64,000 bases of DNA from Candidatus Poribacteria bacterium (GTDB taxonomy: Bacteria; Poribacteria; WGA-4E; WGA-3G). The DNA is taken from NCBI GenBank assembly GCA_026702755.1, contig JAPPBX010000017.1, positions 13,743 through 77,742 on the forward strand. The letters are read 5' to 3'. The notes under the pieces were generated by a model. That model ran no database searches. It had not been told where the DNA came from and saw only the letters and a list, made by a program, of their open reading frames with translations. This document shows, piece after piece, positions 1-64,000 of this stretch; the stretch's first letter is position 1, and every line of letters begins with the position of its first letter. The translations under genes and the position numbers were made by a program.

Positions 1-2
1 TA

Positions 3-1802
3 GACAGCCGCTTCACACAGAAATCGGGAATTTATACATTACAGTTGAGCGGAGGCACTCTGTTTGCCGGAACCTCTCTGGGAATCTACCGCTTCAAGAC
101 GGGAACTTGGGAACACCTACAGTTGCCAGTGGACAATACTGTGGTAGTGCGTTCTTTGGCGGTGTCTGAAGACACTATCTATGTCGCCGTAGAGGTAAAT
201 ATAATGGAAGGTGACGGAACGCCAGATGAAAATTACCATAATTTGTGTGACATCAGTAAAGATTCGTGGTGGGTATTCCGATCAACCGATGCAGGCGATT
301 CTTGGACAGATGTAACGCCTACAGATGCCCGAAATTTGATAATGAAAACGTTGCCGTCGATTAAACTGGTCGCATCTGGGAAAACTGTTTTACTGATAGG
401 TGGAGAGGAAGGCGTTGTGGCTCGCTCAACGGACTTTGGAAACACTTGGCGTTCCACAGAATCTTCCGGTATTACATCTATGCAGTTTAGTGTGGGTTCT
501 GCTGTCGCTTTAGACGAAAACACCTTTTATACTGGTGGCATCCCTGGAATCCATCAATCAAAGGATGGCGGTGAAACGTGGCACCGATTCAATACAAGGT
601 TTGAGTGCCGTGTGGATAATTTAATCAGTTTAGAGACGAGTCCAAATTCAAAAGCATCTAAGGTGCTGTACGCGACGGTTGTTGGCGGTGTGGTCAAATC
701 AACAGACGCAGGTAGTTCCTGGACTGCTGTTGACATCGAACGGGCAAGGTATACCCTTACGGTACCAAAGTTCAATGCGAAACTCAAAGATAGGGAAGAC
801 ACGCCGCTAATTGGACAGATTTCCGAAGTCAATGGTGTCCTATATGCAAAAGGGATTCGACGTAATTGTGAGACGGCCTACTATCGTTTAGATCCAGACA
901 AAAATTGCTTATTTCCTGTAGAGGGTTATATTTTTAGAGAGGGAAAGACACCGCCTTCGCGAGATTCAGGAAGGCTCATGTGGACCGTGTTCAAGGGAAT
1001 AACACTCCCCTTTGATTCTTACCGGCTACCGAAACAAGAGGGCCAAATTACCTTTACCAGCTCTACAGATCCGGACGCTGATTCTGAGGATTTATCAACG
1101 CAGATAATACGCGAGAATCCGAGATTTGGCGCAGAATGCTTTTTAAAACTGTTGGATCAAAAACAAGACGAGCATCAACTAACTTACACATTGATGTTGG
1201 AAGGCTTATACGGCAACTTCGCGGTGAGTGGAGAAACGTACTATATGGAGTACAACTATAAACTCTTCCGATGGAAACCGGGTGACACAAGATGGTCGGA
1301 TACCGGTGTAGAGGAAACTTGTGAACTCACGCGTGAAAATATGGGTCGAGGTTTTAAACTTGCTACATCGGGTGAAACAGTATACGTCGGTAAGCGGGAT
1401 GGACATCTCGTCCAATCGCTTGATGGTGGAGATAGTTGGAACGACATTACATCAAACCTACCGCTACCTGTTGCGCACTTCAATCAAATTGTCTTTGCCG
1501 ATTCGACGGTTCATATCGCAACTGACAAAGGCGTTTTCAATTCAATAGATGGTGTTGTGTGGAATGCAATCACCGATAAAGCGGGGAAAGACGTAATCAT
1601 TAAGTCGTTAGCAACAGCAGGGGATACTGTTTATGGCGCGAATGATGACGGCATCTATCACTTAGAAAAGGAAACAGGGACTTGGCAACAAATTGTGCCT
1701 GAAATTCCGGATACTATAACTTCTCTCGTTGTTGATAGAGATGCCTTTTACGTTGGCACCGAACATCGTGGCGTGCTCCGTTTTGAACGTTCTGAGTCGT
1801 AG
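3..1802 (+). CDS. BNR/Asp-box repeat (sortilin/Vps10-like beta-propeller) protein, C-terminal portion; the reading frame is open to the window edge, so the 5' end is missing
   Basis: Repeated SxDxGxTW Asp-box motifs (STDAGDSWTDV, STDFGNTWRS, SKDGGETWHRF, STDAGSSWTAV, SLDGGDSWNDI). It aligns along its whole length with the C-terminal 580 aa of ORF 5352..8447 (e.g. GNFAVSGETYYMEYNYKLFRWKPGD vs GNFAVSDETFYMEYNYKLFRWKPGD). There is no in-frame stop codon between nt 3 and the ATG at 45. Confidence 0.7.
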   Translation, partial: DSRFTQKSGIYTLQLSGGTLFAGTSLGIYRFKTGTWEHLQLPVDNTVVVRSLAVSEDTIYVAVEVNIMEGDGTPDENYHNLCDISKDSWWVFRSTDAGDSWTDVTPTDARNLIMKTLPSIKLVASGKTVLLIGGEEGVVARSTDFGNTWRSTESSGITSMQFSVGSAVALDENTFYTGGIPGIHQSKDGGETWHRFNTRFECRVDNLISLETSPNSKASKVLYATVVGGVVKSTDAGSSWTAVDIERARYTLTVPKFNAKLKDREDTPLIGQISEVNGVLYAKGIRRNCETAYYRLDPDKNCLFPVEGYIFREGKTPPSRDSGRLMWTVFKGITLPFDSYRLPKQEGQITFTSSTDPDADSEDLSTQIIRENPRFGAECFLKLLDQKQDEHQLTYTLMLEGLYGNFAVSGETYYMEYNYKLFRWKPGDTRWSDTGVEETCELTRENMGRGFKLATSGETVYVGKRDGHLVQSLDGGDSWNDITSNLPLPVAHFNQIVFADSTVHIATDKGVFNSIDGVVWNAITDKAGKDVIIKSLATAGDTVYGANDDGIYHLEKETGTWQQIVPEIPDTITSLVVDRDAFYVGTEHRGVLRFERSES

Positions 1803-1869
1803 TACCCAACACACATCACCTTGTTTGTTAGATACATGTTTTGTAAGTGTGCACATTGGAGCGTAATTA

Positions 1870-3381
1870 ATGCTAACAACACTCATTCGCCGGGAACTCC
1901 TTGATAACCTGATGACGTTCCGATTTGCTGCAGCTGCCTTGATTATGCTGTTGCTTGTCGTCGCGAATACCTCGGTGCTCATCACGGATCACGAGCAACG
2001 CTTGGCAAGCCACAATGCTGCGGTCAAAATGCATCAGAGGCAGCTTCAGGCGGCGAAAACGTATTCCTCAGGGATAAGGAAATTAGTCGTCGACCGACCC
2101 CCGAACCCGTTAAGCATTTTCAATGTCGGGTTCGATAAGCAGCTCGGAAACGAGGTTCAGATATCCCATTCGTATGTTCCATCGTTGTGGGACACCGGGA
2201 TGCATGGGTCGGACAATCCGTTTATGGATATGTTCGCTTCGCTGGATATTGTTTTTATCTTTGAGGTGATTCTGAGTTTATTGGCACTGATTTTCGCCTA
2301 CGATACGCTCGCTGGAGAATATGAACGTGGCACATTACGTCTGGTCTTGACACATCCGGTCCGTCGCGGGCATATCCTGCTTGCCAAATATATCAGTGCG
2401 ATGCTTTGCTTACTTGTGCCGTTGCTAATGAGCCTGCTCCTTGCAGTCATCTTGCTGACGATGACCCCTTCCATTTCTCTGAACACCGGTGATTTTTTGC
2501 GGATCGGAGGGATTATTTTAACCACCGTTGTATACCTTTCCGTATTCTATCTCATCGGACTGTTGATTTCGGCGGCGACGCGTCGGACCAGAACTGCGTT
2601 GATGCTCTCCATGTTTGTGTGGGGATTTTTGGTTCTTGTCTATCCGAATATGATTCTTGCCGTGGTCCCGCAACCGGAGGCACCGCAAGCGCGCCGGGCA
2701 TCCGCTTTTAATCAAATCGAACAGATGTGGGAGGAATTTGACAGAGACCGGAAACGGTTCCTCGCCACCGACGCGCTCCCAGGGGAAGACTGGCATTTTA
2801 ACATTCTGGGCAGTGGCGGGTATAGTGAAGGTCTTTGGGGTGACCCTAGTCGCTTGTTGTATGCCTACAACAGCAGCATGTCGGCTGGCAGCCTTAACGA
2901 TGAAGCTGAACCTAAGATTCCGCACGCCCAGAATTATTTCGGTTTCCTCGGGACCCAGGTTATCGGGACAGCAGACCAAACATGGCTCATCCGAAAGCCC
3001 GCACTGGAAGGCATCTTCACTCAACCCGCAAACGTGGAGCGACTCTATCTGAAACTCTCGCCCGTGGGACTGTATGATGCCGCAACACAAGCCTGGGCTG
3101 GCACAGACCTGCGCGGTGTCAGAGATTTTCTTGACGCTGCGAGACGACACAGACAGCGCGTAATTGACTATCTCTATGATGAAGAGGTATTCAAGTCTCG
3201 ACAGTGGTTTTCTTCGGACAAAGGTGCCGCAGATTGGAGCAATCTACCGCAGTTCTCTTTTCAAAGGGTCGATGTGAACACAAATGCAAAGCGAGCCTTA
3301 CCGGATTTAAGCATACTACTCATGCTTAATGTCATTATTTTCATCGTGATATTTCTGATTTTCATCAAAAGTGAAGTGTAA
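1870..3381 (+). CDS. ABC-2-type permease-like membrane protein (family A) with a large C-terminal extracytoplasmic domain and a terminal TM helix
   Basis: N-terminal TM helix; ABC-2 hallmark E-x-E-x-GTL (YERGTLRLVL); five further hydrophobic segments; about 220 aa of hydrophilic domain; a final TM helix (ILLMLNVIIFIVIFLIFI). Paralog of 9452..10987 (shared NPLSIFNVG, SDNPF, WFSSD[KR]GAA). Confidence 0.6.
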   Translation: MLTTLIRRELLDNLMTFRFAAAALIMLLLVVANTSVLITDHEQRLASHNAAVKMHQRQLQAAKTYSSGIRKLVVDRPPNPLSIFNVGFDKQLGNEVQISHSYVPSLWDTGMHGSDNPFMDMFASLDIVFIFEVILSLLALIFAYDTLAGEYERGTLRLVLTHPVRRGHILLAKYISAMLCLLVPLLMSLLLAVILLTMTPSISLNTGDFLRIGGIILTTVVYLSVFYLIGLLISAATRRTRTALMLSMFVWGFLVLVYPNMILAVVPQPEAPQARRASAFNQIEQMWEEFDRDRKRFLATDALPGEDWHFNILGSGGYSEGLWGDPSRLLYAYNSSMSAGSLNDEAEPKIPHAQNYFGFLGTQVIGTADQTWLIRKPALEGIFTQPANVERLYLKLSPVGLYDAATQAWAGTDLRGVRDFLDAARRHRQRVIDYLYDEEVFKSRQWFSSDKGAADWSNLPQFSFQRVDVNTNAKRALPDLSILLMLNVIIFIVIFLIFIKSEV

Positions 3382-3553
3382 AATGGCTATCAGCGGTCAG
3401 GTCGCTGCGCTTTCAGCAATCAGTTAAGAAACCTATGTGACGGTTGCTCGTGTGCTCACTCCCACAAACTGCTGATTACCGACTGCACTTACTAATATAG
3501 CACAATCACTCTTTGCTGAAGGCTCATTGCTGACAGCCGACAACCATAAAAAA

Positions 3554-4978
3554 ATGTGGCATATTGCGAAACGCGAACTTTATGATAATCTCAATAGCCT
3601 CCGATTTGCCCTGGCAACGGTGTTGTTGCTCGGCTTGATGTTGACCAACGCGATTGTACATCTCCGAGAACATCCGAAACGCGTCCAGAACTCTCGCAAT
3701 TATGTCGTCGAATATCAGAATCGCTTAGCATTTCATGCTGGGGATAGTTTGTATAAACTCGCCGAGCAGGGACCCGGGGACCTCCATAAGCAGCCATCTG
3801 TCCTCCGTTTCTGTGCAGAAGGCGGTGAGGCGTTTCTACCAAATTATGCGATAGGTGGTGCCGACCGTTGGGGACACGGCGGCCAACCGCCCTTAGAAAG
3901 TTTCTGGATACTGAACTATCCATCGGCCACCCCTGACCTGCATAATGTTCGCACAAACGTCACCAAAGTGGATTGGGGTTTTATCATCGGTTACGTCTTA
4001 AGTCTCATCGCGCTCCTATTCACCTTCGATGCGATTTCCCACGAACGCGAACGAGGCACACTGCGATTGATGTTGGCGAACTCGATTCCGCGTCATACCG
4101 TCCTGATTGGTAAGTTTTTAGGAGCATTAATCAGTATAAACATTCCTTTCACGCTTGCCGTCTTGGTGAATCTCTTAATGATTTCTACGTCAAGCGATGT
4201 ACACCTTAGTGCGGAGGCGTGGGGGCGTTTAGGGCTCATTTTCTCTATTGCGCTTTTGTACATAAGTCTATTTCTGGCGTTGGGGCTGCTTGTGTCGGCA
4301 CGTGTACAACGGAGCGCGGTGAGTCTCGTGATACTCCTCTTGGCTTGGGTCACCTTTGTCGTTTTTATGCCCAGTACACTCGTTTCGATTGCAGGGCGTT
4401 CTGCCCCGTCAACGTCTACTCTCGGATTTTCTGAACGCAGTGCTCAACTTGAGGAGGAACTTCTGCGCGAATACTACACGCTCCAATATGGTTCAAATAA
4501 GCCTTTAACTCAAATCCAAATATTACAAGTGGCAGGCGAGTTCGTCACCAAAGACGCAGCGCAGCAGGAACGCCTGCATGAAGAACGCTTAAAACAGCAA
4601 ATTTCTCAGGTCCGTCGGGCGCGTGCGATCACCCAAATTTCACCCGTCACCATTTTCTATCACCTCCTTGAAGCCTTTGCTGGAACGGGGTTTGAGCGAC
4701 ATTTGCAATTTTTAGAGAACGTTAAATCCTATGCCCAACAATTTCGGGTTTTCATCGCTGACACCGATCAAACCGATCCGGAGAGTCTTCATATCTTTGG
4801 GGTTCGTGAAGGGATGTCGCAGAAGCCTGTCGCTTCAGAGGCGATTCCAAAATTTGAAGATACCTTGAGTCTCAATAAGGACTTCAACACAGCAGCAGTC
4901 GATCTGTTGTTGCTAACGTTGTTCGTTGTAGTTTTACTATCCGCGGCGTATCTCGCGTTTGTCCGTGTCGAGCTTTAA
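3554..4978 (+). CDS. ABC-2-type permease-like membrane protein (family B)
   Basis: ERGTLRLML motif, multiple TM segments and a C-terminal TM. Paralog of 11149..12603 (MWHIAKRELYDNL vs MIWHIAKKEIYHNL; DPESLHIFGVREGMSQKPV vs DPESLHIYPVREGLSQKPV). The ATG at 3554 is preferred over the upstream TTG at 3527 because the paralog starts at the equivalent Met. Confidence 0.6.
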   Translation: MWHIAKRELYDNLNSLRFALATVLLLGLMLTNAIVHLREHPKRVQNSRNYVVEYQNRLAFHAGDSLYKLAEQGPGDLHKQPSVLRFCAEGGEAFLPNYAIGGADRWGHGGQPPLESFWILNYPSATPDLHNVRTNVTKVDWGFIIGYVLSLIALLFTFDAISHERERGTLRLMLANSIPRHTVLIGKFLGALISINIPFTLAVLVNLLMISTSSDVHLSAEAWGRLGLIFSIALLYISLFLALGLLVSARVQRSAVSLVILLLAWVTFVVFMPSTLVSIAGRSAPSTSTLGFSERSAQLEEELLREYYTLQYGSNKPLTQIQILQVAGEFVTKDAAQQERLHEERLKQQISQVRRARAITQISPVTIFYHLLEAFAGTGFERHLQFLENVKSYAQQFRVFIADTDQTDPESLHIFGVREGMSQKPVASEAIPKFEDTLSLNKDFNTAAVDLLLLTLFVVVLLSAAYLAFVRVEL

Positions 4979-5351
4979 CGCAAGCAAATCTTTCTTGTCT
5001 ACATATTCTGAATTTTCTTTTTAAACCTTTTCGATGAAAACCCCCCTCTTTGTAATTACAGTAAAATATACAATCACTTGAACATTGCGGAAGCGAAGAT
5101 ACAATCACCTTGCAATTTCGGGAAATATGACAGTATGAAGTTGGATTTCACTATGTTCTTGAGGATCTATGATCCTCTGTTGGATTTAAGAGATATTTGG
5201 GGCACCCACATCTGTCTCTTCAGTTCCGTTCAACCCAACCTACAGAAGACCTTGAAAAATAAAGATTGCAGAATTACGAAACTTTTTTATTTAAAGTAGC
5301 ATCTTAAATGTTAATATGAATTGATGAACATACCCTTTTCAGAGGTGTCCG

Positions 5352-8300
5352 ATGAAAAACAACGATGCTCAACTCATCCAACGCGTGCTTGAAGGCGATG
5401 ATACTGCGTTCTCCGTGCTTGTGAGAAAATATCAGAAATCCGTTCACGCACTGGCGTGGCGGAAGATCGGGGATTTCCATATCGCCGAGGATATTACACA
5501 GGATACCTTCCTGCAAGCGTATCAAAAACTCTCAACACTGAGAAAACCGCAGCGTTTCGCGGGTTGGCTCTATGTGATAGCAGCGAACTACTGCAAAATG
5601 TGGCTGCGTCAGAAACGTTTATCAACCCAGTCGTTGGAAAACACAAGCAGCGCGCAATTAGAAAAAGCAACCTATTCTGGATATGTTATTGAGGAAAACG
5701 AGCGGACAACAGCAGAAGCACAGCGCGAGATCGTCAAAAAGTTGCTTGCGAAGTTACAAGAGAGCGAGCGTACAGTCATCACCCTTTACTACCTTGGGGG
5801 AATGAATTATGAACAGATAAGCGAGTTTCTGGGTATGTCGGTTAGCGCGATTAAGAGCCGACTCCACCGAGCAAGACAACGATTAAAGAAGGAGGAACCG
5901 ATGATTCGAGAGGCTTTAGGCAACTTCCAAATTACACCAAATCTATCAGAGAATATTATGCGGGAGATTTCGCGTATGAACCCAATTGCGCCATCTAGCA
6001 GTAAACCGTTGGTGCCGTGGGCAATCGGCGTTTCCACATTAGTCGTTGTCTTTTTGATGGTAGGCGTTGGCAGTCAATACCTGTCGCGTTTCCAGAAACC
6101 CTACAGTTTCGATGCGACTTCGGAGATGACAGTTGAACTCATTGAAGCACCTATCGTGCTGAGCCTTGAATCCAAACCTGATGTCCGGACGCAGCTCGGA
6201 AACGTCAATACGCCAAGTAAGAACAATGCCTCTCATCGACAGCCTAATAAGGAAAAGTCTGTGGTTCACGAAACCTTGAAAGATTTCCAACACTCAGACG
6301 ATCTCGTGGAGGACATCATGAAATGGACTCGGGTACGTGAACCGGGTATATTGGGCGAAGTAGGTACCCTGTCAGGGACTTCGGAAAATACGCTCTATAC
6401 CGTTATAGGCGACAGGAGTATCTATAAGCTGCCATCGGGTGAGGAGGCGTGGCAACTTGTCGATGACACCTTCCTATATCAAAACACCGGCGGTAATATA
6501 CCCATAGCAGAGCGGGATGGTACACTTTATATTATCTTATCCAATGAATTGTATGCTTCCACTGATGATGGCGAAACTTGGCACTTCGTCGGCACCTGCC
6601 CCCAAGGGTATGTTAGGGAATTGAGGGTTACAGAAGATGCGCTTTACCTTTGTCTCAGTGACGGTATCTTCCGATCCGATGACGCTGGAAATTCTTGGAA
6701 GGATATAAGCAATGGCTTAGATGATCGCTTGTCCGAACACTCAGGAATTCATTCGTTACAAATGAGTCAAGGCACGCTATTTGTGAAAACCGATCTCGGA
6801 CTCTATCGTCTTGAGGCGGACACTTGGCAACACTTACGATTACCAGTAGATGAAGCCGTGCATGTTGGTTCTTTAGCGATATATGAGGACGAAATTTATG
6901 TCATAGCATCAGTGAATATTTTGGATTTCTATGGGGCTCCGAAAGATATTTGGGAGCGATTGTGGAAAGGCGAGATGCGTTCGTGGTGGATTTTCCGATC
7001 AACCGATGGGGGTGACGCATGGAAAGACATAACACCCATGAACGCTTGGAATCTGACGGGCTTCCGTCCGGATATAACGTTGATTACGACACGGAATACA
7101 CTCTTGGCAATCGGGAATGATGACGGTATGGTAGCACGCTCGGTTGATAGTGGAGACACTTGGACATCTATAGCGTCTTCAGGGATTTCTCCCATACAGT
7201 TCAGTGTGCGATGCGCTGTAGCTTTAGATGGAAACACATTTTATACGGGTGGCAGCAGTGGGATTCACCGTTCAACTGATGGTGGTAAGACGTGGCACCG
7301 CTTTCATACCGGACTGGAAAGTCGTGTTGATAATTTAGTTAGTTTCGTGGCAGATCAGGCACCAGACAGGTCTGCAGCACTTTACGCCAGCGTGGGTAAA
7401 CATTTTGTCAAATCGAACGATGGCGGAACATCCTGGGAGGCTGTCAGCTTGGCAGTGAACCCCAGTGCCCGTTTATCCCAAAAGCAACAACCGGAAATTG
7501 TGCAGGTAGCAAAAACTAATGGGGTGCTCTATGCAAAAGGAATTCAAGAAATTTATGAGACTGCTATTTTTCAGTTGTCTTCCGATGGTAATACTCTCAT
7601 CCCCGTTACAGGAACACCCCCTTCTTTAAGTTCATCTGGACTGGTGCAAAAAGTACTGGCGGGCAAGCGTTTCACTTTCAGAGACGAAAGACGATCAGTG
7701 CCGGAACTTCGCGTTGGCTTTTCTGGTGTAGCTGATGCCTTATTGGATGATTTATCAAAGACCCCTGATTTTGGGGCAGACAGTTTCTTTGAAAGATTGG
7801 TAGAGAGGCAAATAGACCCTCGAGTGGTCTATGAGTTAATACGGGAAGGATTATGGGGTAACTTCGCAGTCAGCGATGAAACGTTCTACATGGAATACAA
7901 CTATAAACTCTTCCGATGGAAACCTGGTGACCCAGAATGGCACGACACCGGTTTGGAGGAGACCGGTGAACTCCGTCGCGAGACCTTGTGGAGAGGCTTT
8001 AAAATCGCTGCATCGGACGGAACCGTCTATGTCGGTAAGCGGGATGGACATCTCTTACAATCGCTTGATGGGGGAGACACTTGGAATGATGTCACACCAA
8101 ATCTGCCCTTCTCTATCGAGCATTTCAAAGAGATAGTCTTTGCAGATTCAACGGTCTGCGTCGCGACTGATAAAGGGGTTTTTTATTCAAAAGATGGCGT
8201 TGTCTGGAATGTCCTTGTCGATGAGACGGGAAAACCTGTTATCATCAAGTCGTTATCTACAATAGGGGATTCCGTTTACGGTGCCAACGATGAAGGCATC

Positions 8301-8447
8301 TATTATCTACAAGGTGAGACAGATACTTGGGAACAAATTGCCCCAGAAGTTTCAGGTGTCGTGACTTCTCTCGTTGTGGACGAAAATATGTTTTACGTCG
8401 GCACGGAACGACGAGGTGTCCTGCGTTTTGAACGTACCAGCAGATAA
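5352..8447 (+). CDS. ECF sigma-70 factor fused in-frame to a transmembrane helix and an extracytoplasmic BNR/Asp-box beta-propeller domain (one-polypeptide sigma/anti-sigma-like sensor)
   Basis: Sigma-70 region 2 (FSVLVRKYQKSVHALAWRKIGDFHIAEDITQDTFLQAY). Region 4 HTH (ERTVITLYYLGGMNYEQISEFLGMSVSAIKSRLHRARQRLKK). Then about 45 aa, then a TM helix (WAIGVSTLVVVFLMVGVGSQYL). Then about 750 aa carrying Asp-box motifs (STDDGETWHF, SDDAGNSWKDI, STDGGDAWKDI, SVDSGDTWTSI, STDGGKTWHRF, SNDGGTSWEAV, SLDGGDTWNDV). A GGGG/SD-like sequence and the ATG lie at 5340-5354. Confidence 0.75.
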   Translation: MKNNDAQLIQRVLEGDDTAFSVLVRKYQKSVHALAWRKIGDFHIAEDITQDTFLQAYQKLSTLRKPQRFAGWLYVIAANYCKMWLRQKRLSTQSLENTSSAQLEKATYSGYVIEENERTTAEAQREIVKKLLAKLQESERTVITLYYLGGMNYEQISEFLGMSVSAIKSRLHRARQRLKKEEPMIREALGNFQITPNLSENIMREISRMNPIAPSSSKPLVPWAIGVSTLVVVFLMVGVGSQYLSRFQKPYSFDATSEMTVELIEAPIVLSLESKPDVRTQLGNVNTPSKNNASHRQPNKEKSVVHETLKDFQHSDDLVEDIMKWTRVREPGILGEVGTLSGTSENTLYTVIGDRSIYKLPSGEEAWQLVDDTFLYQNTGGNIPIAERDGTLYIILSNELYASTDDGETWHFVGTCPQGYVRELRVTEDALYLCLSDGIFRSDDAGNSWKDISNGLDDRLSEHSGIHSLQMSQGTLFVKTDLGLYRLEADTWQHLRLPVDEAVHVGSLAIYEDEIYVIASVNILDFYGAPKDIWERLWKGEMRSWWIFRSTDGGDAWKDITPMNAWNLTGFRPDITLITTRNTLLAIGNDDGMVARSVDSGDTWTSIASSGISPIQFSVRCAVALDGNTFYTGGSSGIHRSTDGGKTWHRFHTGLESRVDNLVSFVADQAPDRSAALYASVGKHFVKSNDGGTSWEAVSLAVNPSARLSQKQQPEIVQVAKTNGVLYAKGIQEIYETAIFQLSSDGNTLIPVTGTPPSLSSSGLVQKVLAGKRFTFRDERRSVPELRVGFSGVADALLDDLSKTPDFGADSFFERLVERQIDPRVVYELIREGLWGNFAVSDETFYMEYNYKLFRWKPGDPEWHDTGLEETGELRRETLWRGFKIAASDGTVYVGKRDGHLLQSLDGGDTWNDVTPNLPFSIEHFKEIVFADSTVCVATDKGVFYSKDGVVWNVLVDETGKPVIIKSLSTIGDSVYGANDEGIYYLQGETDTWEQIAPEVSGVVTSLVVDENMFYVGTERRGVLRFERTSR

Positions 8448-8629
8448 GCATATCCCTCATACATAAAAACATAACTGATCCGAAAAACTTAAAACTATGG
8501 TGAATTGTAAAAATAAGTTTACATTTCGTCGGGGACCCGGTAGGCAGGGTTTCCTGACTGGGTCAGTAGAAAAAATGTCTGCTTATTTTTGGGATTCACC
8601 ATAAATGACCCTAACGAGAGGAAAATAGA

Positions 8630-9451
8630 ATGGAAAAACTATTTGATTACGCTGTGCTATTTAGTGCGTTGATGCTTATTGCAGCAGGCTACGCTGCGGC
8701 AGATATTGCTGATGGCCTTGCGGTTCACTTTACGTTCGATTCCGTCAAAGGCAAGCGAATTCTTGACGAGTCCGGCAACGGTCTGGATGCCGAAGTTATC
8801 AAAAACACTCAATTTGTCAAGGGCAAATACGGAAAAGCAATTCGTATCACTGGTGAAACTGAAGATTGCGTGAATATCCCGTCCTCGGATGCCTTAAAAA
8901 TCAGTGATGAAATTACGATGATGGCATGGGTGTATCACGAAGATTGGACGCGGAGTTCTTCCCAATGGTTTGATAAGGGGTGCTATTCTAAGCACACTGA
9001 ATCTTACGGTATGGTAGTCTGGGGTAAAAAGGATTTTCCGGAACTAGGAGCCCTTGAAACGGACTCAGTGGTCTCGATGCTTGTTGGGGGTGCAGACTTG
9101 CAGCAAAGCATTACTACACCGAACGAAATGAAGCATAGGACATGGCATCATGTCGTCGGAACCTACGGTGATAAAGCTTTAAAAATCTATCTTGATGGAA
9201 AAATAATTGCTAATTTACCTTCACAGGTTGATGACTTCTTCGGCACCAACGAGGAGGATTTGCGGGTTGGCTGTGCGAAAAATAAACCGCAGTACGCATT
9301 TGAAGGCGGTTCCATTGATGAAGTTGCGATATGGAGTCGTGTGCTCAGTGAAGATGAAGTCAGAACCGCGATGCAGGGCCCCTTGCTCGCAATCTCGCCG
9401 AAGGGTAAGGTCACTACGACGTGGGGCAATATGAAGCGGAAGGCGTTTTAG
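8630..9451 (+). CDS. Secreted LamG_3 / concanavalin A-like lectin-glucanase superfamily protein (paralog 1)
   Basis: Signal peptide MEKLFDYAVLFSALMLIAAGYAAA. LamG_3-type motifs (GLAVHFTFD; ITMMAWVY; C-terminal IDEVAIWSRVLSEDEV). GAGG RBS. The stop codon abuts the next ATG (TAGATG at 9449-9454). The C-terminal tail is GKVTTTWGNMKRKAF. Confidence 0.7.
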   Translation: MEKLFDYAVLFSALMLIAAGYAAADIADGLAVHFTFDSVKGKRILDESGNGLDAEVIKNTQFVKGKYGKAIRITGETEDCVNIPSSDALKISDEITMMAWVYHEDWTRSSSQWFDKGCYSKHTESYGMVVWGKKDFPELGALETDSVVSMLVGGADLQQSITTPNEMKHRTWHHVVGTYGDKALKIYLDGKIIANLPSQVDDFFGTNEEDLRVGCAKNKPQYAFEGGSIDEVAIWSRVLSEDEVRTAMQGPLLAISPKGKVTTTWGNMKRKAF

Positions 9452-10987
9452 ATGTCTGAATCGCGGAGGACTTGGTATAAATTTATGACAACACTTTGGC
9501 TAATTATCCAGCGAGAATTCGTCTCAAATGTTCTGACCTCCCGATTCATGATCGGTTTTGTGGTCTGTCTGATGTCGACAGCTGCTGCCGTTTTCGTTCA
9601 GGTTGCAGATTACGAAAAGCGATTGGGAACATATCACGTTGCTGTTCAGGAACATCACGAAGAGAAGCGAATGTGGGACCTCTACAGCCAAATTAATCCA
9701 AAGGCATATAGGAAACCGAATCCACTCAGCATCTTTAACGTCGGCATGGAAAAATCCGGTGCGGATATGGTGAGTATTAAATTGGCAACACCTATTTGGG
9801 AGAAAGAAGCACAGAAACAGGGATCAGACAACCCATTCCTTTCAATTTTCCTTTCTATTGATGTCATTTTCGTCTTCAAAATCGTGCTCAGTGCGTTGGC
9901 AATTTTGTTTGCTTACAACACAATTTCAGGGGAGAGGGAGGATGGTACCCTAAAACTGGTGTTATCCAATCCGGTTTCGAGGGACGCGCTCGTACTTGGG
10001 AAATACCTTGGTGGCGTGTTATCTCTGTTTCCGATTGTGGTGATGAGTTTCACTGTTGGCATCGTTATTGCTTACACCTCTCCTGCTACTGATTTTGATG
10101 CTGATGATCTGCTACGCCTCGTCATGGTGCTCGTTGTTTCGCTGTTGTATGTGTCAATCTGTTATCTTTTAGGGATGCTCTTATCTGTGTGGACAAAGGA
10201 AGCAGCGACTACGCTGATCCTTTCGATGTTTATTTGGGGAATTCTGACAATTGTCCATTCAAATATAGCAACGTTTGCAGTCGCGAAGTTCCCACCGCGT
10301 AAACCTCAACCCGAAAAAGAAGTGCTGCAACAGATTGATCAGATGTGGGAAAATTTCAAGGAAGAACGAAATGCCCAACTGAAAAAGTGGGGATATAAGT
10401 ATCCAACAAGCGCGCTTTCTTGGATAGCCGATGGTCCTCTGACACTGTCGATTGAAATGCGGTCGCCAGGGGAACTCGGGTTCCAAGAACTTTATGAAAT
10501 CAAACCTATTGACATCTTAGATGTTTCCAAATTTCAGGAAGTATTAGGCTACCAAGAACCGCTCCGTATTGATTATGTAAACAAAGCTGAGGAAATTTTC
10601 AAACGGAGGGAGGACATTCGCGAAAGGAACAGTCAACTCGCCAGAGATATTTCCCGGGTATCTTTCGCGGACACATATCGTTTTGCTGTCGGCGCAATTA
10701 TAGGCACGGACAGGAAGAGTTATAATGATTTTATCGGACAGGTGAGAAATTATAAGCGTCAAGTTGTGGACTACCTCGCCGGTAAGAATGCATTTTCCGC
10801 GCGAGCGTGGTTTTCGAGTGATAGGGGAGCTGCAGAACTCACAGATCTACCTGTTTTTCAGCACCGATATAACTCCCTTTCTGAGGGTCTCTCGCGTGCG
10901 TCGGGTGATATTTTTATTTTATTAGCGTGGAATGTTATTCTGTTCATGGGCGCATACGTATCGTTCCTCCGGTATGATATGAGTTGA
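9452..10987 (+). CDS. ABC-2-type permease-like membrane protein (family A, second copy)
   Basis: Paralog of 1870..3381. EREDGTLKLVL motif, TM segments, a large C-terminal hydrophilic domain and a terminal TM helix. The start is translationally coupled to the upstream LamG gene. An alternative start at Met12 (MTTLWLIIQREF) is possible. Confidence 0.6.
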   Translation: MSESRRTWYKFMTTLWLIIQREFVSNVLTSRFMIGFVVCLMSTAAAVFVQVADYEKRLGTYHVAVQEHHEEKRMWDLYSQINPKAYRKPNPLSIFNVGMEKSGADMVSIKLATPIWEKEAQKQGSDNPFLSIFLSIDVIFVFKIVLSALAILFAYNTISGEREDGTLKLVLSNPVSRDALVLGKYLGGVLSLFPIVVMSFTVGIVIAYTSPATDFDADDLLRLVMVLVVSLLYVSICYLLGMLLSVWTKEAATTLILSMFIWGILTIVHSNIATFAVAKFPPRKPQPEKEVLQQIDQMWENFKEERNAQLKKWGYKYPTSALSWIADGPLTLSIEMRSPGELGFQELYEIKPIDILDVSKFQEVLGYQEPLRIDYVNKAEEIFKRREDIRERNSQLARDISRVSFADTYRFAVGAIIGTDRKSYNDFIGQVRNYKRQVVDYLAGKNAFSARAWFSSDRGAAELTDLPVFQHRYNSLSEGLSRASGDIFILLAWNVILFMGAYVSFLRYDMS

Positions 10988-11148
10988 GGAGGAGGGTTAT
11001 CAGTTTTTTAGTTTTCAGTTTTCAGTTAAGATGCGCTTTGTAACAATCTTCCCACCATAGAATATTTTAGGGCGAGGTGAATTGTTACCAGAAACCTCTT
11101 GTGACTGATAACTGTTAACTGACCGCTGACAACTGACAACCATTAAAA

Positions 11149-12603
11149 ATGATTTGGCATATTGCGAAAAAAGAGATATATCATAACCTCATGACGCTGC
11201 GGTTCGTTTTGATGGTAATCCTGCTGCCTGCCCTAATGCTGGCGAACGCGCTCATATACGGCTTCGGCGATAGTGGATATAGAGAGGAAGTCGATGCGTA
11301 TAACCTCGCGATGGAAAGAAGATTGTCTCGCGTTAAGGACGATGCCGACGAGAGTTTAGGGAAACTCGCTATGCGGGGTCCCGGTGAGATTTACAAGCGT
11401 CTGAGTCGATTCAAATTTTGTGCTGATGGGGCTGCTGAACTCATCCCGAACTCTATCCCCATTGCAGCGCATGGAGGCGGTCGTGGAGGTAGTGGTGGTG
11501 TAGTAGAAGACTACAGTTGGCGAGAAATGTGGACTCTTGAATATCTACCGTCAAATCATGGAGGCGGCGCAACCACACTTATCAAAATCGACTGGGTGTT
11601 CATCGGTATCTTCATGGGTTTCTTTGTTATACTATTCACTTTCGATGCCATTGCCGGGGAACGGACAAAGGGAACACTGAGCCTCATGATGTCTAACCAG
11701 ATTTCCCGAGGACAGATGCTATTCGCGAAATATCTGGGCACGTTTTTTACACTCATGGTGCCGCTCACAATAGGTATCCTCATGAACCTACTGGTCATCT
11801 ATCTTTCAGGGAGTATTTCGTTTAGTTCGAGTGATTGGCTTAGAATTTTAGGGATGGTCGGACTTTTTACGCTGCATATCTCTATCTTTATTTTTCTCGG
11901 ACTGTTCTTCTCAAGTCGGGTATCAAACGCCATCACCAGTTTAGTGTGGTTGCTATTAACTTGGGTATGCTTGGCGTTTATCTTTCCGAGCTTACTCGGA
12001 CTTTTCGTTGGTACCCTCGACCCGATTCCGTCAATAGAGATCGTCTCCTCGCGAAAACGTGCACAATTAGCAAACATCGAGGATGAATTTCGTCCAATGG
12101 AGTTGTTGGAGGTAACCAAACTAAGCGAGGCACCTTCACCTGATAATCCATCAGCCACACGCCGATGGGCAACGTACTTCACGAGAAGGTACGAAACGAA
12201 AACCCGTATAGCCGACGAACACGTAGATCAGCAATTGAGGCAGGTGAAACTCGCCAGGGAACTCACCCAAATCTCTCCGATAGTTTGCTTCCAATATGCA
12301 ATGGAAGGGCTTGCAAACACTGGGATTGTTAGTTATATGGATTTTGTCAAGCAGGTTCGCCGTTACAGACAAACATTTATAGATTTCATCAAAACGGAGG
12401 ATCAAGGCGATCCGGAGAGTTTACATATCTATCCTGTGAGAGAAGGGTTGTCTCAGAAACCGGTGGACCCAAACGCTATACCAAGGTTTAAAGAGCGCAT
12501 TTCATATCAAAGTGTGATTTTTCCTGTCGGACTGTTAATCCTTTTTAATATCTTGTTCTTTACTGCAGCGCAGTTGTCCTTTCTGAAATGTGATCTGAAA
12601 TAA
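11149..12603 (+). CDS. ABC-2-type permease-like membrane protein (family B, second copy)
   Basis: Paralog of 3554..4978. ERTKGTLSLMM motif. Gly-rich loop GGGRGGSGG. It is preceded by the CTGACAACTGACAACC-ATTAAAA-ATG leader motif. Confidence 0.6.
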   Translation: MIWHIAKKEIYHNLMTLRFVLMVILLPALMLANALIYGFGDSGYREEVDAYNLAMERRLSRVKDDADESLGKLAMRGPGEIYKRLSRFKFCADGAAELIPNSIPIAAHGGGRGGSGGVVEDYSWREMWTLEYLPSNHGGGATTLIKIDWVFIGIFMGFFVILFTFDAIAGERTKGTLSLMMSNQISRGQMLFAKYLGTFFTLMVPLTIGILMNLLVIYLSGSISFSSSDWLRILGMVGLFTLHISIFIFLGLFFSSRVSNAITSLVWLLLTWVCLAFIFPSLLGLFVGTLDPIPSIEIVSSRKRAQLANIEDEFRPMELLEVTKLSEAPSPDNPSATRRWATYFTRRYETKTRIADEHVDQQLRQVKLARELTQISPIVCFQYAMEGLANTGIVSYMDFVKQVRRYRQTFIDFIKTEDQGDPESLHIYPVREGLSQKPVDPNAIPRFKERISYQSVIFPVGLLILFNILFFTAAQLSFLKCDLK

Positions 12604-12610
12604 GAACTTT

Positions 12611-12639
12611 TTGACTCTTTTCGTTAAATCTGCTATCAT
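12611..12639 (+). promoter_or_regulatory. Candidate sigma-70 promoter for LamG paralog 2 (TTGACT-17-TATCAT)
   Basis: ttgactcttttcgttaaatctgctatcat lies about 90 nt upstream of the ATG at 12732. Confidence 0.35.
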
Positions 12640-12731
12640 TTTTCCAATTGATGTGGTGGTACGCGGTTAAGCGTATTTTCACTGGTTCCGAGACCTTTTT
12701 ATTTTCTCTAACCTGTCAAAAGGAGTTTATC

Positions 12732-13526
12732 ATGAAAAGGGTTCTTGTGATTTTCGCGGTGATTGGGATACTCATCAGTTTTGCACCGTGTAGTAAAGCC
12801 AATCCGCCGGATGGATTAGTGCTACATCTGAGTTTCGATAAAAATAGCATTCAAGGCGATACCGCAAAAGATCTGTCTGAGGAAGGCAATGATGGGATCA
12901 TTAACGGTAACGCAACGATGGTCGCGGGAAAGCATGGCGACGCATTGGAGTTTGATGGCAAGGATGACTTTGTTGAAGTACCACTGGAAGATTCGATTAC
13001 CTTTTCCACTGGCGATTCACTAACAGTCCAAGTGTGGGTAAAAACAGACGATGAGCCACCAAAGAACGATGGGATTGTCGGAAACTATCGTCCGGGTACT
13101 GATGCGGTTTGGATACTCTCTGTCAGCGGCGATAACCCAGCGACTCGTGGCAAAATGGCTTTTAGTGTCCGGGACAAGGGACGTGCCAATAGTGCTGGGA
13201 TAACTTCTCCGGACTTCCTGAACGATGACAAATGGCATGTCCTTGCTGGTGTCCGAGACCAGAAAGCAAAAAAGATCAGATTCTACATAGACGGTAAGTT
13301 GATTGATGAAGTTGATGACAATACAAAGGACATCAACAGCGGGCAGTCAATTTGGGTAGGAGAGCATCTGAACCGGTATTACAAGGGACTCATTGATGAA
13401 GTGAAAGTGTGGAACCGTCCATTGACCGCCGCGGAACTTGAGCAATCAGGCCAACAACCGTCTGCTGTTGGTGCCTCCGGAAAGTTGACGACTGTATGGA
13501 GTGCGCTCAAAACAGCACACCGGTAG
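12732..13526 (+). CDS. Secreted LamG_3 / concanavalin A-like protein (paralog 2)
   Basis: AAGGAG RBS then ATG. Signal peptide MKRVLVIFAVIGILISFAPCSKA. LamG_3 motifs (GLVLHLSFD, LTVQVWV, C-terminal LIDEVKVWNRPLTAAELEQ). C-terminal tail GKLTTVWSALKTAHR. Confidence 0.7.
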   Translation: MKRVLVIFAVIGILISFAPCSKANPPDGLVLHLSFDKNSIQGDTAKDLSEEGNDGIINGNATMVAGKHGDALEFDGKDDFVEVPLEDSITFSTGDSLTVQVWVKTDDEPPKNDGIVGNYRPGTDAVWILSVSGDNPATRGKMAFSVRDKGRANSAGITSPDFLNDDKWHVLAGVRDQKAKKIRFYIDGKLIDEVDDNTKDINSGQSIWVGEHLNRYYKGLIDEVKVWNRPLTAAELEQSGQQPSAVGASGKLTTVWSALKTAHR

Positions 13527-13544
13527 TATTCTATCCAGTAGGGG

Positions 13545-13575
13545 CGAGGTGACCTCGCCCCTACTGCGAACTTAA
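13545..13575. terminator. Perfect 13-bp-stem hairpin between convergent genes (candidate bidirectional terminator)
   Basis: agtaggggcgaggt-ga-cctcgcccctact lies immediately after the LamG-2 stop and is flanked by A/T-rich sequence. Confidence 0.45.
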
Positions 13576-13687
13576 TCTAAAAATAAAAGCAGTATCTGAT
13601 TTGATCATAGGGGATATTTAGGCACCCCCCTCGGTTAAACAACTAAAATAAGAACTCGGGCAACTGGTTCCGTTTGAATGTTGAACC

Positions 13688-14743
13688 TTAACTTAGCGAA
13701 AAAACGCTCACCCCACCCGACTCGTCACCAACAGCAATATACTGGTCGTTCGGTGACCAAACGAGGCTTGTGACCCCCGCTGCCAGGGCGGCTTCATGAA
13801 CCGCCAGAGAACTCATTCTGCCTCGCAATTGCCAGACGTAGATCAGACCGTCAGCACCACCTGAGGCGAGCAGTTTTCCGCGATGTTGAAAACGCACAAC
13901 GCTGAGAAAATCCTGATGCCTGGAAAGCGTGATCGGGTTGGTCCCAGCCGGGCCGCGACCGGAACAATCCCACACCGTAACTTCCTGACTGCCTCCGGTA
14001 GCCAAGTATCGACTCGTGGCATCCCACGAGAGTTCTCGCACTTTCGTCGGATAGCCAGTCATTTGCAAGTCTTCACCGGTAGACATAATCCAGAAATGTA
14101 CGGTCGAATCTTGATCTCCGGTGGCGATGTGTTTGCCGTCAGGGCTCCACGCAATTACCAGTGATGAGCCTTTCCATTCCAATCGGCGGACGGCTTCCGA
14201 CTGTTGCGGGTCCCACAGCGTGACACCGCCGTAGGCAATCGAGGCAAGTTGTCTTACACGCGGTCTCCACTGGAGATCAGAAATCGTGCTCTGATGATCG
14301 GAATATTCGCGAACAAGATCGCCGACAGCGTTCCAGAGTTTCAGCTTACGCCCCGCGGCAGAGGCGAGTATCGGTTTCTTGCCGCCACTCCAAGATAGAT
14401 GCTCAACCCATGCAGCGCCCCCGTCAAGCGAATGGGTCGCTTCGCCACTCGCCATATCCCACAACCGAATTTTCCCATCTTGTCCTGCGCTTGCAAGCAC
14501 CTTGCTGTCTGGACGCCATGCGATTGACATTGTACCGAATTCATGCCCTTCAAAGGCATGGATAACCGTTCGACGACCACCTTCAAAAATTGTAACCGGA
14601 CCGAGAACCGACGCGGCAGCAATGTATCTCCCATCAGGGGACCACGCCAGATCAATGACGTGGTCGCTGATGGTTACGGTCCAATTTTCGCGCAGTTGAG
14701 AGGGCTGGAAAAAGCGGTTGCTCAGGTTGTTCAAGCGAGACAT
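13688..14743 (-). CDS. WD40-repeat beta-propeller protein
   Basis: Multiple WD-like blades (AWSPDGRYIAAASVLGPVTIFE; IAWRPDSKVLASAGQDGKIRLWD; AWSPDGKHIATGDQDSTVHFW; VWSPNDQYIAVGDESGGVSVFS). Its start overlaps the 3' end of the upstream COG0523 gene by 13 nt. Confidence 0.8.
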   Translation of the reverse strand: MSRLNNLSNRFFQPSQLRENWTVTISDHVIDLAWSPDGRYIAAASVLGPVTIFEGGRRTVIHAFEGHEFGTMSIAWRPDSKVLASAGQDGKIRLWDMASGEATHSLDGGAAWVEHLSWSGGKKPILASAAGRKLKLWNAVGDLVREYSDHQSTISDLQWRPRVRQLASIAYGGVTLWDPQQSEAVRRLEWKGSSLVIAWSPDGKHIATGDQDSTVHFWIMSTGEDLQMTGYPTKVRELSWDATSRYLATGGSQEVTVWDCSGRGPAGTNPITLSRHQDFLSVVRFQHRGKLLASGGADGLIYVWQLRGRMSSLAVHEAALAAGVTSLVWSPNDQYIAVGDESGGVSVFSLS

Positions 14744-16083
14744 GCTTCAAATCCTTCAGTCAATTCAGACCGGTCGAGGTTGCGCCCGATGAAGATAAGG
14801 CTATTGTAGCGCGGTTCACCACCCCACGGGCGGTCGGGGCGACCGTCGAAGAGCATATGAACCCCTTGGAAGACGAATCGTTCTGGCTGCCCCTTGATGC
14901 TCAGAATACCTTTCATGCGGAAGATGTCGGGACCTTTTGTCCGAAGCAGGTTGCCAATCCAATCGTTCAGCCGGTCAGGGTCGAGGTCGCCGGGGGTTGT
15001 GATGCCGACCGATGTGACTTCGTCATCATGTTCGTGGTCCGGCTTAAATTCGCGTTCAACAACTGGCTTGACAAGGGTACCGCTGCCAAAGAGTTGTGCT
15101 TGAAATTCGTCGGGGTGATGCTCGGTAAACAGCGCGTAAGCACCGGGGCGGCCGATCTGCACGTCAAAGCGTAATTCGTCCGCCGTGAGATTCAATGCAA
15201 TGAGGTGTCCACCCGGTTGAAGGGTGCCACCCGCCGAAAGTTCATGCTCATCATCGGAGAAAACCATAACGACTGGCTCAACAGCGGACTCCAAAGCTTC
15301 ATCGGTTGACGCACTTACGGGCACCAACGCGACTTTCATCGCCGGGTCAGGACCTTCTTGGAGAACCAGTTCATGCGTGCCTGCCGAAAGGTCATAAACA
15401 CCAGCCCATTCAAACGGATACTCCGGTTCCATAAACTGTGGGTCAATCTCCATCGCCCGGTCCAGATCGAATCCACCGACATTGAGAATCTTGTCCATTT
15501 CAACCACGGCGTCTTTCGTTCGATAAATCTTCGCTGCAGCGTTCATGCTGCGAATTCTGGCTTCCAGTTGCTCTAACTCTCCCTCGGTCACAAGGTCAAT
15601 CTTGTTCAACAAAATGACATCGGCAAAGGCAATCTGTTCACGCGCCTCGTCGCTGTCATCGATGTGCTGCCAGATGTGTTTGGCATCAACCAGTGTCGTG
15701 ACGGAATCCAGTTGCAGTTTCTCCTGCATTTCGGTGTCCATAAAGAACGTCTGAGCAACTGGCCCGGGGTCCGCAAGTCCTGTGGTTTCGACCATGATGT
15801 AGTCAAACTTATCGCGACGCTTCATCAGATTCCCCAAAATACGGATGAGATCACCGCGCACCGTGCAGCAAATGCAACCATTGTTCATCTCGAAAATCTC
15901 TTCTTCGGCACCGATGACCAAATCATTATCGACACCGATCTCGCCAAACTCGTTTTCGATGACGGCGATACGTTTGCCATGGTTTTCGGTGAGAATGCGG
16001 TTGAGAAGCGTGGTTTTACCAGATCCCAAAAAGCCCGTCAACACGGTGACAGGAACTTGATTGTTTAGCATGGCTGTGTTCAT
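14731..16083 (-). CDS. COG0523-family (CobW/ZigA/YciC-like) metallochaperone GTPase
   Basis: Walker A VLTGFLGSGKTTLL. Metal-binding GCICCTVRGDL (CxCC) motif. ETTGLADPGPV switch region. C-terminal CobW_C-like region. AAGGAGAG RBS. Confidence 0.85.
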   Translation of the reverse strand: MNTAMLNNQVPVTVLTGFLGSGKTTLLNRILTENHGKRIAVIENEFGEIGVDNDLVIGAEEEIFEMNNGCICCTVRGDLIRILGNLMKRRDKFDYIMVETTGLADPGPVAQTFFMDTEMQEKLQLDSVTTLVDAKHIWQHIDDSDEAREQIAFADVILLNKIDLVTEGELEQLEARIRSMNAAAKIYRTKDAVVEMDKILNVGGFDLDRAMEIDPQFMEPEYPFEWAGVYDLSAGTHELVLQEGPDPAMKVALVPVSASTDEALESAVEPVVMVFSDDEHELSAGGTLQPGGHLIALNLTADELRFDVQIGRPGAYALFTEHHPDEFQAQLFGSGTLVKPVVEREFKPDHEHDDEVTSVGITTPGDLDPDRLNDWIGNLLRTKGPDIFRMKGILSIKGQPERFVFQGVHMLFDGRPDRPWGGEPRYNSLIFIGRNLDRSELTEGFEACLA

Positions 16084-16102
16084 CTTTCTCTCCTTGTAGA
16101 AT

Positions 16103-16363
16103 TTAGTCAGCGGTCAAGCTAACGATGTCCGTCTGATCCACCTCCGCCAGCGGTTTGTGAATCTTGTATTGCCGGGGCTTTCCCGGCGTCTCCATGATTG
16201 CAATGACCGTTTCAATAGGCGGGCAGCCCTCTTCGGTGCATTGCAACTGAGTAATCATCACAGAAATATCTTCTGATAGGTCAAAGACTTCGGAGACCCA
16301 CGATTTGACTTGGACGAGTTGCTGTGGGTCACTCTCTTTTTGCGAATTAAAAAAATTCAGCAC
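16103..16363 (-). CDS. Small hypothetical protein (86 aa) with a CTEEGC motif, first gene of the COG0523 operon
   Basis: The ORF sits 19 nt upstream of the COG0523 gene on the same strand. I recognise no family. Confidence 0.35.
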   Translation of the reverse strand: MLNFFNSQKESDPQQLVQVKSWVSEVFDLSEDISVMITQLQCTEEGCPPIETVIAIMETPGKPRQYKIHKPLAEVDQTDIVSLTAD

Positions 16364-16483
16364 TATTGTATGTCCTCCTTTAAACCGTCTGTCATCAGGC
16401 TCGTATCAATGTAGCAACGTTGTACGACAGGAACCTGCCTGGCGAACGCTTGCCACTGTGAAGCCTTGTAACTCACGGTTTGC

Positions 16484-16921
16484 TTATTTTTTCTCAAACC
16501 CGAACGAGGGTGATCGAAACCGATCAAAACGGTGACTATCAAAGGCTGAAGGCAACGGAAGTAGTGCATCTGCTCGTGCCACGGCTTCCGCCCAATCTAC
16601 GAGTCGCGCATAGTGTAGATGGAGATCTATCCGTCCTAACCACACGACACCGTGCGGTGAGGTGATACAGATGACATTTGCGAGATCGCACGGACCGAGA
16701 CAGCCTTCGCTGATTGTCAATGTTATTGAAGCCGACAGCCGCTTGTTCCGCCACTCCTTGATGAGCCACTCGACGGGGACAGGCGGTTTTCGTTTCTCTG
16801 TCACGCCACAACAACAACCCTTACAAACCAGTATATGCACTAAGACACGCCGCTTTGATGCGAGTTTGGGCGACGATTCGATTCTATTTGCTCTCATACC
16901 TTTTTCCTGCATACTGTTCAA
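16484..16921 (-). CDS. Thioredoxin-like [2Fe-2S] ferredoxin-fold protein (DUF1636-like), a family often adjacent to cobW/COG0523 genes
   Basis: Cys cluster VHILVCKGCCCG ... EGCLGPCDLANV. Size about 130-145 aa. The true start may be an internal Met. Confidence 0.5.
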   Translation of the reverse strand: MNSMQEKGMRANRIESSPKLASKRRVLVHILVCKGCCCGVTEKRKPPVPVEWLIKEWRNKRLSASITLTISEGCLGPCDLANVICITSPHGVVWLGRIDLHLHYARLVDWAEAVARADALLPLPSAFDSHRFDRFRSPSFGFEKK

Positions 16922-16975
16922 ATCTCCGCTTGGCGTTGCTGATGATATTCCTCTATTATCTGAACTTGATGTTTA

Positions 16976-17569
16976 TCAATCGCTTCCACGCTGTGAAGGC
17001 AAGTATTCGACGAGTTCATACCACTTTGCAGCCATCTCGTGTGCAGGAATAGGTTTCTTCTTCCATGCATCAGTACACCGTTGGCGATAGTCAAGTCCGT
17101 ATTCAGAAATAATCCACCGCTCGTAGTCGCCTATCCATGCGATACCTTGAGTGAGCAAGCTGAAAACGCGACGCCACGCTTCCACATCACATGGATGCGT
17201 AAGCTCAGGGAGTTGCTCCGGTTTCCATATAGGCAACGAAAAATCGACCGCTGCTGTCTGTTTGGGCGCGAATTTGTAACGCTGCAAGAAAAGCCCTCCT
17301 CGGCCCCCATCGCCATAGAAAAACCCGAATCCCCATAAAATAACTCGGCTTCTGCCAGAGTCACGCCACTCATAAGCGGTACTTCCGTGCTTGCCTTCCG
17401 GCGGTCGATGTTTGGTAAAACCGTAGGCGAGCAAAGCATTTTCCTCTGCCCGGCGAATATCCTGTCCCCAACACCACAACTGTTGGTCCAACAGCGTCGT
17501 CCCGATCTTCCTGACCTTGTTCAATGCACCTGACCAAAGCGCTGATTCGTCGTCAGTTCTGTCAGACAT
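16976..17569 (-). CDS. Hypothetical protein (197 aa)
   Basis: Long ORF with no recognisable motifs. It is co-oriented with the neighbouring zinc-related genes. Confidence 0.35.
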   Translation of the reverse strand: MSDRTDDESALWSGALNKVRKIGTTLLDQQLWCWGQDIRRAEENALLAYGFTKHRPPEGKHGSTAYEWRDSGRSRVILWGFGFFYGDGGRGGLFLQRYKFAPKQTAAVDFSLPIWKPEQLPELTHPCDVEAWRRVFSLLTQGIAWIGDYERWIISEYGLDYRQRCTDAWKKKPIPAHEMAAKWYELVEYLPSQRGSD

Positions 17570-17611
17570 GACTTATTCCCCCATAAGAAGCCGCTTCTAC
17601 CTCTTCTCAAG

Positions 17612-17800
17612 GTCACTAAGCAATTCAAAAGCGGTGTCAAGAACTGTCGGTTTCTTTGCACTATTTCTTAACATGAGCCACTTTTCCTCTGTGTTACACA
17701 CGATTCATCACTACCCTATGACATTCAAGGGTAGTGATGAATCTTATCGGCACTTATTTCAAAATAACCATCCGCTTCATCTGATGGAAAGACGGCGTGG
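17612..17800. repeat. Copy 1 of a ~180-bp conserved 3'-end element containing a 13-bp perfect inverted repeat (ttcatcactaccc ... gggtagtgatgaa)
   Basis: It is near-identical to 21817..21990 (aaggtcac[tg]aagcaattcaaaagcggtgtcaagaact.tcggtttctttgcactatttcttaacatgagcc ... ttcatcactaccc-loop-gggtagtgatgaatcttatcggcactta.ttcaaaataaccatccgctt). It overlaps the last codons of the 1078-aa gene. Confidence 0.6.
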
Positions 17801-20800
17801 ACAATCGGTAGAAATAAACACCACTTGAAACCCGCTCACCCACATCATTTCGACCATCCCAATAGGCAGCACGTGATCGACCTTGATAGAAACCCGCTGG
17901 CTTGAAGCCAAGCGAAAGCGTTCGCACCAATCGCCCTGTCGTATCGTAAATTGATAGCGTCACAGGGGCTGACTCCGAAAGGTGATAAGGTATCCACGTT
18001 TCCGGATTGAACGGGTTGGGATAATTCTGCAACACCAGGCTCTGCTTAGGTACGCCAATCCCCTTAAGTGTAATAGGAAGAACAGCGTTTGCAAGCGCCT
18101 CTGGTGTCACGACGAAACTCAGCTTCTCCGAAGCAATCTCTCCGGTTGCATCCGCAACGGTGACTTCCAGAGTGTCGCCAACCTGGACGACGCTCTGGTA
18201 GGAGAGATCGGCAGTCGCTGCGGCAAAGTAACCGTCTCGCACACGATTCGTCATAATAGCGTTCGTCCGCAGGTTTCGTACAGTGACCAGATAGCCTTCA
18301 AGGTTCTGCACACCTTCTAATTGCCCACTGACAACGAATGCCCAAGTACTACTTGGCGTGTCAATTGATCTTGCAATCGGTGCCGCAGGAACTTGCGGTT
18401 GATTTGTCCACGGTGCCCCGACAAAGGCAACCTGTCGGGCGTGCGGCACGTTGACGATGTATCCCTTTGCCCCTTCAATCGGGAATCCGTTGTCTGGTGC
18501 ATCCGGTGTCCAACCAACGAACTTTTGGTTGACATCATCAAGCTTAATTACCGTCGTTGCGCCAACCATCTCCGCCAGCGACCGAGCGTTCATCGGCGTG
18601 CGAGGCTTCAACGGTGAGGAGATCATGTTCAAGCCTTTGGAGAGAGAGGCGTAGTAGACCTGGCTGAAGTCATCTCCGTCTGTAGGCATTGGGGTGGCAA
18701 TGAAGCCGTGAGTCTGCTCTTCGCCGTCTTCCGAATGAATTTCAAACCAACCGACAATGACACCATCATCGTTAATGGCTTGTGCAACGGTGGTTTCTGC
18801 GCCGGGAATCCCGAATAGGTGAAACTCGCCCTCTGGAGTCCGTAGAAATCCCTGTACTTCAGAGAAATCAAGCGGCGCAGTGTGACCAACAATCCTGCCA
18901 TGATTGTCGATGTCATCGGGGAGCGTATGCCGCTCTGCGTTAATAGACAAAGTTGTGAACTCGCCATCCTCGTAAATTAGCCCATCAATAAACTCTGTTG
19001 GTGTAAATCCTGATTCAGGTAGATTCCAGCCCGCCATCACACCGGCGTTATTGATACCACGAAAAACATTGCCGCCAACACCGCCCGAAGAGGGAACTTG
19101 CCCGAAAGTCCCGTCCGGTTCGCGAAGAAAACTGGTGATGACGATGTCGTTTTCTGTTGGGAAATCGAAATGATACGAAGTGAGCTGACCGAGGTCGTTA
19201 ATGCCCCACCCGAAGTTATCGGCTGCACCCGGATTGACTGTGATAAACATACCGTCCGGTTCTCTCAGGAATCCGTGCTGCACGCCATCCGCGTCTTTAT
19301 ATCGACCCGTGATTTGGCCGGATGCATTGATTCCGAATGCCCGTGTGTCTGTTGCCCCTTCTGGAGCAATCGTCTCGAAGACACCATTTTTGAGCCAGAA
19401 TCCTTTCCGAACAGCGTTTGCATCCGCATAGCTCCCGACGATGTCTCCAGCGTTGTTGATACCGAAAAGCTCTGTCTCCGACGCACCTGCGAACGGTATA
19501 TCGACGACCTCAATATGATACGGTACACCTATTGTCAGGTGTATACCATCTGTGGAGAGGTCGGCGACAGACTCATGGCTGTGGTCAGCGTCATGTGATG
19601 GCGCAGGTCCCAGCGGTGCAACCCAATCCAAGGCTGTCATGTTCACTGGCTGCCCCTCGACAGAAAATGTCCTGCTGACTGATACTGTGTCAAGGTCAAC
19701 CTCAAGAATCTCACCGGTATTGGGATTGCTGACATAGGCGAACCCACTACCGACAGTCAGCGCGGGGCGGAGACCGTCCGCACCACTGAAATCTGCAACC
19801 ACTTGTGTCGATCCGAGCAACGTCCAATCGCTTGGGTTGAACACCTGTAACAGACCGTCAACGGTCAGCACTGCTAACCTATCTCCATGTTTCTTGTCAA
19901 AATCGAAACCTCTGTAGTCTGTTGGGAGTTGCTGAATGTCGTTCGGATCAAGCTCGGTCGAAGTGGGGTGGATACGGACGAGGGCTTTGTAGCCTGGATC
20001 CGGGCGGCTACCGTAATTGCCGATGGCAAACGGCTGGGCGTGATGAGACCTGACGATGCTCGTTCGCAGACCATCAGGATAAGCAATCTTGTGTGCGGAG
20101 AACAGACCGGTTACCGGGTCGTGGGTCATCACAAAAACGCCACCATCCCCCGTGCCATCCTCACGTTTCTCATTACAACCAGCTATGAAATGTTCACCGA
20201 CTATCGTTTCACCGTGCATACCGAGGCAGGATGCTTGGAAATCTTCCTTGTCGTTGAACGTTTGAACAATATTTCCGTGTTCATCAACTACCGCAAAGCC
20301 ACTCGGAAGTGATCCGAACTCACGGTCAGGATCCGGGAGCGAGAAAATTATCTTTCCACCGTGCACCGGTGCTCCAGCACCGTGCTGCGGCGCCGAGGTC
20401 AATATGAGCGTGTCCGGGTTGGGTAAGAACAGGTCTTCCTCGCGCACGGTGACGTTCTTTGAATCTACACCCTCACCAAAGTTGCCATCGAAGTGGATGT
20501 TAACGCGCCCATCGTGTGAAACAAAGTGAATGGGTCTTTGCGAGTTTGCGAGTTCGCCGGTCAGGTTGAACGGCAGCAAGCTCGGTCTGCCTTTCTCCTT
20601 ATCGAAATGATCGCCGTGTGCTTCGAGGTACAGACCGGAGTCGATGAAATTAACGCGATTGGCACCCGCTTGAACAGCGACTGCGATGCGCCCGCTTTCG
20701 GTCGTGTAAACACGTGCAGACCCTTCCACCATGAAGGTTTCTATCACTTCTCCATTGTCAAGTTCAATAAGTTGGAGTAAACCGGTTTCGCCATCTGCGA

Positions 20801-20927
20801 CAAGTAACCGACCCAGCGGCTCAGCATGCTCATCATCATACTCTTGTGCGATGGCTTGCATTGAGAGGATCGAACAAGACATCAAAAACATAAGCAGAGC
20901 CAGGGTGGCTCTCATGCAAGTAACCAT
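17754..20927 (-). CDS. Large secreted surface protein: N-terminal beta-propeller-like region (possibly AztD-like zinc chaperone fold), central HAF-family repeats, and a T9SS-type C-terminal sorting domain
   Basis: The ORF is open from 20990 (TTG). The likely start is the Met right after the conserved leader element (MVTCMRATLALLMFLMSCSILSMQAIA signal peptide). HAF-like repeats (FGINNAGDIVG, AFGINASGQITG, GWGINDLGQLT, FRGINNAGVMAG, AQAINDDGVIVG). C-terminal VLQNYPNPFNPETWIPYHL...VTLSIYDTTGRLVRTL...WDGRNDVGERVSSGVYFYRL is typical of TIGR04183/FlgD-Ig-like CTDs. Confidence 0.7.
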   Translation of the reverse strand: MVTCMRATLALLMFLMSCSILSMQAIAQEYDDEHAEPLGRLLVADGETGLLQLIELDNGEVIETFMVEGSARVYTTESGRIAVAVQAGANRVNFIDSGLYLEAHGDHFDKEKGRPSLLPFNLTGELANSQRPIHFVSHDGRVNIHFDGNFGEGVDSKNVTVREEDLFLPNPDTLILTSAPQHGAGAPVHGGKIIFSLPDPDREFGSLPSGFAVVDEHGNIVQTFNDKEDFQASCLGMHGETIVGEHFIAGCNEKREDGTGDGGVFVMTHDPVTGLFSAHKIAYPDGLRTSIVRSHHAQPFAIGNYGSRPDPGYKALVRIHPTSTELDPNDIQQLPTDYRGFDFDKKHGDRLAVLTVDGLLQVFNPSDWTLLGSTQVVADFSGADGLRPALTVGSGFAYVSNPNTGEILEVDLDTVSVSRTFSVEGQPVNMTALDWVAPLGPAPSHDADHSHESVADLSTDGIHLTIGVPYHIEVVDIPFAGASETELFGINNAGDIVGSYADANAVRKGFWLKNGVFETIAPEGATDTRAFGINASGQITGRYKDADGVQHGFLREPDGMFITVNPGAADNFGWGINDLGQLTSYHFDFPTENDIVITSFLREPDGTFGQVPSSGGVGGNVFRGINNAGVMAGWNLPESGFTPTEFIDGLIYEDGEFTTLSINAERHTLPDDIDNHGRIVGHTAPLDFSEVQGFLRTPEGEFHLFGIPGAETTVAQAINDDGVIVGWFEIHSEDGEEQTHGFIATPMPTDGDDFSQVYYASLSKGLNMISSPLKPRTPMNARSLAEMVGATTVIKLDDVNQKFVGWTPDAPDNGFPIEGAKGYIVNVPHARQVAFVGAPWTNQPQVPAAPIARSIDTPSSTWAFVVSGQLEGVQNLEGYLVTVRNLRTNAIMTNRVRDGYFAAATADLSYQSVVQVGDTLEVTVADATGEIASEKLSFVVTPEALANAVLPITLKGIGVPKQSLVLQNYPNPFNPETWIPYHLSESAPVTLSIYDTTGRLVRTLSLGFKPAGFYQGRSRAAYWDGRNDVGERVSSGVYFYRLSTPSFHQMKRMVILK

Positions 20928-21000
20928 AAATCGTGAAATAGCGACAGAAAAGTCGCGCTGAAAAAAATACGTAAACAATGTATTCTCCAATTTTTTTATC
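20928..21000 (-). promoter_or_regulatory. Conserved 5'-UTR element (copy A) that abuts the start codon and contains the GCGAC-N6-GTCGC stem-loop
   Basis: mRNA sense is aaaaaaattggagaataca.tgtttac.tatttttttc.g.gcgacttttctgtcgctatttc.cgatt.ATG. It is shared almost base-for-base with 26254..26330. Confidence 0.55.
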
Positions 21001-21335
21001 TAATTAGGGCTTACGCAGATCGCTCTTTTGTAGCATAAACTCTCTAACGAAGCGTCATAGACTCAAAATTGCGTAAGTCCTGCTAAATGAAATTACACTT
21101 AACGGCGAACATGCCACGCGAAACATATAAAACGCGTGTTGACATGTAGCCAGTAACGGATGCTTTGCGTAATAGATGTGCTTATGGACATCCCGAAAGC
21201 CGACCACGCATGGGTCCACAATCAGATAGCGTCTACTACAGAGCAAAGCAGCGGTGTACAAAGCGCGGGGCGCGTCATAGGTAACCCCGCGATCTTCGTA
21301 CAATCAAGGATATAAAGGAAAAACAAAATCTGCCT

Positions 21336-21707
21336 TTAAAAGGCATAATTTGCGAGTTCAGTGGAGAATACAGGTGGGGCACGACTTCGGGTGTGGATGA
21401 CCAGTTTTAGAGGGATAGAAGTGTCTTCATAAAGTCGGAGTTCAGTATGAAAAAAGAAAGGTGCGTTGAGAGCAAAAGGTTCAACCTCGAAACTGACGTG
21501 CTGGCTGCAAAAGAAGCAGGCTGCACAGGTATTCTCGCGCTGCGAGTGTTCGCTAGGGCAATGCTGGCAATGCGAATGTTCGCTATGATCGTGTGTCAGT
21601 TCGATGAGACCCAGCAGCGCGACGTAGCAACATAAACCTGCTAAAACACAGATTTTCAAACTACGCCTAAATATTAACTTGTTGGGAAAAGTCGTACCGT
21701 TTCTCAT
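21336..21707 (-). CDS. Small membrane-anchored His/Cys-rich protein (copy A)
   Basis: MRNGTTFPNKLIFRRSLKICVLAGLCCYVALLGLIELTHDHSEHSHCQHCPSEHSQRENTCAACFFCSQHV. There is a paralog at 26873..27220 with many synonymous codon differences over the first ~50 codons (GGT/GGC, CCC/CCA, TGC/TGT, TAC/TAT, CAC/CAT), which argues for a real coding gene under purifying selection. A consensus promoter lies 45-50 nt upstream. Confidence 0.6.
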   Translation of the reverse strand: MRNGTTFPNKLIFRRSLKICVLAGLCCYVALLGLIELTHDHSEHSHCQHCPSEHSQRENTCAACFFCSQHVSFEVEPFALNAPFFFHTELRLYEDTSIPLKLVIHTRSRAPPVFSTELANYAF

Positions 21708-21783
21708 ACACCAGAACCTATGGTTATGATTAAAAAAAATGAATGCGAATAAACTTGACGTAAATTATAGCACGCGATTGTGT

Positions 21784-21812
21784 CAATGTCAAATAGAACT
21801 TAAAAAGTTGAT
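21784..21812 (-). promoter_or_regulatory. Perfect-consensus sigma-70 promoter (TTGACA-17-TATAAT) reading toward the small His/Cys ORF and leader A
   Basis: The minus strand reads tTTGACAttgacacaatcgcgtgcTATAATtta. The -35 hexamer is duplicated in tandem (TTGACATTGACA). Confidence 0.6.
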
Positions 21813-21816
21813 AAGG

Positions 21817-21990
21817 TCACGAAGCAATTCAAAAGCGGTGTCAAGAACTCTCGGTTTCTTTGCACTATTTCTTAACATGAGCCGTTACACTCCTGCGAAT
21901 ATACAGATTCATCACTACCCAATGACCTTCAAGGGTAGTGATGAATCTTATCGGCACTTACTTCAAAATAACCATCCGCTTGAACGGTTT
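21817..21990. repeat. Copy 2 of the ~180-bp conserved 3'-end element with a 13-bp hairpin (ttcatcactaccc aatgaccttca agggtagtgatgaa)
   Basis: See 17612..17800. It lies immediately 3' of the ZnuA-like gene (minus strand) and its last bases overlap that gene's stop. Confidence 0.6.
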
Positions 21991-22954
21991 ATAACTCCGA
22001 TTTCCCAATCAAAGCATGGACAATCGTATCAATATTATGTCGGATCATCCCGATGTAGGTACCTTCAGGAGTTCCCTCGTTTCCCATAGCATCTGTGAAG
22101 AGCACACCACCGATCTTCACATCAAATCCTTTTGACTTCACAGCGGCTTTCACGGCTTCGAGACTCCGTGGAGAGACGGATGACTCTACAAAAATAGCAG
22201 AGATACGCCGGTCCGCAATAAACGTCGCCAATTCCTGTACATCAGCGATACCGACTTCTGTCGCAGTGCTAACACCTTGTAATCCGCGCACCTCAAACCC
22301 GTACCCCTTTCCGAAGTAGTTAAAACAGTCGTGCGCCGTCACAAGGACGCGTTGCTGAGATGGCACGCGTTCCACTTGCGACTTTACGTATGCGTCGAGT
22401 TCCATGAGTTTCGTGAGGTAGCGTTCAGCATTGCTTCGGTATAGGACAGTATTATCCGGATCGAATTCACTCAGGGCATCGCGAACCTTTCCCGCCGCTA
22501 GCATCCAAAGTTTCACGTCAAACCATAGGTGCGGATCGTAGAGTCCCTCGTATTCTGCGGGTGTTAGCAGTAGACTCCGATCTACGGCATCTGTTACGGC
22601 GACCGTCAGCGTGTCCTCCGACATCTTCGCAAGGATGTCCACCATTTTTGCTTCAAGGTGCAGCCCGTTATAGAAGATGATGTGTGCTGAACTCAGTTTT
22701 TGAACATCTTTAGGTGTCAGGTTGTAAAAGTGTGGGTCTACGCCAGGTTCCACTATCCCGGTCACCTCAACGCGCGTACCGCCAACATTTTTAACAATAT
22801 CAGTAATCATACCGATCGTGGCAACAACGCGAAGTTTGTCGCCTGTGGCAGCACCCGGTTGTCCCTTCGGATCACAGCCAGCCCATACCAATATACCTAT
22901 CAAACACACTGAAATGTATATTCTCTGCATAATTTTATGCATTTTCTGCCTCAC
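21989..22954 (-). CDS. znuA: Periplasmic metal (Zn/Mn)-binding lipoprotein of an ABC uptake system, ZnuA/TroA family
   Basis: Lipoprotein signal (...LIGILVWAGC). TroA-fold signatures (LRVVATIGMITDIVKNVGG, VDPHFYNLTPKDV, DPHLWFDV, VTAHDCFNYFGKGYGFE). No znuB or znuC gene is adjacent. Confidence 0.75.
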   Translation of the reverse strand: MRQKMHKIMQRIYISVCLIGILVWAGCDPKGQPGAATGDKLRVVATIGMITDIVKNVGGTRVEVTGIVEPGVDPHFYNLTPKDVQKLSSAHIIFYNGLHLEAKMVDILAKMSEDTLTVAVTDAVDRSLLLTPAEYEGLYDPHLWFDVKLWMLAAGKVRDALSEFDPDNTVLYRSNAERYLTKLMELDAYVKSQVERVPSQQRVLVTAHDCFNYFGKGYGFEVRGLQGVSTATEVGIADVQELATFIADRRISAIFVESSVSPRSLEAVKAAVKSKGFDVKIGGVLFTDAMGNEGTPEGTYIGMIRHNIDTIVHALIGKSEL

Positions 22955-23408
22955 ATGTTAAACAGGTCTTACAGAGGTGCCGATTCACGAGATGCGCGGA
23001 GGCGATTAAAACGCCGCCGATACTGTAGAAGACCACTTCAAAAGTGCCTTCAACGGCTATCTGAGCGGTAGCGATGAATGCTAACGCCGCTATCAGTACC
23101 AAAAACGCTCGCCAGTTTCGGTGGCGTCGAACACCCCACGCTAAACTCCCGATTGCCAGTCCAATTGCGCTCGCAATAAGGATAAACTCAACACGCTCAT
23201 TCGCAAGGAAACTCAACCCAATCAAAGGTAAAACTGTTCCTAAAAGCGGCATCGCGAGGCAGTGGATCGCGCATGCGAAAGGGAGACACGCCGCGCACGC
23301 GACAGAGAGACACGCGCCAGTTGTATTCGCCAATTCGTGGTTAAAATATCTTTTCAATTTTATCTCCTTAGAAAATCGAGAACGGCGGGCGATGATAGAA
23401 ATCATCAT
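22935..23408 (-). CDS. MerC-family inner-membrane metal transport protein
   Basis: TM1 Cys motif GACLSVACAACLPFACAIHCLA (compare MerC GCAACFPALA). LIGLSFLANE. C-terminal CKTCLTCE. Four predicted TM helices. Confidence 0.55.
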   Translation of the reverse strand: MMISIIARRSRFSKEIKLKRYFNHELANTTGACLSVACAACLPFACAIHCLAMPLLGTVLPLIGLSFLANERVEFILIASAIGLAIGSLAWGVRRHRNWRAFLVLIAALAFIATAQIAVEGTFEVVFYSIGGVLIASAHLVNRHLCKTCLTCEAENA

Positions 23409-23423
23409 CCCCGTCCTACAATT

Positions 23424-25703
23424 TTAAAAATTAAGTTTATACAAGAGTTTCGCATTCCGTCCTGGTTCCGGCATCGCCGATTTGATGCGGGACAGATGTT
23501 CGCGATACGTTGTATCAAAGAGGTTTTCAATCTCGAAAACGACCATGTTCTCAAGCTGCCACCACGAAAAATTGAGATAGCTCCCGATATCATAGACGAG
23601 ATAGCCGTCTGTCGGTTCCTCAAATTCACCGAGTCGGGTCTGGCTGCCTGAAAAACGGGACGCGACATACAAATGCAACGGGGCAGGCGTGTAACTGATG
23701 ACGAATTTACCGTTGAGGGGTGGGACACGCTCCAGCGGTCGCCCATTGCTTTGAATCGTTCCGTTGACGTAACTCATATTGAGCTGAAGATGGACTTGCG
23801 GCAGGACCTCACTCCCTATTTGGATTTCAGCCCCATCCATCACAACGTCGTGTCCCATGTATTGATAAATCCACAACCATCCTGCTGCGCCGCTGCCCCA
23901 CTCTTTTTCACCGCTGTTCATCGGAACGAGATAGTTCTGTATCTGATTCCTGAAAAGCGCAAGATTGAGTCTGAATCTGTCGTCTGCGTATTTGACGAAG
24001 AGTTCAGTGCCGTATCCGTTTTCGGGTCCCAGTTCTGAATTGCCGATTTCGTAGGAATAGACAGCCAAGTGCGGACCATCGCTGAAAAGCTCCTCGATCC
24101 CCGGTGCGCGAAACGTTTTCATCAGGGTAGCCCCGGTACTTAGCCTATCCGTCCAATGATAAATTCCAGAGGCAGCCCCTGAGAAACCGTTGAAATCGCG
24201 GCGTTGGACGGCTCCGGCTCGGACAACTGCCCCAGGTCTAAACGGTTCCGAACGTCTAATGTCGTAGCGGATAGCCCCTTGTAAGGTGAGTTTGTCGAAG
24301 TTACGCTGGTTTAGATAAAATCCCGCCAACGCGAGCTCACGGGTGTGAGGAGTCCAGTAAAATCCGTCTGTGGCGTGGTCTCGGTATTCCCACGAAACAC
24401 CTGCAATCGCGTTGTCTAATAGATGCGCCATCGCTGAGACGTTGTAGGTTAACAGACCGAATTCGACACCAAGTCTCCCGTTGGATTCCCATTCCTGATG
24501 CTGATAACGCGTATAGGCAGTCTGGAGTTTTACCTTTTCAAGTATTGCTGTATTGAAGCGGTACTCCATCTGTCCTTCATAACGTTGCTTGTCGAGTTCG
24601 ATGTTGACCCCGCTAATATGTCCTTCTGGTGAGCCGGGAACGCCGTAATCTGAACGATAACTGCTTCCCGAGGCACCGATGAAACCCCACGGCTTAATCA
24701 GCGAAGCACCGCCTGAAAAATTAACATTTGAAAGGGCAGTGTTTTTGAGTACACCTACCGGCGTTTGTATGTCAGATGCAAGCCGCCGATTCCATTCTAT
24801 ATTTCCCGCAAAATCACCAATTGGGAACGTAAAACCTGTCGTTCCGGTCAAACCTGAGTTGACAGATTCACCTTGGAACGTTAGATGCATATCCAGCCGT
24901 CTCGGTAGAATTTGCGGTATGTGATTGCTTTTGACATTGATGACACCGCCCAACGTACTTGAGCCGTAAATGAGCGATGCGGGACCCCGCGTAATTTCAA
25001 CACCTTCAGCGATCGTCGGATCAATCGATACGGCATGGTCGGCACTGGATGCCGATTTATCGCCCGTTCGCTCGCCGTTTTCGAGAATAAGCAGCCTGTC
25101 ACCGCCCAATCCACGAATAACGGGACGCGCAATCGCCCGTCCCATCGTTCGTTGTGAAATGCCCGTCTCATCTGCCAATGTGTTCGCCAAGGTCATCCCT
25201 AACCGTCTTTGGAGTTCCGCTTCACCCAATGCTAAGTCGGTTGTTTCCTCAAACTGTGAAAGAGAGCGATTTGAACCGTATACCCTGATGGTTTGCAGTT
25301 GAAACGGCAACGTCTCCAGTTCAATTTTGAGATAAGGCGTGGAGGCATTGACATCAATTACCTGTTCAAACCGCTGATAACCGACCTTCAGAAACTGGAG
25401 CGTCTGTTGTCCTTCCGGCACTGCGTCAAATTTAAACCGACCGTTTGCATCGGTCCGGACGCTTCCCTCAAGTCCCGCAATCTGGACTCTCACTCCACCA
25501 AGTCGAGCATGCGTCCGTACTTCCGTAACTTCTCCTTCCAAGGATCGCATTGGGTTCTGTGCACTTTGGGAATCCCTGAGATAGCAAAATAGGCATACTA
25601 TTATCCCAGACACCAACACGAGTAGGTAGGGACGCTTTCTAAGAATCCCTACCGTGGGAGATCTATGCGGACAGGCACAAGTGCTTGAACAAGTGCTTAA
25701 CAT
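23424..25703 (-). CDS. TonB-dependent outer-membrane receptor with an N-terminal carboxypeptidase-regulatory-like domain (ZnuD-like role inferred from context)
   Basis: CarbopepD_reg-like segment (GEVTEVRTHARLGGVRVQIAGLEGSVRTDANGRFKFDAVPEGQQTL). Plug (ITRGPASLIYGSSTLGGVINV). Long beta-barrel. C-terminal aromatic residue (...LLYKLNF). Confidence 0.8.
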   Translation of the reverse strand: MLSTCSSTCACPHRSPTVGILRKRPYLLVLVSGIIVCLFCYLRDSQSAQNPMRSLEGEVTEVRTHARLGGVRVQIAGLEGSVRTDANGRFKFDAVPEGQQTLQFLKVGYQRFEQVIDVNASTPYLKIELETLPFQLQTIRVYGSNRSLSQFEETTDLALGEAELQRRLGMTLANTLADETGISQRTMGRAIARPVIRGLGGDRLLILENGERTGDKSASSADHAVSIDPTIAEGVEITRGPASLIYGSSTLGGVINVKSNHIPQILPRRLDMHLTFQGESVNSGLTGTTGFTFPIGDFAGNIEWNRRLASDIQTPVGVLKNTALSNVNFSGGASLIKPWGFIGASGSSYRSDYGVPGSPEGHISGVNIELDKQRYEGQMEYRFNTAILEKVKLQTAYTRYQHQEWESNGRLGVEFGLLTYNVSAMAHLLDNAIAGVSWEYRDHATDGFYWTPHTRELALAGFYLNQRNFDKLTLQGAIRYDIRRSEPFRPGAVVRAGAVQRRDFNGFSGAASGIYHWTDRLSTGATLMKTFRAPGIEELFSDGPHLAVYSYEIGNSELGPENGYGTELFVKYADDRFRLNLALFRNQIQNYLVPMNSGEKEWGSGAAGWLWIYQYMGHDVVMDGAEIQIGSEVLPQVHLQLNMSYVNGTIQSNGRPLERVPPLNGKFVISYTPAPLHLYVASRFSGSQTRLGEFEEPTDGYLVYDIGSYLNFSWWQLENMVVFEIENLFDTTYREHLSRIKSAMPEPGRNAKLLYKLNF

Positions 25704-25713
25704 GGGAGTCCCC

Positions 25714-26253
25714 TTATTGAACAGTTACCGGTATGAGAAGTGCTCCCGTGAAGTCTGGATGGTCCCCGTGAAGGAGTTGAAGTTTGATGCTCGTTTCGCC
25801 TGCCTTCAATCCCTCGAGTCCAAATCCTAATTCTTCACCATGTTCTTCTTCACCATGTTCTTCTTCACCGTGTTCGTGTTCATCTTCATGTTCCAGATGA
25901 ATCTCAATAATAGCGGAATCGTACTCCGACAAGCCCAAGTTGAAGACTTCCTCATGTCCATGCTCATCCACTGCCTCTACTTCATCGAGATGGACTTCCG
26001 CTTCGTTCGCGTCAATAAATACAACATGGACCTCAATCTCTTCACCAACGCCAACGGTGAGACCGCCTTCATGGGCACCTTGATGTTGATGATAGACCAC
26101 TTCTCCATTAACTTCCAGGTTAAAGCCGTCGGCATCGGCATGCATGGGGGCATCCGTTTCGTGGTCGTGGTCATGGTCATCTTCAACAATAGGGTTGTCA
26201 CTTTCGCCACAACCTCCCATGAGGGGAAGTACGGTGACAAAAGTTAGTAACAT
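25714..26253 (-). CDS. His/Asp/Glu-rich periplasmic lipoprotein (putative low-affinity zinc-binding protein)
   Basis: The likely start is the Met right after the conserved leader element (MLLTFVTVLPLMGGCG, lipobox LMGGC). His-rich tracts (EDDHDHDHETDAPMHADADG, HLEHEDEHEHGEEEHGEEEHGEE, LLHGDHPDF). The ORF as printed continues upstream to 26385 by translating the conserved leader. Confidence 0.65.
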   Translation of the reverse strand: MLLTFVTVLPLMGGCGESDNPIVEDDHDHDHETDAPMHADADGFNLEVNGEVVYHQHQGAHEGGLTVGVGEEIEVHVVFIDANEAEVHLDEVEAVDEHGHEEVFNLGLSEYDSAIIEIHLEHEDEHEHGEEEHGEEEHGEELGFGLEGLKAGETSIKLQLLHGDHPDFTGALLIPVTVQ

Positions 26254-26330
26254 TAATCGAGAAATAGCGACAGAAAAGTCGCACCGAAAAAAATAGGTAA
26301 ACATTTGTATTCTCCAATTTTTTTTAAACT
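26254..26330 (-). promoter_or_regulatory. Conserved 5'-UTR element (copy B) that abuts the start codon and contains the GCGAC-N6-GTCGC stem-loop
   Basis: Plus strand reads cgagaaatagcgacagaaaagtcgcaccgaaaaaaataggtaaacatttgtattctccaattttttt. Compare 20941-21000 gaaatagcgacagaaaagtcgcgctgaaaaaaatacgtaaacaatgtattctccaattttttt. Confidence 0.55.
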
Positions 26331-26872
26331 TTTTTAATCTGATGGTACACAGTATGTGCCCATTGCTTCTAAAATGGAATTGCACTTAACAACGAAAATG
26401 CCACGCGAAAGATATAAAACGCGCGGTGACATGCCGCGAGTATCTCATGCTTTGTTAAAATAATAGATGTACCTATAGACTTCCTAAAAGCGTACCATTC
26501 ATTGATACACAATTAGGTAGCATCTACTATAACCCAAGTTGCTACTAACAAATTTTGGTGTTTGTGCTTGGGTATTTCTGTGTGTTTCAACACCACTTTT
26601 CAAGTATTTCCTCACCCCAGATGAAGTTTAATAAAATATTTGGGTAATTCTATGTTCTCCAGACCCGGTAGGTGCGGTTTCCCAACCGCACCGGGCATCG
26701 GTAAAAATTACCCGATTAAATTCTTAATCTTCATGAGAGGCGATATATCTATAGAATATAGAAGAACACCACAATATGTTGCAAAGCAGAGATGTACAAA
26801 GCGCGGGACGCGTAAATAAGGACCCGCAATCTTTGGACAATAAGAGATATAAAGGAAAAACAAAATCTGCCT

Positions 26873-27220
26873 TTAAATGGCATAATTTGCGAGTTCAGTG
26901 GAAGGTATAGGCGGGGCACGACTCCAAGCGGTCGTGGTAAATCTTAAAGGAAGAAAAACGATTTCATACAGCGGAAGCGTCGTACTTGGAAGAAACGGAG
27001 AGGTGAGTACTACCACCTCAATTTCCTCTCCGACGTGTTGGCTGTTGTAGACACAGGCTGTACAAGTTTCCTCAGAATGCGCGTGTTCACAATGATCGTG
27101 ATCATGCGTGAGTGCTATGACACTCAGCAACGCAACATAACAAAATAAACCTATTAAAATGCCGGTTTTCAAACTACGCCTAAAGACAAGCGTGTTTGGA
27201 AAAGCGATGCCGTTTCTCAT
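26873..27220 (-). CDS. Small membrane-anchored His/Cys-rich protein (copy B)
   Basis: MRNGIAFPNTLVFRRSLKTGILIGLFCYVALLSVIALTHDHDHCEHAHSEETCTACVYNSQHV. See the paralog at 21336..21707. Confidence 0.6.
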   Translation of the reverse strand: MRNGIAFPNTLVFRRSLKTGILIGLFCYVALLSVIALTHDHDHCEHAHSEETCTACVYNSQHVGEEIEVVVLTSPFLPSTTLPLYEIVFLPLRFTTTAWSRAPPIPSTELANYAI

Positions 27221-27273
27221 AACCTATGCCTGTGTTATTATCAAAGCTCAGATTGCCAACAAACTTGCGATAT

Positions 27274-27302
27274 ATTATATCATACGATTATGTCAATGTC
27301 AA
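27274..27302 (-). promoter_or_regulatory. Perfect-consensus sigma-70 promoter (TTGACA-17-TATAAT) for the small His/Cys ORF and leader B
   Basis: The minus strand reads tTTGACAttgacataatcgtatgaTATAATatatcgc. The -10 is embedded in the palindrome GATATA-A-TATATC. Confidence 0.6.
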
Positions 27303-27459
27303 ATAAAAGTGGAAATCATACCAGAACCATTTAGTTTTCTTGTAGGAGGGATCCCCGAATTCCGACTGCTGACACCCTCTCAGAAAAGATAGGCTTGCAC
27401 TTATCGGCGCGATGCTTTATCATATTCACCATGAGATTACCCAAAGGAGACATAATTAG

Positions 27460-28662
27460 ATGCTAAGTGTTAAAGAAGCCCGCCAACAAATGCTAAATAC
27501 CATTCCGGTTTTACCCACAGAAAAACGGGAAATTCTAAGTTGTGCGAACTACGTTCTCGCTGAGACACTGCATGCCGAAGAAAACATTCCGCCGTTCGAC
27601 AATTCAGCGATGGATGGGTATGCGGTTCACGCAGCAGATGTTCAAAACGCTTCCGAAGCGAAACCTGCTGTTCTTTCGGTTGTAGAAACCATAGCCGCCG
27701 GATATGCCCCAACACAACAGGTCGCAGCCGGGCAAGCGTCGCGCATCATGACAGGTGCCATGATGCCGGAAGGTGCCGACGCGGTTGTGATGCAAGAGGT
27801 GACCCAGCGGGACGGGGATACAGTCAAAATTTTTGAGAGTATTGACAAAACTGGAAACGTCCGTTTCACGGGTGAAAGTGTCGCGGAGGGACAGCAGGTC
27901 ATGGGAAAAGGGAAATACCTACGTCCACCGGAAATTTCAATGCTCGCCTCTCTTAATCGCCCAGAGGTTACAGTCTATCGCAAGCCCACCGTTGCGATTG
28001 TTTCGACGGGTGACGAACTCCTGCTACTCGGTGACCGGCTTGAACCAGGAAAAATTCGAGAAAGCAACCGTTACGGTCTCTATGCACAGGTCGAGGAAGC
28101 GGGCGGCATACCGATTGATATGGGTATCGCGCCTGACGATGAAGCAGAAATAGAGCGAATTTTTCGGGACGCGCTTGCAAAGGCTGATGCCCTCATTACA
28201 AGTGGTGGCGTTTCGGTAGGGGAGCACGACTTTGTGAAAAGTGTATTGGAGAGATTAGGCGAAGTTAACTTCTGGCGCGTCGCCATGAAACCCGGAAAAC
28301 CGCAGGCTTACGGTATCTCGGACGGAAAACCTATTTTTGGATTGCCCGGCAATCCGGTCTCTTCGCTCGTTGTGTTTGAACTTTTTGTCCGACCCGCGCT
28401 CCTCAAAATGGCAGGACGTACAGAATTATTGCGTCCAACCTTCAAAGCTACTTTGGCAGAATCCATTACCAATAGAGATGGACGCGTTAATTATATGCGC
28501 GCAATTCTCAAAGAGTCTGATGGTCAATATACTGCTGAAACAACGGGTCCCCAGGGTTCTGGTATTTTGCACTCGCTTGTATTGGCGAACGGCTTAATCA
28601 CGATTCCATCCGGTGTAACGTTACAGGCTGGAGAAACGGTCGATGCCCAGTTCCTATTTTAG
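27460..28662 (+). CDS. moeA: Molybdopterin molybdotransferase MoeA
   Basis: MoeA motifs: NIPPFDNSAMDGYAV, ITSGGVSVGEHDF, FGLPGNPVSSLVVFELFVRPAL. AAAGGAGA RBS. Confidence 0.85.
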   Translation: MLSVKEARQQMLNTIPVLPTEKREILSCANYVLAETLHAEENIPPFDNSAMDGYAVHAADVQNASEAKPAVLSVVETIAAGYAPTQQVAAGQASRIMTGAMMPEGADAVVMQEVTQRDGDTVKIFESIDKTGNVRFTGESVAEGQQVMGKGKYLRPPEISMLASLNRPEVTVYRKPTVAIVSTGDELLLLGDRLEPGKIRESNRYGLYAQVEEAGGIPIDMGIAPDDEAEIERIFRDALAKADALITSGGVSVGEHDFVKSVLERLGEVNFWRVAMKPGKPQAYGISDGKPIFGLPGNPVSSLVVFELFVRPALLKMAGRTELLRPTFKATLAESITNRDGRVNYMRAILKESDGQYTAETTGPQGSGILHSLVLANGLITIPSGVTLQAGETVDAQFLF

Positions 28663-28850
28663 ATATAGACAAGACTTACGCAGCACAAAATAAGAATAGG
28701 ACTTACGTACACGTGGATATTGAACGGTGGAAGGACGGAAGGAAGGGAAGGATGGAAGACCTGCCTCCACGCTTCCACCCTTCCAATCTGCCGATCCCGC
28801 AAGAAACGAAGGGATTTTGCGTAAGTCCTAATAGCATTGAGGAGTTTTCC

Positions 28851-29696
28851 ATGGTTGTAGACACGCATGTTCATGTTTGGGAAATAGATCCCCCGAAATA
28901 TCCTGTCGGTCCCACTGCGCCGAGTTGGAATTCCTATCCAGATGAACCCGGTACCGCTGATGAACTCTTGGCAGAGATGAACGAGCACGGTGTTGACTGG
29001 ACAGTGCTGGTTCAAACGAGTTGGTCTACTTGGGATAATGGTTATATTGCGGATTCGGTAGCGCGTTTTCCAGACCGGTTCATTGGGCACGGCTTAATCG
29101 ATCCCCAGGACCCAGACAACGCTGATCACGTCCGTTATTGGATAAAAGACCGAGGCTTGGCAGGCTTTCGCTTCCATCCGATGTACTATCCCGATGAAAA
29201 GATATTGCTCACCCAGCAGAACGCACCGATGTGGGAAGAGATTGCGGCACTAGACGCAGTCATCCAGTTTCATCTGCGTGCTGAGTTTGCCGATCAGGTC
29301 GCTGTTATCGCGCAACAGTACCCACATCTGACCCTGATTCTTGACCACATGGGTTACCCGCAGGTGGGTTCCGAGGAAGCAGCGTTTCAACCAATTGTGG
29401 ACCTCGCTCGATACGATAATGTCCACTTCAAACTGTCAGATGTTGCAGGACGTTCTCACCAAGATTTCCCGTACACGGATGTACATCCGTTCATTGAAAA
29501 ATTGCTTTCGGTTTTCGGGGCAGCGCGGACGGTCTGGGGCACAGGCTACCCCGGACACCATCGGCAAAAGCACAACTGGCCATCTTTAGAACAGGAACTT
29601 CGTCTCATTCGGGAAGGCTTACCGTTCCTGACAGAAGCCGACAAGGAACAGATTCTGGGAGGCACAGCCGCGCACATCTGGAATTTGGCGGTGTAG
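28851..29696 (+). CDS. Amidohydrolase-2 family (TIM-barrel metal-dependent hydrolase) protein
   Basis: GAGGAG RBS 7 nt upstream of the ATG. MVVDTHVHVWE metal-binding HxH motif. The ORF track's longer N-terminal extension from 28713 is probably untranslated. Confidence 0.65.
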   Translation: MVVDTHVHVWEIDPPKYPVGPTAPSWNSYPDEPGTADELLAEMNEHGVDWTVLVQTSWSTWDNGYIADSVARFPDRFIGHGLIDPQDPDNADHVRYWIKDRGLAGFRFHPMYYPDEKILLTQQNAPMWEEIAALDAVIQFHLRAEFADQVAVIAQQYPHLTLILDHMGYPQVGSEEAAFQPIVDLARYDNVHFKLSDVAGRSHQDFPYTDVHPFIEKLLSVFGAARTVWGTGYPGHHRQKHNWPSLEQELRLIREGLPFLTEADKEQILGGTAAHIWNLAV

Positions 29697-29795
29697 GAGG
29701 GGTTCCAATTTCTATGCGGATGTTGATTGATTCGTCAGTTAAAAGTCGGGATTCGGAAATCCCTCCTACACAAGAATTAGAGTACAGGTTCTGTT

Positions 29796-30518
29796 ATGAC
29801 AACAATCGCAATGAATTGGGGTGAGATGGCTTATCTTGATTCAGGTGATTCGGGATGTCCGCTGCTGTTCTTGCATGGGACTGGCTGTGATGCCTCCGAT
29901 TGGATGCCAGTGATTGAAAGATTGCCGAGTGCGCAGCGTTGTATTGCTCCCGATTTTCGCGGACATGGACAGAGTGCTGTGCCTACCCAACCATTTACAT
30001 TGGCGGATCTTGCTGGTGATGTATTGTGCCTTGCAGACTTTTTGGGAATTCAGGAATTGGTGATTGTTGGGCACAGTCTTGGCGGCATGGTGGCGATGGA
30101 GGTCGCGCAGCATTCCTCCTGTGTTGTTGGGCTTATTTTGCTGGAGGGATGGACAAGTCTTTCATCTGCGGGCAGTGCTTTCGACCCCGGACGGTTTTAC
30201 GGTTCACTGTCCGAAACCGTGGTTGCACAGATTCAGCGGAAGTCTGAGAGGACTCGAAATCGTTTTCAATCCGAAGTCTGGCACGATTTCTGGGAGTCTG
30301 TCAAGAAATTTGATGCCTATACCTACTTGCAGCGCGCCTCTATTCCTATCTACGAGGTCTTTGGCGGTATGGGACGGAATGATTTAACTGAAGATAAGTT
30401 ACGCATTCCGTCCAATCCGCATATTCGATGGGTATGGATACCCAACGCCGGACATTACCTACCGCATGAATGTCCGACTGAAATCGCCAAGGTAATAAGC
30501 ACACTCTGTGTGCCTTAA
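29796..30518 (+). CDS. Alpha/beta-hydrolase fold protein
   Basis: LLFLHGTGCDASDW. Nucleophile elbow VIVGHSLGGMVAM. C-terminal His (NAGHYLPHE). Confidence 0.7.
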   Translation: MTTIAMNWGEMAYLDSGDSGCPLLFLHGTGCDASDWMPVIERLPSAQRCIAPDFRGHGQSAVPTQPFTLADLAGDVLCLADFLGIQELVIVGHSLGGMVAMEVAQHSSCVVGLILLEGWTSLSSAGSAFDPGRFYGSLSETVVAQIQRKSERTRNRFQSEVWHDFWESVKKFDAYTYLQRASIPIYEVFGGMGRNDLTEDKLRIPSNPHIRWVWIPNAGHYLPHECPTEIAKVISTLCVP

Positions 30519-30579
30519 CTTCAAGGTAGTGGGCACACGCCGTGAGTTCCTGTAATCTCACACCGTGTGTCGTAATACG

Positions 30580-31416
30580 CTAAGCTTCCGGAATTTCGAC
30601 CGGCAGATCCAGCCGGTCACCCCACTCTTTCCACGAACCTATGTAGTTGCTTACTTTTGGATAGCCCAAGAGTCGCAACGCCAAATAGGCTTGTGAAGAG
30701 CGGTAACCACCCTGTCAGTAGCACATGACCTGTTTTTCCGGTGTGATACCGACATTTTCGTACATCTGCCGGAGTTCGTCAGCCGGTTTAAAAGCCCCTG
30801 CTTCATCGAGATTATTGAGCCACTCAATATGGATCGAACCCGGAATCGCACCTGGGCGTTCGGCGCGAGCGACCCTGCCGTAGTGTTCATCATCTGTGCG
30901 CGTATCGAGAGGAACAAAATCAGTTCGGTTTAAGAGGACGCGGATCACATCAGCATCCATGTGTATATCGTGTTTTGGATTTATTGGGAAGGGTGGCACC
31001 TCTGGTGGCTCAACACCGACCGTACTCACAGGTCCATCTGCTGCTAACCACGCCTTGAAGCCGCCATCCAATAGACGGGTTTCAGGGTGTCCTAAGTACT
31101 CGCAGAACCAAAACCCTCGCGAGGCGCGCGTTCCTGAGATGTCTTCATACCATACAATCGGCTTGCTCGGATCGAGTCCGCGTTGCTGAAATAGGTATGC
31201 TATCATCCACATAAAGGTATCGAAAGTCTCTTTTCGAGTATCAATAAGACTCAACCCAAACAAATCTAAATGAAGTGCACCAGGGATGTGTCCTTGGATA
31301 TATTCATAGGTTGGTCGGGTATCGACAAGGCAGTACGTCTGATCGTCAAGTGTGCCTTTCAATTCCTCAGCAGAGATAACCAGTTGTGGATTTTCATAAC
31401 CTTTATAGGTTTCCAT
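30580..31416 (-). CDS. Two-domain rhodanese-like sulfurtransferase with an in-frame TGA (30715-30717) at the catalytic-cysteine position: candidate selenocysteine-containing rhodanese
   Basis: ORF 30715..31416 ends ...[13 protein letters not shown]. The same frame continues [47 protein letters not shown] (stop 30580-30582; 837 nt total, divisible by 3). In the alignment y-C-q-s-G-g-R-S-a-q-a / [11 protein letters not shown] the TGA takes the place of the CX5R catalytic Cys. The N-terminal domain has [22 protein letters not shown]. Confidence 0.6.
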
Positions 31417-31567
31417 CTTTAGTTATAACTCCTTTAGGACTTACGCAATTTTCTTACGAACAACGGCTACCACACGCCGCTGGCGAGGTTTTAAACCTCG
31501 CCAGCGATGAAGCTGCGCAAGTCCTGTCCTTCTAATTTTTTATAAGACGCGTCGTCCTGTCTGCGTC

Positions 31568-32944
31568 CTACGCCGTTTTCGGCTTCTTTTTGTTAACAAG
31601 TTTTATTGCTTTCCATTTTCCAGTACGATACCAGAACCACATGGCGATCCCCTGGACGACATTAGAAAGGGCGATGCCCAACCAAACGCCGTTAAGCCCG
31701 ATGAAGTGTGAAAGTAGGATCACGAGTCCCAAACCAACGCCTACCTGTGCTGCGAGCGTAATCACCATCGGAGAGAAGGTGTCTCCAGCACCGTTGAGTG
31801 CTCTTCCTAAGATGAGCGAAAAAGCAATGAATCCAAACGTTGGTGCGAGAAATTGTAGATAAACGATGCCGATTTCGGTAACATCCGTCTCCGTAGTAAA
31901 GATCCGAATGAAGATTTGTGGAAAGACGAAAAAGACTGCGCCGATACCTGCCATAATTGCGGCACCTACAAGGTTTGCCACTCGTGTCGATTCTTCGGCG
32001 CGTTCTATCTGATTCGCTCCCAAATTCTGTCCGACCAATGGCACGACGGCGTTTGCGATCCCGAAGCCGGGATTCATTACCAGAATCCTGAGTCGCATAC
32101 AGATTGTATATGCTGCGACGACCGTCTTACCGTAGGGTCCGATAACCCATAAAAAACCGAGTCTCGAAATATGCCGCCAAAACCCTTGCATCGAACTATA
32201 AACACCGAGCCTTAAAATATCAAGCATTTCCACCGGGTCCACCTGATACCGAACGCGCCGTAATGAAACAGGTGCACGTCCACTCCAACAGAGATAAAGT
32301 AGGATAATCACACCCGCGCCACGCCCGATAAGCGTCGCATACGCTGAACCTGCTACCCCAAGTTTCGGAAACCCCCACAACCCAAAAATCAGCAACGGAT
32401 CAAGTCCGATGTTAATCAACGTTGAGAAGATCAGGACCATCATTGGTGTAACCGTGTCGCCACCTGCACGGAAGATAGAGCCGAGTGTCATCGACACGAA
32501 CATTGTGCTAATACCAGCGAGAATGATGTGCATGTAAGTGGTGCCGAGCCTTAGCACCTCTGGGTCCACCATTCGGACAGCGAGCAAGCCCTGTTCCGCC
32601 AAGGGATAACCAACGAGCGTGACACCGATTGAAAAAAAAACGGCTAACAGGATTGACTGCATGGCGATGTGTTCGGCTTGCGCGAGGTTCCTCGCTCCGA
32701 GGTTCTGTGCCACCATAATCCCAGCACCCGTTGAGACACCGAGCGAGAAAACCCCGATTAACCGAATTAGATTTCCGCTCACACCAACAGCTGCTATCGC
32801 GCCAGCCCCCAATCTGCCAACGAAAATCATATCAACGATATTGAATGCTTCTTGGAGAATGTAGCTGAGTGTTATGGGACCCGCAAGCTGCAGAAGGTGT
32901 CTCAGAAGGCTCCCTCGGGTTAAATCGCCCCGTGTTTTTTTCAT
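31568..32944 (-). CDS. MATE-family efflux transporter
   Basis: 458 aa with 12 predicted TM helices. Typical MATE N-terminus (GSLLRHLLQLAGPITLSYILQEAFNIVDMIFVGRLG) and internal repeat. Confidence 0.8.
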   Translation of the reverse strand: MKKTRGDLTRGSLLRHLLQLAGPITLSYILQEAFNIVDMIFVGRLGAGAIAAVGVSGNLIRLIGVFSLGVSTGAGIMVAQNLGARNLAQAEHIAMQSILLAVFFSIGVTLVGYPLAEQGLLAVRMVDPEVLRLGTTYMHIILAGISTMFVSMTLGSIFRAGGDTVTPMMVLIFSTLINIGLDPLLIFGLWGFPKLGVAGSAYATLIGRGAGVIILLYLCWSGRAPVSLRRVRYQVDPVEMLDILRLGVYSSMQGFWRHISRLGFLWVIGPYGKTVVAAYTICMRLRILVMNPGFGIANAVVPLVGQNLGANQIERAEESTRVANLVGAAIMAGIGAVFFVFPQIFIRIFTTETDVTEIGIVYLQFLAPTFGFIAFSLILGRALNGAGDTFSPMVITLAAQVGVGLGLVILLSHFIGLNGVWLGIALSNVVQGIAMWFWYRTGKWKAIKLVNKKKPKTA

Positions 32945-33108
32945 ATTTTCGGCTTTTCGTGAGTCCTGCTTGTTCTCTCTGAGTTTTGATCCCCTTACCG
33001 AATAGAAATCTGATAACTACGACTTTCGGATACGGTGTTTCTGGGCTTCACTATAGCAGAATTTTGTTTGGATGTCAAGAGAAAAATAGGGCTTAAAAGT
33101 ATTTTTCT

Positions 33109-33138
33109 TTGACAGAATCTTTAGAAACCTGTTATAAT
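33109..33138 (+). promoter_or_regulatory. Consensus sigma-70 promoter (TTGACA-18-TATAAT) for LamG paralog 3
   Basis: tttcTTGACAgaatctttagaaacctgtTATAATgt, followed by an AGGAGG RBS and the ATG at 33165. Confidence 0.5.
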
Positions 33139-33164
33139 GTTCTATATTTTTTAGGAGGCAGAAT

Positions 33165-33953
33165 ATGAAGAATGCAGTATTGACTTACAAGTTCTCCCCT
33201 TACGGGGTCGTGTGTTTCTTGGTAGCGTTGTCTATGATCCTCGCGCCGTTTGTTTCGGCTAACTTTGAAGAGGGACTTGTCCTGAATCACCATTACGATG
33301 AGGGGCAAGGCACACTTGCTGCAGATGCCAGCGGACATGGGCACGATGGCGAAATTTCCAATCCAGAGTGGGTCGATGGTAAATTCGGGAAGGCACTCAG
33401 ATTTGGTGGTGAAGGCAGCGACGTTTTCGTTACCGTTGAGAGTACGGCTGCCTTGAATGTAAACGAGTGTACGTTTATGGCGTGGATTAACGCCGATCAT
33501 TGGAATGGGGTACGCCAAATTGTTGGCAAATCCGTCCACGGTGGTTGCGCCGGTAGAACGCAATACGGCCTGTTTAGTGAAGGTGGTGTTTTCAAAGTCC
33601 GCTTTGAAACTGAAAACGGCAGAGCCGACATTTCAACGGATCTTCCACCAACCGGTGAATGGGTTCACGTCGCTTTTACCAACGATGGTGCAATGGCGAA
33701 AATCTATATTAATGGCAGCTCAGTTGTTGAAGGCGCGGTCCCGGGTCCACTGAGAGCGAACGACGATCCCTGGCGGATCGGACAGGACTGTGAACGTCTC
33801 AACTACGTCTTCGCAGGTGCTATAGACGAAGTTCGTCTCTGGAACCGTGCGTTGACGACTGCTGATATTGGTGAGTTAATGCCTTCAGCCGTTGCTGTTG
33901 ACGCTCGCGGAAAATTGGCGACCACTTGGGGCAGTATCAAAACTGCTCATTAA
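33165..33953 (+). CDS. Secreted LamG_3 / concanavalin A-like protein (paralog 3)
   Basis: Signal peptide. GLVLNHHYDEG, CTFMAWIN, NDDPWRIGQDCERLNYVFAGAIDEVRLWNRALTTADIGELM. C-terminal tail GKLATTWGSIKTAH. About 75% identical to paralog 4. Confidence 0.75.
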   Translation: MKNAVLTYKFSPYGVVCFLVALSMILAPFVSANFEEGLVLNHHYDEGQGTLAADASGHGHDGEISNPEWVDGKFGKALRFGGEGSDVFVTVESTAALNVNECTFMAWINADHWNGVRQIVGKSVHGGCAGRTQYGLFSEGGVFKVRFETENGRADISTDLPPTGEWVHVAFTNDGAMAKIYINGSSVVEGAVPGPLRANDDPWRIGQDCERLNYVFAGAIDEVRLWNRALTTADIGELMPSAVAVDARGKLATTWGSIKTAH

Positions 33954-34062
33954 AACATTGTAGGTGCTTTCAGGCGCGCTTTCAGGCGCGCCCGCCTCTT
34001 TCTCTGCCATCACTTAGGATCACATCTGCTGAGAAAAAATACACTGGACAGCGGAGAAAAAA

Positions 34063-35973
34063 ATGTTTTGGGAAGAAGTAAAAAAACACTATCAAGCCGG
34101 GTCTGCACATCAATTTCTACTCCATTTTAATGTGCAAGACTTGTTACACGACGATGTCTACGGATACTTGCCTACCTCTGAATATCTCTCGGAGCAACTC
34201 AATGTGTTGGGGTGCGACCTTGTCCTCGGCTATAATACGTCGGAAGGTATTCATTTCCCCAATATTGGGCGATGGCGTGCCACCCAAAGAATGTTAGATG
34301 TAATTCCAAAGTATGAAAAAACCGGCACTTTCCATTTCCAGAGTATAGCGACATGGATTGAGACATTTCGGCGTTTACGGGAAGTGGAAGACCCACATCT
34401 TGCTGATCAGGAAGTAGATCCACAAGTGGCACGCCGAAGAATCAATGCCACTTTAGCATTTGACAAACCCCATGAAGACCCATTCGTCAGTCTTGATCCT
34501 GCGCCTTCGGATGAGTTGCAAGAGAAACTTAATCATCTATTGCATCAAGACAGAGCGAGGGTTGGATTAATTATCAACTTTCTGGAGCAGCTCGCGCCGA
34601 ACGATCCTTCCTTGAGCAGTGCCTCTAACGATGACCTGCAACGCTTTTTCAATCAGATGCAGAATTGGGCATCCGACCTGGAGGTACGAAAACGGAAACA
34701 CATCATCTTGCTCCTGACCCATAATACGTTTGACATACATTCAAATCTTACCACGAATCCTGAAATTCCTCTCATAGAAATTCCGTTCCCCGACTATGAC
34801 CAGCGCCACCATTTTATTCAGTACCTCCACACCATTTCGGATGTTTCGTCACAAATGCGGAGGAGTCTCGGAGATGCACGGGACAGGGAAACTTTGGCAC
34901 GTGAGACAATAGGATTGAACCTCTTCGGTATCCACGATGTTGTTCAACAGGCGGAATCTACAGAGCAGAAAGCAGGTGGTGAACCGATTGTGCATTACCG
35001 TCGTGAGAGTCTCAAGGCTTTCAGCCATGGGGTCCTTGAACTCGGCGAAACCCATACAAACCCCTCTGGTGATGGTTGGTATGTAACGCGGATAATTCGG
35101 GATATAGCGGACGGTATGAGACACCGAGATCTGCGGCGTGTGCCACGAGGTATGCTTCTTCTTGGACCCCCTGGGACCAGTAAGGATTACGCCGCAAGGG
35201 TGCTCGCTGGTGAGGCAAACATGACGCTCGTCCAACTCCGCTACGCGAGTCAGGTGGGTGAGGTGACGATAAACATCAACGAAAATGGGAACACTTACGA
35301 TCGGAATCTTAATGCCGCCATTAATTTTATCCGAGGTATTTCACCGACGGTTGTCTTTATGGATGGGATTGAGCAGGTATCGCCACGTACGACAATGAAT
35401 CCCGACGACTATGAACAAGCGTTTCCTCAAGCCCTCATGAATGCTATGAATGATGCGTCCTTACACGGCAGAGTGATATGGGTCGGGGCATCGCAACGCC
35501 CAGACTTAATACCGCCAATCTTTCGACGGTATGGCGTTTTTGACACCAAATTAATCATGCTACCTCCTATCGGTGCAGGCAGAGCGGAAATTCTACGAAT
35601 ATTCTGCCAAGGACAAACATCAGGCAACATCAATTTTCAGGCACTCGTCGGTGGCTCAGAAACAGATGGGTTGACTTGGCGGGACCTGTTCTTAATTGTC
35701 CAACGTGCAAGTAACCTCGCAAAACGCGACAGACGCGATACCTTCACTGAAGCCGAACTCCGTCAAACACTCAACGACTTCATCCCTGACTATTCACGGG
35801 AGATGCAAATCTTCATGGGGTTATTAGCATTGCGAGAAGCGAATTCACGTATCATGGTTCCAGACGGCTTGTTACCAGAGTACCAAGAATTTGTCGATGA
35901 CAATCGGATTGATAAAACAGGGATTAATAGGCGTTTGATGGAACTGAGCAGCCAACTTGGCTTGAATACTTGA
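34063..35973 (+). CDS. AAA+ ATPase-domain protein (636 aa) with non-canonical Walker motifs and a large N-terminal region of unknown function
   Basis: Walker A-like LLLGPPGTSKDYAARVLAGE (GPPGTSKD instead of GPPGTGKT). Walker B-like VVFMDGIEQV (DG instead of DE). It lies between LamG paralogs 3 and 4. Confidence 0.55.
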   Translation: MFWEEVKKHYQAGSAHQFLLHFNVQDLLHDDVYGYLPTSEYLSEQLNVLGCDLVLGYNTSEGIHFPNIGRWRATQRMLDVIPKYEKTGTFHFQSIATWIETFRRLREVEDPHLADQEVDPQVARRRINATLAFDKPHEDPFVSLDPAPSDELQEKLNHLLHQDRARVGLIINFLEQLAPNDPSLSSASNDDLQRFFNQMQNWASDLEVRKRKHIILLLTHNTFDIHSNLTTNPEIPLIEIPFPDYDQRHHFIQYLHTISDVSSQMRRSLGDARDRETLARETIGLNLFGIHDVVQQAESTEQKAGGEPIVHYRRESLKAFSHGVLELGETHTNPSGDGWYVTRIIRDIADGMRHRDLRRVPRGMLLLGPPGTSKDYAARVLAGEANMTLVQLRYASQVGEVTININENGNTYDRNLNAAINFIRGISPTVVFMDGIEQVSPRTTMNPDDYEQAFPQALMNAMNDASLHGRVIWVGASQRPDLIPPIFRRYGVFDTKLIMLPPIGAGRAEILRIFCQGQTSGNINFQALVGGSETDGLTWRDLFLIVQRASNLAKRDRRDTFTEAELRQTLNDFIPDYSREMQIFMGLLALREANSRIMVPDGLLPEYQEFVDDNRIDKTGINRRLMELSSQLGLNT

Positions 35974-36055
35974 TACCCAACAATCCTCTTATTCTCCTTC
36001 CGTAAGCCTTCTAAAACTGACCGCTGATGGCTGACAACTATTCTTCTATTTTTTC

Positions 36056-36084
36056 TTGACAGGTATTTTTTTGTTTGCTATAAT
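36056..36084 (+). promoter_or_regulatory. Perfect-consensus sigma-70 promoter (TTGACA-17-TATAAT) for LamG paralog 4
   Basis: tTTGACAggtatttttttgtttgcTATAATgcc, then an AAGGAGGG RBS and the ATG at 36120. Confidence 0.55.
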
Positions 36085-36119
36085 GCCTTATCTTTACCTA
36101 TAAGGAGGGAATTCTAACG

Positions 36120-36896
36120 ATGAAATTGGCTATTTGTTTATCTATCGCCTTGCTTTTGATGGTGACACCCTTCGCTATGTCTATTGGTCCAGGAGAATTT
36201 CTGGACGGTTTAGTGCTATACCATCCCTATGATGAAGGGAAAGGGGCCAAAGCCGAAGATTTTAGCGAAAATGAACACGAGGGTGTAATTGACAACCCGA
36301 AGTGGGTTAACGGAAAATTCGGAAAGGCATTGGAATTTGGTGGTCCAGGCAGCGACGTTTTTGTCACAGTTGAGAGCACTCCAAAACTGAACGTGGATGA
36401 ATTCTCGTTTATGGCGTGGATCAACTCCGAGGAATGGAATGGTGTCCGTCAAATCGTCGGCAAATCCGTTCATGGTGGATGCGGCGGTAGGGTCCAATAC
36501 GGCGTGTTCAGTGAAGGAGGGGTCTTCAAAATCCGTCTCGAAACCGAATCGGGGCGCGCCGATATTGCAACCGATCTACCTGAGACTGGGGAATTTGTGC
36601 ATATCGCTTTCACCAACGATACCAAGAAAACCAAAATCTACTATGATGGCAAAGAGGTACAGGAGGGAGATACGCCCGGGAAACTCAAAGCCAACGATGA
36701 TCCCTGGCGGGTTGGACAGGATTGCGACCGTCTCCAGTATGTTTTTGCAGGGATTATTGACGAAGTTCGTCTCTGGAATCGCGCATTGAGCGAGGAGGAA
36801 ATCAATACGTTTATGGATCAGGGCGTAGAGGCACTCGCGGTTGAAGCAACTGGGAAACTCTCCACAACCTGGAGCCGTCTTAAAGCAGGACTTTAA
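36120..36896 (+). CDS. Secreted LamG_3 / concanavalin A-like protein (paralog 4)
   Basis: Signal peptide MKLAICLSIALLLMVTPFAMS. GLVLYHPYDEG. NDDPWRVGQDCDRLQYVFAGIIDEVRLWNRALSEEEI. C-terminal tail GKLSTTWSRLKAGL. Confidence 0.75.
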   Translation: MKLAICLSIALLLMVTPFAMSIGPGEFLDGLVLYHPYDEGKGAKAEDFSENEHEGVIDNPKWVNGKFGKALEFGGPGSDVFVTVESTPKLNVDEFSFMAWINSEEWNGVRQIVGKSVHGGCGGRVQYGVFSEGGVFKIRLETESGRADIATDLPETGEFVHIAFTNDTKKTKIYYDGKEVQEGDTPGKLKANDDPWRVGQDCDRLQYVFAGIIDEVRLWNRALSEEEINTFMDQGVEALAVEATGKLSTTWSRLKAGL

Positions 36897-36940
36897 GGTA
36901 GGCTTAAAGTCGGAATTCGTAAGATAATTTGTTTTGCTGG

Positions 36941-36996
36941 CGAGGTTTATAACCTCGCCTCTTTTCAAGCGGCGCGCTTTCTTAGCGCGCCCTACC
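36941..36996 (+). terminator. Tandem hairpins after LamG-4: GGCGAGGTTtataAACCTCGCC then a T-run then GGCGCGCtttcttaGCGCGCC
   Basis: gctggcgaggtttataacctcgcctcttttcaagcggcgcgctttcttagcgcgccc. A similar GGCGCGC-tttcag-GCGCGCC hairpin follows LamG-3 at 33975-33999. Confidence 0.5.
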
Positions 36997-37009
36997 AATT
37001 AGAGAAAAA

Positions 37010-37783
37010 ATGTCCCAAACTTCAAAAAAAGTGTCATGTAGAAATTGCGATGCACAGATTACGGAAAAAGTATTCGCTAAAAATCTTAAAGTTTGTCCGC
37101 ACTGCGACCACCATCACTATATGAGTGCTTATGAGCGGCTTGATCTCATTGTAGATGCGGACAGTTTTGAGGAATACGATGCGGACCTTTACTCGGTTGA
37201 TTCGCTGGAGTTCCCAGAATATCCGGAGAAATTGGAGAGAGATGTCGCCAGAACAGGGCTCAGATCCGAGATGCTTTCCGGCATAGCCAATATTGGTGGT
37301 TATTCAACTGCTATTGCGATTGGCGATGTTGGATTTATAGGCGGCACGTGCGGTTCTGTCATCGGTGAAAAGGTTACCCGATGTATTGAGCGCGCCCTTG
37401 AGAATCAATTACCGTTGGTGATCGTCTCTGTAAGTGGTGGAATGCGGATGCAGGAGGGGACGCTCGCCTTGATGCAGATGGCGAAAACCGCTGCCGCTTG
37501 TGCTGCGTATGCGAAATCGGGGCTTTTTTATATCTCCGTTGTCACCGATCCGACGTTTGGGGGGGCGACTGCCAGTTATACTTCACTCGGTGATGTGATT
37601 GTCGCTGAAGCGGGTGCGCGAATCGGCTTCGCAGGTCCGTTAGCCATTGCCAGCCTTCGTGAAGAATTGCCCGAAAACTTTCAGAAAGCGGAGTCGTTAC
37701 TGGAACATGGGTTTGTTGATGCTGTTGTCCACCGCTCAGAGATGCGGCAAATGCTTACAGATCTGATTGCCTTCGCTTCCTAA
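37010..37783 (+). CDS. accD: Acetyl-CoA carboxylase carboxyltransferase beta subunit
   Basis: N-terminal zinc ribbon CRNCDAQ...CPHCDHHHYMSAYERL. Carboxyltransferase core IGGYSTAIAIGDVGFIGGTCGSVIGEK...SGGMRMQEG. Confidence 0.85.
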   Translation: MSQTSKKVSCRNCDAQITEKVFAKNLKVCPHCDHHHYMSAYERLDLIVDADSFEEYDADLYSVDSLEFPEYPEKLERDVARTGLRSEMLSGIANIGGYSTAIAIGDVGFIGGTCGSVIGEKVTRCIERALENQLPLVIVSVSGGMRMQEGTLALMQMAKTAAACAAYAKSGLFYISVVTDPTFGGATASYTSLGDVIVAEAGARIGFAGPLAIASLREELPENFQKAESLLEHGFVDAVVHRSEMRQMLTDLIAFAS

Positions 37784-38200
37784 TAATGGAACCATCTTTT
37801 CTTTTTCGTCCCCGTCTGAAAATAGAATGTGTTTTGTATCATATAACCTAAGTTGCCACGTAAAGCGTTGTATACATCATTTCTGCTTGAAAACCCACAC
37901 GAATTTCAGTTACTATACTATATACCTATCGCTTCTACGAGTCTGTTAAAGCTGCTTAAAGCTGCTATATAGGTGGGGTGCCGCCGCGGTTAGAAACCCT
38001 GCCAGTGAAACCATTATCAACATGAAACGTTATTAGAGGTGTGTAGTTAGGCAATATTGCGTGCTTAAATACTGAGTGCCTCTGGCATTACACGCTACAC
38101 ACTTCGCTTTTGGACGCGAACTGCTACTATCAAATCGGACACCGAAGTGCACGAAACGGGTGCGCCTCGCAATGCAAATACAGAAAAATAAGGATAAAAC

Positions 38201-40483
38201 ATGCCAAAGTCACTCGTCGTTGTTGAATCGCCGGCGAAAGCGAAAACTATCAAAAAGATTTTAGGTAAGGATTACATCGTTGAATCCTCCGTTGGACATA
38301 TCCGGGATCTCCCAAAGAAGGACCTTGGAGTTGACATTGAGAATGCCTTTGCACCGAAGTATGTCTTAATTCGAGGGAAAGGGAAGGTCGTGAAGTCCCT
38401 CCAGAGCGAGGCACGTAAGGTTGATAATATCTATCTTGCTGCGGATCCCGATCGCGAAGGGGAAGCTATTTGTTGGCATCTTGCTGAAGAACTCAAGAAG
38501 GCAAAGAAACCGATCTATCGGATAACCTACAACGAAGTCACCAAAAACGCAATTTTAGAAGCAATCGAAGATCCGGGTGATATTGATATGGCGCTCGTTG
38601 ATGCGCAACAGGCGCGTCGTGTACTGGACAGGCTCGTCGGATACCTGATCTGCCCTCTTTTGTGGCGGAGCGTTAAACCGGGATTAAGTGCAGGCAGAGT
38701 CCAATCCGTCGCAGTGCGTCTTATCTGTGAGCGTGAGGCTGAAATTGAGGCGTTTAAACCCGAAGAATACTGGACACTCACAGCGACATTGACCCCAACT
38801 GAGGTTGAGCATCCCTTCCCAGCAAAGTTACATAAAATCGGGACAAAGAAGGGCGAAATCAATAACTACGGGTTTCGCATAGATGAAGCGCGCGCCAAGG
38901 AACTCGCCGCGGACGCAAAGACACAGACATATCTCGTTGAAAAAGTCCAAAAACGCGAGCGGAAACAGAATCCAGTCCCACCCTTTATCACGAGTACTCT
39001 ACAACAGGAAGCGTCTCGGAAACTCCGTTTTGTTGCTAAAAAAACGATGCTTATCGCCCAACAACTCTATGAAGGCCTGGAGATTCACGGCGAAGGTTCA
39101 ATCGGGTTGATCACCTACATGCGGACCGACTCAACGCGTGTTGCCCAAGAGGCACTTCAAGCGGCACGATCATATATCGAAACGACGTATGGCGGAGAAT
39201 ATTTGCCGAACCGTGCTGTTAACTATCGAAGCAAAAGAGGGGCACAAGATGCACACGAGGCGATCCGCCCTACATTGCCGTTGCGAACACCTACAGAATT
39301 GAAACCCCATCTGAATGATGACCAGTACCGGCTCTATGAACTGATCTGGATGCGGTTCATAGCAAGTCAGATGAAGCCTACTGTTCTTGATGCGACAACA
39401 ATTGACATCAAAGCAGGGACCTATCTCTTCCGAGCCACCGGTTCAATTGTCAAGTTTGATGGGTTCAGGCGTATCTACATGGAGGGTAAAGATGACCCGG
39501 TTGCTAATGCGCCTGAATCGGAAGAAGAGAATCTCAACTTACCTGTTGTCAAAGAGGGTGATCCGCTGGATCTGCGCAAGTTAGAGCCGAAACAGCATTT
39601 TACGCAACCGCCACCGCGCTACAACGAAGCAACACTCGTCAAGATGCTGGAAGCAAAAGAGATCGGACGACCAAGTACCTATGCTTCTATCCTGTCAACG
39701 ATTCAGAAAGAGTATGTCACCAAGGAGCGTGGTAGACTCTTGCCTACAGATGTTGGTAGACTCGTTAATGAACTCCTGATACACGGATTTCCCGCGATCC
39801 TCGACGTTGAATTCACAGCGAAAATGGAAGATCAACTTGATACTATTGCTGATGGAAAAGTTGCGTGGGTACAGACGTTAGCGGAATTTTATCCTGACTT
39901 CCAAACCGCACTCAGTGAAGCCCCTGATAAGATGTATGAAGCCCGAAAAGCGATGGAAGAGCAGTCGGACGAAACGTGTGAAAAATGTGGAGGCAATATG
40001 ATCGTGAAGTGGGGCAGATATGGGCGGTTCCTGGGTTGTGCTAATTATCCAGAGTGTCAGAATATCAAGCGTTTAACCGCCGACGATACCCCCACCGCGG
40101 AACCCGAACTGACCGATACAGTGTGTGATAAGTGTGGTGAACCGATGGTTATTAGGGTGAGCCGCGCCGGCGCGAAATTTTTGTCGTGTAGTGGATACCC
40201 AAAATGCAAAAACGCCAAGCCGGTCCCAATGGGCATCGACTGTCCAGAGGCTGGTTGCGACGGTTACCTCGGTGAACGTCGCAGTCGCCGTGGAAAAATT
40301 TTTTACGGTTGTAGCAACTATCCCAAGTGTGAATTCTCTACATGGGATAAACCTATACCGGAACCTTGCCCAAAATGTAACGCACCCTTTCTTGTTGAAA
40401 AAACCAGAAAACCGAAAGGCAGTGAGACTGTAACCGTGTCACTGAGTTGTCAATCACCGGATTGTGACTATACAAAGGAATAG
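38201..40483 (+). CDS. topA: DNA topoisomerase I
   Basis: Toprim LVVVESPAKAKTI and AADPDREGEAI. Active-site Tyr context LITYMRTDS. Multiple C-terminal C4 zinc ribbons (CEKCGGNM...CANYPEC; CDKCGEPM...CSGYPKC; CPKCNAPF). Confidence 0.9.
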   Translation: MPKSLVVVESPAKAKTIKKILGKDYIVESSVGHIRDLPKKDLGVDIENAFAPKYVLIRGKGKVVKSLQSEARKVDNIYLAADPDREGEAICWHLAEELKKAKKPIYRITYNEVTKNAILEAIEDPGDIDMALVDAQQARRVLDRLVGYLICPLLWRSVKPGLSAGRVQSVAVRLICEREAEIEAFKPEEYWTLTATLTPTEVEHPFPAKLHKIGTKKGEINNYGFRIDEARAKELAADAKTQTYLVEKVQKRERKQNPVPPFITSTLQQEASRKLRFVAKKTMLIAQQLYEGLEIHGEGSIGLITYMRTDSTRVAQEALQAARSYIETTYGGEYLPNRAVNYRSKRGAQDAHEAIRPTLPLRTPTELKPHLNDDQYRLYELIWMRFIASQMKPTVLDATTIDIKAGTYLFRATGSIVKFDGFRRIYMEGKDDPVANAPESEEENLNLPVVKEGDPLDLRKLEPKQHFTQPPPRYNEATLVKMLEAKEIGRPSTYASILSTIQKEYVTKERGRLLPTDVGRLVNELLIHGFPAILDVEFTAKMEDQLDTIADGKVAWVQTLAEFYPDFQTALSEAPDKMYEARKAMEEQSDETCEKCGGNMIVKWGRYGRFLGCANYPECQNIKRLTADDTPTAEPELTDTVCDKCGEPMVIRVSRAGAKFLSCSGYPKCKNAKPVPMGIDCPEAGCDGYLGERRSRRGKIFYGCSNYPKCEFSTWDKPIPEPCPKCNAPFLVEKTRKPKGSETVTVSLSCQSPDCDYTKE

Positions 40484-40565
40484 TTATCGGTTATCAGTTA
40501 CCTTGTTGTGGCACCAAAAGTTTTGTGGACATTACAGCATATCTGAACACCATAGCACATTAACT

Positions 40566-40619
40566 TTAACCATCAACTCGTCTACAGATACTTTTGCTAA
40601 GGCGCAAGTTGATGGTTAA
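40566..40619 (+). ncRNA. Hairpin RNA-like motif, copy 1: variable 8-11-bp stem enclosing the conserved loop TCTACAGATACTTTTGCTAAGGCGC
   Basis: ttaaCCATCAACTCGtctacagatacttttgctaaggcgCAAGTTGATGGttaa. Strand is inferred from the flanking genes. Confidence 0.45.
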
Positions 40620-40650
40620 AACTGAAGACTGATAACCGACAACCCTAAAA

Positions 40651-41298
40651 ATGATACAGTTGCACCAGGTTAGTTTCAGTTATGGCGATCTTAGTGTGCT
40701 CGAGAAGGTGAGCTTTCGCGTGGAACGCGGCGAATTTGTGTTTCTCCTCGGTCCAAGTGGCTCAGGGAAGACAACACTGTTGCGATTGTTATATGCTGAT
40801 TTAGAGCCGATTGGTGGTGATTTGAGTGTCGTTGGGCAACCCCTTGCACGGTTGGACAAAGTCAGTCTACCCTACTTTCGACAGAAGATAGGGATTGTTT
40901 TTCAAGATCTTAAGTTCTTGGCAGATAAAACGGTCCAGGATAATCTGGCACTGCCGCAGCGATTGGTAGGAACACCACCGCAGACAATCAAAGAAAACGT
41001 ACACAAGCTCCTGAATCAGATGGGATTGCTTCACCATCAAAATGCACTTCCAGCAGAAATATCTGGCAACGAGAGGCGACGGCTTGCTATAGCAAGAGCC
41101 GTTATCAACAATCCTCTGTTATTACTTGCGGATGCACCCACAGAGGGCTTAGATTTGCGCCTTTCGCTTGAGGTAATGGCACTTCTTGATGCACTTAATT
41201 TTCAAGGTATGACTATCTTTGTGGCGACGAGTGATCGACAACTCGCTGAGAAATGTAATAAGCGGATTATTGAGCTACGGGATGGTGGTATCCATTGA
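40651..41298 (+). CDS. FtsE-like ABC transporter ATP-binding protein with substituted catalytic residues
   Basis: Walker A LLGPSGSGKTTLL. Q-loop IVFQD. Signature ISGNERRR (canonical LSGGEQQR). Walker B LLLADAPTEGLD (canonical ADEPTGNLD; catalytic Glu replaced by Ala). H-loop VATSD (canonical ATHD). Confidence 0.75.
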   Translation: MIQLHQVSFSYGDLSVLEKVSFRVERGEFVFLLGPSGSGKTTLLRLLYADLEPIGGDLSVVGQPLARLDKVSLPYFRQKIGIVFQDLKFLADKTVQDNLALPQRLVGTPPQTIKENVHKLLNQMGLLHHQNALPAEISGNERRRLAIARAVINNPLLLLADAPTEGLDLRLSLEVMALLDALNFQGMTIFVATSDRQLAEKCNKRIIELRDGGIH

Positions 41299-41352
41299 AT
41301 CGTCATCGGTTATCAGTTAAGGGGTGCCCTGTTTAACCAAAAACCTCTTTTA

Positions 41353-41490
41353 ACCGGCAACTTTGACCAAGAACTCGCCTACAGATACTTTTGCTAAGGC
41401 GCGAGTTCGCATTAAACCAGAGCCTCTCAAACCGGCAACTTTGACCAAGAACTCGTCTACAGATACTTTTGCTAAGATGCAAGTTCTTAG
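41353..41490 (+). ncRNA. Hairpin RNA-like motif, copies 2 and 3 (tandem ~80-bp direct repeat, each with a stem enclosing the CTACAGATACTTTTGCTAAG loop)
   Basis: accggcaactttgaccaaGAACTCGCctacagatacttttgctaaggcGCGAGTTC and accggcaactttgaccaAGAACTcgtctacagatacttttgctaagatgcAAGTTCTTag. The stems differ between copies but stay complementary. Confidence 0.45.
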
Positions 41491-41512
41491 TCAAAACCGA
41501 CAACTATAAAAA

Positions 41513-42370
41513 ATGCGTTACTACTTCAAGAATGCCATATCCCATATAGCCTATGCTGGCAGTACGAGTATGATGAGTTTCATTGGAATCGGTTTCGTTA
41601 CTGTCTTACTTGCCACCTTACTATTAAACCACTCGTTTATATTACAACAATCTGAGTTTAAAAGCCACGCGCCTACCCTTGTTGCGTTTCTAAAAGATAC
41701 TGTCAATGAGTCAAAAGGTCGCGCCTTAGTCAGCCAGATCGAGAAAAGCGGGCAGGTGCTTGCTGTCAATTATGCTTCAAAGGCAGAGAGTCTCGCTCGT
41801 GGTGAAACCCAGTTTCAGGATTTAGGCATCCTCATTAAGGAGGCGTTTGCGGGGACAAGGGGTGTAAACCCGTTTCCGGCATCCCTCAAAATCTATGTAG
41901 ATGAAGAATTGATAACACGTAAAGCGTTAGAACAGATTTCTTTGAATATTAAAGCACACGACGAAATCGAGGACGTGTTATTGACTGGACAGGGACAACT
42001 GAAGGACCGCATACGCGATTCAGAACGCACAACTTTCATCGCTATTGGAGCGGCGGTCATTGCGATCTGGTTTATTATCGGTTCTGTTATTAAAAAAACA
42101 ACGATTGCTCGCGCTGAGGAGATAGCCCTCATGAAACTCCTCGGTATGGTCGGCCGTTATCTCCTCGTTCCTTTTATGGTCCATGGACTTTTCCTCGGCG
42201 GGCTTGGCGCGCTGTGTGGACTCGGCTGCTTCTATGGGATGTTTTATGTATTCAAACCTCAATTAGGGGCGGTCAGTTTCCTAAGCATTTATCAGTCTAT
42301 CTTGATCGTTGTAGCTGGAATGGTAATTGGATTTCTCGTGGGGCTTACCGCACACCGGAAATTTGTGTAG
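41513..42370 (+). CDS. FtsX-like ABC transporter permease
   Basis: 285 aa. N-terminal TM, a periplasmic domain of about 100 aa, then three C-terminal TM helices (FIAIGAAVIAIWFIIGSV; LVPFMVHGLFLGGLGALCG; ILIVVAGMVIGFLVGL). It follows the FtsE-like gene. Confidence 0.7.
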   Translation: MRYYFKNAISHIAYAGSTSMMSFIGIGFVTVLLATLLLNHSFILQQSEFKSHAPTLVAFLKDTVNESKGRALVSQIEKSGQVLAVNYASKAESLARGETQFQDLGILIKEAFAGTRGVNPFPASLKIYVDEELITRKALEQISLNIKAHDEIEDVLLTGQGQLKDRIRDSERTTFIAIGAAVIAIWFIIGSVIKKTTIARAEEIALMKLLGMVGRYLLVPFMVHGLFLGGLGALCGLGCFYGMFYVFKPQLGAVSFLSIYQSILIVVAGMVIGFLVGLTAHRKFV

Positions 42371-42501
42371 CAGTCATACCTATGCACATGCAAGCGCAAG
42401 CGACCCCACCCGTTAATGGAAATGGACGGGCGCGCTGGATAAACGGAACGGATCGTTCTTGACACAACCTACCTAACTAAACCACAAGGAAAAATAAAAA
42501 T

Positions 42502-44400
42502 ATGACAAACCGAGACATCAGTGTTGTGTTTCGAGCCATCGGATCCCTCTTACAGATCCGAGGTGAAAACGCATTTCGCTCGCGAATTTATGAACGGGCA
42601 GCCGATATAATTGAGGAATTCCCCGATGAACTGGCTTCTGAAGATTCCGAAGCGAGCACACTGCATTACAATAAGGAAGCGGTAGAAAAACTTCGAGCGA
42701 CACCCGGCATTGGGAAGGCGATTGAGGACAAAACCGTTGAGATGTTGGAAACTGGACGCTGCAAATTCTACGACGAACTCACAGCAGAGATGGGGACGGA
42801 AATACTCGAATTGCTTGCCCTCCGGGGCGTTGGTGTAAAAACCGTAGAGAGATTCTATCAAGAATTCGATGTCAGAAACCTTGAAGACCTCCGTGAATTG
42901 ATTGAGAGTGGACGGATTAGAAACATAAAGGGTATCGGACGGAAAACCCTTCAGATGATAACTGAGAGTTTGGCATTCCACACGGAACAGAGAAAGATGC
43001 GTCCGTTCTGGAGTATTTCGCCCACCGCCCAAGACATCTTGGATCACCTCACAGCGTTAGTAGATGACGGATGGATAAAACGCTGCCAATTCACAGGAGA
43101 TTTACGGCGGCGTGAGGAGGTCTGTCAAAGTATCGAATTGATTGTTGAATGTCAGGACGAAACAGCCTTTCAATTTGAGCATAATGCTCTGCCACCTGTG
43201 CTACAGTCAATCCTCGCGCGCCTTTCACAAGCCCGATTTAGTCTAACGGTTCTGCAACAAACATCGGACAATCTTGGTTCGCTGATACTTTTCAGAACGA
43301 AAAATAGGATTCAGTACGTGTATGACAGCGAACGCGAGGCTCTCGTTAAAAAAGAACAAGATGAGTCAACAGATGATGTACGCCACACGCTTCCTGTAAT
43401 TCAATTCTATATTGATAAAAATTTTCCTGTATCTCTCTATTTATGCACTGCTGCCACCTACGACGCCACGCTCTTCTTAACAACAGCGACTGATGCCCAC
43501 TTCAAAGCACTTCTTGACGCGGTTTCCCTGGAGTCGCCTGACTTTTGGCATGTAACACGTGATATAACAGAAGCGGGGATTTATGAGAAGTTCGGAATCT
43601 CCTATATTTTGCCGGAACTTCGACAGGACGGTGCTTCAGTCACAGCCGCTGCGGAAGGCACTTTACCAACTCTCATTGAATTCACGGATTTGCGAGGCGA
43701 CTTGCACGCACATACTGACTGGAGTGATGGACGAAATACGCTTCAAGAGATGGTGGCGGCAGCAAAAGCAGAAGGTCTCGAATACTTCGCTATTACGGAT
43801 CACTCTGTCTCTTCTATTGTTGCAAACGGTTTGGATCAGAAACGACTCCTTGAACAAGTAGAGCGAGTTCGCGAATTCGATGCGGAGGTCGAGGGTATCA
43901 CAGTGCTTGCGGGTTCTGAGGTGGATATTAGGCGATCTGGGAAACTTGATTTCCCAGATGAGATTTTAGCGCAGCTCGATATTGTCGTCGCAAGCGTTCA
44001 CAGCAATTTCACGCTCACCGAAGCAGAGATGACAAAGCGTATCATTCGTGCGATTGAGAATCCGTTCGTCAATATCATTGGTCATCCAACAGGTAGGATG
44101 CTCGGACGTAGACCGATGTATCCACTCAATCTTCAGGAAGTTATTGCGGCAGCTGCAGAAAATAAAACAGTCTTAGAGATTAACGGCTCACCAAATCGAT
44201 TGGATCTCAACCCTGAATTTGTTCAGATGGCGAAAAGCGCAGGCGTGCTATTGGCTGTCAATACCGATGCACACGGTATTCAACAGTTAGCACACCGTCA
44301 ATCTGGGTTGAATGTTGCGCGTCGCGGGTGGTTGACAAAAGACGAGGTCATCAACACTTATGCTTTAGAGGAATTGCGCGAGAAATGCGGTATTGGCTAA
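42502..44400 (+). CDS. DNA polymerase X family protein with a C-terminal PHP phosphoesterase domain
   Basis: N-terminal Pol-beta-like HhH region (FRAIGSLLQIRGENAFRSRIYERAA; LRGVGVKTVERFY). C-terminal PHP domain (DLHAHTDWSDGRNTLQEM; AITDHS; VASVHSNF; NTDAH). Confidence 0.8.
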   Translation: MTNRDISVVFRAIGSLLQIRGENAFRSRIYERAADIIEEFPDELASEDSEASTLHYNKEAVEKLRATPGIGKAIEDKTVEMLETGRCKFYDELTAEMGTEILELLALRGVGVKTVERFYQEFDVRNLEDLRELIESGRIRNIKGIGRKTLQMITESLAFHTEQRKMRPFWSISPTAQDILDHLTALVDDGWIKRCQFTGDLRRREEVCQSIELIVECQDETAFQFEHNALPPVLQSILARLSQARFSLTVLQQTSDNLGSLILFRTKNRIQYVYDSEREALVKKEQDESTDDVRHTLPVIQFYIDKNFPVSLYLCTAATYDATLFLTTATDAHFKALLDAVSLESPDFWHVTRDITEAGIYEKFGISYILPELRQDGASVTAAAEGTLPTLIEFTDLRGDLHAHTDWSDGRNTLQEMVAAAKAEGLEYFAITDHSVSSIVANGLDQKRLLEQVERVREFDAEVEGITVLAGSEVDIRRSGKLDFPDEILAQLDIVVASVHSNFTLTEAEMTKRIIRAIENPFVNIIGHPTGRMLGRRPMYPLNLQEVIAAAAENKTVLEINGSPNRLDLNPEFVQMAKSAGVLLAVNTDAHGIQQLAHRQSGLNVARRGWLTKDEVINTYALEELREKCGIG

Positions 44401-44499
44401 GCGTGGCTTTCGACTTTCAGTCTTCAGCGGTCAGTAAAGAAAATCCTGTGGTGGTTATGTTGATATACCTGCCCCAAGGCTCTGACTGACAACTGATAG

Positions 44500-46455
44500 C
44501 TACATACCTGCAAGTTGGGTCAAATGCCAATTCGGATCCACTAATGCCTCATAAACGACTCCACCTTCTACATTGTTAGGCATCGGTAATCCCAAGAGAT
44601 AACAGAGCGTCGGTGCGACATCAACGACACGAACCTGCCGCTGCAATGCAACTCCTTGCCGAACCCCTGCACCCGATAGGATAAATGTAGAGTGTTGTCC
44701 ACCGATACCGAAACTCACGGAGGGCAACTGCTTGCCGTGGGCACCGTCAAACTCAGGACGCAGCGCATAGACGACATCGCCGACTAAGTCGCCGTGTAAA
44801 TTGAACATCTCTGCATCTGCTCGCGTTACCGCTAAAGTAAAGGGGTGCCGTCCGGTTTTTTCGTCCTTGTAAGTATGCAGTGCTGCGATAAGTTCACGTT
44901 GTGTTGCTTCGTAGTCCTCAGGTGCGACGATTCCATCCGGTTCGCGTCCGGCTAAGTTAATGAAGATATGCACCAATCCGACATTGACGGCGCGGGTTTT
45001 CGTCCAATCTATCGCTCCGTTTGCATCTTTAACGATGAACCCTGTTTCCTCCAGCACGTCTTCAATGTCTACGGCACGAAATTGGTTTGGCGTGCCGCCG
45101 TGATCAGAGCAGACGAGAACGACGGTCTCTTCATCCGCCTGTTCCATCAGTCTCCCAATCATCCGATCCACAGATTTGTATGTCCGCCGCAAGCCCTCGC
45201 GACACCGGTGAATCGTCTCAGGAGCTGCGCCACTGATTTCATCTGCTTGACTCAGGAAGAAATGACTGGCGTAATCCGGTGCATGGCTCTCCACCATTAG
45301 GATGTCCCAATCGTTGTTTGTTGCGAGGTGTGTTGCCACATCCGCGAGGCGTTGGTGGTGGTAGTCTAACACCTCGAAGTAGGTATCGTCGTCCATCTGT
45401 CCAAGTGCATCGCGCGCCGGATTTTGCAGGAACGAACCGATTTCTGTGTCAATCGTGGTGGCGGCTGTATCTGGTGCTGTATATCCTTTTCTCGGCCAAA
45501 TCTGTGGTACAAAGAGTTCAAAAGCGTCCGCTGTCGGCGTGAGCGTCACGAGTTTCATTCGGACATAGCCTTCCACTTCAGCCTTATCAATTTCAAACGT
45601 ATCCAGCCACCATTCGCTCCATTCACCGACACCTAAGTCTGCAACGGAATCGTCTCCAGACCGACTTCGACAGATTCGCACTCGGTCATAACCGTTATCA
45701 CCGGAGGCATAAATCAACCCATAAAAGGGTTTTGGGACGCGTGTCTCATCGGAGGCTTCACCTTTTGCGTAGACTGAAGGCATTACATCTTCTCTACCGC
45801 GTGCTAAAGGTTGGATCGTCAGCTGAACCTCTCGCACCGGTTCTGTGGAATCAGGCACGGCTTCCCATTCACCGCTCTCAATCGGTTCAATAGTGACAGG
45901 GTCAATGTGGCGGACTCTCTGTAATGCGCTTGGATCAAGTGTCTCAGGATCGCGCTGTCCACCGATAGGACGCGCTGCCCATTTCCCTGCGACAAAGAGG
46001 TGGTAGCCAGCAACCTGATGATGGTTCGAGACCCCCGGTCCCGTTCCTTCTACCTGAATGCCGGTTTTGACGGTGGGGGGCCAGGACATTTCCCACTTCA
46101 CCAGAATCGGTTTTCCACCTACCCGTTCCACGAGATTCCAGAGATATTCGGATTGACATAAACCCGTGTTGATGCCCCACGTTGTTTTATCAAGGCGTTC
46201 TCCCAGTGCGCGGATGTTAAAGTCCATCACCCGATGTGTACCGGGCCATGAACCGGTAGAGAGTGCCGTCCACCCCGGCGGTGTCAAGGTCGGAAATACA
46301 CCGATCATCGGACGATAGACCCCTGTCTGAACCAATTTCGCCATAGAGGGTGCATGTCCCCAATCAATCATATTTTTAACCAGTTCCATGCTTGCCCCAT
46401 CCATTCCGATAACAATTGCGCGTTTTGCTGGGGCGAGCTGCGTACGTTTTGTCAT
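44500..46455 (-). CDS. Alkaline-phosphatase-superfamily enzyme (type I phosphodiesterase / nucleotide pyrophosphatase-like)
   Basis: GAAGGAG RBS then ATG (MTKRTQ). Metal-ligand motifs IVIGMDGASMELV and VLVCSDHGGTPNQ. Confidence 0.65.
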   Translation of the reverse strand: MTKRTQLAPAKRAIVIGMDGASMELVKNMIDWGHAPSMAKLVQTGVYRPMIGVFPTLTPPGWTALSTGSWPGTHRVMDFNIRALGERLDKTTWGINTGLCQSEYLWNLVERVGGKPILVKWEMSWPPTVKTGIQVEGTGPGVSNHHQVAGYHLFVAGKWAARPIGGQRDPETLDPSALQRVRHIDPVTIEPIESGEWEAVPDSTEPVREVQLTIQPLARGREDVMPSVYAKGEASDETRVPKPFYGLIYASGDNGYDRVRICRSRSGDDSVADLGVGEWSEWWLDTFEIDKAEVEGYVRMKLVTLTPTADAFELFVPQIWPRKGYTAPDTAATTIDTEIGSFLQNPARDALGQMDDDTYFEVLDYHHQRLADVATHLATNNDWDILMVESHAPDYASHFFLSQADEISGAAPETIHRCREGLRRTYKSVDRMIGRLMEQADEETVVLVCSDHGGTPNQFRAVDIEDVLEETGFIVKDANGAIDWTKTRAVNVGLVHIFINLAGREPDGIVAPEDYEATQRELIAALHTYKDEKTGRHPFTLAVTRADAEMFNLHGDLVGDVVYALRPEFDGAHGKQLPSVSFGIGGQHSTFILSGAGVRQGVALQRQVRVVDVAPTLCYLLGLPMPNNVEGGVVYEALVDPNWHLTQLAGM

Positions 46456-46693
46456 AAAAACTCCTTCTATATTGAACAACTTTAGGTATTAAAGTTCAAG
46501 TTTTGCGTCCGCAATTGGGGTGGAAAGTTGGAAGATAGGAAGGTTGGAAGATAGAGGATACGGGGTTGCCGCCAGCCTTCCTCAAAACCTGATATTGATT
46601 TCTTAATGTTGCTTAGGGCCAAAACGACTTAATCAACGATACGATCGCTGCAAGTGCCGATCCCAATGCTATCCAGATGGTAGTCTTTACGTC

Positions 46694-46914
46694 TTAGTTT
46701 GATGTCGCTTCCTGTCTTCCCTCTAATTTACCCCGAATCCATCTAACGTCCCCGTGAAGATTAGTTACATCTTTTTCTACGGCTGCTAACCTACTATTTA
46801 GTTTCTCGTTCACTTGTTCTATTCTGCCTTCTACGCGTTCTATTTTGTCTTCCACGCGTTCGGTGGTGCGCTTGAGGTCTGCAATAGCACTTAATACCCG
46901 TTCTCTGAAATCTT
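46694..46914 (-). CDS. Small coiled-coil protein (73 aa)
   Basis: AAGGAGGTG RBS then ATG (MSDQDFRERVLSAIADLKRTTERVEDKIERVEGRIEQVNEKLNSRLAAVEKDV...). Heptad-like charged pattern. Confidence 0.5.
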
Positions 46915-46987
46915 GATCTGACATGTTTTCCACCTCCTTTGCTGTATCTATTATGACATAGAAAAGAGAAAAAGTCAAATCTATCGG

Positions 46988-48481
46988 TTATGGAACACGT
47001 TGAATGTAGATGTCGTAATCTTGTCCGCGGGCATCACTCCAGACGATGATTGCTGCGTCACCATCCGTAGATACAGCTTGCGGTGTGATTTGTTCTTTTG
47101 GTGCGTGACAGACAGGGATGCCATTGATTTCCCAAAGCGGTTTCCCATCGTCATCAAGCCGTTGCGCGTAGATTGCATCTTCAGTTGAATCCCCGAAATC
47201 CTCGCGATAATCCAGCCAATAGACGATGGCTCCCCCTACCTCACTCGTGGCAACGAGTTGAGGGAGACGTTGAACGCCGGCTCCGGTACAGACAGGGACC
47301 CCGCTGTTTTGCAAAGGTGCGTTTTCTTCGTTCCACAACGCCTCACCGTTTTTGTTAATACGTTGTGCGTAGATGTCAGCGAAAATATCACGTTCATCCC
47401 ACCATGTAACGATGAAGCCACCACTCCCGTCGGGAATACAGAAGGGTTGTTGTTGATTGACGCGCAATTTGCAGATAGGGATACCGTCTTTTTCCCATAA
47501 AGCGTTCCCTTCAGGGGTTATGTGTTGTGCGTATAGCTGCGCACTTGTATAAAAGTTTGGATCATTACGATAATCCGACCAGATGAAAAACACACCACCG
47601 TTCTCGTCGCTAACGGCAGCCGGCGCGCCTTGGTTCCCGATTGCTGTGCAGATAGGAATAGGAGCGTTTTCTGTGTCGTCGGTTGAATTCCACATCAGGT
47701 TACCGTCTGCTGACAGCCGTTGTGCAAAGATATTCCAATCCGGCGTGCTGATGTCCCACCATGCGAAAATAGCACCGCCTTGTCCATCTGCGATTAGAAC
47801 CGGATCGTACTGGTCACCGTCGCCACTATAGACGGGAACACCGTTCGCTTCCCATAACGGTTTTCCAGTGCTGTCGATTCTTTGGGCATAGATATCCTGA
47901 TTGCCGTTTCGCCAATCCTCCCATGCGATAATTACGCCACCTTTACCGTCAGCAATAGCATTCAGATCGTCTTGCAGCGTTGGGTGCGTGCAGACAGGTA
48001 TACCTTCGGGATCCCACAATTTGTTGCCGTTTGCATCGATGCGCTGTGCGTAACTGTCCTGATTGCCGTGGCGGGTGTCGCCCCAAACGAGAATCGCTCC
48101 GCCCTCTGTATCTTCAACGATCAGGGGCCAACTTTGTGATGAGGGTAGGTCGCAGATCGGGATGCCGTTCGCGTTCCAATGGATATCACCTGTCGCGCTA
48201 ATCCGCTGTGCGAAAATATCGCGGTTCGCGTGTCGTGCGTCACTCCACGCCACGATAGCCCCACCTTGTGCGTCAGGGATGAGAACAGGGAAGTGTTGTT
48301 CGTTCTGTGCTGTGCATAACGCAAGGTTTTGTGTCGCTGAAGGGGACCATTCCGCCCTTGAGATTTCTACTATTAAGGTAAGCACAGAAAGGATAGTGAG
48401 AGCGAGGCATATCCAGGGCTGTAGAAGAGAAGTGTGATTTGACTTTCCGGTGTGGCACCAGGTGCTGACAGTCTCCCGCAT
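46988..48481 (-). CDS. Secreted/membrane-anchored protein with eight tandem ~54-aa repeats (consensus ...GGAIV.W.D.R.GNQDIYAQRID..G..LW..NGIPVC...)
   Basis: The likely start is the internal Met (MRETVSTW...ICLALTILSVLTLIV signal/anchor). Repeats DIFAQRISATGDIHWNANGIPIC, DSYAQRIDANGNKLWDPEGIPVC, DIYAQRIDSTGKPLWEANGVPVY, NIFAQRLSADGNLMWN, LYAQHITPEGNALWEKDGIPIC, DIYAQRINKNGEALWNEEN, AIYAQRLDDDGKPLWEINGIPVC, DIYIQRVP. Confidence 0.6.
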   Translation of the reverse strand: MRETVSTWCHTGKSNHTSLLQPWICLALTILSVLTLIVEISRAEWSPSATQNLALCTAQNEQHFPVLIPDAQGGAIVAWSDARHANRDIFAQRISATGDIHWNANGIPICDLPSSQSWPLIVEDTEGGAILVWGDTRHGNQDSYAQRIDANGNKLWDPEGIPVCTHPTLQDDLNAIADGKGGVIIAWEDWRNGNQDIYAQRIDSTGKPLWEANGVPVYSGDGDQYDPVLIADGQGGAIFAWWDISTPDWNIFAQRLSADGNLMWNSTDDTENAPIPICTAIGNQGAPAAVSDENGGVFFIWSDYRNDPNFYTSAQLYAQHITPEGNALWEKDGIPICKLRVNQQQPFCIPDGSGGFIVTWWDERDIFADIYAQRINKNGEALWNEENAPLQNSGVPVCTGAGVQRLPQLVATSEVGGAIVYWLDYREDFGDSTEDAIYAQRLDDDGKPLWEINGIPVCHAPKEQITPQAVSTDGDAAIIVWSDARGQDYDIYIQRVP

Positions 48482-48521
48482 AAACTGAAGGAGGACTGAC
48501 AACTGATGACCGACAACTATT

Positions 48522-50114
48522 TCAGATGAGCAGTTCGTCTCCAATTGGGTAGAACTGGTCTGCGATCTGTTGTAAATCCATAGAGGTGTTGTGTTCAAAA
48601 GCGACAACCTCCACCCGTTTACTCTGTTGTTTGATGAGTTCGGCAAGTGGGCAGAAATCACCATCACCACTCGCTAAGATGACGACATCCAATGAACTGA
48701 GCATTGAAACGACATCCACTGCGATACCGACATCCCAATCACCCTTTGCGGAACCGTCGCCGCGTAAGCGTAAATCTTTGCTCTTAATGGTATATCCGTT
48801 GTGTTGAAGAAGTGACAGAAAGGGAGCCTGGTCGATTTCCGGTATCTGGACAACATAAGCATAAGCACCCATAAGGTAGCGCGGACCGACGATCAGATCA
48901 AGTAGTTTGATGTAATCGACTCTTCTTCCGTACCGATCTTTGGCAGCGTAAAACATGTTTTGGACATCAACGAAGACACCAACGCGAGGTTGTTCAGTCG
49001 TTAGACTGTAGGGACTCTCACCTTCAGTGAGTTGCTGTGTATCATCTAAATAAGTGAGGGTTTGGCGAATTTGGTTCAGTGCGCTTCGCGCCCCTTGATG
49101 ACAATTTTCCAAAATGTCGAAGTGATTATCTAAAGTGGTCTGAAAGTCTTCAAGTTCTTGGTGCCCTTTATAGATTGCCTCCTCAACCAGCTTGAGGTCT
49201 GTCGTGAATGTTTCCTTGGCGGACTTAATTTGTTCGTACTCTTTCAGTTGTTCTGCCATCCGTTCCTTTTCAGCAAGGAGATGGTCGCGTTCGTTGGCAA
49301 GTTGCTGTAACTCAGTGGCATCTTCAATATACTGTGCTACCTTTTCGCGGAGTATTTGATTCTCTTGTTCGAGCGTCTTTAGCCGTTTCTCGTTTCCATT
49401 ATGCGCTTCTGCTCTCGTTTTTAGCCCTTTGTTTTCCTCTAATAGAAACGCGCGCTGTTGATTTAAGCGGTTATGCTTCTGCTCAAGCGAGGTATAGTCC
49501 GCTTTAGAGTCGGCTAACTGCTGTTCAAGGTGCCCGATCTCTGGGTCAGGTGCCTCGCTTTGTTGCTGTTCATCTTCTAAGTTGTGGGCGTACTGAGAGC
49601 CTATTTCTTCTAATTGCTCTATGCTTGAGAGGTCCACTCGTCCGTTGGTATGTACGACTTCTACAGATTCGTATGTTGTGTTGAGGAGTTTGTAGCCGTG
49701 TTCAACGACTGCGGAACGTTCATCGCTGAGAAGTGCCCAGACGACTTCGCCAAAGTCGCCGCCCTCTATGAGGACATCGGACGTTTTGAAGAACGTTTCG
49801 ATTTCGGAAATTTCCATATAGCCGACTCGTGAGATTGCATCCTGCGCCTTTTCGGTAAGGAATTGGCTGACTTGCACTTCAATTGAGACTTCGGAATTTT
49901 TTATCTCAGGTTCCGCTGTGCCAACGACGCCCAAAAATACGTCAGTTAGGTTTACAAGTAGTTCTCGTCTAGATAGCGCATACAGGCGATCCACATCAAG
50001 GACAATACCGGTAGAAGCACTTAATTGGAAGATTTCCTTTTCGTCCAGAAGTAGGTCTAAAAACCACGTAAGTTGGTCCCGCTGTATATGCAATTTTAGA
50101 TTTGGATTTGACAT
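48522..50114 (-). CDS. NYN (LabA-like) nuclease-domain protein with a long central coiled coil and an N-terminal domain of unknown function
   Basis: C-terminal NYN motifs VGVFVDVQNMFYAAKDRYGRRVDY ... GDWDVGIAVD ... VVILASGDGDFCPL. Central region rich in E/Q/L heptads (about 200 aa). Confidence 0.65.
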   Translation of the reverse strand: MSNPNLKLHIQRDQLTWFLDLLLDEKEIFQLSASTGIVLDVDRLYALSRRELLVNLTDVFLGVVGTAEPEIKNSEVSIEVQVSQFLTEKAQDAISRVGYMEISEIETFFKTSDVLIEGGDFGEVVWALLSDERSAVVEHGYKLLNTTYESVEVVHTNGRVDLSSIEQLEEIGSQYAHNLEDEQQQSEAPDPEIGHLEQQLADSKADYTSLEQKHNRLNQQRAFLLEENKGLKTRAEAHNGNEKRLKTLEQENQILREKVAQYIEDATELQQLANERDHLLAEKERMAEQLKEYEQIKSAKETFTTDLKLVEEAIYKGHQELEDFQTTLDNHFDILENCHQGARSALNQIRQTLTYLDDTQQLTEGESPYSLTTEQPRVGVFVDVQNMFYAAKDRYGRRVDYIKLLDLIVGPRYLMGAYAYVVQIPEIDQAPFLSLLQHNGYTIKSKDLRLRGDGSAKGDWDVGIAVDVVSMLSSLDVVILASGDGDFCPLAELIKQQSKRVEVVAFEHNTSMDLQQIADQFYPIGDELLI

Positions 50115-50200
50115 TGTTATGCTCCGATTTTTTACAGCAAGTTGGCCCTTTCCAGTAAAGGATAGGGACCCCGGCGTTGCGAGTTACGCCGAAATAAGAA

Positions 50201-51526
50201 TTAAATTTTAATAATTTTTTCCTGTCCTTTCTTCACACTACGCGTCGCGTTGCGCGCGTCAACAACTAATTGAGCATGTTCCACGAGCCAGCAGTAGTCT
50301 ATGACATCGTGGTCGGTTAAGATGACAACGCAATCGGCATTTTCTACCAGATCCGCTGTCAAGGGCTCCGAGTGATAGATGTTTCTGTCATCAAGAGACA
50401 GGTCTTTTACATACGGGTCATGATATAGAAAATCCGCTTTTTTGTCAAGAATTAAACGAATTACGTCAAGGGCAGGCGATTCGCGAATGTCACCGATGTC
50501 CTTTTTATAGGCGATACCTAAGATTAATAATTGTGCGCCATTCAATGGTTTGTGCTGAAGATTCAGCGCATGGATGATTTTGTCTACCACATATTTTGGC
50601 ATCTCGCTATTGATTTCAGTGGCGAGTTCGATGAATCGAGCGTGGTACTGATACATCTGTGCTTTCCAAGAGAGGTAGTGCGGATCGATCGGGATGCAGT
50701 GTCCGCCAAGCCCGGGGCCTGGGTAAAACGGCATAAATCCGAAAGGCTTCGTGGCAGCAGCGTCAACGATTTCCCAGACATCCAGATTCATCCGGTCGCA
50801 GATAAGCGCGACCTCATTGATTAAGCCGATATTGACGCTCCGGAATGTGTTTTCAAGGAGTTTCACCATTTCTGCCGTTCGGGGTGAGGATACTGTATGG
50901 GTTTTATTGATGAACTGCGCATAGAAGGTTTCAGCGACATGCGTACATTGCGGGGTAACACCGCCTATAATTTTGGGGGTGTTTGTCATGGAGTATGTAC
51001 TATTTCCCGGCTCAATACGCTCCGGCGAGAAAGCGAGATAGAAATCGCGTCCGACTTGTGTGGTGTCAGGAGATGTATCTTTACTAAAATAGGCGTTGAG
51101 TTCTGGTAGGATAATTTCTTCGGTTGTGCCGGGGTAGGTGGTGCTTTCGAGGATGACCAGTTGTTCGGGGTGCAGGTGTAGCGCGACCTGCTTTACTGCT
51201 GCAGTAATAAACTGCATATCGGGTGTTCGGTTTTCACGCAAAGGGGTCGGTACGCAGATATTGACCGTATCCAGTTCCCCAAGCACACTGAAATCTGTTG
51301 TTACCTGAATCTGTCCGGACCGAATAAGCGGCGCGAGGACTTCATTGGTGACATCAGGCACATCGGAGATGCCCTGTTTCAATCGTTCTATTTTTTCTGA
51401 ACAGATGTCAATACCTGTAGCTCGGAACCCCGCGCGTGCAATAGCAACCGTAAGTGGCAGTCCGACATATCCAAGTCCGATAACGCCAGCGCGAGCTGTC
51501 CGGGTTTCTATCTTTTCAAGAATCAT
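50201..51526 (-). CDS. Nucleotide-sugar dehydrogenase (UDP-glucose / UDP-N-acetyl-mannosamine dehydrogenase family)
   Basis: N-terminal Rossmann motif AGVIGLGYVGLPLTVAIA. Three-domain length of 441 aa. Catalytic Cys region (GGHCIPIDP). Confidence 0.8.
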   Translation of the reverse strand: MILEKIETRTARAGVIGLGYVGLPLTVAIARAGFRATGIDICSEKIERLKQGISDVPDVTNEVLAPLIRSGQIQVTTDFSVLGELDTVNICVPTPLRENRTPDMQFITAAVKQVALHLHPEQLVILESTTYPGTTEEIILPELNAYFSKDTSPDTTQVGRDFYLAFSPERIEPGNSTYSMTNTPKIIGGVTPQCTHVAETFYAQFINKTHTVSSPRTAEMVKLLENTFRSVNIGLINEVALICDRMNLDVWEIVDAAATKPFGFMPFYPGPGLGGHCIPIDPHYLSWKAQMYQYHARFIELATEINSEMPKYVVDKIIHALNLQHKPLNGAQLLILGIAYKKDIGDIRESPALDVIRLILDKKADFLYHDPYVKDLSLDDRNIYHSEPLTADLVENADCVVILTDHDVIDYCWLVEHAQLVVDARNATRSVKKGQEKIIKI

Positions 51527-52082
51527 TTTTTAGTAGCCAGCACGTTGCTGCGTAAACATTTGTGAAAATTTTTTCGGGGCGGTCCCCATTCTGATCCGTC
51601 CGTCTAATATAGTGGTAATAACTCTCCTGTCCAAGTCCAGTTAAAACGAGAAATGTTGTGGCTCCGACGCTTTGCCCTGCTTCAATATCTGTCGTTGTAT
51701 CGCCGATCAAGTAAGCATCTGACAGTTTGATATTGTGTTCGCGTGCAGCGCGTGTTAGCATACCGGGCTTCGGTTTTCGGCACTCACACCCCGCCTCAGG
51801 GTGGTGTGGACAATAATAAACAGCACTAACTATTCCACCTGCCTTGTTAATTTCAGCGAGCATCCGTGTGTGAATATCTGTCAAATCCTCTTCTGAGTAG
51901 AGACCTCTTCCAATTCCTGATTGATTCGTTACCACGATGATGCGATAACCGCTTTCTGTTAATTCTCGGATCGCTTTCCGGGCGTTCGGAATAAAGGTGA
52001 ATTCTGTCCATTTTCGGACGTAACCTTTATTCGCGGGGTTCCGATTGATAACGCCGTCCCGATCCAGAAAGACAGTTTTCAT
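51516..52082 (-). CDS. gmhB: D-glycero-beta-D-manno-heptose-1,7-bisphosphate 7-phosphatase (HAD family)
   Basis: VFLDRDGVIN and YYCPHHPEAGCECRKPKPGML signatures. Overlaps the upstream dehydrogenase gene by 11 nt. Confidence 0.8.
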   Translation of the reverse strand: MKTVFLDRDGVINRNPANKGYVRKWTEFTFIPNARKAIRELTESGYRIIVVTNQSGIGRGLYSEEDLTDIHTRMLAEINKAGGIVSAVYYCPHHPEAGCECRKPKPGMLTRAAREHNIKLSDAYLIGDTTTDIEAGQSVGATTFLVLTGLGQESYYHYIRRTDQNGDRPEKIFTNVYAATCWLLKNDS

Positions 52083-52219
52083 TTTTTAATTTTACCTTGC
52101 GGAGAAACGACGTAACTTTGAACCTTTGACGCGCATTCCTTAAATCTGAAGAAACACCGGATTTAGTCTGGGGATAGACTAAATCCATTCCTTAGTATTA
52201 CATTGCAAAAACCTCTCCA

Positions 52220-53257
52220 TTACATTTCAGAAACAGATTCCACGGTCTCAATTGCACTTAGCAGTTCCTTTGGTGTAACGGTCGCACATCCCATCTTACC
52301 GACGGCAATTCCACCGGCGAGGCTGGACAATAGCGCAGCACTCCGAAATTCTGCATCTGCCGCGAGTGCAAGCGTGAAAACAGCAACGACAGTGTCCCCT
52401 GCACCTGTTACATCCGTCACGACACTTGAATTCGGGGGTAAATGCTCCACTTTGACTGCGCCATCCGACTTGCGCTGGAAAAGGGACATCCCCTTTGCAT
52501 CGCGCGTAATTAACAATGCTTTGAGCGATAACTGATTTAAGATCTTCTCACCGACAGCAACAAGATGTGGCACATCCGTGATTTCTTCATGGACCGCGGT
52601 ACCCGCTTCCTCGTGATTCGGCGTGACGGCAGTTATCCCTTCATAGTGCCAAAAGTTGTTTTGCTTCGGATCGGCTATAATCGGTATACCATACGACTGG
52701 GCATGTTTCATCACACCTTTGATGAGTTGGGCATTCACAACTCCCTTGTCGTAGTCCGCGAAGATAATTGCATCACTCGTTGGCAATTGAGAAACGACTG
52801 TGTCCAATAGACGCTCTTGCATCCGGGAAGAGATTTCCTGTTTGGATTCCCTGTCAATGCGCAGCAGATGGTGTCCCGAATCCGACGCGCAATCTGTAAG
52901 AGGCAGCGTGGCACGGGCAATCACACGCGTTTTCGTGCTTGTCGGTCGGTCGGCATCAATACAGACCTTGGTGGTAACGAGATTCGTTTCGGTTAGCATC
53001 TGGACCAACTTTTCGCCTTCTGTGTCCTTACCGATGACACCGACCAAGATGGCGTTGCCGCCTAAACTTGCGACGTTCTTTGCGACATTCGCAGCACCAC
53101 CACATCCGGTCTCTTCTGTCTTCGTTTCAAACACTGGCACAGGGGCTTCGGGCGAAATCCGCTGCACATCGCCCCAGATATATTTGTCCACGATGACATC
53201 GCCGATGATCATTACCCGTTGGTCTTGAAGTTGTTTAAAAACGGCTTTTAAATTCAC
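52220..53257 (-). CDS. rfaE: PfkB-family sugar kinase, RfaE/HldE domain-I type (D-glycero-beta-D-manno-heptose-7-phosphate kinase)
   Basis: VMIIGDVIVDKYIWGDVQRISPEAPVPV N-terminus and VTDVTGAGDTVVAV (DTxGAGD) motif. Kinase domain only (345 aa). Confidence 0.7.
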   Translation of the reverse strand: MNLKAVFKQLQDQRVMIIGDVIVDKYIWGDVQRISPEAPVPVFETKTEETGCGGAANVAKNVASLGGNAILVGVIGKDTEGEKLVQMLTETNLVTTKVCIDADRPTSTKTRVIARATLPLTDCASDSGHHLLRIDRESKQEISSRMQERLLDTVVSQLPTSDAIIFADYDKGVVNAQLIKGVMKHAQSYGIPIIADPKQNNFWHYEGITAVTPNHEEAGTAVHEEITDVPHLVAVGEKILNQLSLKALLITRDAKGMSLFQRKSDGAVKVEHLPPNSSVVTDVTGAGDTVVAVFTLALAADAEFRSAALLSSLAGGIAVGKMGCATVTPKELLSAIETVESVSEM

Positions 53258-53433
53258 AACACTATATTAGCACAAATCCGAGAGTTAAGGCAACAAACAT
53301 TCTTGGGAATACATTCGGTTTTTTGAAAATACCGTTCTACCCTTATTTGATTTTCAGTAGACCCTGATATTTTTTGAAGAGAACCGAAACGATTCACAAC
53401 AAATGTAGTATAATAGGAGGATACTTAATTATT

Positions 53434-53994
53434 ATGTTCAGAGTTGTTGCAAAAATTATCAGTTTCCTTATCTTACTCATAGGCTTTATGGGGTGTGGGA
53501 ACGCTGAAAGATATGATCAGGCTCCACCTAAAGTACTGCTTGAAATTAATAAAGTCTTAGACCAATGGCGGCAGGGGTATGAGACAGAGGATGTTAACGC
53601 TTACATCGGGACCTTCTGGGAAGAAGGGTTCCTTTATGTTTCCGATTGGGGAACAGATGGGGACAAGACAGACGATTTAGAGTTTGATGACATCCGACAG
53701 GAACGGGATGCCGCTATCCGAGTCTTTAAGAAGTATCAGGATATTGAGATAGAACTCTCTGTTCCACCGGAGATTTCTATGAACGAGGACGGAACACAGG
53801 TGGAAGTTCGGAATCACTATAGGATCCAACTTTTTATATCGGATGGACACTCGCTTGAGGGTGGATTTAGCGGTGTGTATGCTGAAGGGGACAACCTCTT
53901 TATCTTTGAAAAAAGAAACGATGAATGGCGCATAGCTGAGTGGCATGACGAAGCCTATAATGAAGAAGAGATTCGTATCGCCAATAGCCTATAA
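53434..53994 (+). CDS. Small lipoprotein of unknown function (NTF2/SnoaL-like fold suspected)
   Basis: AGGAGG RBS then ATG. Lipoprotein signal MFRVVAKIISFLILLIGFMGCGN. Confidence 0.45.
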   Translation: MFRVVAKIISFLILLIGFMGCGNAERYDQAPPKVLLEINKVLDQWRQGYETEDVNAYIGTFWEEGFLYVSDWGTDGDKTDDLEFDDIRQERDAAIRVFKKYQDIEIELSVPPEISMNEDGTQVEVRNHYRIQLFISDGHSLEGGFSGVYAEGDNLFIFEKRNDEWRIAEWHDEAYNEEEIRIANSL

Positions 53995-54142
53995 ATGCCT
54001 TATGTCAGTACGATTTTTCCCTTGTATTTCGGGTAAATATCTGTTAAAATATTCGGCGGTGTTAAGAATTAATTAAAGGACTTGCTTCCGAGAACCAACA
54101 AAAAGACAAAATCTTCAGAAAAAAGGTTAGCAGTGAATTTCC

Positions 54143-55390
54143 ATGAGCATATTTTCTTTACGAAAACGATTTTTTGGCGGCGTTTGCGAGTTTCCAAAGT
54201 TTTCTATTAAAAGTTTTTTACTATTTTTCCTGGGTGTATTACTCCTCAGTCTTTCCATCCCCGTTTCAGCCGTAGATTCCCCTGCCGAAAATCCAACGAC
54301 TGGCACAGAAGTTACGTCAGAAACTACAAAGACCCCAGAATTCTCTACATATAGACTGCAAGTTGGTGATAGTTTTGTTGTCACCGTGGATGGCTATCCC
54401 GAATATAGTAAAGAGCGGATCCCTGTGCCGGTTCAACAAGACGGTTATGTCTCCTATCCGCTCATTGGACTCATCAAGGCAACGAATCTCACCGTTTCTG
54501 AGTTGGAAGCACAGATGCAGTCGGCTTTCTCAAAACATCTTCCGACAGCACGCGTATTTGTAACGCTCATGCAACCAAAACGGACGATTCTCGTGTTCGG
54601 CGCGGTTGAACCGCGACCACGCGGAAACTTTCATATCTTTGAAGTCGGACAGGTTTATCTCCTTCAGGCACTCGCCTCCGCTGGAATCAATTATGAAGCT
54701 GCGGATCTTACGGACATCTCTATCTGGCGCGATGGGAAACTGTATAAAAAGGTTGATTACCTTCAGCTCATGAGTTCAGGAGGACCGGATATTCCATTGA
54801 AAGATCACGATACGATCTTTGTTCCGTCTATCTTTCAACAGCGCCCCGTGCGTGTTATAGGGGCAGTGGTGGCTCCGGGTGTTTATCCCATAACCACACC
54901 GCAGGTACCAGCAACCCAAGTGTTGAAAATTGCAGGGGGGTCGAGAACTGATTTCGCGGACTTGCACAAATCAGAAATTCTCACGAGCAAAGAACGCATT
55001 TTAGTGAATCTCGCTGCGGAGAACGTTAATGCGATGTTGGGACCGGGAGACACGTTGTATGTCCCTTTGGCGGAAGCGAAAATAAGTGTTACGGGTGCTG
55101 TAGAAAAGCCAGGACAATATGTGATCACCGAGCCAATACTTCTGGGGCAAGCCATTGCGATGGCGGGTGGATTCAACGAGGAAAGGGCAAACCCAAAGAA
55201 ATGCTTACTGACACGCGCAGATGGGACAGAGGAAGAACTGAACTTTGACCAGGTACACTCGGAAGTTTATTTGAATCCGAAAGATCAACTCCGAATTCGT
55301 GAACGAACACGTTTAGATTGGCGGGTCATTACCTTCGGAACATCATTTGTGAATCTACTTGTCACTGTTCTGTTTAGGTACAGGAATTAA
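54143..55390 (+). CDS. Polysaccharide export outer-membrane protein (Wza / Poly_export + SLBB family)
   Basis: Signal peptide. Poly_export-like YRLQVGDSFVVTVDGYPEYS...YVSYPLIGLIKATNLTVSELE. Repeated SLBB-like segments (GAVEPRPRGNF; IGAVVAPGVYPI; TGAVEKPGQYVI). Confidence 0.7.
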   Translation: MSIFSLRKRFFGGVCEFPKFSIKSFLLFFLGVLLLSLSIPVSAVDSPAENPTTGTEVTSETTKTPEFSTYRLQVGDSFVVTVDGYPEYSKERIPVPVQQDGYVSYPLIGLIKATNLTVSELEAQMQSAFSKHLPTARVFVTLMQPKRTILVFGAVEPRPRGNFHIFEVGQVYLLQALASAGINYEAADLTDISIWRDGKLYKKVDYLQLMSSGGPDIPLKDHDTIFVPSIFQQRPVRVIGAVVAPGVYPITTPQVPATQVLKIAGGSRTDFADLHKSEILTSKERILVNLAAENVNAMLGPGDTLYVPLAEAKISVTGAVEKPGQYVITEPILLGQAIAMAGGFNEERANPKKCLLTRADGTEEELNFDQVHSEVYLNPKDQLRIRERTRLDWRVITFGTSFVNLLVTVLFRYRN

Positions 55391-55530
55391 TTGCGGGATA
55401 TACGCACGCGGATCAGTTATCGGTTTTCAGTTTTCAGTTTTCAGCGACAAGAGGTGTTGTGGCTGCCACAAGAAACCTCTTAACTGATGACTGACCACTG
55501 ATGACTGATAACTATTAAACGAGGTTAGAA

Positions 55531-57885
55531 ATGCCAGAGACAGCCGATAGGCAGCTTGAGGAAGTTAGAGAAATTCGATTGTCAGACTATTTTTGGATTC
55601 TCTTTCGGAATAAGTGGAGTGTCCTTCTCATTTTTTTGCTTTCCATTTTCGTTGCGTTCCTCATTACCGATCTCACGCCACAAGTTTATCAATCTGAAAC
55701 AACACTTCGCACTTTAGATGGTCAACCCACTCCTTCTTTACTCTCACAGTTGCCTATATCAGGATTATTGGGTAGCACATCGTTGGGGGCTTACGCTGCA
55801 CAGATACAATCGCGCGACCTTGTGATCGCGCCTGCGGTCCGTGAGCTTAGAGAAGAAGGGCTGCTCGATCCCTTACCTGTACATCGTGGGCGAACTGTTG
55901 TGTGGCTCGCAAACTTGTTAAATATTAAACTTGATCCCGACGCGACGGAGCAAGGCGATCTTACCCTCACGGAGTGGGAAGATTTCTTTGTGAAAACCCT
56001 TATTGACGAACAACTGAAAATCGAAGAAACGCCGGATGGAAGCGTAATCACCGTTACCGTGCAACAACCGACTCCAGAACGAGCACAGAATTTAGCCAAC
56101 AGGATCGCTGCAGTGTTTCAAGAGGCTGTTGAAGCAGAAGCCGTTGAAAGAATGGAGTGGTGGGAAAAGCCCCTCCCACAGATGATGCTGACGCAGACAA
56201 GGGATGACCTCACAAAGGCTGATGAGGCGTTCTTTAAATTTCAACAGGAGTACCCGGAGATAACTTTAAACGCGGAGGGGGCAATACAAGCGCAAATCAT
56301 TTTAGCACTTCAGGTCAAAGAAAACGAATTGATAGATCTCTTGGCAGGTGCTGAATTGAGACTGGCAACCTATCAAGCGGAGTTAGAAAAGTCGTCAGAA
56401 GAGGTCATCTCAGAAACGATCGCTCGAAATCCTTCACATTCCAAATTACAAGATAATTTAAACGAATATGAAATTGAGAGGGCGGAACTGCTTGGCAAAT
56501 ACGATGAAACGCATCCTGAAGTGACGGCGAAAGATAAAAAAATTAAGGAGACAGAAGCGCGTCTCGCCAGAGAGGAGAAGGACATAAAAAGCACCACTTC
56601 CTCTTACAATCCGCTTCATCAAGCACTCACGGAGAAAGTAAATGAGACCCAGGCATCTATTACGAGTCTCAAGCAACAGCAAGCGAATGTCGCTGCCCAA
56701 ATTGACGAACATCACGCGAAGCTTGGTGGTTGGTCAGACGAGCAGTTACAGTTCTATCGCCTCAAACGAGATGTTGAGATTAACAACGCCCAAGTAGTCG
56801 CTTTGGAAACGAGAATGCGGGAAGCAGAAATTTTTGCCCAAGCGCGATCAGAAAGTATCAAGGTTTTAGATAAAGCACGAGCACCCGAAGAACCATTGAA
56901 ACCACGCCTGAAACTCAATCTCGCTTTAGGTGCTATGGTGGGTATGCTACTTGCCATGACGTTTGCTGTCGCCAAAAATTACTTCAAAGATACATATCTC
57001 CGGTTAGAAGAGGCTGTGCGTCAATTAGGCGCGCTGCCGGAGTCACCGAGTTTCCTCGGTGTGCTTCCATCTATTAAAAAACGTAGTGCCTACCGACTTC
57101 CGCTGGTTGTTCACGATGCTCCTAAATCGAGGTCAGCCGAAGCATTTCGCGTCCTACAAGCGAAATTGCCGTTTCTGAATCCAGGCGCACCCGTGCAAAC
57201 AATTCTCGTCACAAGTGCGACGCGCGGGGAAGGGAAAAGCACGATCTCCTCTAATCTTGCTGTCGCACTTGCGGAAAGAGGAAATCGAGTTTTGTTGATA
57301 GATGCCGATATGCGCCGTCCTTCGCAACACAACACTTTTCCGGGAGAGCAACCGCCTCAAGTAGAGAACACGGCAGAGACATCTGACTCTGAATTCCCGA
57401 TTGCGCGCGTTGATGCTCGTAAACCCGGTTTGAGTGAAGCCCTTATCCATTTAAACTCCGAAAACGGAGTCGATGTACTCCATGAAACAGTTAAGCAGAC
57501 CGACATCCCCAATTTACATCTGGTGCCGAGTGGGACAGTGCCACCGAATCCAATTGAACTTCTGAACTCAGAAATGATGACAGAATGGTTGGAACTCGCA
57601 AAATCGGAGTATAATGTGATTGTGATCGACTCACCACCTGTGCGTGCTGTCGCCGATCCAATGATTTTGGCGAATATCGTTGATGCTATCGTTTACGTAT
57701 TTGACATCACAAAAACCCGCCGCTTTGATATCCTTACGGGTGTACGGCATTTGACAGAGGCTTTCCCAATGAAAGGTATCGGCGTGCTTTGCAATATGAT
57801 CAATCCGAGACATGCAAAATCTTATGGATACTACAGCCGCCATGGTAATTACGCCGATCTTGCCGATGAAGAGGGTGAGAGTTGA
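55531..57885 (+). CDS. Polysaccharide co-polymerase / BY-kinase (Wzc/GumC family): Wzz-like N-terminal domain, periplasmic coiled coil, C-terminal P-loop kinase
   Basis: Wzz motif DYFWILFRNKWSVLLIFLLSIFVAF. Second TM LALGAMVGMLLAMTFAVAK. Walker A VTSATRGEGKSTISSNLAVALA. VLLIDADMRRP. VIVIDSPP. Confidence 0.8.
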   Translation: MPETADRQLEEVREIRLSDYFWILFRNKWSVLLIFLLSIFVAFLITDLTPQVYQSETTLRTLDGQPTPSLLSQLPISGLLGSTSLGAYAAQIQSRDLVIAPAVRELREEGLLDPLPVHRGRTVVWLANLLNIKLDPDATEQGDLTLTEWEDFFVKTLIDEQLKIEETPDGSVITVTVQQPTPERAQNLANRIAAVFQEAVEAEAVERMEWWEKPLPQMMLTQTRDDLTKADEAFFKFQQEYPEITLNAEGAIQAQIILALQVKENELIDLLAGAELRLATYQAELEKSSEEVISETIARNPSHSKLQDNLNEYEIERAELLGKYDETHPEVTAKDKKIKETEARLAREEKDIKSTTSSYNPLHQALTEKVNETQASITSLKQQQANVAAQIDEHHAKLGGWSDEQLQFYRLKRDVEINNAQVVALETRMREAEIFAQARSESIKVLDKARAPEEPLKPRLKLNLALGAMVGMLLAMTFAVAKNYFKDTYLRLEEAVRQLGALPESPSFLGVLPSIKKRSAYRLPLVVHDAPKSRSAEAFRVLQAKLPFLNPGAPVQTILVTSATRGEGKSTISSNLAVALAERGNRVLLIDADMRRPSQHNTFPGEQPPQVENTAETSDSEFPIARVDARKPGLSEALIHLNSENGVDVLHETVKQTDIPNLHLVPSGTVPPNPIELLNSEMMTEWLELAKSEYNVIVIDSPPVRAVADPMILANIVDAIVYVFDITKTRRFDILTGVRHLTEAFPMKGIGVLCNMINPRHAKSYGYYSRHGNYADLADEEGES

Positions 57886-57959
57886 TTAATGGAAAGTCTA
57901 TGTATGGAAGATTGGAAAGTTGGGACTCTGCCTCCCGCCTTCCTCCTTTCAATCCTTTT

Positions 57960-58799
57960 TCATTTCATTTTCCCTAAACTCGCGGGTGGACGCGATGTGC
58001 CTACCAATCCAGCGAGGACGATCATTGTTAAGATATATGGTAAACTATTCAACAGTTGTCCCGGAATGTTCCATCGGTTCGCGAGTTCTAAAGCAGTAGC
58101 AAATCCGAAAAGGAAGCATGCTGCTACGCCACTCAACGGACGCCAATTCCCAAAGATAACAGCTGCGAGCGCGAGATAGCCCCGCCCTGCCGTCATCCCT
58201 TTTGTGAAATAGTGAACTTCAGATGCCAGAAAACAACCGCCGGTTGCCGCCAAGATGCCGCTGAACAGAACCCCAAAATATTGCCATTTTACTCGACTCA
58301 GACTGAGTGCTTCGAGTGCTTCTGTTGATTCACCCGCGGCACGCAATCGCAAGCCCCACGGTGTTTTAAACAGGAAGATATGACTTATTACCATCAGGAC
58401 GGGTAGTAAATAGACGATAAAACCGTAGGAACCAATAAGTGGTAGCTGCCAATGTGGAAGACCGCTGACCTGTTCAGAAGTGGGCAAAAGGTATTCTGTA
58501 ATCCCTAACGCGAGAATATTAATGCCAACCCCCGTGACGATCTGTTCTGCCTGAAAGGTAATCGTTGCAACCGCGTGGAGTAGTGCCAACGCTAACCCGA
58601 AACTTATCGCTACAAGTAACCCGATCCATACTGACCCCGAAGCCTGTGTCCCGATAACATAACCGAAAGCCCCTATGAGCATCATACCTTCTAAGGCAAG
58701 GTTGATTACACCGGCGCGCTCCGAATAAATTCCGCCCAGTGCAGCGAATCCTAACGGGGTTGCCATTCGTAAAGTGCTTGGAATCAATTCAAAAATCAT
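57960..58799 (-). CDS. ABC transporter permease, BPD_transp_2 family (BMP/nucleoside-type, COG1079-like)
   Basis: MIFELIPSTLRMATPLGFAALGGIYSERAGVINLALEGMMLIGAF is typical of this permease family. Eight TM segments. Confidence 0.75.
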   Translation of the reverse strand: MIFELIPSTLRMATPLGFAALGGIYSERAGVINLALEGMMLIGAFGYVIGTQASGSVWIGLLVAISFGLALALLHAVATITFQAEQIVTGVGINILALGITEYLLPTSEQVSGLPHWQLPLIGSYGFIVYLLPVLMVISHIFLFKTPWGLRLRAAGESTEALEALSLSRVKWQYFGVLFSGILAATGGCFLASEVHYFTKGMTAGRGYLALAAVIFGNWRPLSGVAACFLFGFATALELANRWNIPGQLLNSLPYILTMIVLAGLVGTSRPPASLGKMK

Positions 58800-59010
58800 A
58801 TTTTTAATTTACCTTGCGGTTCGGTATAGCAGGTTTAGACTTTGGCGTGCCTTTCTGTAGAGTTGAAGAAATCCGCAGAAACACCCAAGCAAAAACCCCA
58901 AGCAAAACCCCTCCACTTCGTTTCGGGCTTAGTCTTCTTTTTTTAACAAGAAAGTTTCTTAGCTGGACATCACACACCGGCGCGGCTTATGGAAATTTCA
59001 AGACCCACCG

Positions 59011-60111
59011 CTACCGAAGGAGGAAAGCATCTATTTTTCCTGAAATGCGTTCCATGCTAACTAACCAGATAATTAGCATGCCCTGACCTGCAAGGAATAA
59101 ACCGCGCCGAACCTCCAACAAGATTTCGATGTCCAAAGCGACTTTGTTCAATAATCCGAACAGGATGGCTGCAGCAAAGATGCCGAACGGATTGTTTCTA
59201 CCCAAAAGCGCGACTGCAATTCCGGTGAACCCCCATCCCGATGAGAAGTTATCCAAAAACCGATAGCGGTATCCCATCACGTCAGCGACACCTGCTAACC
59301 CTGCGACGGCACCGCTCAACGCCATTACCCATATCGTTACAGCGTAAGGATTTATCCCACCATAGGATGCAGCATCTCGCGCGTTTCCTACCAAACGGAG
59401 TTCATATCCCCAACGCGTGTAGGTTAAGAAAATGTAGGAGAGTACCACACCTCCACAGGCGAGCAAGAAACTCATGTTTAACGGATTGCTTTGTGGAAGA
59501 CCGGGGAGCAAAGATGCTAATCGTGGGAATTGCGCTGCTTCGTAAATTTGCCGTGTATGTGGGATCATCTGGCTGGGTTCTTGGTAGACAGACGTAACAA
59601 GGTAGTTCATGAGAGCAAAGGCGATAAAGTTCATCATAATCGTATTGATAACTTCATGTGCGCCGTATCTTGCCTTTAGAAACCCCGGAATCGCGCCCCA
59701 TCCAGCACCGGCAACCATTGCCCCACCCACACAGAAAGGGGCCAACAGGAAAGCGGGAAGGTTCAGGTGTATACCTATCCATGCAGCGGTGAACGCAGCA
59801 ATGTAGAGTTGTCCTTCGCAGCCGATGTTAAACAGTCCACTCTTATAGGCAATAGCAACGGCGAGTCCTGTAAACACAAGCGGCGTTGCGTTAAATAGAA
59901 CGTAGCCGAAGTCGTCAAAACTTGCGAACCCACTGACGAAGATGATGCTATAGAATTCCAGTGGATCCTGTCCACGGACATAGAGGACAAACCCACATAG
60001 AAGAAAGAATCCAGAAAGCGCGAGCAGCGTAGGTATACAATTAACGAATAGGCGTTTGACTTGGGGAACACTGTCCCGGAACAGCGAGATGGACACTTTT
60101 CGGATATTCAA
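59011..60111 (-). CDS. ABC transporter permease, BPD_transp_2 family (COG4603-like partner)
   Basis: ATPLVFTGLAVAIAYKSGLFNIGCEGQLYIAAF signature and multiple TM segments. The start is uncertain: the ORF is open to 60255 but the N-terminal ~50 aa look non-coding, and a TTG/GTG start near 60111/60096 is more likely. Confidence 0.6.
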   Translation of the reverse strand: MNIRKVSISLFRDSVPQVKRLFVNCIPTLLALSGFFLLCGFVLYVRGQDPLEFYSIIFVSGFASFDDFGYVLFNATPLVFTGLAVAIAYKSGLFNIGCEGQLYIAAFTAAWIGIHLNLPAFLLAPFCVGGAMVAGAGWGAIPGFLKARYGAHEVINTIMMNFIAFALMNYLVTSVYQEPSQMIPHTRQIYEAAQFPRLASLLPGLPQSNPLNMSFLLACGGVVLSYIFLTYTRWGYELRLVGNARDAASYGGINPYAVTIWVMALSGAVAGLAGVADVMGYRYRFLDNFSSGWGFTGIAVALLGRNNPFGIFAAAILFGLLNKVALDIEILLEVRRGLFLAGQGMLIIWLVSMERISGKIDAFLLR

Positions 60112-60265
60112 GATGTTCTCAATCTTCCCACTAAAATTTGACAAAGGTTCTCGAAACGTGTTATTATGGATAGTGCTGAATCTATGTGGAACACCCCTTG
60201 AGTATAGCACAAGTGTCGGATTAAAACAATTTACCGGTTGAGAGAAAAACCGCAAGGAGATCGAG

Positions 60266-61675
60266 ATGGAGAGAAACAGTGCAAAGTTGTCTCATGTTAA
60301 AAATGAGGCTACCCCAACAAATCTTCCTGCTCTTTTAGGAGGAACGACAGTCTTTGAAAAGACACCTGATGTGCCTTTTCCGAAACTGGAGCAGTGGACT
60401 CAGGTGACAGAGGAAGAGGCACAGGTTGTTTATGAGATGACCCTTCGGAACGAACTCTCTGGTATATCTCCCACCGTTCAGGAATTTGAAAAAACTTGGC
60501 GTGAACGTCACCAAACCGAATATGCATTGAGCCTTACCAACGGGACAGCAGCACTACATAGCGCAATGTTTGGGCTTGGTGTCGGTCCCGGTGATGAGGT
60601 CATCTGTCCGACATATACATGGATGGGTTCAATTACGCCAGCGTTGACATTGATGGCGAAACCGGTTTTTTGTGAAGTTGATCCGAAGACATTATTGATC
60701 GATGTGGCTGACGTGCGGCGGCGCATTACATCACGAACCAAAGCAATTATAGCAGTACATCTGTGGGGTAATGTGTGTGACATGGATGCACTAATGGCAC
60801 TTAGCGAGGAGACCGGTGTGCCGGTCATAGAGGACTGCTCTCACGCCCACGGGGCATCTTACAAAGGTGTGCCGTGTGGAAGTATCGGGCAGGTCGGCGC
60901 GTGGAGTTTGCAAGGCAGTAAACCCGTTAGCGGTGGTGAAGGTGGGATGTTGGCTACGAACGACGTAGCCGTTTTTGAGCGAGCATGTTTACTTGGACAG
61001 GTTAACCGTCCGCTCGGTACTACAGATGAAACGGCGGTATTGCGCTATGCACATCTTCCACCGATGGGGCTTGGCGTTAAATTTCGAGCACATCCACTGG
61101 CTATCGGCATCGCTTCGGTGCAGCTCAAGAAACTTGATAAACTCAATGCCGGTCGCCGTGCCTATATCCGAGCGATCTCCGATGGATTACAGGAGATTCC
61201 GGGCGTTTCACCTATTGAAATCTATAAAGGTGCTGAGCCAGCCGGATTTTTTGGCTTCCCCATCCACTATCACGAAGAAGAGATGCACGGACTTCCTGCG
61301 CCGATTTTTGCAGAGGCACTTCGACAAGAAGGCGTTTTAGCAAATAATAATCCTTATCCGCTCCTTGTGGGTGATGGCGTGCCTGTGTTTTCAGGGGGTC
61401 TACCGACAAATAGCAATCCATATCCACTCCTACATACTTTACCGCTTTTCATGCAAGGGCTTGATATGTACATGGACGGTCGAGGTGTCCTCTGTACCAC
61501 CGATATGGGTGGGGAGTTTGAACCCTATACAGCAGGAGACTTTCCTGTGACTGAAAAGGTGTGTTCGCAGCTCATATTTTTGCCGCTGTTGGCGGAACCG
61601 GTGGCGGGTGCTGTGTCAGGAATTTTGGATGCTATTCGTAAGGTCTCTTTACATAGCCATTTAATGAATGGTTAG
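60266..61675 (+). CDS. DegT/DnrJ/EryC1/StrS-family PLP-dependent sugar aminotransferase with an extended C-terminus
   Basis: LTNGTAALHSAMFGLGVGPGDEVICP, DCSHAHGASYKG, and the PLP-Lys motif SLQGSKPVSGGEGGMLATND. AAGGAGA RBS. Confidence 0.75.
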   Translation: MERNSAKLSHVKNEATPTNLPALLGGTTVFEKTPDVPFPKLEQWTQVTEEEAQVVYEMTLRNELSGISPTVQEFEKTWRERHQTEYALSLTNGTAALHSAMFGLGVGPGDEVICPTYTWMGSITPALTLMAKPVFCEVDPKTLLIDVADVRRRITSRTKAIIAVHLWGNVCDMDALMALSEETGVPVIEDCSHAHGASYKGVPCGSIGQVGAWSLQGSKPVSGGEGGMLATNDVAVFERACLLGQVNRPLGTTDETAVLRYAHLPPMGLGVKFRAHPLAIGIASVQLKKLDKLNAGRRAYIRAISDGLQEIPGVSPIEIYKGAEPAGFFGFPIHYHEEEMHGLPAPIFAEALRQEGVLANNNPYPLLVGDGVPVFSGGLPTNSNPYPLLHTLPLFMQGLDMYMDGRGVLCTTDMGGEFEPYTAGDFPVTEKVCSQLIFLPLLAEPVAGAVSGILDAIRKVSLHSHLMNG

Positions 61676-61684
61676 ACGAACAAA

Positions 61685-63343
61685 ATGCCGATAGAATTTT
61701 CAGCCCGAACTCGCGCACAGAATATAGAAACTTTCAAGACGGAACCTTTGGATGTTTTGGTTATCGGTGGCGGCATCGTCGGGGCGGGTTTAATCCGTGA
61801 CCTTGCGCGCAACGGGGGCATCAAAGCAGGCTTGATTGAACAAGGCGATTTCGCGAGTGGCACAAGTAGTGCTACCTCCCAACTTGTACACGGTGGGTTT
61901 CGCTACCTACTTAAACGCGATATTGACCTCGTCAAGAATTCCCGCAAGGAACGTGAAATTCTGCGACGCATTGCACCGAATCTTGTCAAACCGATGCCAA
62001 TAGCAGTGCTCAGCTACAAAGGCGATCCGTACCCGTTGACGGGGATACAACTCGCTGCACATTACTACAATCGTCTCTTTAAAGCAGATGAAGCGGAGAA
62101 AACGGTCGTCATTCGTGATAGGCAAAAAGTGCAGCGTTTGGTAGGACCTATCACCGCGGATACGCTAAAAGGATGCGTCCTATTATGGGATAGCACTGTT
62201 GATGACGCAAGGTTGACCCTCGCAACACTCCAGGATGCACACCGACACGGTGCTATCATCGCAAACTATGTCCGTTTCCTCGATTTTGTCAGGCAATCAG
62301 ATACCGGTGGAAATCGGGTGTCCGGAATAATTGCTGAAGATGTTATTTCTGGGCAACGTTTCGAGATCACTGCCCGGAAAATTGTGGCAGCTACAGGTCC
62401 TTGGAGCGACAAGGTGTGGTCTAAAGATCCAAGTTACGACGGGGTACCACGCTTGGTGACGAAAAACGCGAAAGGTATTCATCTTGTCCTACCGCGCTGC
62501 GGAAAAGAAGATGACTCCGAAGCGTACGGTTTGATTGTTTGTACACGCTCGGAAAAACAACGCAAACGTAATCCGCGTGTTATTTTTATTTTACCGGGTG
62601 CCCATAATACTTCTATTGTCGGTACCACTGAAACAACACCGCAGGAAGAACTCGCATCAGTCCGTCCGTCAGTGGATGAAGTAAGTTATCTACTTTCGGA
62701 AACGCAGCGAATTTTCCCAGAAAAAACACTCAACAAAAATACTATCATTGCTGCGTATGCTGGAACCCGACCCCTCATCGCAGCGAAGAGACATGAGCGA
62801 GGATTTACAAGAGCAGGTTTTGTTTCAAGGGAGCACTTAATCACAGAGAGTCCGAGCGGGGTAATGTATCTCTATGGCGGAAAACTTACCACACACCGAC
62901 AGATGGCGGAGGAGACTGTAAACTGGCTTGCGAAGTTTTTAGACGTTCCTCGTAACTGTAAAACCGCCATGTATCCTTTACCTAATGCAATCGGGGAGAC
63001 ACCGGACGTTGACACAGAACGCCTTGCCAAACGATATGGTGAAGGATATAAAATTATTCAGCAGTTCATTGCCGAAGATAAAACACTTGCGGAGCCAATG
63101 ACATCATCTCTCCCTTTCACAAAAGCTGAAATCCTCTACGCCTGTTGGGGCGAGATGGTGATGACTCTTGAGGATCTTCTCTGGCGACGGACCCGAATCG
63201 GTTGGACCCCCGGTCAAGGTGTGGATATAGCACCTCAAATTGCGCAGTTTTTGGGGGAGAAGAACAATTGGAGTGATGCCAGAATCACAGCAGAGGTCAA
63301 GACATACCGCGAACGTATTGAATGGCTGAATTTTAATGTGTAA
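61685..63343 (+). CDS. FAD-dependent oxidoreductase of the glycerol-3-phosphate dehydrogenase (GlpD/GlpA) family
   Basis: DVLVIGGGIVGAGLIRDLARNG dinucleotide-binding motif. SGTSSATSQLVHGGFRYL. 552 aa with a C-terminal helical domain. Confidence 0.65.
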   Translation: MPIEFSARTRAQNIETFKTEPLDVLVIGGGIVGAGLIRDLARNGGIKAGLIEQGDFASGTSSATSQLVHGGFRYLLKRDIDLVKNSRKEREILRRIAPNLVKPMPIAVLSYKGDPYPLTGIQLAAHYYNRLFKADEAEKTVVIRDRQKVQRLVGPITADTLKGCVLLWDSTVDDARLTLATLQDAHRHGAIIANYVRFLDFVRQSDTGGNRVSGIIAEDVISGQRFEITARKIVAATGPWSDKVWSKDPSYDGVPRLVTKNAKGIHLVLPRCGKEDDSEAYGLIVCTRSEKQRKRNPRVIFILPGAHNTSIVGTTETTPQEELASVRPSVDEVSYLLSETQRIFPEKTLNKNTIIAAYAGTRPLIAAKRHERGFTRAGFVSREHLITESPSGVMYLYGGKLTTHRQMAEETVNWLAKFLDVPRNCKTAMYPLPNAIGETPDVDTERLAKRYGEGYKIIQQFIAEDKTLAEPMTSSLPFTKAEILYACWGEMVMTLEDLLWRRTRIGWTPGQGVDIAPQIAQFLGEKNNWSDARITAEVKTYRERIEWLNFNV

Positions 63344-63420
63344 GCGCAACCAACGGGCGCGCTGATATACGGAAAGGACACTTCACACACCCATCTGAAC
63401 GAACCGCAAGGAAAAGTAAA

Positions 63421-64000
63421 ATGGAAGTTTACCGTTGGGAAGACCGGAAATTTGGGAAACTTGAACCTTTACGCTTTGGCGAGGAACGCGACTTCGAGGA
63501 TCTGCTTGAAAAGGATGCAACACTCGTCCTTGGTGAACCTCTCTGTGTTATCAGCAGGCAACCGCCCCTTAGCACATCAAAACAGAAAATTGACCTACTC
63601 GCACTTGATCGGCAGGGCAATTGTGTGATTATTGAGCTGAAACGGGGAAAACCTTCTCGGACAGCAATCACACAGATTTTAGAGTACGCCGCCGGAGTTT
63701 CTCAACTCGCTTTCATTGAATTGGAACAACTCGCGTATCGTTGGTGCCAACAGCAAGGTAAGGAGTTTTCCTCTCTGACGCTTCTCCACAGTGAGTTTTT
63801 TGGGTATGAACCTGGCGATATTCGGCAATCTGCGTTCAATCAACGCCAGCGGCTGGTGCTTGTTTCGGAGGGCGTGGATACGCGCGTCTTAGAGGTCGCC
63901 GAATATCTGCGAGCCTTAGGACTTGACCTCACCTATATCTCTTATTTTTCCTACCACGCCCCTGATGAAATCTTGGTCGCAACCGAAACCGTCTTGGGTG
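63421..64000 (+). CDS. NucS/DUF91-like PD-(D/E)XK nuclease-fold protein, 3'-truncated by the window edge
   Basis: AAGGAAAAG RBS then ATG. KIDLLALDRQGNCVIIELKRGKPSRTAITQILEYAAGV resembles the NucS/DUF91 catalytic core (D...E.K). Confidence 0.5.
   Translation, partial: MEVYRWEDRKFGKLEPLRFGEERDFEDLLEKDATLVLGEPLCVISRQPPLSTSKQKIDLLALDRQGNCVIIELKRGKPSRTAITQILEYAAGVSQLAFIELEQLAYRWCQQQGKEFSSLTLLHSEFFGYEPGDIRQSAFNQRQRLVLVSEGVDTRVLEVAEYLRALGLDLTYISYFSYHAPDEILVATETVLG

Follow-up and report, generated by a model that had tools for sequence, protein, structure and literature searches.

Three copies of a sequence that can form a hairpin lie around the ftsE-like and ftsX-like genes of a Candidatus Poribacteria MAG, one between topA and ftsE and two in tandem between ftsE and ftsX, and the locus raises the question of whether these hairpins are structured RNAs that serve the neighboring genes or repeats that have spread as DNA. 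Poribacteria are uncultivated sponge symbionts, known from metagenomes only. In the following, the window denotes the whole analyzed stretch of 64,000 nt, and handles such as L004 denote individual loci from other Poribacteria genomes. The three hairpins belong to a previously undescribed family of 56-58 bp palindromic repeats of Candidatus Poribacteria, and most probably the family consists of miniature palindromic repeats that behave as non-autonomous selfish DNA and enter heptamer arrays by insertion or conversion. A literature search retrieved no published account of the repeat content of Poribacteria or of their palindromic or intergenic repeats.

Hairpins and spacers at the ftsE-ftsX locus

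The 20-mer CTACAGATACTTTTGCTAAG occurs at exactly three + strand sites in the window (40582, 41379, and 41457), where the chance expectation was 0 (100 shuffles, with up to 3 mismatches permitted); the three hairpin copies noticed near ftsE/ftsX in a first-pass annotation of this DNA were thereby confirmed. Their arms are complementary, as described there, but the length of 8-11 bp given for the stems needs revision: copies 1 and 3 reach 16 positions, and copy 2 is reduced (Table 1). The stem of copy 1 has 15 pairs and one C·A mismatch and includes a perfect 14-bp run, and that of copy 3 has 14 pairs and two C·A mismatches, one of them within the outer 14-bp run. In copy 2, the outer 3' arm is missing, CGAGTTC alone is left, and the remaining pairing is GAACTCGC/GCGAGTTC. 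The predicted folding energies were -24.7 (z = -5.8), -18.2 (z = -2.0), and -21.2 (z = -4.7) kcal/mol as RNA, and -13.5, -7.3, and -8.6 kcal/mol as DNA, for copies 1, 2, and 3, respectively; with the covariance model, copy 2 scored 63.8 bits versus 81-91 bits for copies 3 and 1. Three compensatory stem differences between copies 1 and 3 can be read off the sequence, and the stem subtype of copy 1 differs from that of copies 2 and 3.

Table 1. Positions of the hairpin copies, heptamer arrays, and promoter-like hexamers in the window
Feature	Position	Strand	Remarks
Left heptamer array, topA-ftsE spacer (GTTATCG/GTTATCA)	40482-40500	+	Directly after topA stop codon; TRF period 7; also in hairpin-free L004
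Copy 1, 58-nt inserted unit	40565-40622	+	5' arm TTTAACCATCAACTCG 40565-40580; loop TCTACAGATACTTTTGCTAAGGCG 40581-40604; 3' arm CAAGTTGATGGTTAAA 40605-40620; then AC; 3' end 30 nt upstream of ftsE ATG (40651)
Sigma-70-like hexamers, copy 1 equivalent (TTAACC...TACTTT)	40566-40594	+	
Right heptamer array, topA-ftsE spacer (AACTGAA GACTGAT AACCGAC AAC)	40621-40645	+	Inverted counterpart of left array
Left heptamer array, ftsE-ftsX spacer (GTCATCG GTTATCA GTTA)	41302-41319	+	Conserved in L075 and L077
78-nt tandem duplication, ~2 units	41331-41486	+	Source of copies 2 and 3; junction inside copy 2 3' arm
Copy 2, truncated	41362-41409	+	5' arm TTTGACCAAGAACTCG 41362-41377; loop CCTACAGATACTTTTGCTAAGGCG 41378-41401
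Sigma-70-like hexamers, copy 2 equivalent	41363-41391	+	
Copy 3	41440-41497	+	5' arm TTTGACCAAGAACTCG 41440-41455; loop TCTACAGATACTTTTGCTAAGATG 41456-41479; 3' arm CAAGTTCTTAGTCAAA 41480-41495; then AC; 3' end 17 nt upstream of ftsX ATG (41513)
Sigma-70-like hexamers, copy 3	41441-41469	+	TTGACC 41441-41446; 17-nt spacer; TACTTT 41464-41469
Similar heptamer arrays	10996-11027 and 55413-55444		

The inverted flanks GTTATCAGTT / AACTGATAACC, which had been taken as the bounds of the elements, are heptamer arrays and not part of the element, because the same arrays bracket other intergenic regions and are present in the L004 spacer, which has no hairpin. Heptamer arrays bracket several further intergenic regions of the window and many intergenic regions in the lineage, and are a general intergenic architecture, separate from the hairpin element. 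In the topA-ftsE spacer, 16 nt of the right array are 94% complementary to 40483-40498, and the hairpin of copy 1 sits at the upstream edge of this array. L004 and L078 have topA-ftsE spacers that align colinearly with that of the window (L004 is nearly identical outside indels) and lack the 58-nt unit; their empty orthologous site reads CACATTAAC followed directly by TGACAA, and in the window the 58-nt unit replaces one heptamer. Copy 1 is, as judged from this alignment, a lineage-specific insertion upstream of ftsE, the direction of the event being polarised by two outgroups only.

The two genes themselves had been described as normally contiguous, but relatives have a gap of 39-162 nt between ftsE and ftsX. 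The spacer is 214 nt in the window, with two copies, versus 136 nt in the relative L075, with one; because the difference is 78 nt, the start-to-start spacing of copies 2 and 3 is also 78 nt, and the two units align, these copies represent a 78-nt tandem duplication of a single copy such as that in L075. The orthologous copy of L075 has 4 mismatches in the 16 stem positions together with a loop change and has decayed. The hairpin family, the heptamer arrays, and other small palindromes account for the 214-nt split of the ftsEX operon and for the sharp differences between the spacers of close relatives.

The palindromic repeat family across Poribacteria

A search of the GTDB species genomes for further copies, as proposed in the first-pass annotation, was productive. 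The exact 20-mer was found at 45 loci, 42 of which belong to Poribacteria MAGs (~20 species, 1-7 copies per genome), and more copies with variant loops were obtained; the other three loci are chance matches without the hairpin, and all bona fide matches are from Poribacteria. Neither the core nor the stem-anchored pattern matched any viral contig, so nothing points to a phage as the source. The consensus hairpin has a 16-bp stem, a 24-nt loop (21-27 nt family-wide), and a terminal AAC, with a total length of ~56-58 bp. Across 41 distinct copies, 94.5% of the stem cells are paired and four stem pairs show double (compensatory) changes (GC30/AU10, AU27/UA13, CG32/GC6, and AU40/CG1), with a covariation score that none of 500 shuffles reached; further stem variants were also found. 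The stems therefore co-vary, as had been supposed from the copies in the window. The loop, supposed to be invariant, is so within this subfamily and not family-wide, since the same stem carries at least five other loop types, which were found by stem-anchored searches where the loop was not used as a search key. Many orthologous copies have perfect stems and identical loops across species. Because different co-varying stem subtypes (ATC/GAT vs AAG/CTT) are present in the tlyA copies at orthologous sites and hybrid copies in L021 and L042 combine the arms of two subtypes, the copies appear to exchange sequence with one another.

That the window holds a local triplication alone, structurally unconstrained and not part of a wider family, has practically no probability. 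Copies 2 and 3 do stem from the local duplication of 78 nt, but the stem subtype of copy 1 is unlike theirs, covariation extends over the 41 copies, and the exact core at 42 Poribacteria loci refutes an unconstrained triplication. Neither an absence of further copies nor random stem mismatches, which had been named beforehand as the outcomes that would speak for it, was observed.

The copies are dispersed: ~35 independent sites adjoin unrelated genes, among them those for GFO/IDH/MocA, Zn-ADH, SecD, NuoN, GNAT, FtsE, and FtsX, and a tRNA cluster. Among co-directional gene pairs, ~17 copies are forward and 10 reverse; relative to the polarity of the heptamers, the orientation is biased 25 to 8. 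Many forward copies end just 8-33 nt upstream of a start codon; however, the idea that the element is always aimed at the downstream start codon did not survive gene calling with a dicodon model.

Copies also lie in-frame inside four ORFs, namely tlyA, recD2, an AsmA-like gene (>1600 aa), and one further ORF, and read LT(N/I/K)NSSTDTFAKARV.GQN every time, in the sole stop-free frame of the + strand. The tlyA product of L039 has a 62-aa insert relative to PDB 3hp7, and poribacterial TlyA orthologues occur in three forms (no insert, the heptamer module alone, and the module with the hairpin). In the DNA alignment of filled (L039 and L080) and empty (L079) tlyA genes, 58 nt replace TGATAAC. Thus, one 7-nt array unit is replaced by a 58-nt unit in both resolved events (topA-ftsE and tlyA), and because the net change is +51 nt, this exchange keeps the reading frame. 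A larger in-gene insert of ~180 nt is a mosaic of array, small palindrome, and hairpin, and the inserts in TlyA and RecD2 measure 17-62 aa. Together with the arrays and the other small palindromes, the family accounts for the length range of the TlyA orthologues, from 284 to 381 aa; it can also serve as a marker when MAGs are compared at the strain level.

Selfish DNA, RNA structure, operator, or promoter

We regard the element as selfish repeat DNA rather than a dedicated regulatory RNA because it inserts between genes and in-frame inside housekeeping genes. The first-pass annotation had left the choice between a functional RNA structure and a hairpin-dependent MITE-like element; the latter is supported, and the former is disfavored by the occurrence in both orientations, the unrelated neighbors, and the copies inside ORFs. 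If the hairpin were transcribed and acted as a structured cis-regulatory RNA or sRNA, with the loop as a protein- or RNA-binding site controlling ftsE/ftsX and other genes, the stable RNA folds of copies 1 and 3 (-21 to -25 kcal/mol, z = -4.7 to -5.8), the co-varying stems with a loop conserved inside the subfamily, and some orientation bias toward the downstream gene would be explained. We nevertheless consider such an RNA very unlikely. The sites form no regulon, coding sequence is entered in-frame, close relatives lack the element in the same spacers or, as in L075, hold a decayed copy, and the loop is highly variable among copies found without it as the search key. The non-Watson-Crick stem pairs comprise 23 A·C and 12 G·T; because A·C mismatches are at least as frequent as G·T, no transcribed strand is favored, and the wobble pairs show no strand asymmetry. 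The suggested comparison with Rfam gave no matching family: there were no gathering-level matches in the 64-kb window, searches of 40400-41600 with E up to 10 gave just chance matches to microRNAs and CRISPR repeats, with scores far under the threshold, and 130 kb of hairpin-bearing Poribacteria loci gave tRNA and SRP RNA only, none overlapping a hairpin. Annotation pipelines should therefore not take these hairpins for riboswitch-like RNAs. An intrinsic terminator was also rejected (no terminator-like sites in 40300-41700, a loop of 24 nt, and a stem followed by AAAAC with no T tract), as was an integron attC site (neither a cassette nor an integrase in the surroundings).

An inverted repeat with conserved arms, usually intergenic and near gene starts, could in principle be a palindromic operator, whose arms would be the half-sites of a dimeric DNA-binding, nucleoid, or site-specific recombination protein. 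We judge this extremely unlikely, as the half-sites would be ~40 bp apart, the arms vary in concert instead of being fixed, which is not predicted for a protein half-site, copies are found in ORFs and tRNA clusters, and the neighboring genes share no class.

Selfish repeat DNA may still carry a function for the host: the perfect stems and identical loops of orthologous copies, together with the orientation bias (25 to 8 and ~17 to 10), allow some host-level function. One candidate, compatible with the selfish-repeat reading, is a portable sigma-70-type promoter whose -35 hexamer, TTGACC, would belong to the 5' arm and whose -10 hexamer, TACTTT, to the loop; with a start site close to the loop's 3' end, transcripts of the downstream gene (ftsE, ftsX, or others) would have an unstructured leader of ~30-50 nt. 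Copies 2 and 3 have TTGACC-17 nt-TACTTT and copy 1 has TTAACC-17 nt-TACTTT, and several diverged loops keep TAnnnT/A 16-17 nt past the -35-like hexamer (TATACA, TATAAA, TAATAT, and TATTTA). Other parts of the window show canonical TTGACA-17-TATAAT promoters, and the relaxed pattern TTGACN-16..18-TANNNT occurs in the Poribacteria loci at 0.82 per kb in sense upstream regions, versus 0.37 antisense and 0.05 in coding sequence, that is, with 16-fold enrichment upstream of genes over coding sequence. The many forward copies 8-33 nt before a start codon also suit a promoter, since a stable mRNA hairpin there would impede initiation, and MITE-borne promoters are known, e.g., in Correia elements (PMC10969869). 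On the other hand, TTGACC matches the consensus at 5/6 positions and TACTTT at 3/6 (including A2 and T6), and because this total of 8/12 is below the threshold of 9/12, the promoter scan did not list the hexamers. Moreover, ~10 of the 27 co-directional sites are reversed, 4-5 copies lie inside ORFs, an acceptable -10 box is absent from loop types A', C, and D, the hexamer of one type-A copy (TGCTTT) is missing the key A, and the common -35 variant TTAACC is without the conserved G. Promoter activity is possible on these sequence grounds, and we regard the portable promoter as a candidate that is less likely than not; if the hexamers are active, the hairpins would also supply regulatory novelty. 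We infer that the hairpins may affect the expression of ftsE and ftsX. Note that a Bacteroidetes-type promoter (TTTG-N19-21-TAnnTTTG) also fits the element, but it had no sense matches in 35 kb upstream of Poribacteria genes; because it was not enriched there, this assignment was dropped for the canonical sigma-70 type.

Proposed mobility and comparison with known repeats

For the spread of the repeats as selfish DNA, we propose that copies would be inserted, or copied by conversion, into the (AACTGAY)n heptamer arrays that bracket many intergenic regions, and that some would land elsewhere, including inside protein-coding genes. Hairpin or cruciform DNA may be the propagated form, by which the arms would probably stay complementary, with gene conversion between copies contributing too, and an inserted copy could later decay. 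In the window, copy 1 would be the lineage-specific insertion upstream of ftsE, and a single insertion into the ftsE-ftsX spacer, followed by the 78-nt tandem duplication, would have yielded copies 2 and 3, with copy 2 truncated. Mobilisation may depend on a trans-acting enzyme that recognises the hairpin, on recombination between heptamer arrays, or on both. AAC, a tentative target-site duplication, stands upstream of 33 of the 41 copies and overlaps or follows the 3' end, and is also the conserved trinucleotide of the heptamer itself. The ~0.55 Mb of Poribacteria loci yielded no transposase, no RAYT, and no complete parent element sharing the arms, nor any solo arms or long arm-bounded elements, the search for unpaired arms giving chance near-matches only; the gene families that recur near the copies are common Poribacteria paralogues (GFO/IDH/MocA, Zn-ADH, and Laminin_G_3), with no transposase among them. 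With ~1-7 exact-core copies per genome, the copy number is low and does not resemble the bursts of classical REPs or MITEs. A rather improbable variant would be a promoter-bearing cassette that spreads through the dispersed heptamer arrays by array-templated 7-nt to 58-nt conversion or by an ssDNA-hairpin-specific enzyme; if this were true, a frame-preserving element could rewire transcription and remodel TlyA and RecD2 in sponge symbionts.

By analogy, the closest counterparts of the selfish repeats proposed here appear to be the Rickettsia palindromic elements, MITE/REP repeats, and the small dispersed repeats of cyanobacteria. Rickettsia palindromic elements are intergenic and also lie in-frame in unrelated housekeeping genes, where a peptide is added and the ORF stays intact (PMC10969869). 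The Poribacteria hairpins resemble them as short palindromic repeats at intergenic sites and in-frame in genes (here tlyA, recD2, and the AsmA-like gene), with no associated transposase known. They differ in size (56-58 bp vs ~100-150 bp), in host (Poribacteria vs Rickettsia of the Alphaproteobacteria only), in having no sequence relationship, in being usually nested in heptamer arrays, and in having fewer copies per genome. Beyond Rickettsia, the family is a second clear case of palindromic DNA that has colonised coding sequence without breaking the frame.

Correia elements contain sigma-70-like promoter hexamers (PMC10969869). With the Correia/NEMIS MITEs of Neisseria, the Poribacteria hairpins share terminal inverted repeats around a short core (16-bp arms, 94.5% complementary), dispersal to non-homologous sites (~35), presence/absence polymorphism (topA-ftsE and tlyA), and a frequent position just upstream of genes in either orientation with sigma-70-like hexamers within. 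However, Correia elements have a TA target-site duplication and the Poribacteria hairpin has no clear one; its arms co-vary in subtypes, it has no evident IHF site, its size is at or below the usual minimum of MITEs, and no parent IS or transposase was identified in the ~0.55 Mb of loci.

REP and BIME sequences are small and imperfectly palindromic and, joined with other motifs, make up mosaic modules between genes; their DNA hairpin is presumed to be recognised by the mobilising enzyme, and as RNA it could stabilise the upstream message. REPs are 20-40 nt long, strictly extragenic, present in hundreds per genome, and linked to RAYT, and a GTAG/CTAC head marks the foot of their stem. The Poribacteria hairpins likewise are small palindromes in mosaic intergenic modules, with hairpin DNA as the presumed recognised form, but they measure 56-58 nt, including a loop of 24 nt, CTAC is in the loop and not at the stem foot, copies occur also inside ORFs, and the exact core is present in ~1-7 copies per genome.

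The small dispersed repeats of cyanobacteria reportedly are mobile sequences of 21-27 nt, nested in other repeats that include heptameric STRR arrays, and are said to be without a known mobilising protein. The work of Elhai et al. 2008 (Genome Res 18:1484) on these repeats is cited and summarised in PMC5861425. In the Poribacteria family, a loop of likewise 21-27 nt varies while the stem around it is conserved, and the unit is nested in heptamer arrays, but the phylum and the sequences are different, and empty sites differ from filled ones by the entire 58-nt hairpin rather than by its loop.

Hairpins of the window and their Poribacteria family

Three matches to the core CTACAGATACTTTTGCTAAG are present in the window, where none would be expected by chance, and allowing 3 mismatches brought no fourth. 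The genes flanking these hairpins are topA, ftsE, ftsX and a PolX-like gene; the FtsX homologues that bear an organism name are all from Candidatus Poribacteria, and the spacers are identical in two metagenome contigs of the window's species. By direct reading, copy 1 (between topA and ftsE) and copy 3 (between ftsE and ftsX) have 3 stem differences, every one compensated on the opposite arm. The first-pass annotation had described three core-carrying hairpins with compensated stem differences, correctly except for the stem lengths, which come to 16 positions in copies 1 and 3. In copy 2, also between ftsE and ftsX, the pairing is reduced to GAACTCGC/GCGAGTTC, and unrelated sequence replaces the outer 3' arm. 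When folded as RNA, copy 1 (-24.7 kcal/mol, z -5.8) and copy 3 (-21.2 kcal/mol, z -4.7) were far better than shuffled sequence, which both also beat when folded as DNA; copy 2 did not show this advantage (z -2.0, RNA).

When one genome for each GTDB species was searched for exact matches to the 20-mer, 45 loci were obtained, of which 42 belong to Poribacteria MAGs (about 20 species, each genome having 1-7 copies). The remaining three, from Niameybacter, Cellulosilyticum and Chitinophagaceae, are without the hairpin and were rejected as chance matches. The family consensus is AAC-TTTGACCAACAACTCG-TCTACAGATACTTTTGCTAAGGCG-CGAGTTGTTGGTCAAA-AC. Among 41 distinct copies, 94.5% of the stem cells are paired and four stem pairs show compensatory types (GC/AU, AU/UA, CG/GC and AU/CG); pairing falls to 27-43% in slid registers, and the covariation score was reached by none of 500 shuffles. 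Because of this pairing, the compensatory changes and the shuffling result, the contrary case, no further copies or random stem mismatches, is disposed of: the hairpin recurs at the 42 Poribacteria loci and its stems co-vary. No published description of it was found in a literature search on Poribacteria repeats.

The 24-nt loop, at first held to be invariant, is the mark of one subfamily and not a universal constraint, since the same stem carries diverged loops. Eight extra copies of this kind were obtained with a covariance model over 454 kb of Poribacteria loci. A stem-anchored gapped pattern, which removes ascertainment on the loop, was run against metagenome contigs; some of its Poribacteria-type matches had type-A loops (those of the exact-core subfamily) carrying 1-4 substitutions, and others had loops 21-24 nt long of several further types, one of which was found in both orientations relative to its flanks.

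Positions of the hairpins and of other features in the window and in loci of Poribacteria relatives (L numbers)
Feature	Sequence	Position	Strand	Remark
Core	Window	40582, 41379, 41457	+	
Copy 1 stem-loop	Window	40565-40620	+	16 stem positions, one C·A mismatch, perfect 14-bp run within
Copy 3 stem-loop	Window	41440-41495	+	16 stem positions, two C·A mismatches
Inverted 7-nt arrays	Window	10996-11027 / 11104-11140		
Inverted 7-nt arrays	Window	40482-40500 / 40621-40645		
Inverted 7-nt arrays	Window	44415-44440 / 44483-44499		
Inverted 7-nt arrays	Window	55413-55444 / 55483-55513		
Second repeat family	Window	31417-31567, 28663-28712, about 21000-21100, 36930-36960		
Second repeat family	L003	9160-9225		topA-ftsE spacer
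Direct repeat, ~0.9-1 kb	Window	20925-21805 and 26251-27315		77-91% identical in blocks
Genes at direct repeat	Window	17754-20990 and 25714-26385	-	
RRXRR protein gene	L005	343-1545	-	400 aa
tRNA cluster	L018	2081-3874		seven tRNA genes and SRP RNA
Hairpin in tRNA cluster	L018	2266-2331	-	between two tRNA genes
Small palindrome beside hairpin	L039	2500-2545		also L028, L042, L019, L031, L033, L010
Modules 3' of tRNA gene	L031	1850-2215		alignment A4, with L033 and L051

Filled and empty sites

The topA-ftsE spacers of L004 (FtsX 88% identical to that of the window) and L078 (84%) are colinear with that of the window, the former being nearly identical once indels are set aside. Both read CACATTAAC|TGACAA where the window carries the 58-nt unit, which stands in place of one heptamer (net gain, 51 nt), and on parsimony copy 1 is an insertion that arose in the lineage of the window. 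A second repeat family fills this spacer in L003 and L076 instead of the window's sequence.

The ftsE-ftsX spacer is 214 nt in the window (two hairpin copies), 136 nt in L075 (FtsX 93%; one orthologous copy), 69 nt in L003 and L076 (96-97%; no hairpin), 39-41 nt in L004 and L078 (no hairpin), and 162 nt in L077 (85%; a heptamer module, no hairpin). Since 214 nt equals 136 + 78, and copy 3 follows copy 2 at an interval of 78 nt, these two copies are assigned to a local tandem duplication, the junction of which truncated copy 2. The L075 copy is judged to be decaying because 4 of its 16 stem positions are mismatched and its loop is altered.

Eight copies, representing 4 or 5 independent genes, lie within long ORFs of high coding score and are always translated LT(N/I/K)NSSTDTFAKARV.GQN, the sole stop-free frame of the + strand. 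The tlyA of L039 encodes S4 and FtsJ domains; residues 5-179 and 242-345 of the product align to 6-176 and 180-275 of the solved homologue 3hp7, and the 62-aa insert left between them is encoded by a heptamer array together with the hairpin and a small palindrome. Among poribacterial TlyA orthologues, lengths run from 284 to 381 aa, and there are three classes (without the insert, with the module without the hairpin, and with both). A second hypervariable in-frame insertion site with IRRNTQA / KTPQA-type repeats (orthologues P0137 and P0185; alignment A7, columns 163-211) contributes to this range. The empty tlyA of L079 reads CAAC|TGATAAC|CAT, and L080 and L039 carry the 58-nt unit instead of TGATAAC, the same geometry as in topA-ftsE. 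In recD2 of L036, the element-containing linker has about 70 additional residues. That the filled tlyA orthologues of L080 and L039 differ in co-varying stem subtype (AAG/CTT and ATC/GAT), and that hybrid arms occur at L021 and L042, points to exchange of sequence between copies.

RNA, promoter or DNA element

Two readings had been offered from the sequence, a functional RNA structure or a MITE-like element that relies on a hairpin. The former was not borne out, and the evidence is against a dedicated RNA function: no Rfam family matched the hairpin in the 64-kb window or in the element-carrying Poribacteria loci, and the non-canonical stem pairs are A·C in 23 cases against G·T in 12, so that neither strand is favoured as the transcribed one. 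Genes were called with a dicodon model, and clustering of the flanks gave about 35 independent sites. Orientation is mixed; between co-directional genes the copies are forward at about 17 sites and reverse at about 10, with 3 sites in divergent pairs, 2 in convergent pairs and 4-5 inside an ORF. The adjoining genes are functionally unrelated (GFO/IDH/MocA oxidoreductases, Zn-ADH, SecD, NuoN, GNAT and a tRNA cluster).

The element also contains TTGACC-17 nt-TACTTT, and promoter activity is a tentative reading of this motif. Canonical TTGACA-17-TATAAT promoters are seen elsewhere in the window, the relaxed pattern is enriched 5' of genes (per kb, 0.82 sense, 0.37 antisense and 0.05 in coding sequence), and several variant loops retain a TAnnnT-like hexamer at the correct spacing; however, the element's own match falls under the threshold of the scan tool, reversed and intragenic copies are common, and the -10 box is absent from some loop types. 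Any such activity was rated as a by-product or later co-option, not the reason for the family's existence.

Most likely, the hairpin is a palindromic, non-autonomous element whose propagation takes place at the DNA level; in this form the MITE-like alternative is favoured by the observed insertion events, in-frame tolerance and covariation. We infer that an enzyme or a recombination route moves it: the hairpin would be a recognised or recombinogenic structure, heptamer arrays would be its preferred sites, and copies may swap sequence by gene conversion. The Poribacteria DNA examined yielded neither a transposase nor a parent element, and no copy turned up in viral collections. In the relative L005, a gene some 8 kb upstream of ftsX encodes a protein with the RRXRR domain (PF14239), known from IscB-like proteins of IS200/IS605-type elements; no link to the hairpin family is evident.

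Like the hairpin element, MITE/REP repeats are palindromic, dispersed and mosaic, and small dispersed repeats (SDR) of cyanobacteria are nested in heptamer arrays. The comparison with SDR draws in part on PMC5861425. In-frame colonisation of genes is common to the hairpin element and the Rickettsia palindromic elements (RPE) (PMC10969869, the source of the RPE and Correia features compared). However, in sequence, host or defining details it departs from RPE, MITE/REP and SDR, and it belongs to none of these families.

Heptamer arrays and accompanying repeats

The inverted flanks noted in the first-pass annotation are present but not hairpin-specific; they consist of heptamer arrays, with (GTTATCA)n following stop codons and (AACTGAY)n preceding start codons. 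Several intergenic regions in the window are bracketed by such arrays, which also occur in relatives without the hairpin. The polarity of the hairpin relative to AACYGA heptamers was the same in 25 cases, opposite in 8 and undetermined in 20. The intergenic modules are mosaics, also carrying AAGAGGT...ACCTCTT blocks and the GAAAGGTTTTTCGCAGAAAAACC palindrome. Bracketing by inverted 7-nt arrays was noticed at many intergenic regions; on the upstream-stop side the arrays read (TTTCAGT or GTTATCA)n, and array pairs often enclose the AAGAGGT...ACCTCTT palindrome. The window's inverted arrays resemble cyanobacterial STRR heptamers, and arrays are also translated inside ORFs (e.g. LSVISSQLSV in TlyA).

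The second repeat family consists of GGACTTACGCA...TGCG(T/C)AAGTCC inverted repeats around a GCTGGCGAGGTTTTAAACCTCGCCAGC hairpin, and had no Rfam match. The small palindrome GAAAGGTTTTTCGCAGAAAAACC(G), with variants such as GATTTTTTCGCAGAAAAAATC, often directly adjoins the hairpin element, which suggests composite BIME-like modules. The direct repeat, in which no long ORF was found, takes in the 5' ends of two minus-strand genes along with the long non-coding stretches upstream of them. Comparison of three related genomes (L031, L033 and L051) shows that whole modules (73 nt and about 150 nt) come and go 3' of a tRNA gene, one of them including a type-B hairpin (a further loop type); all three keep the type-A hairpin before secD with a small number of substitutions, of which two fall in the L051 loop.
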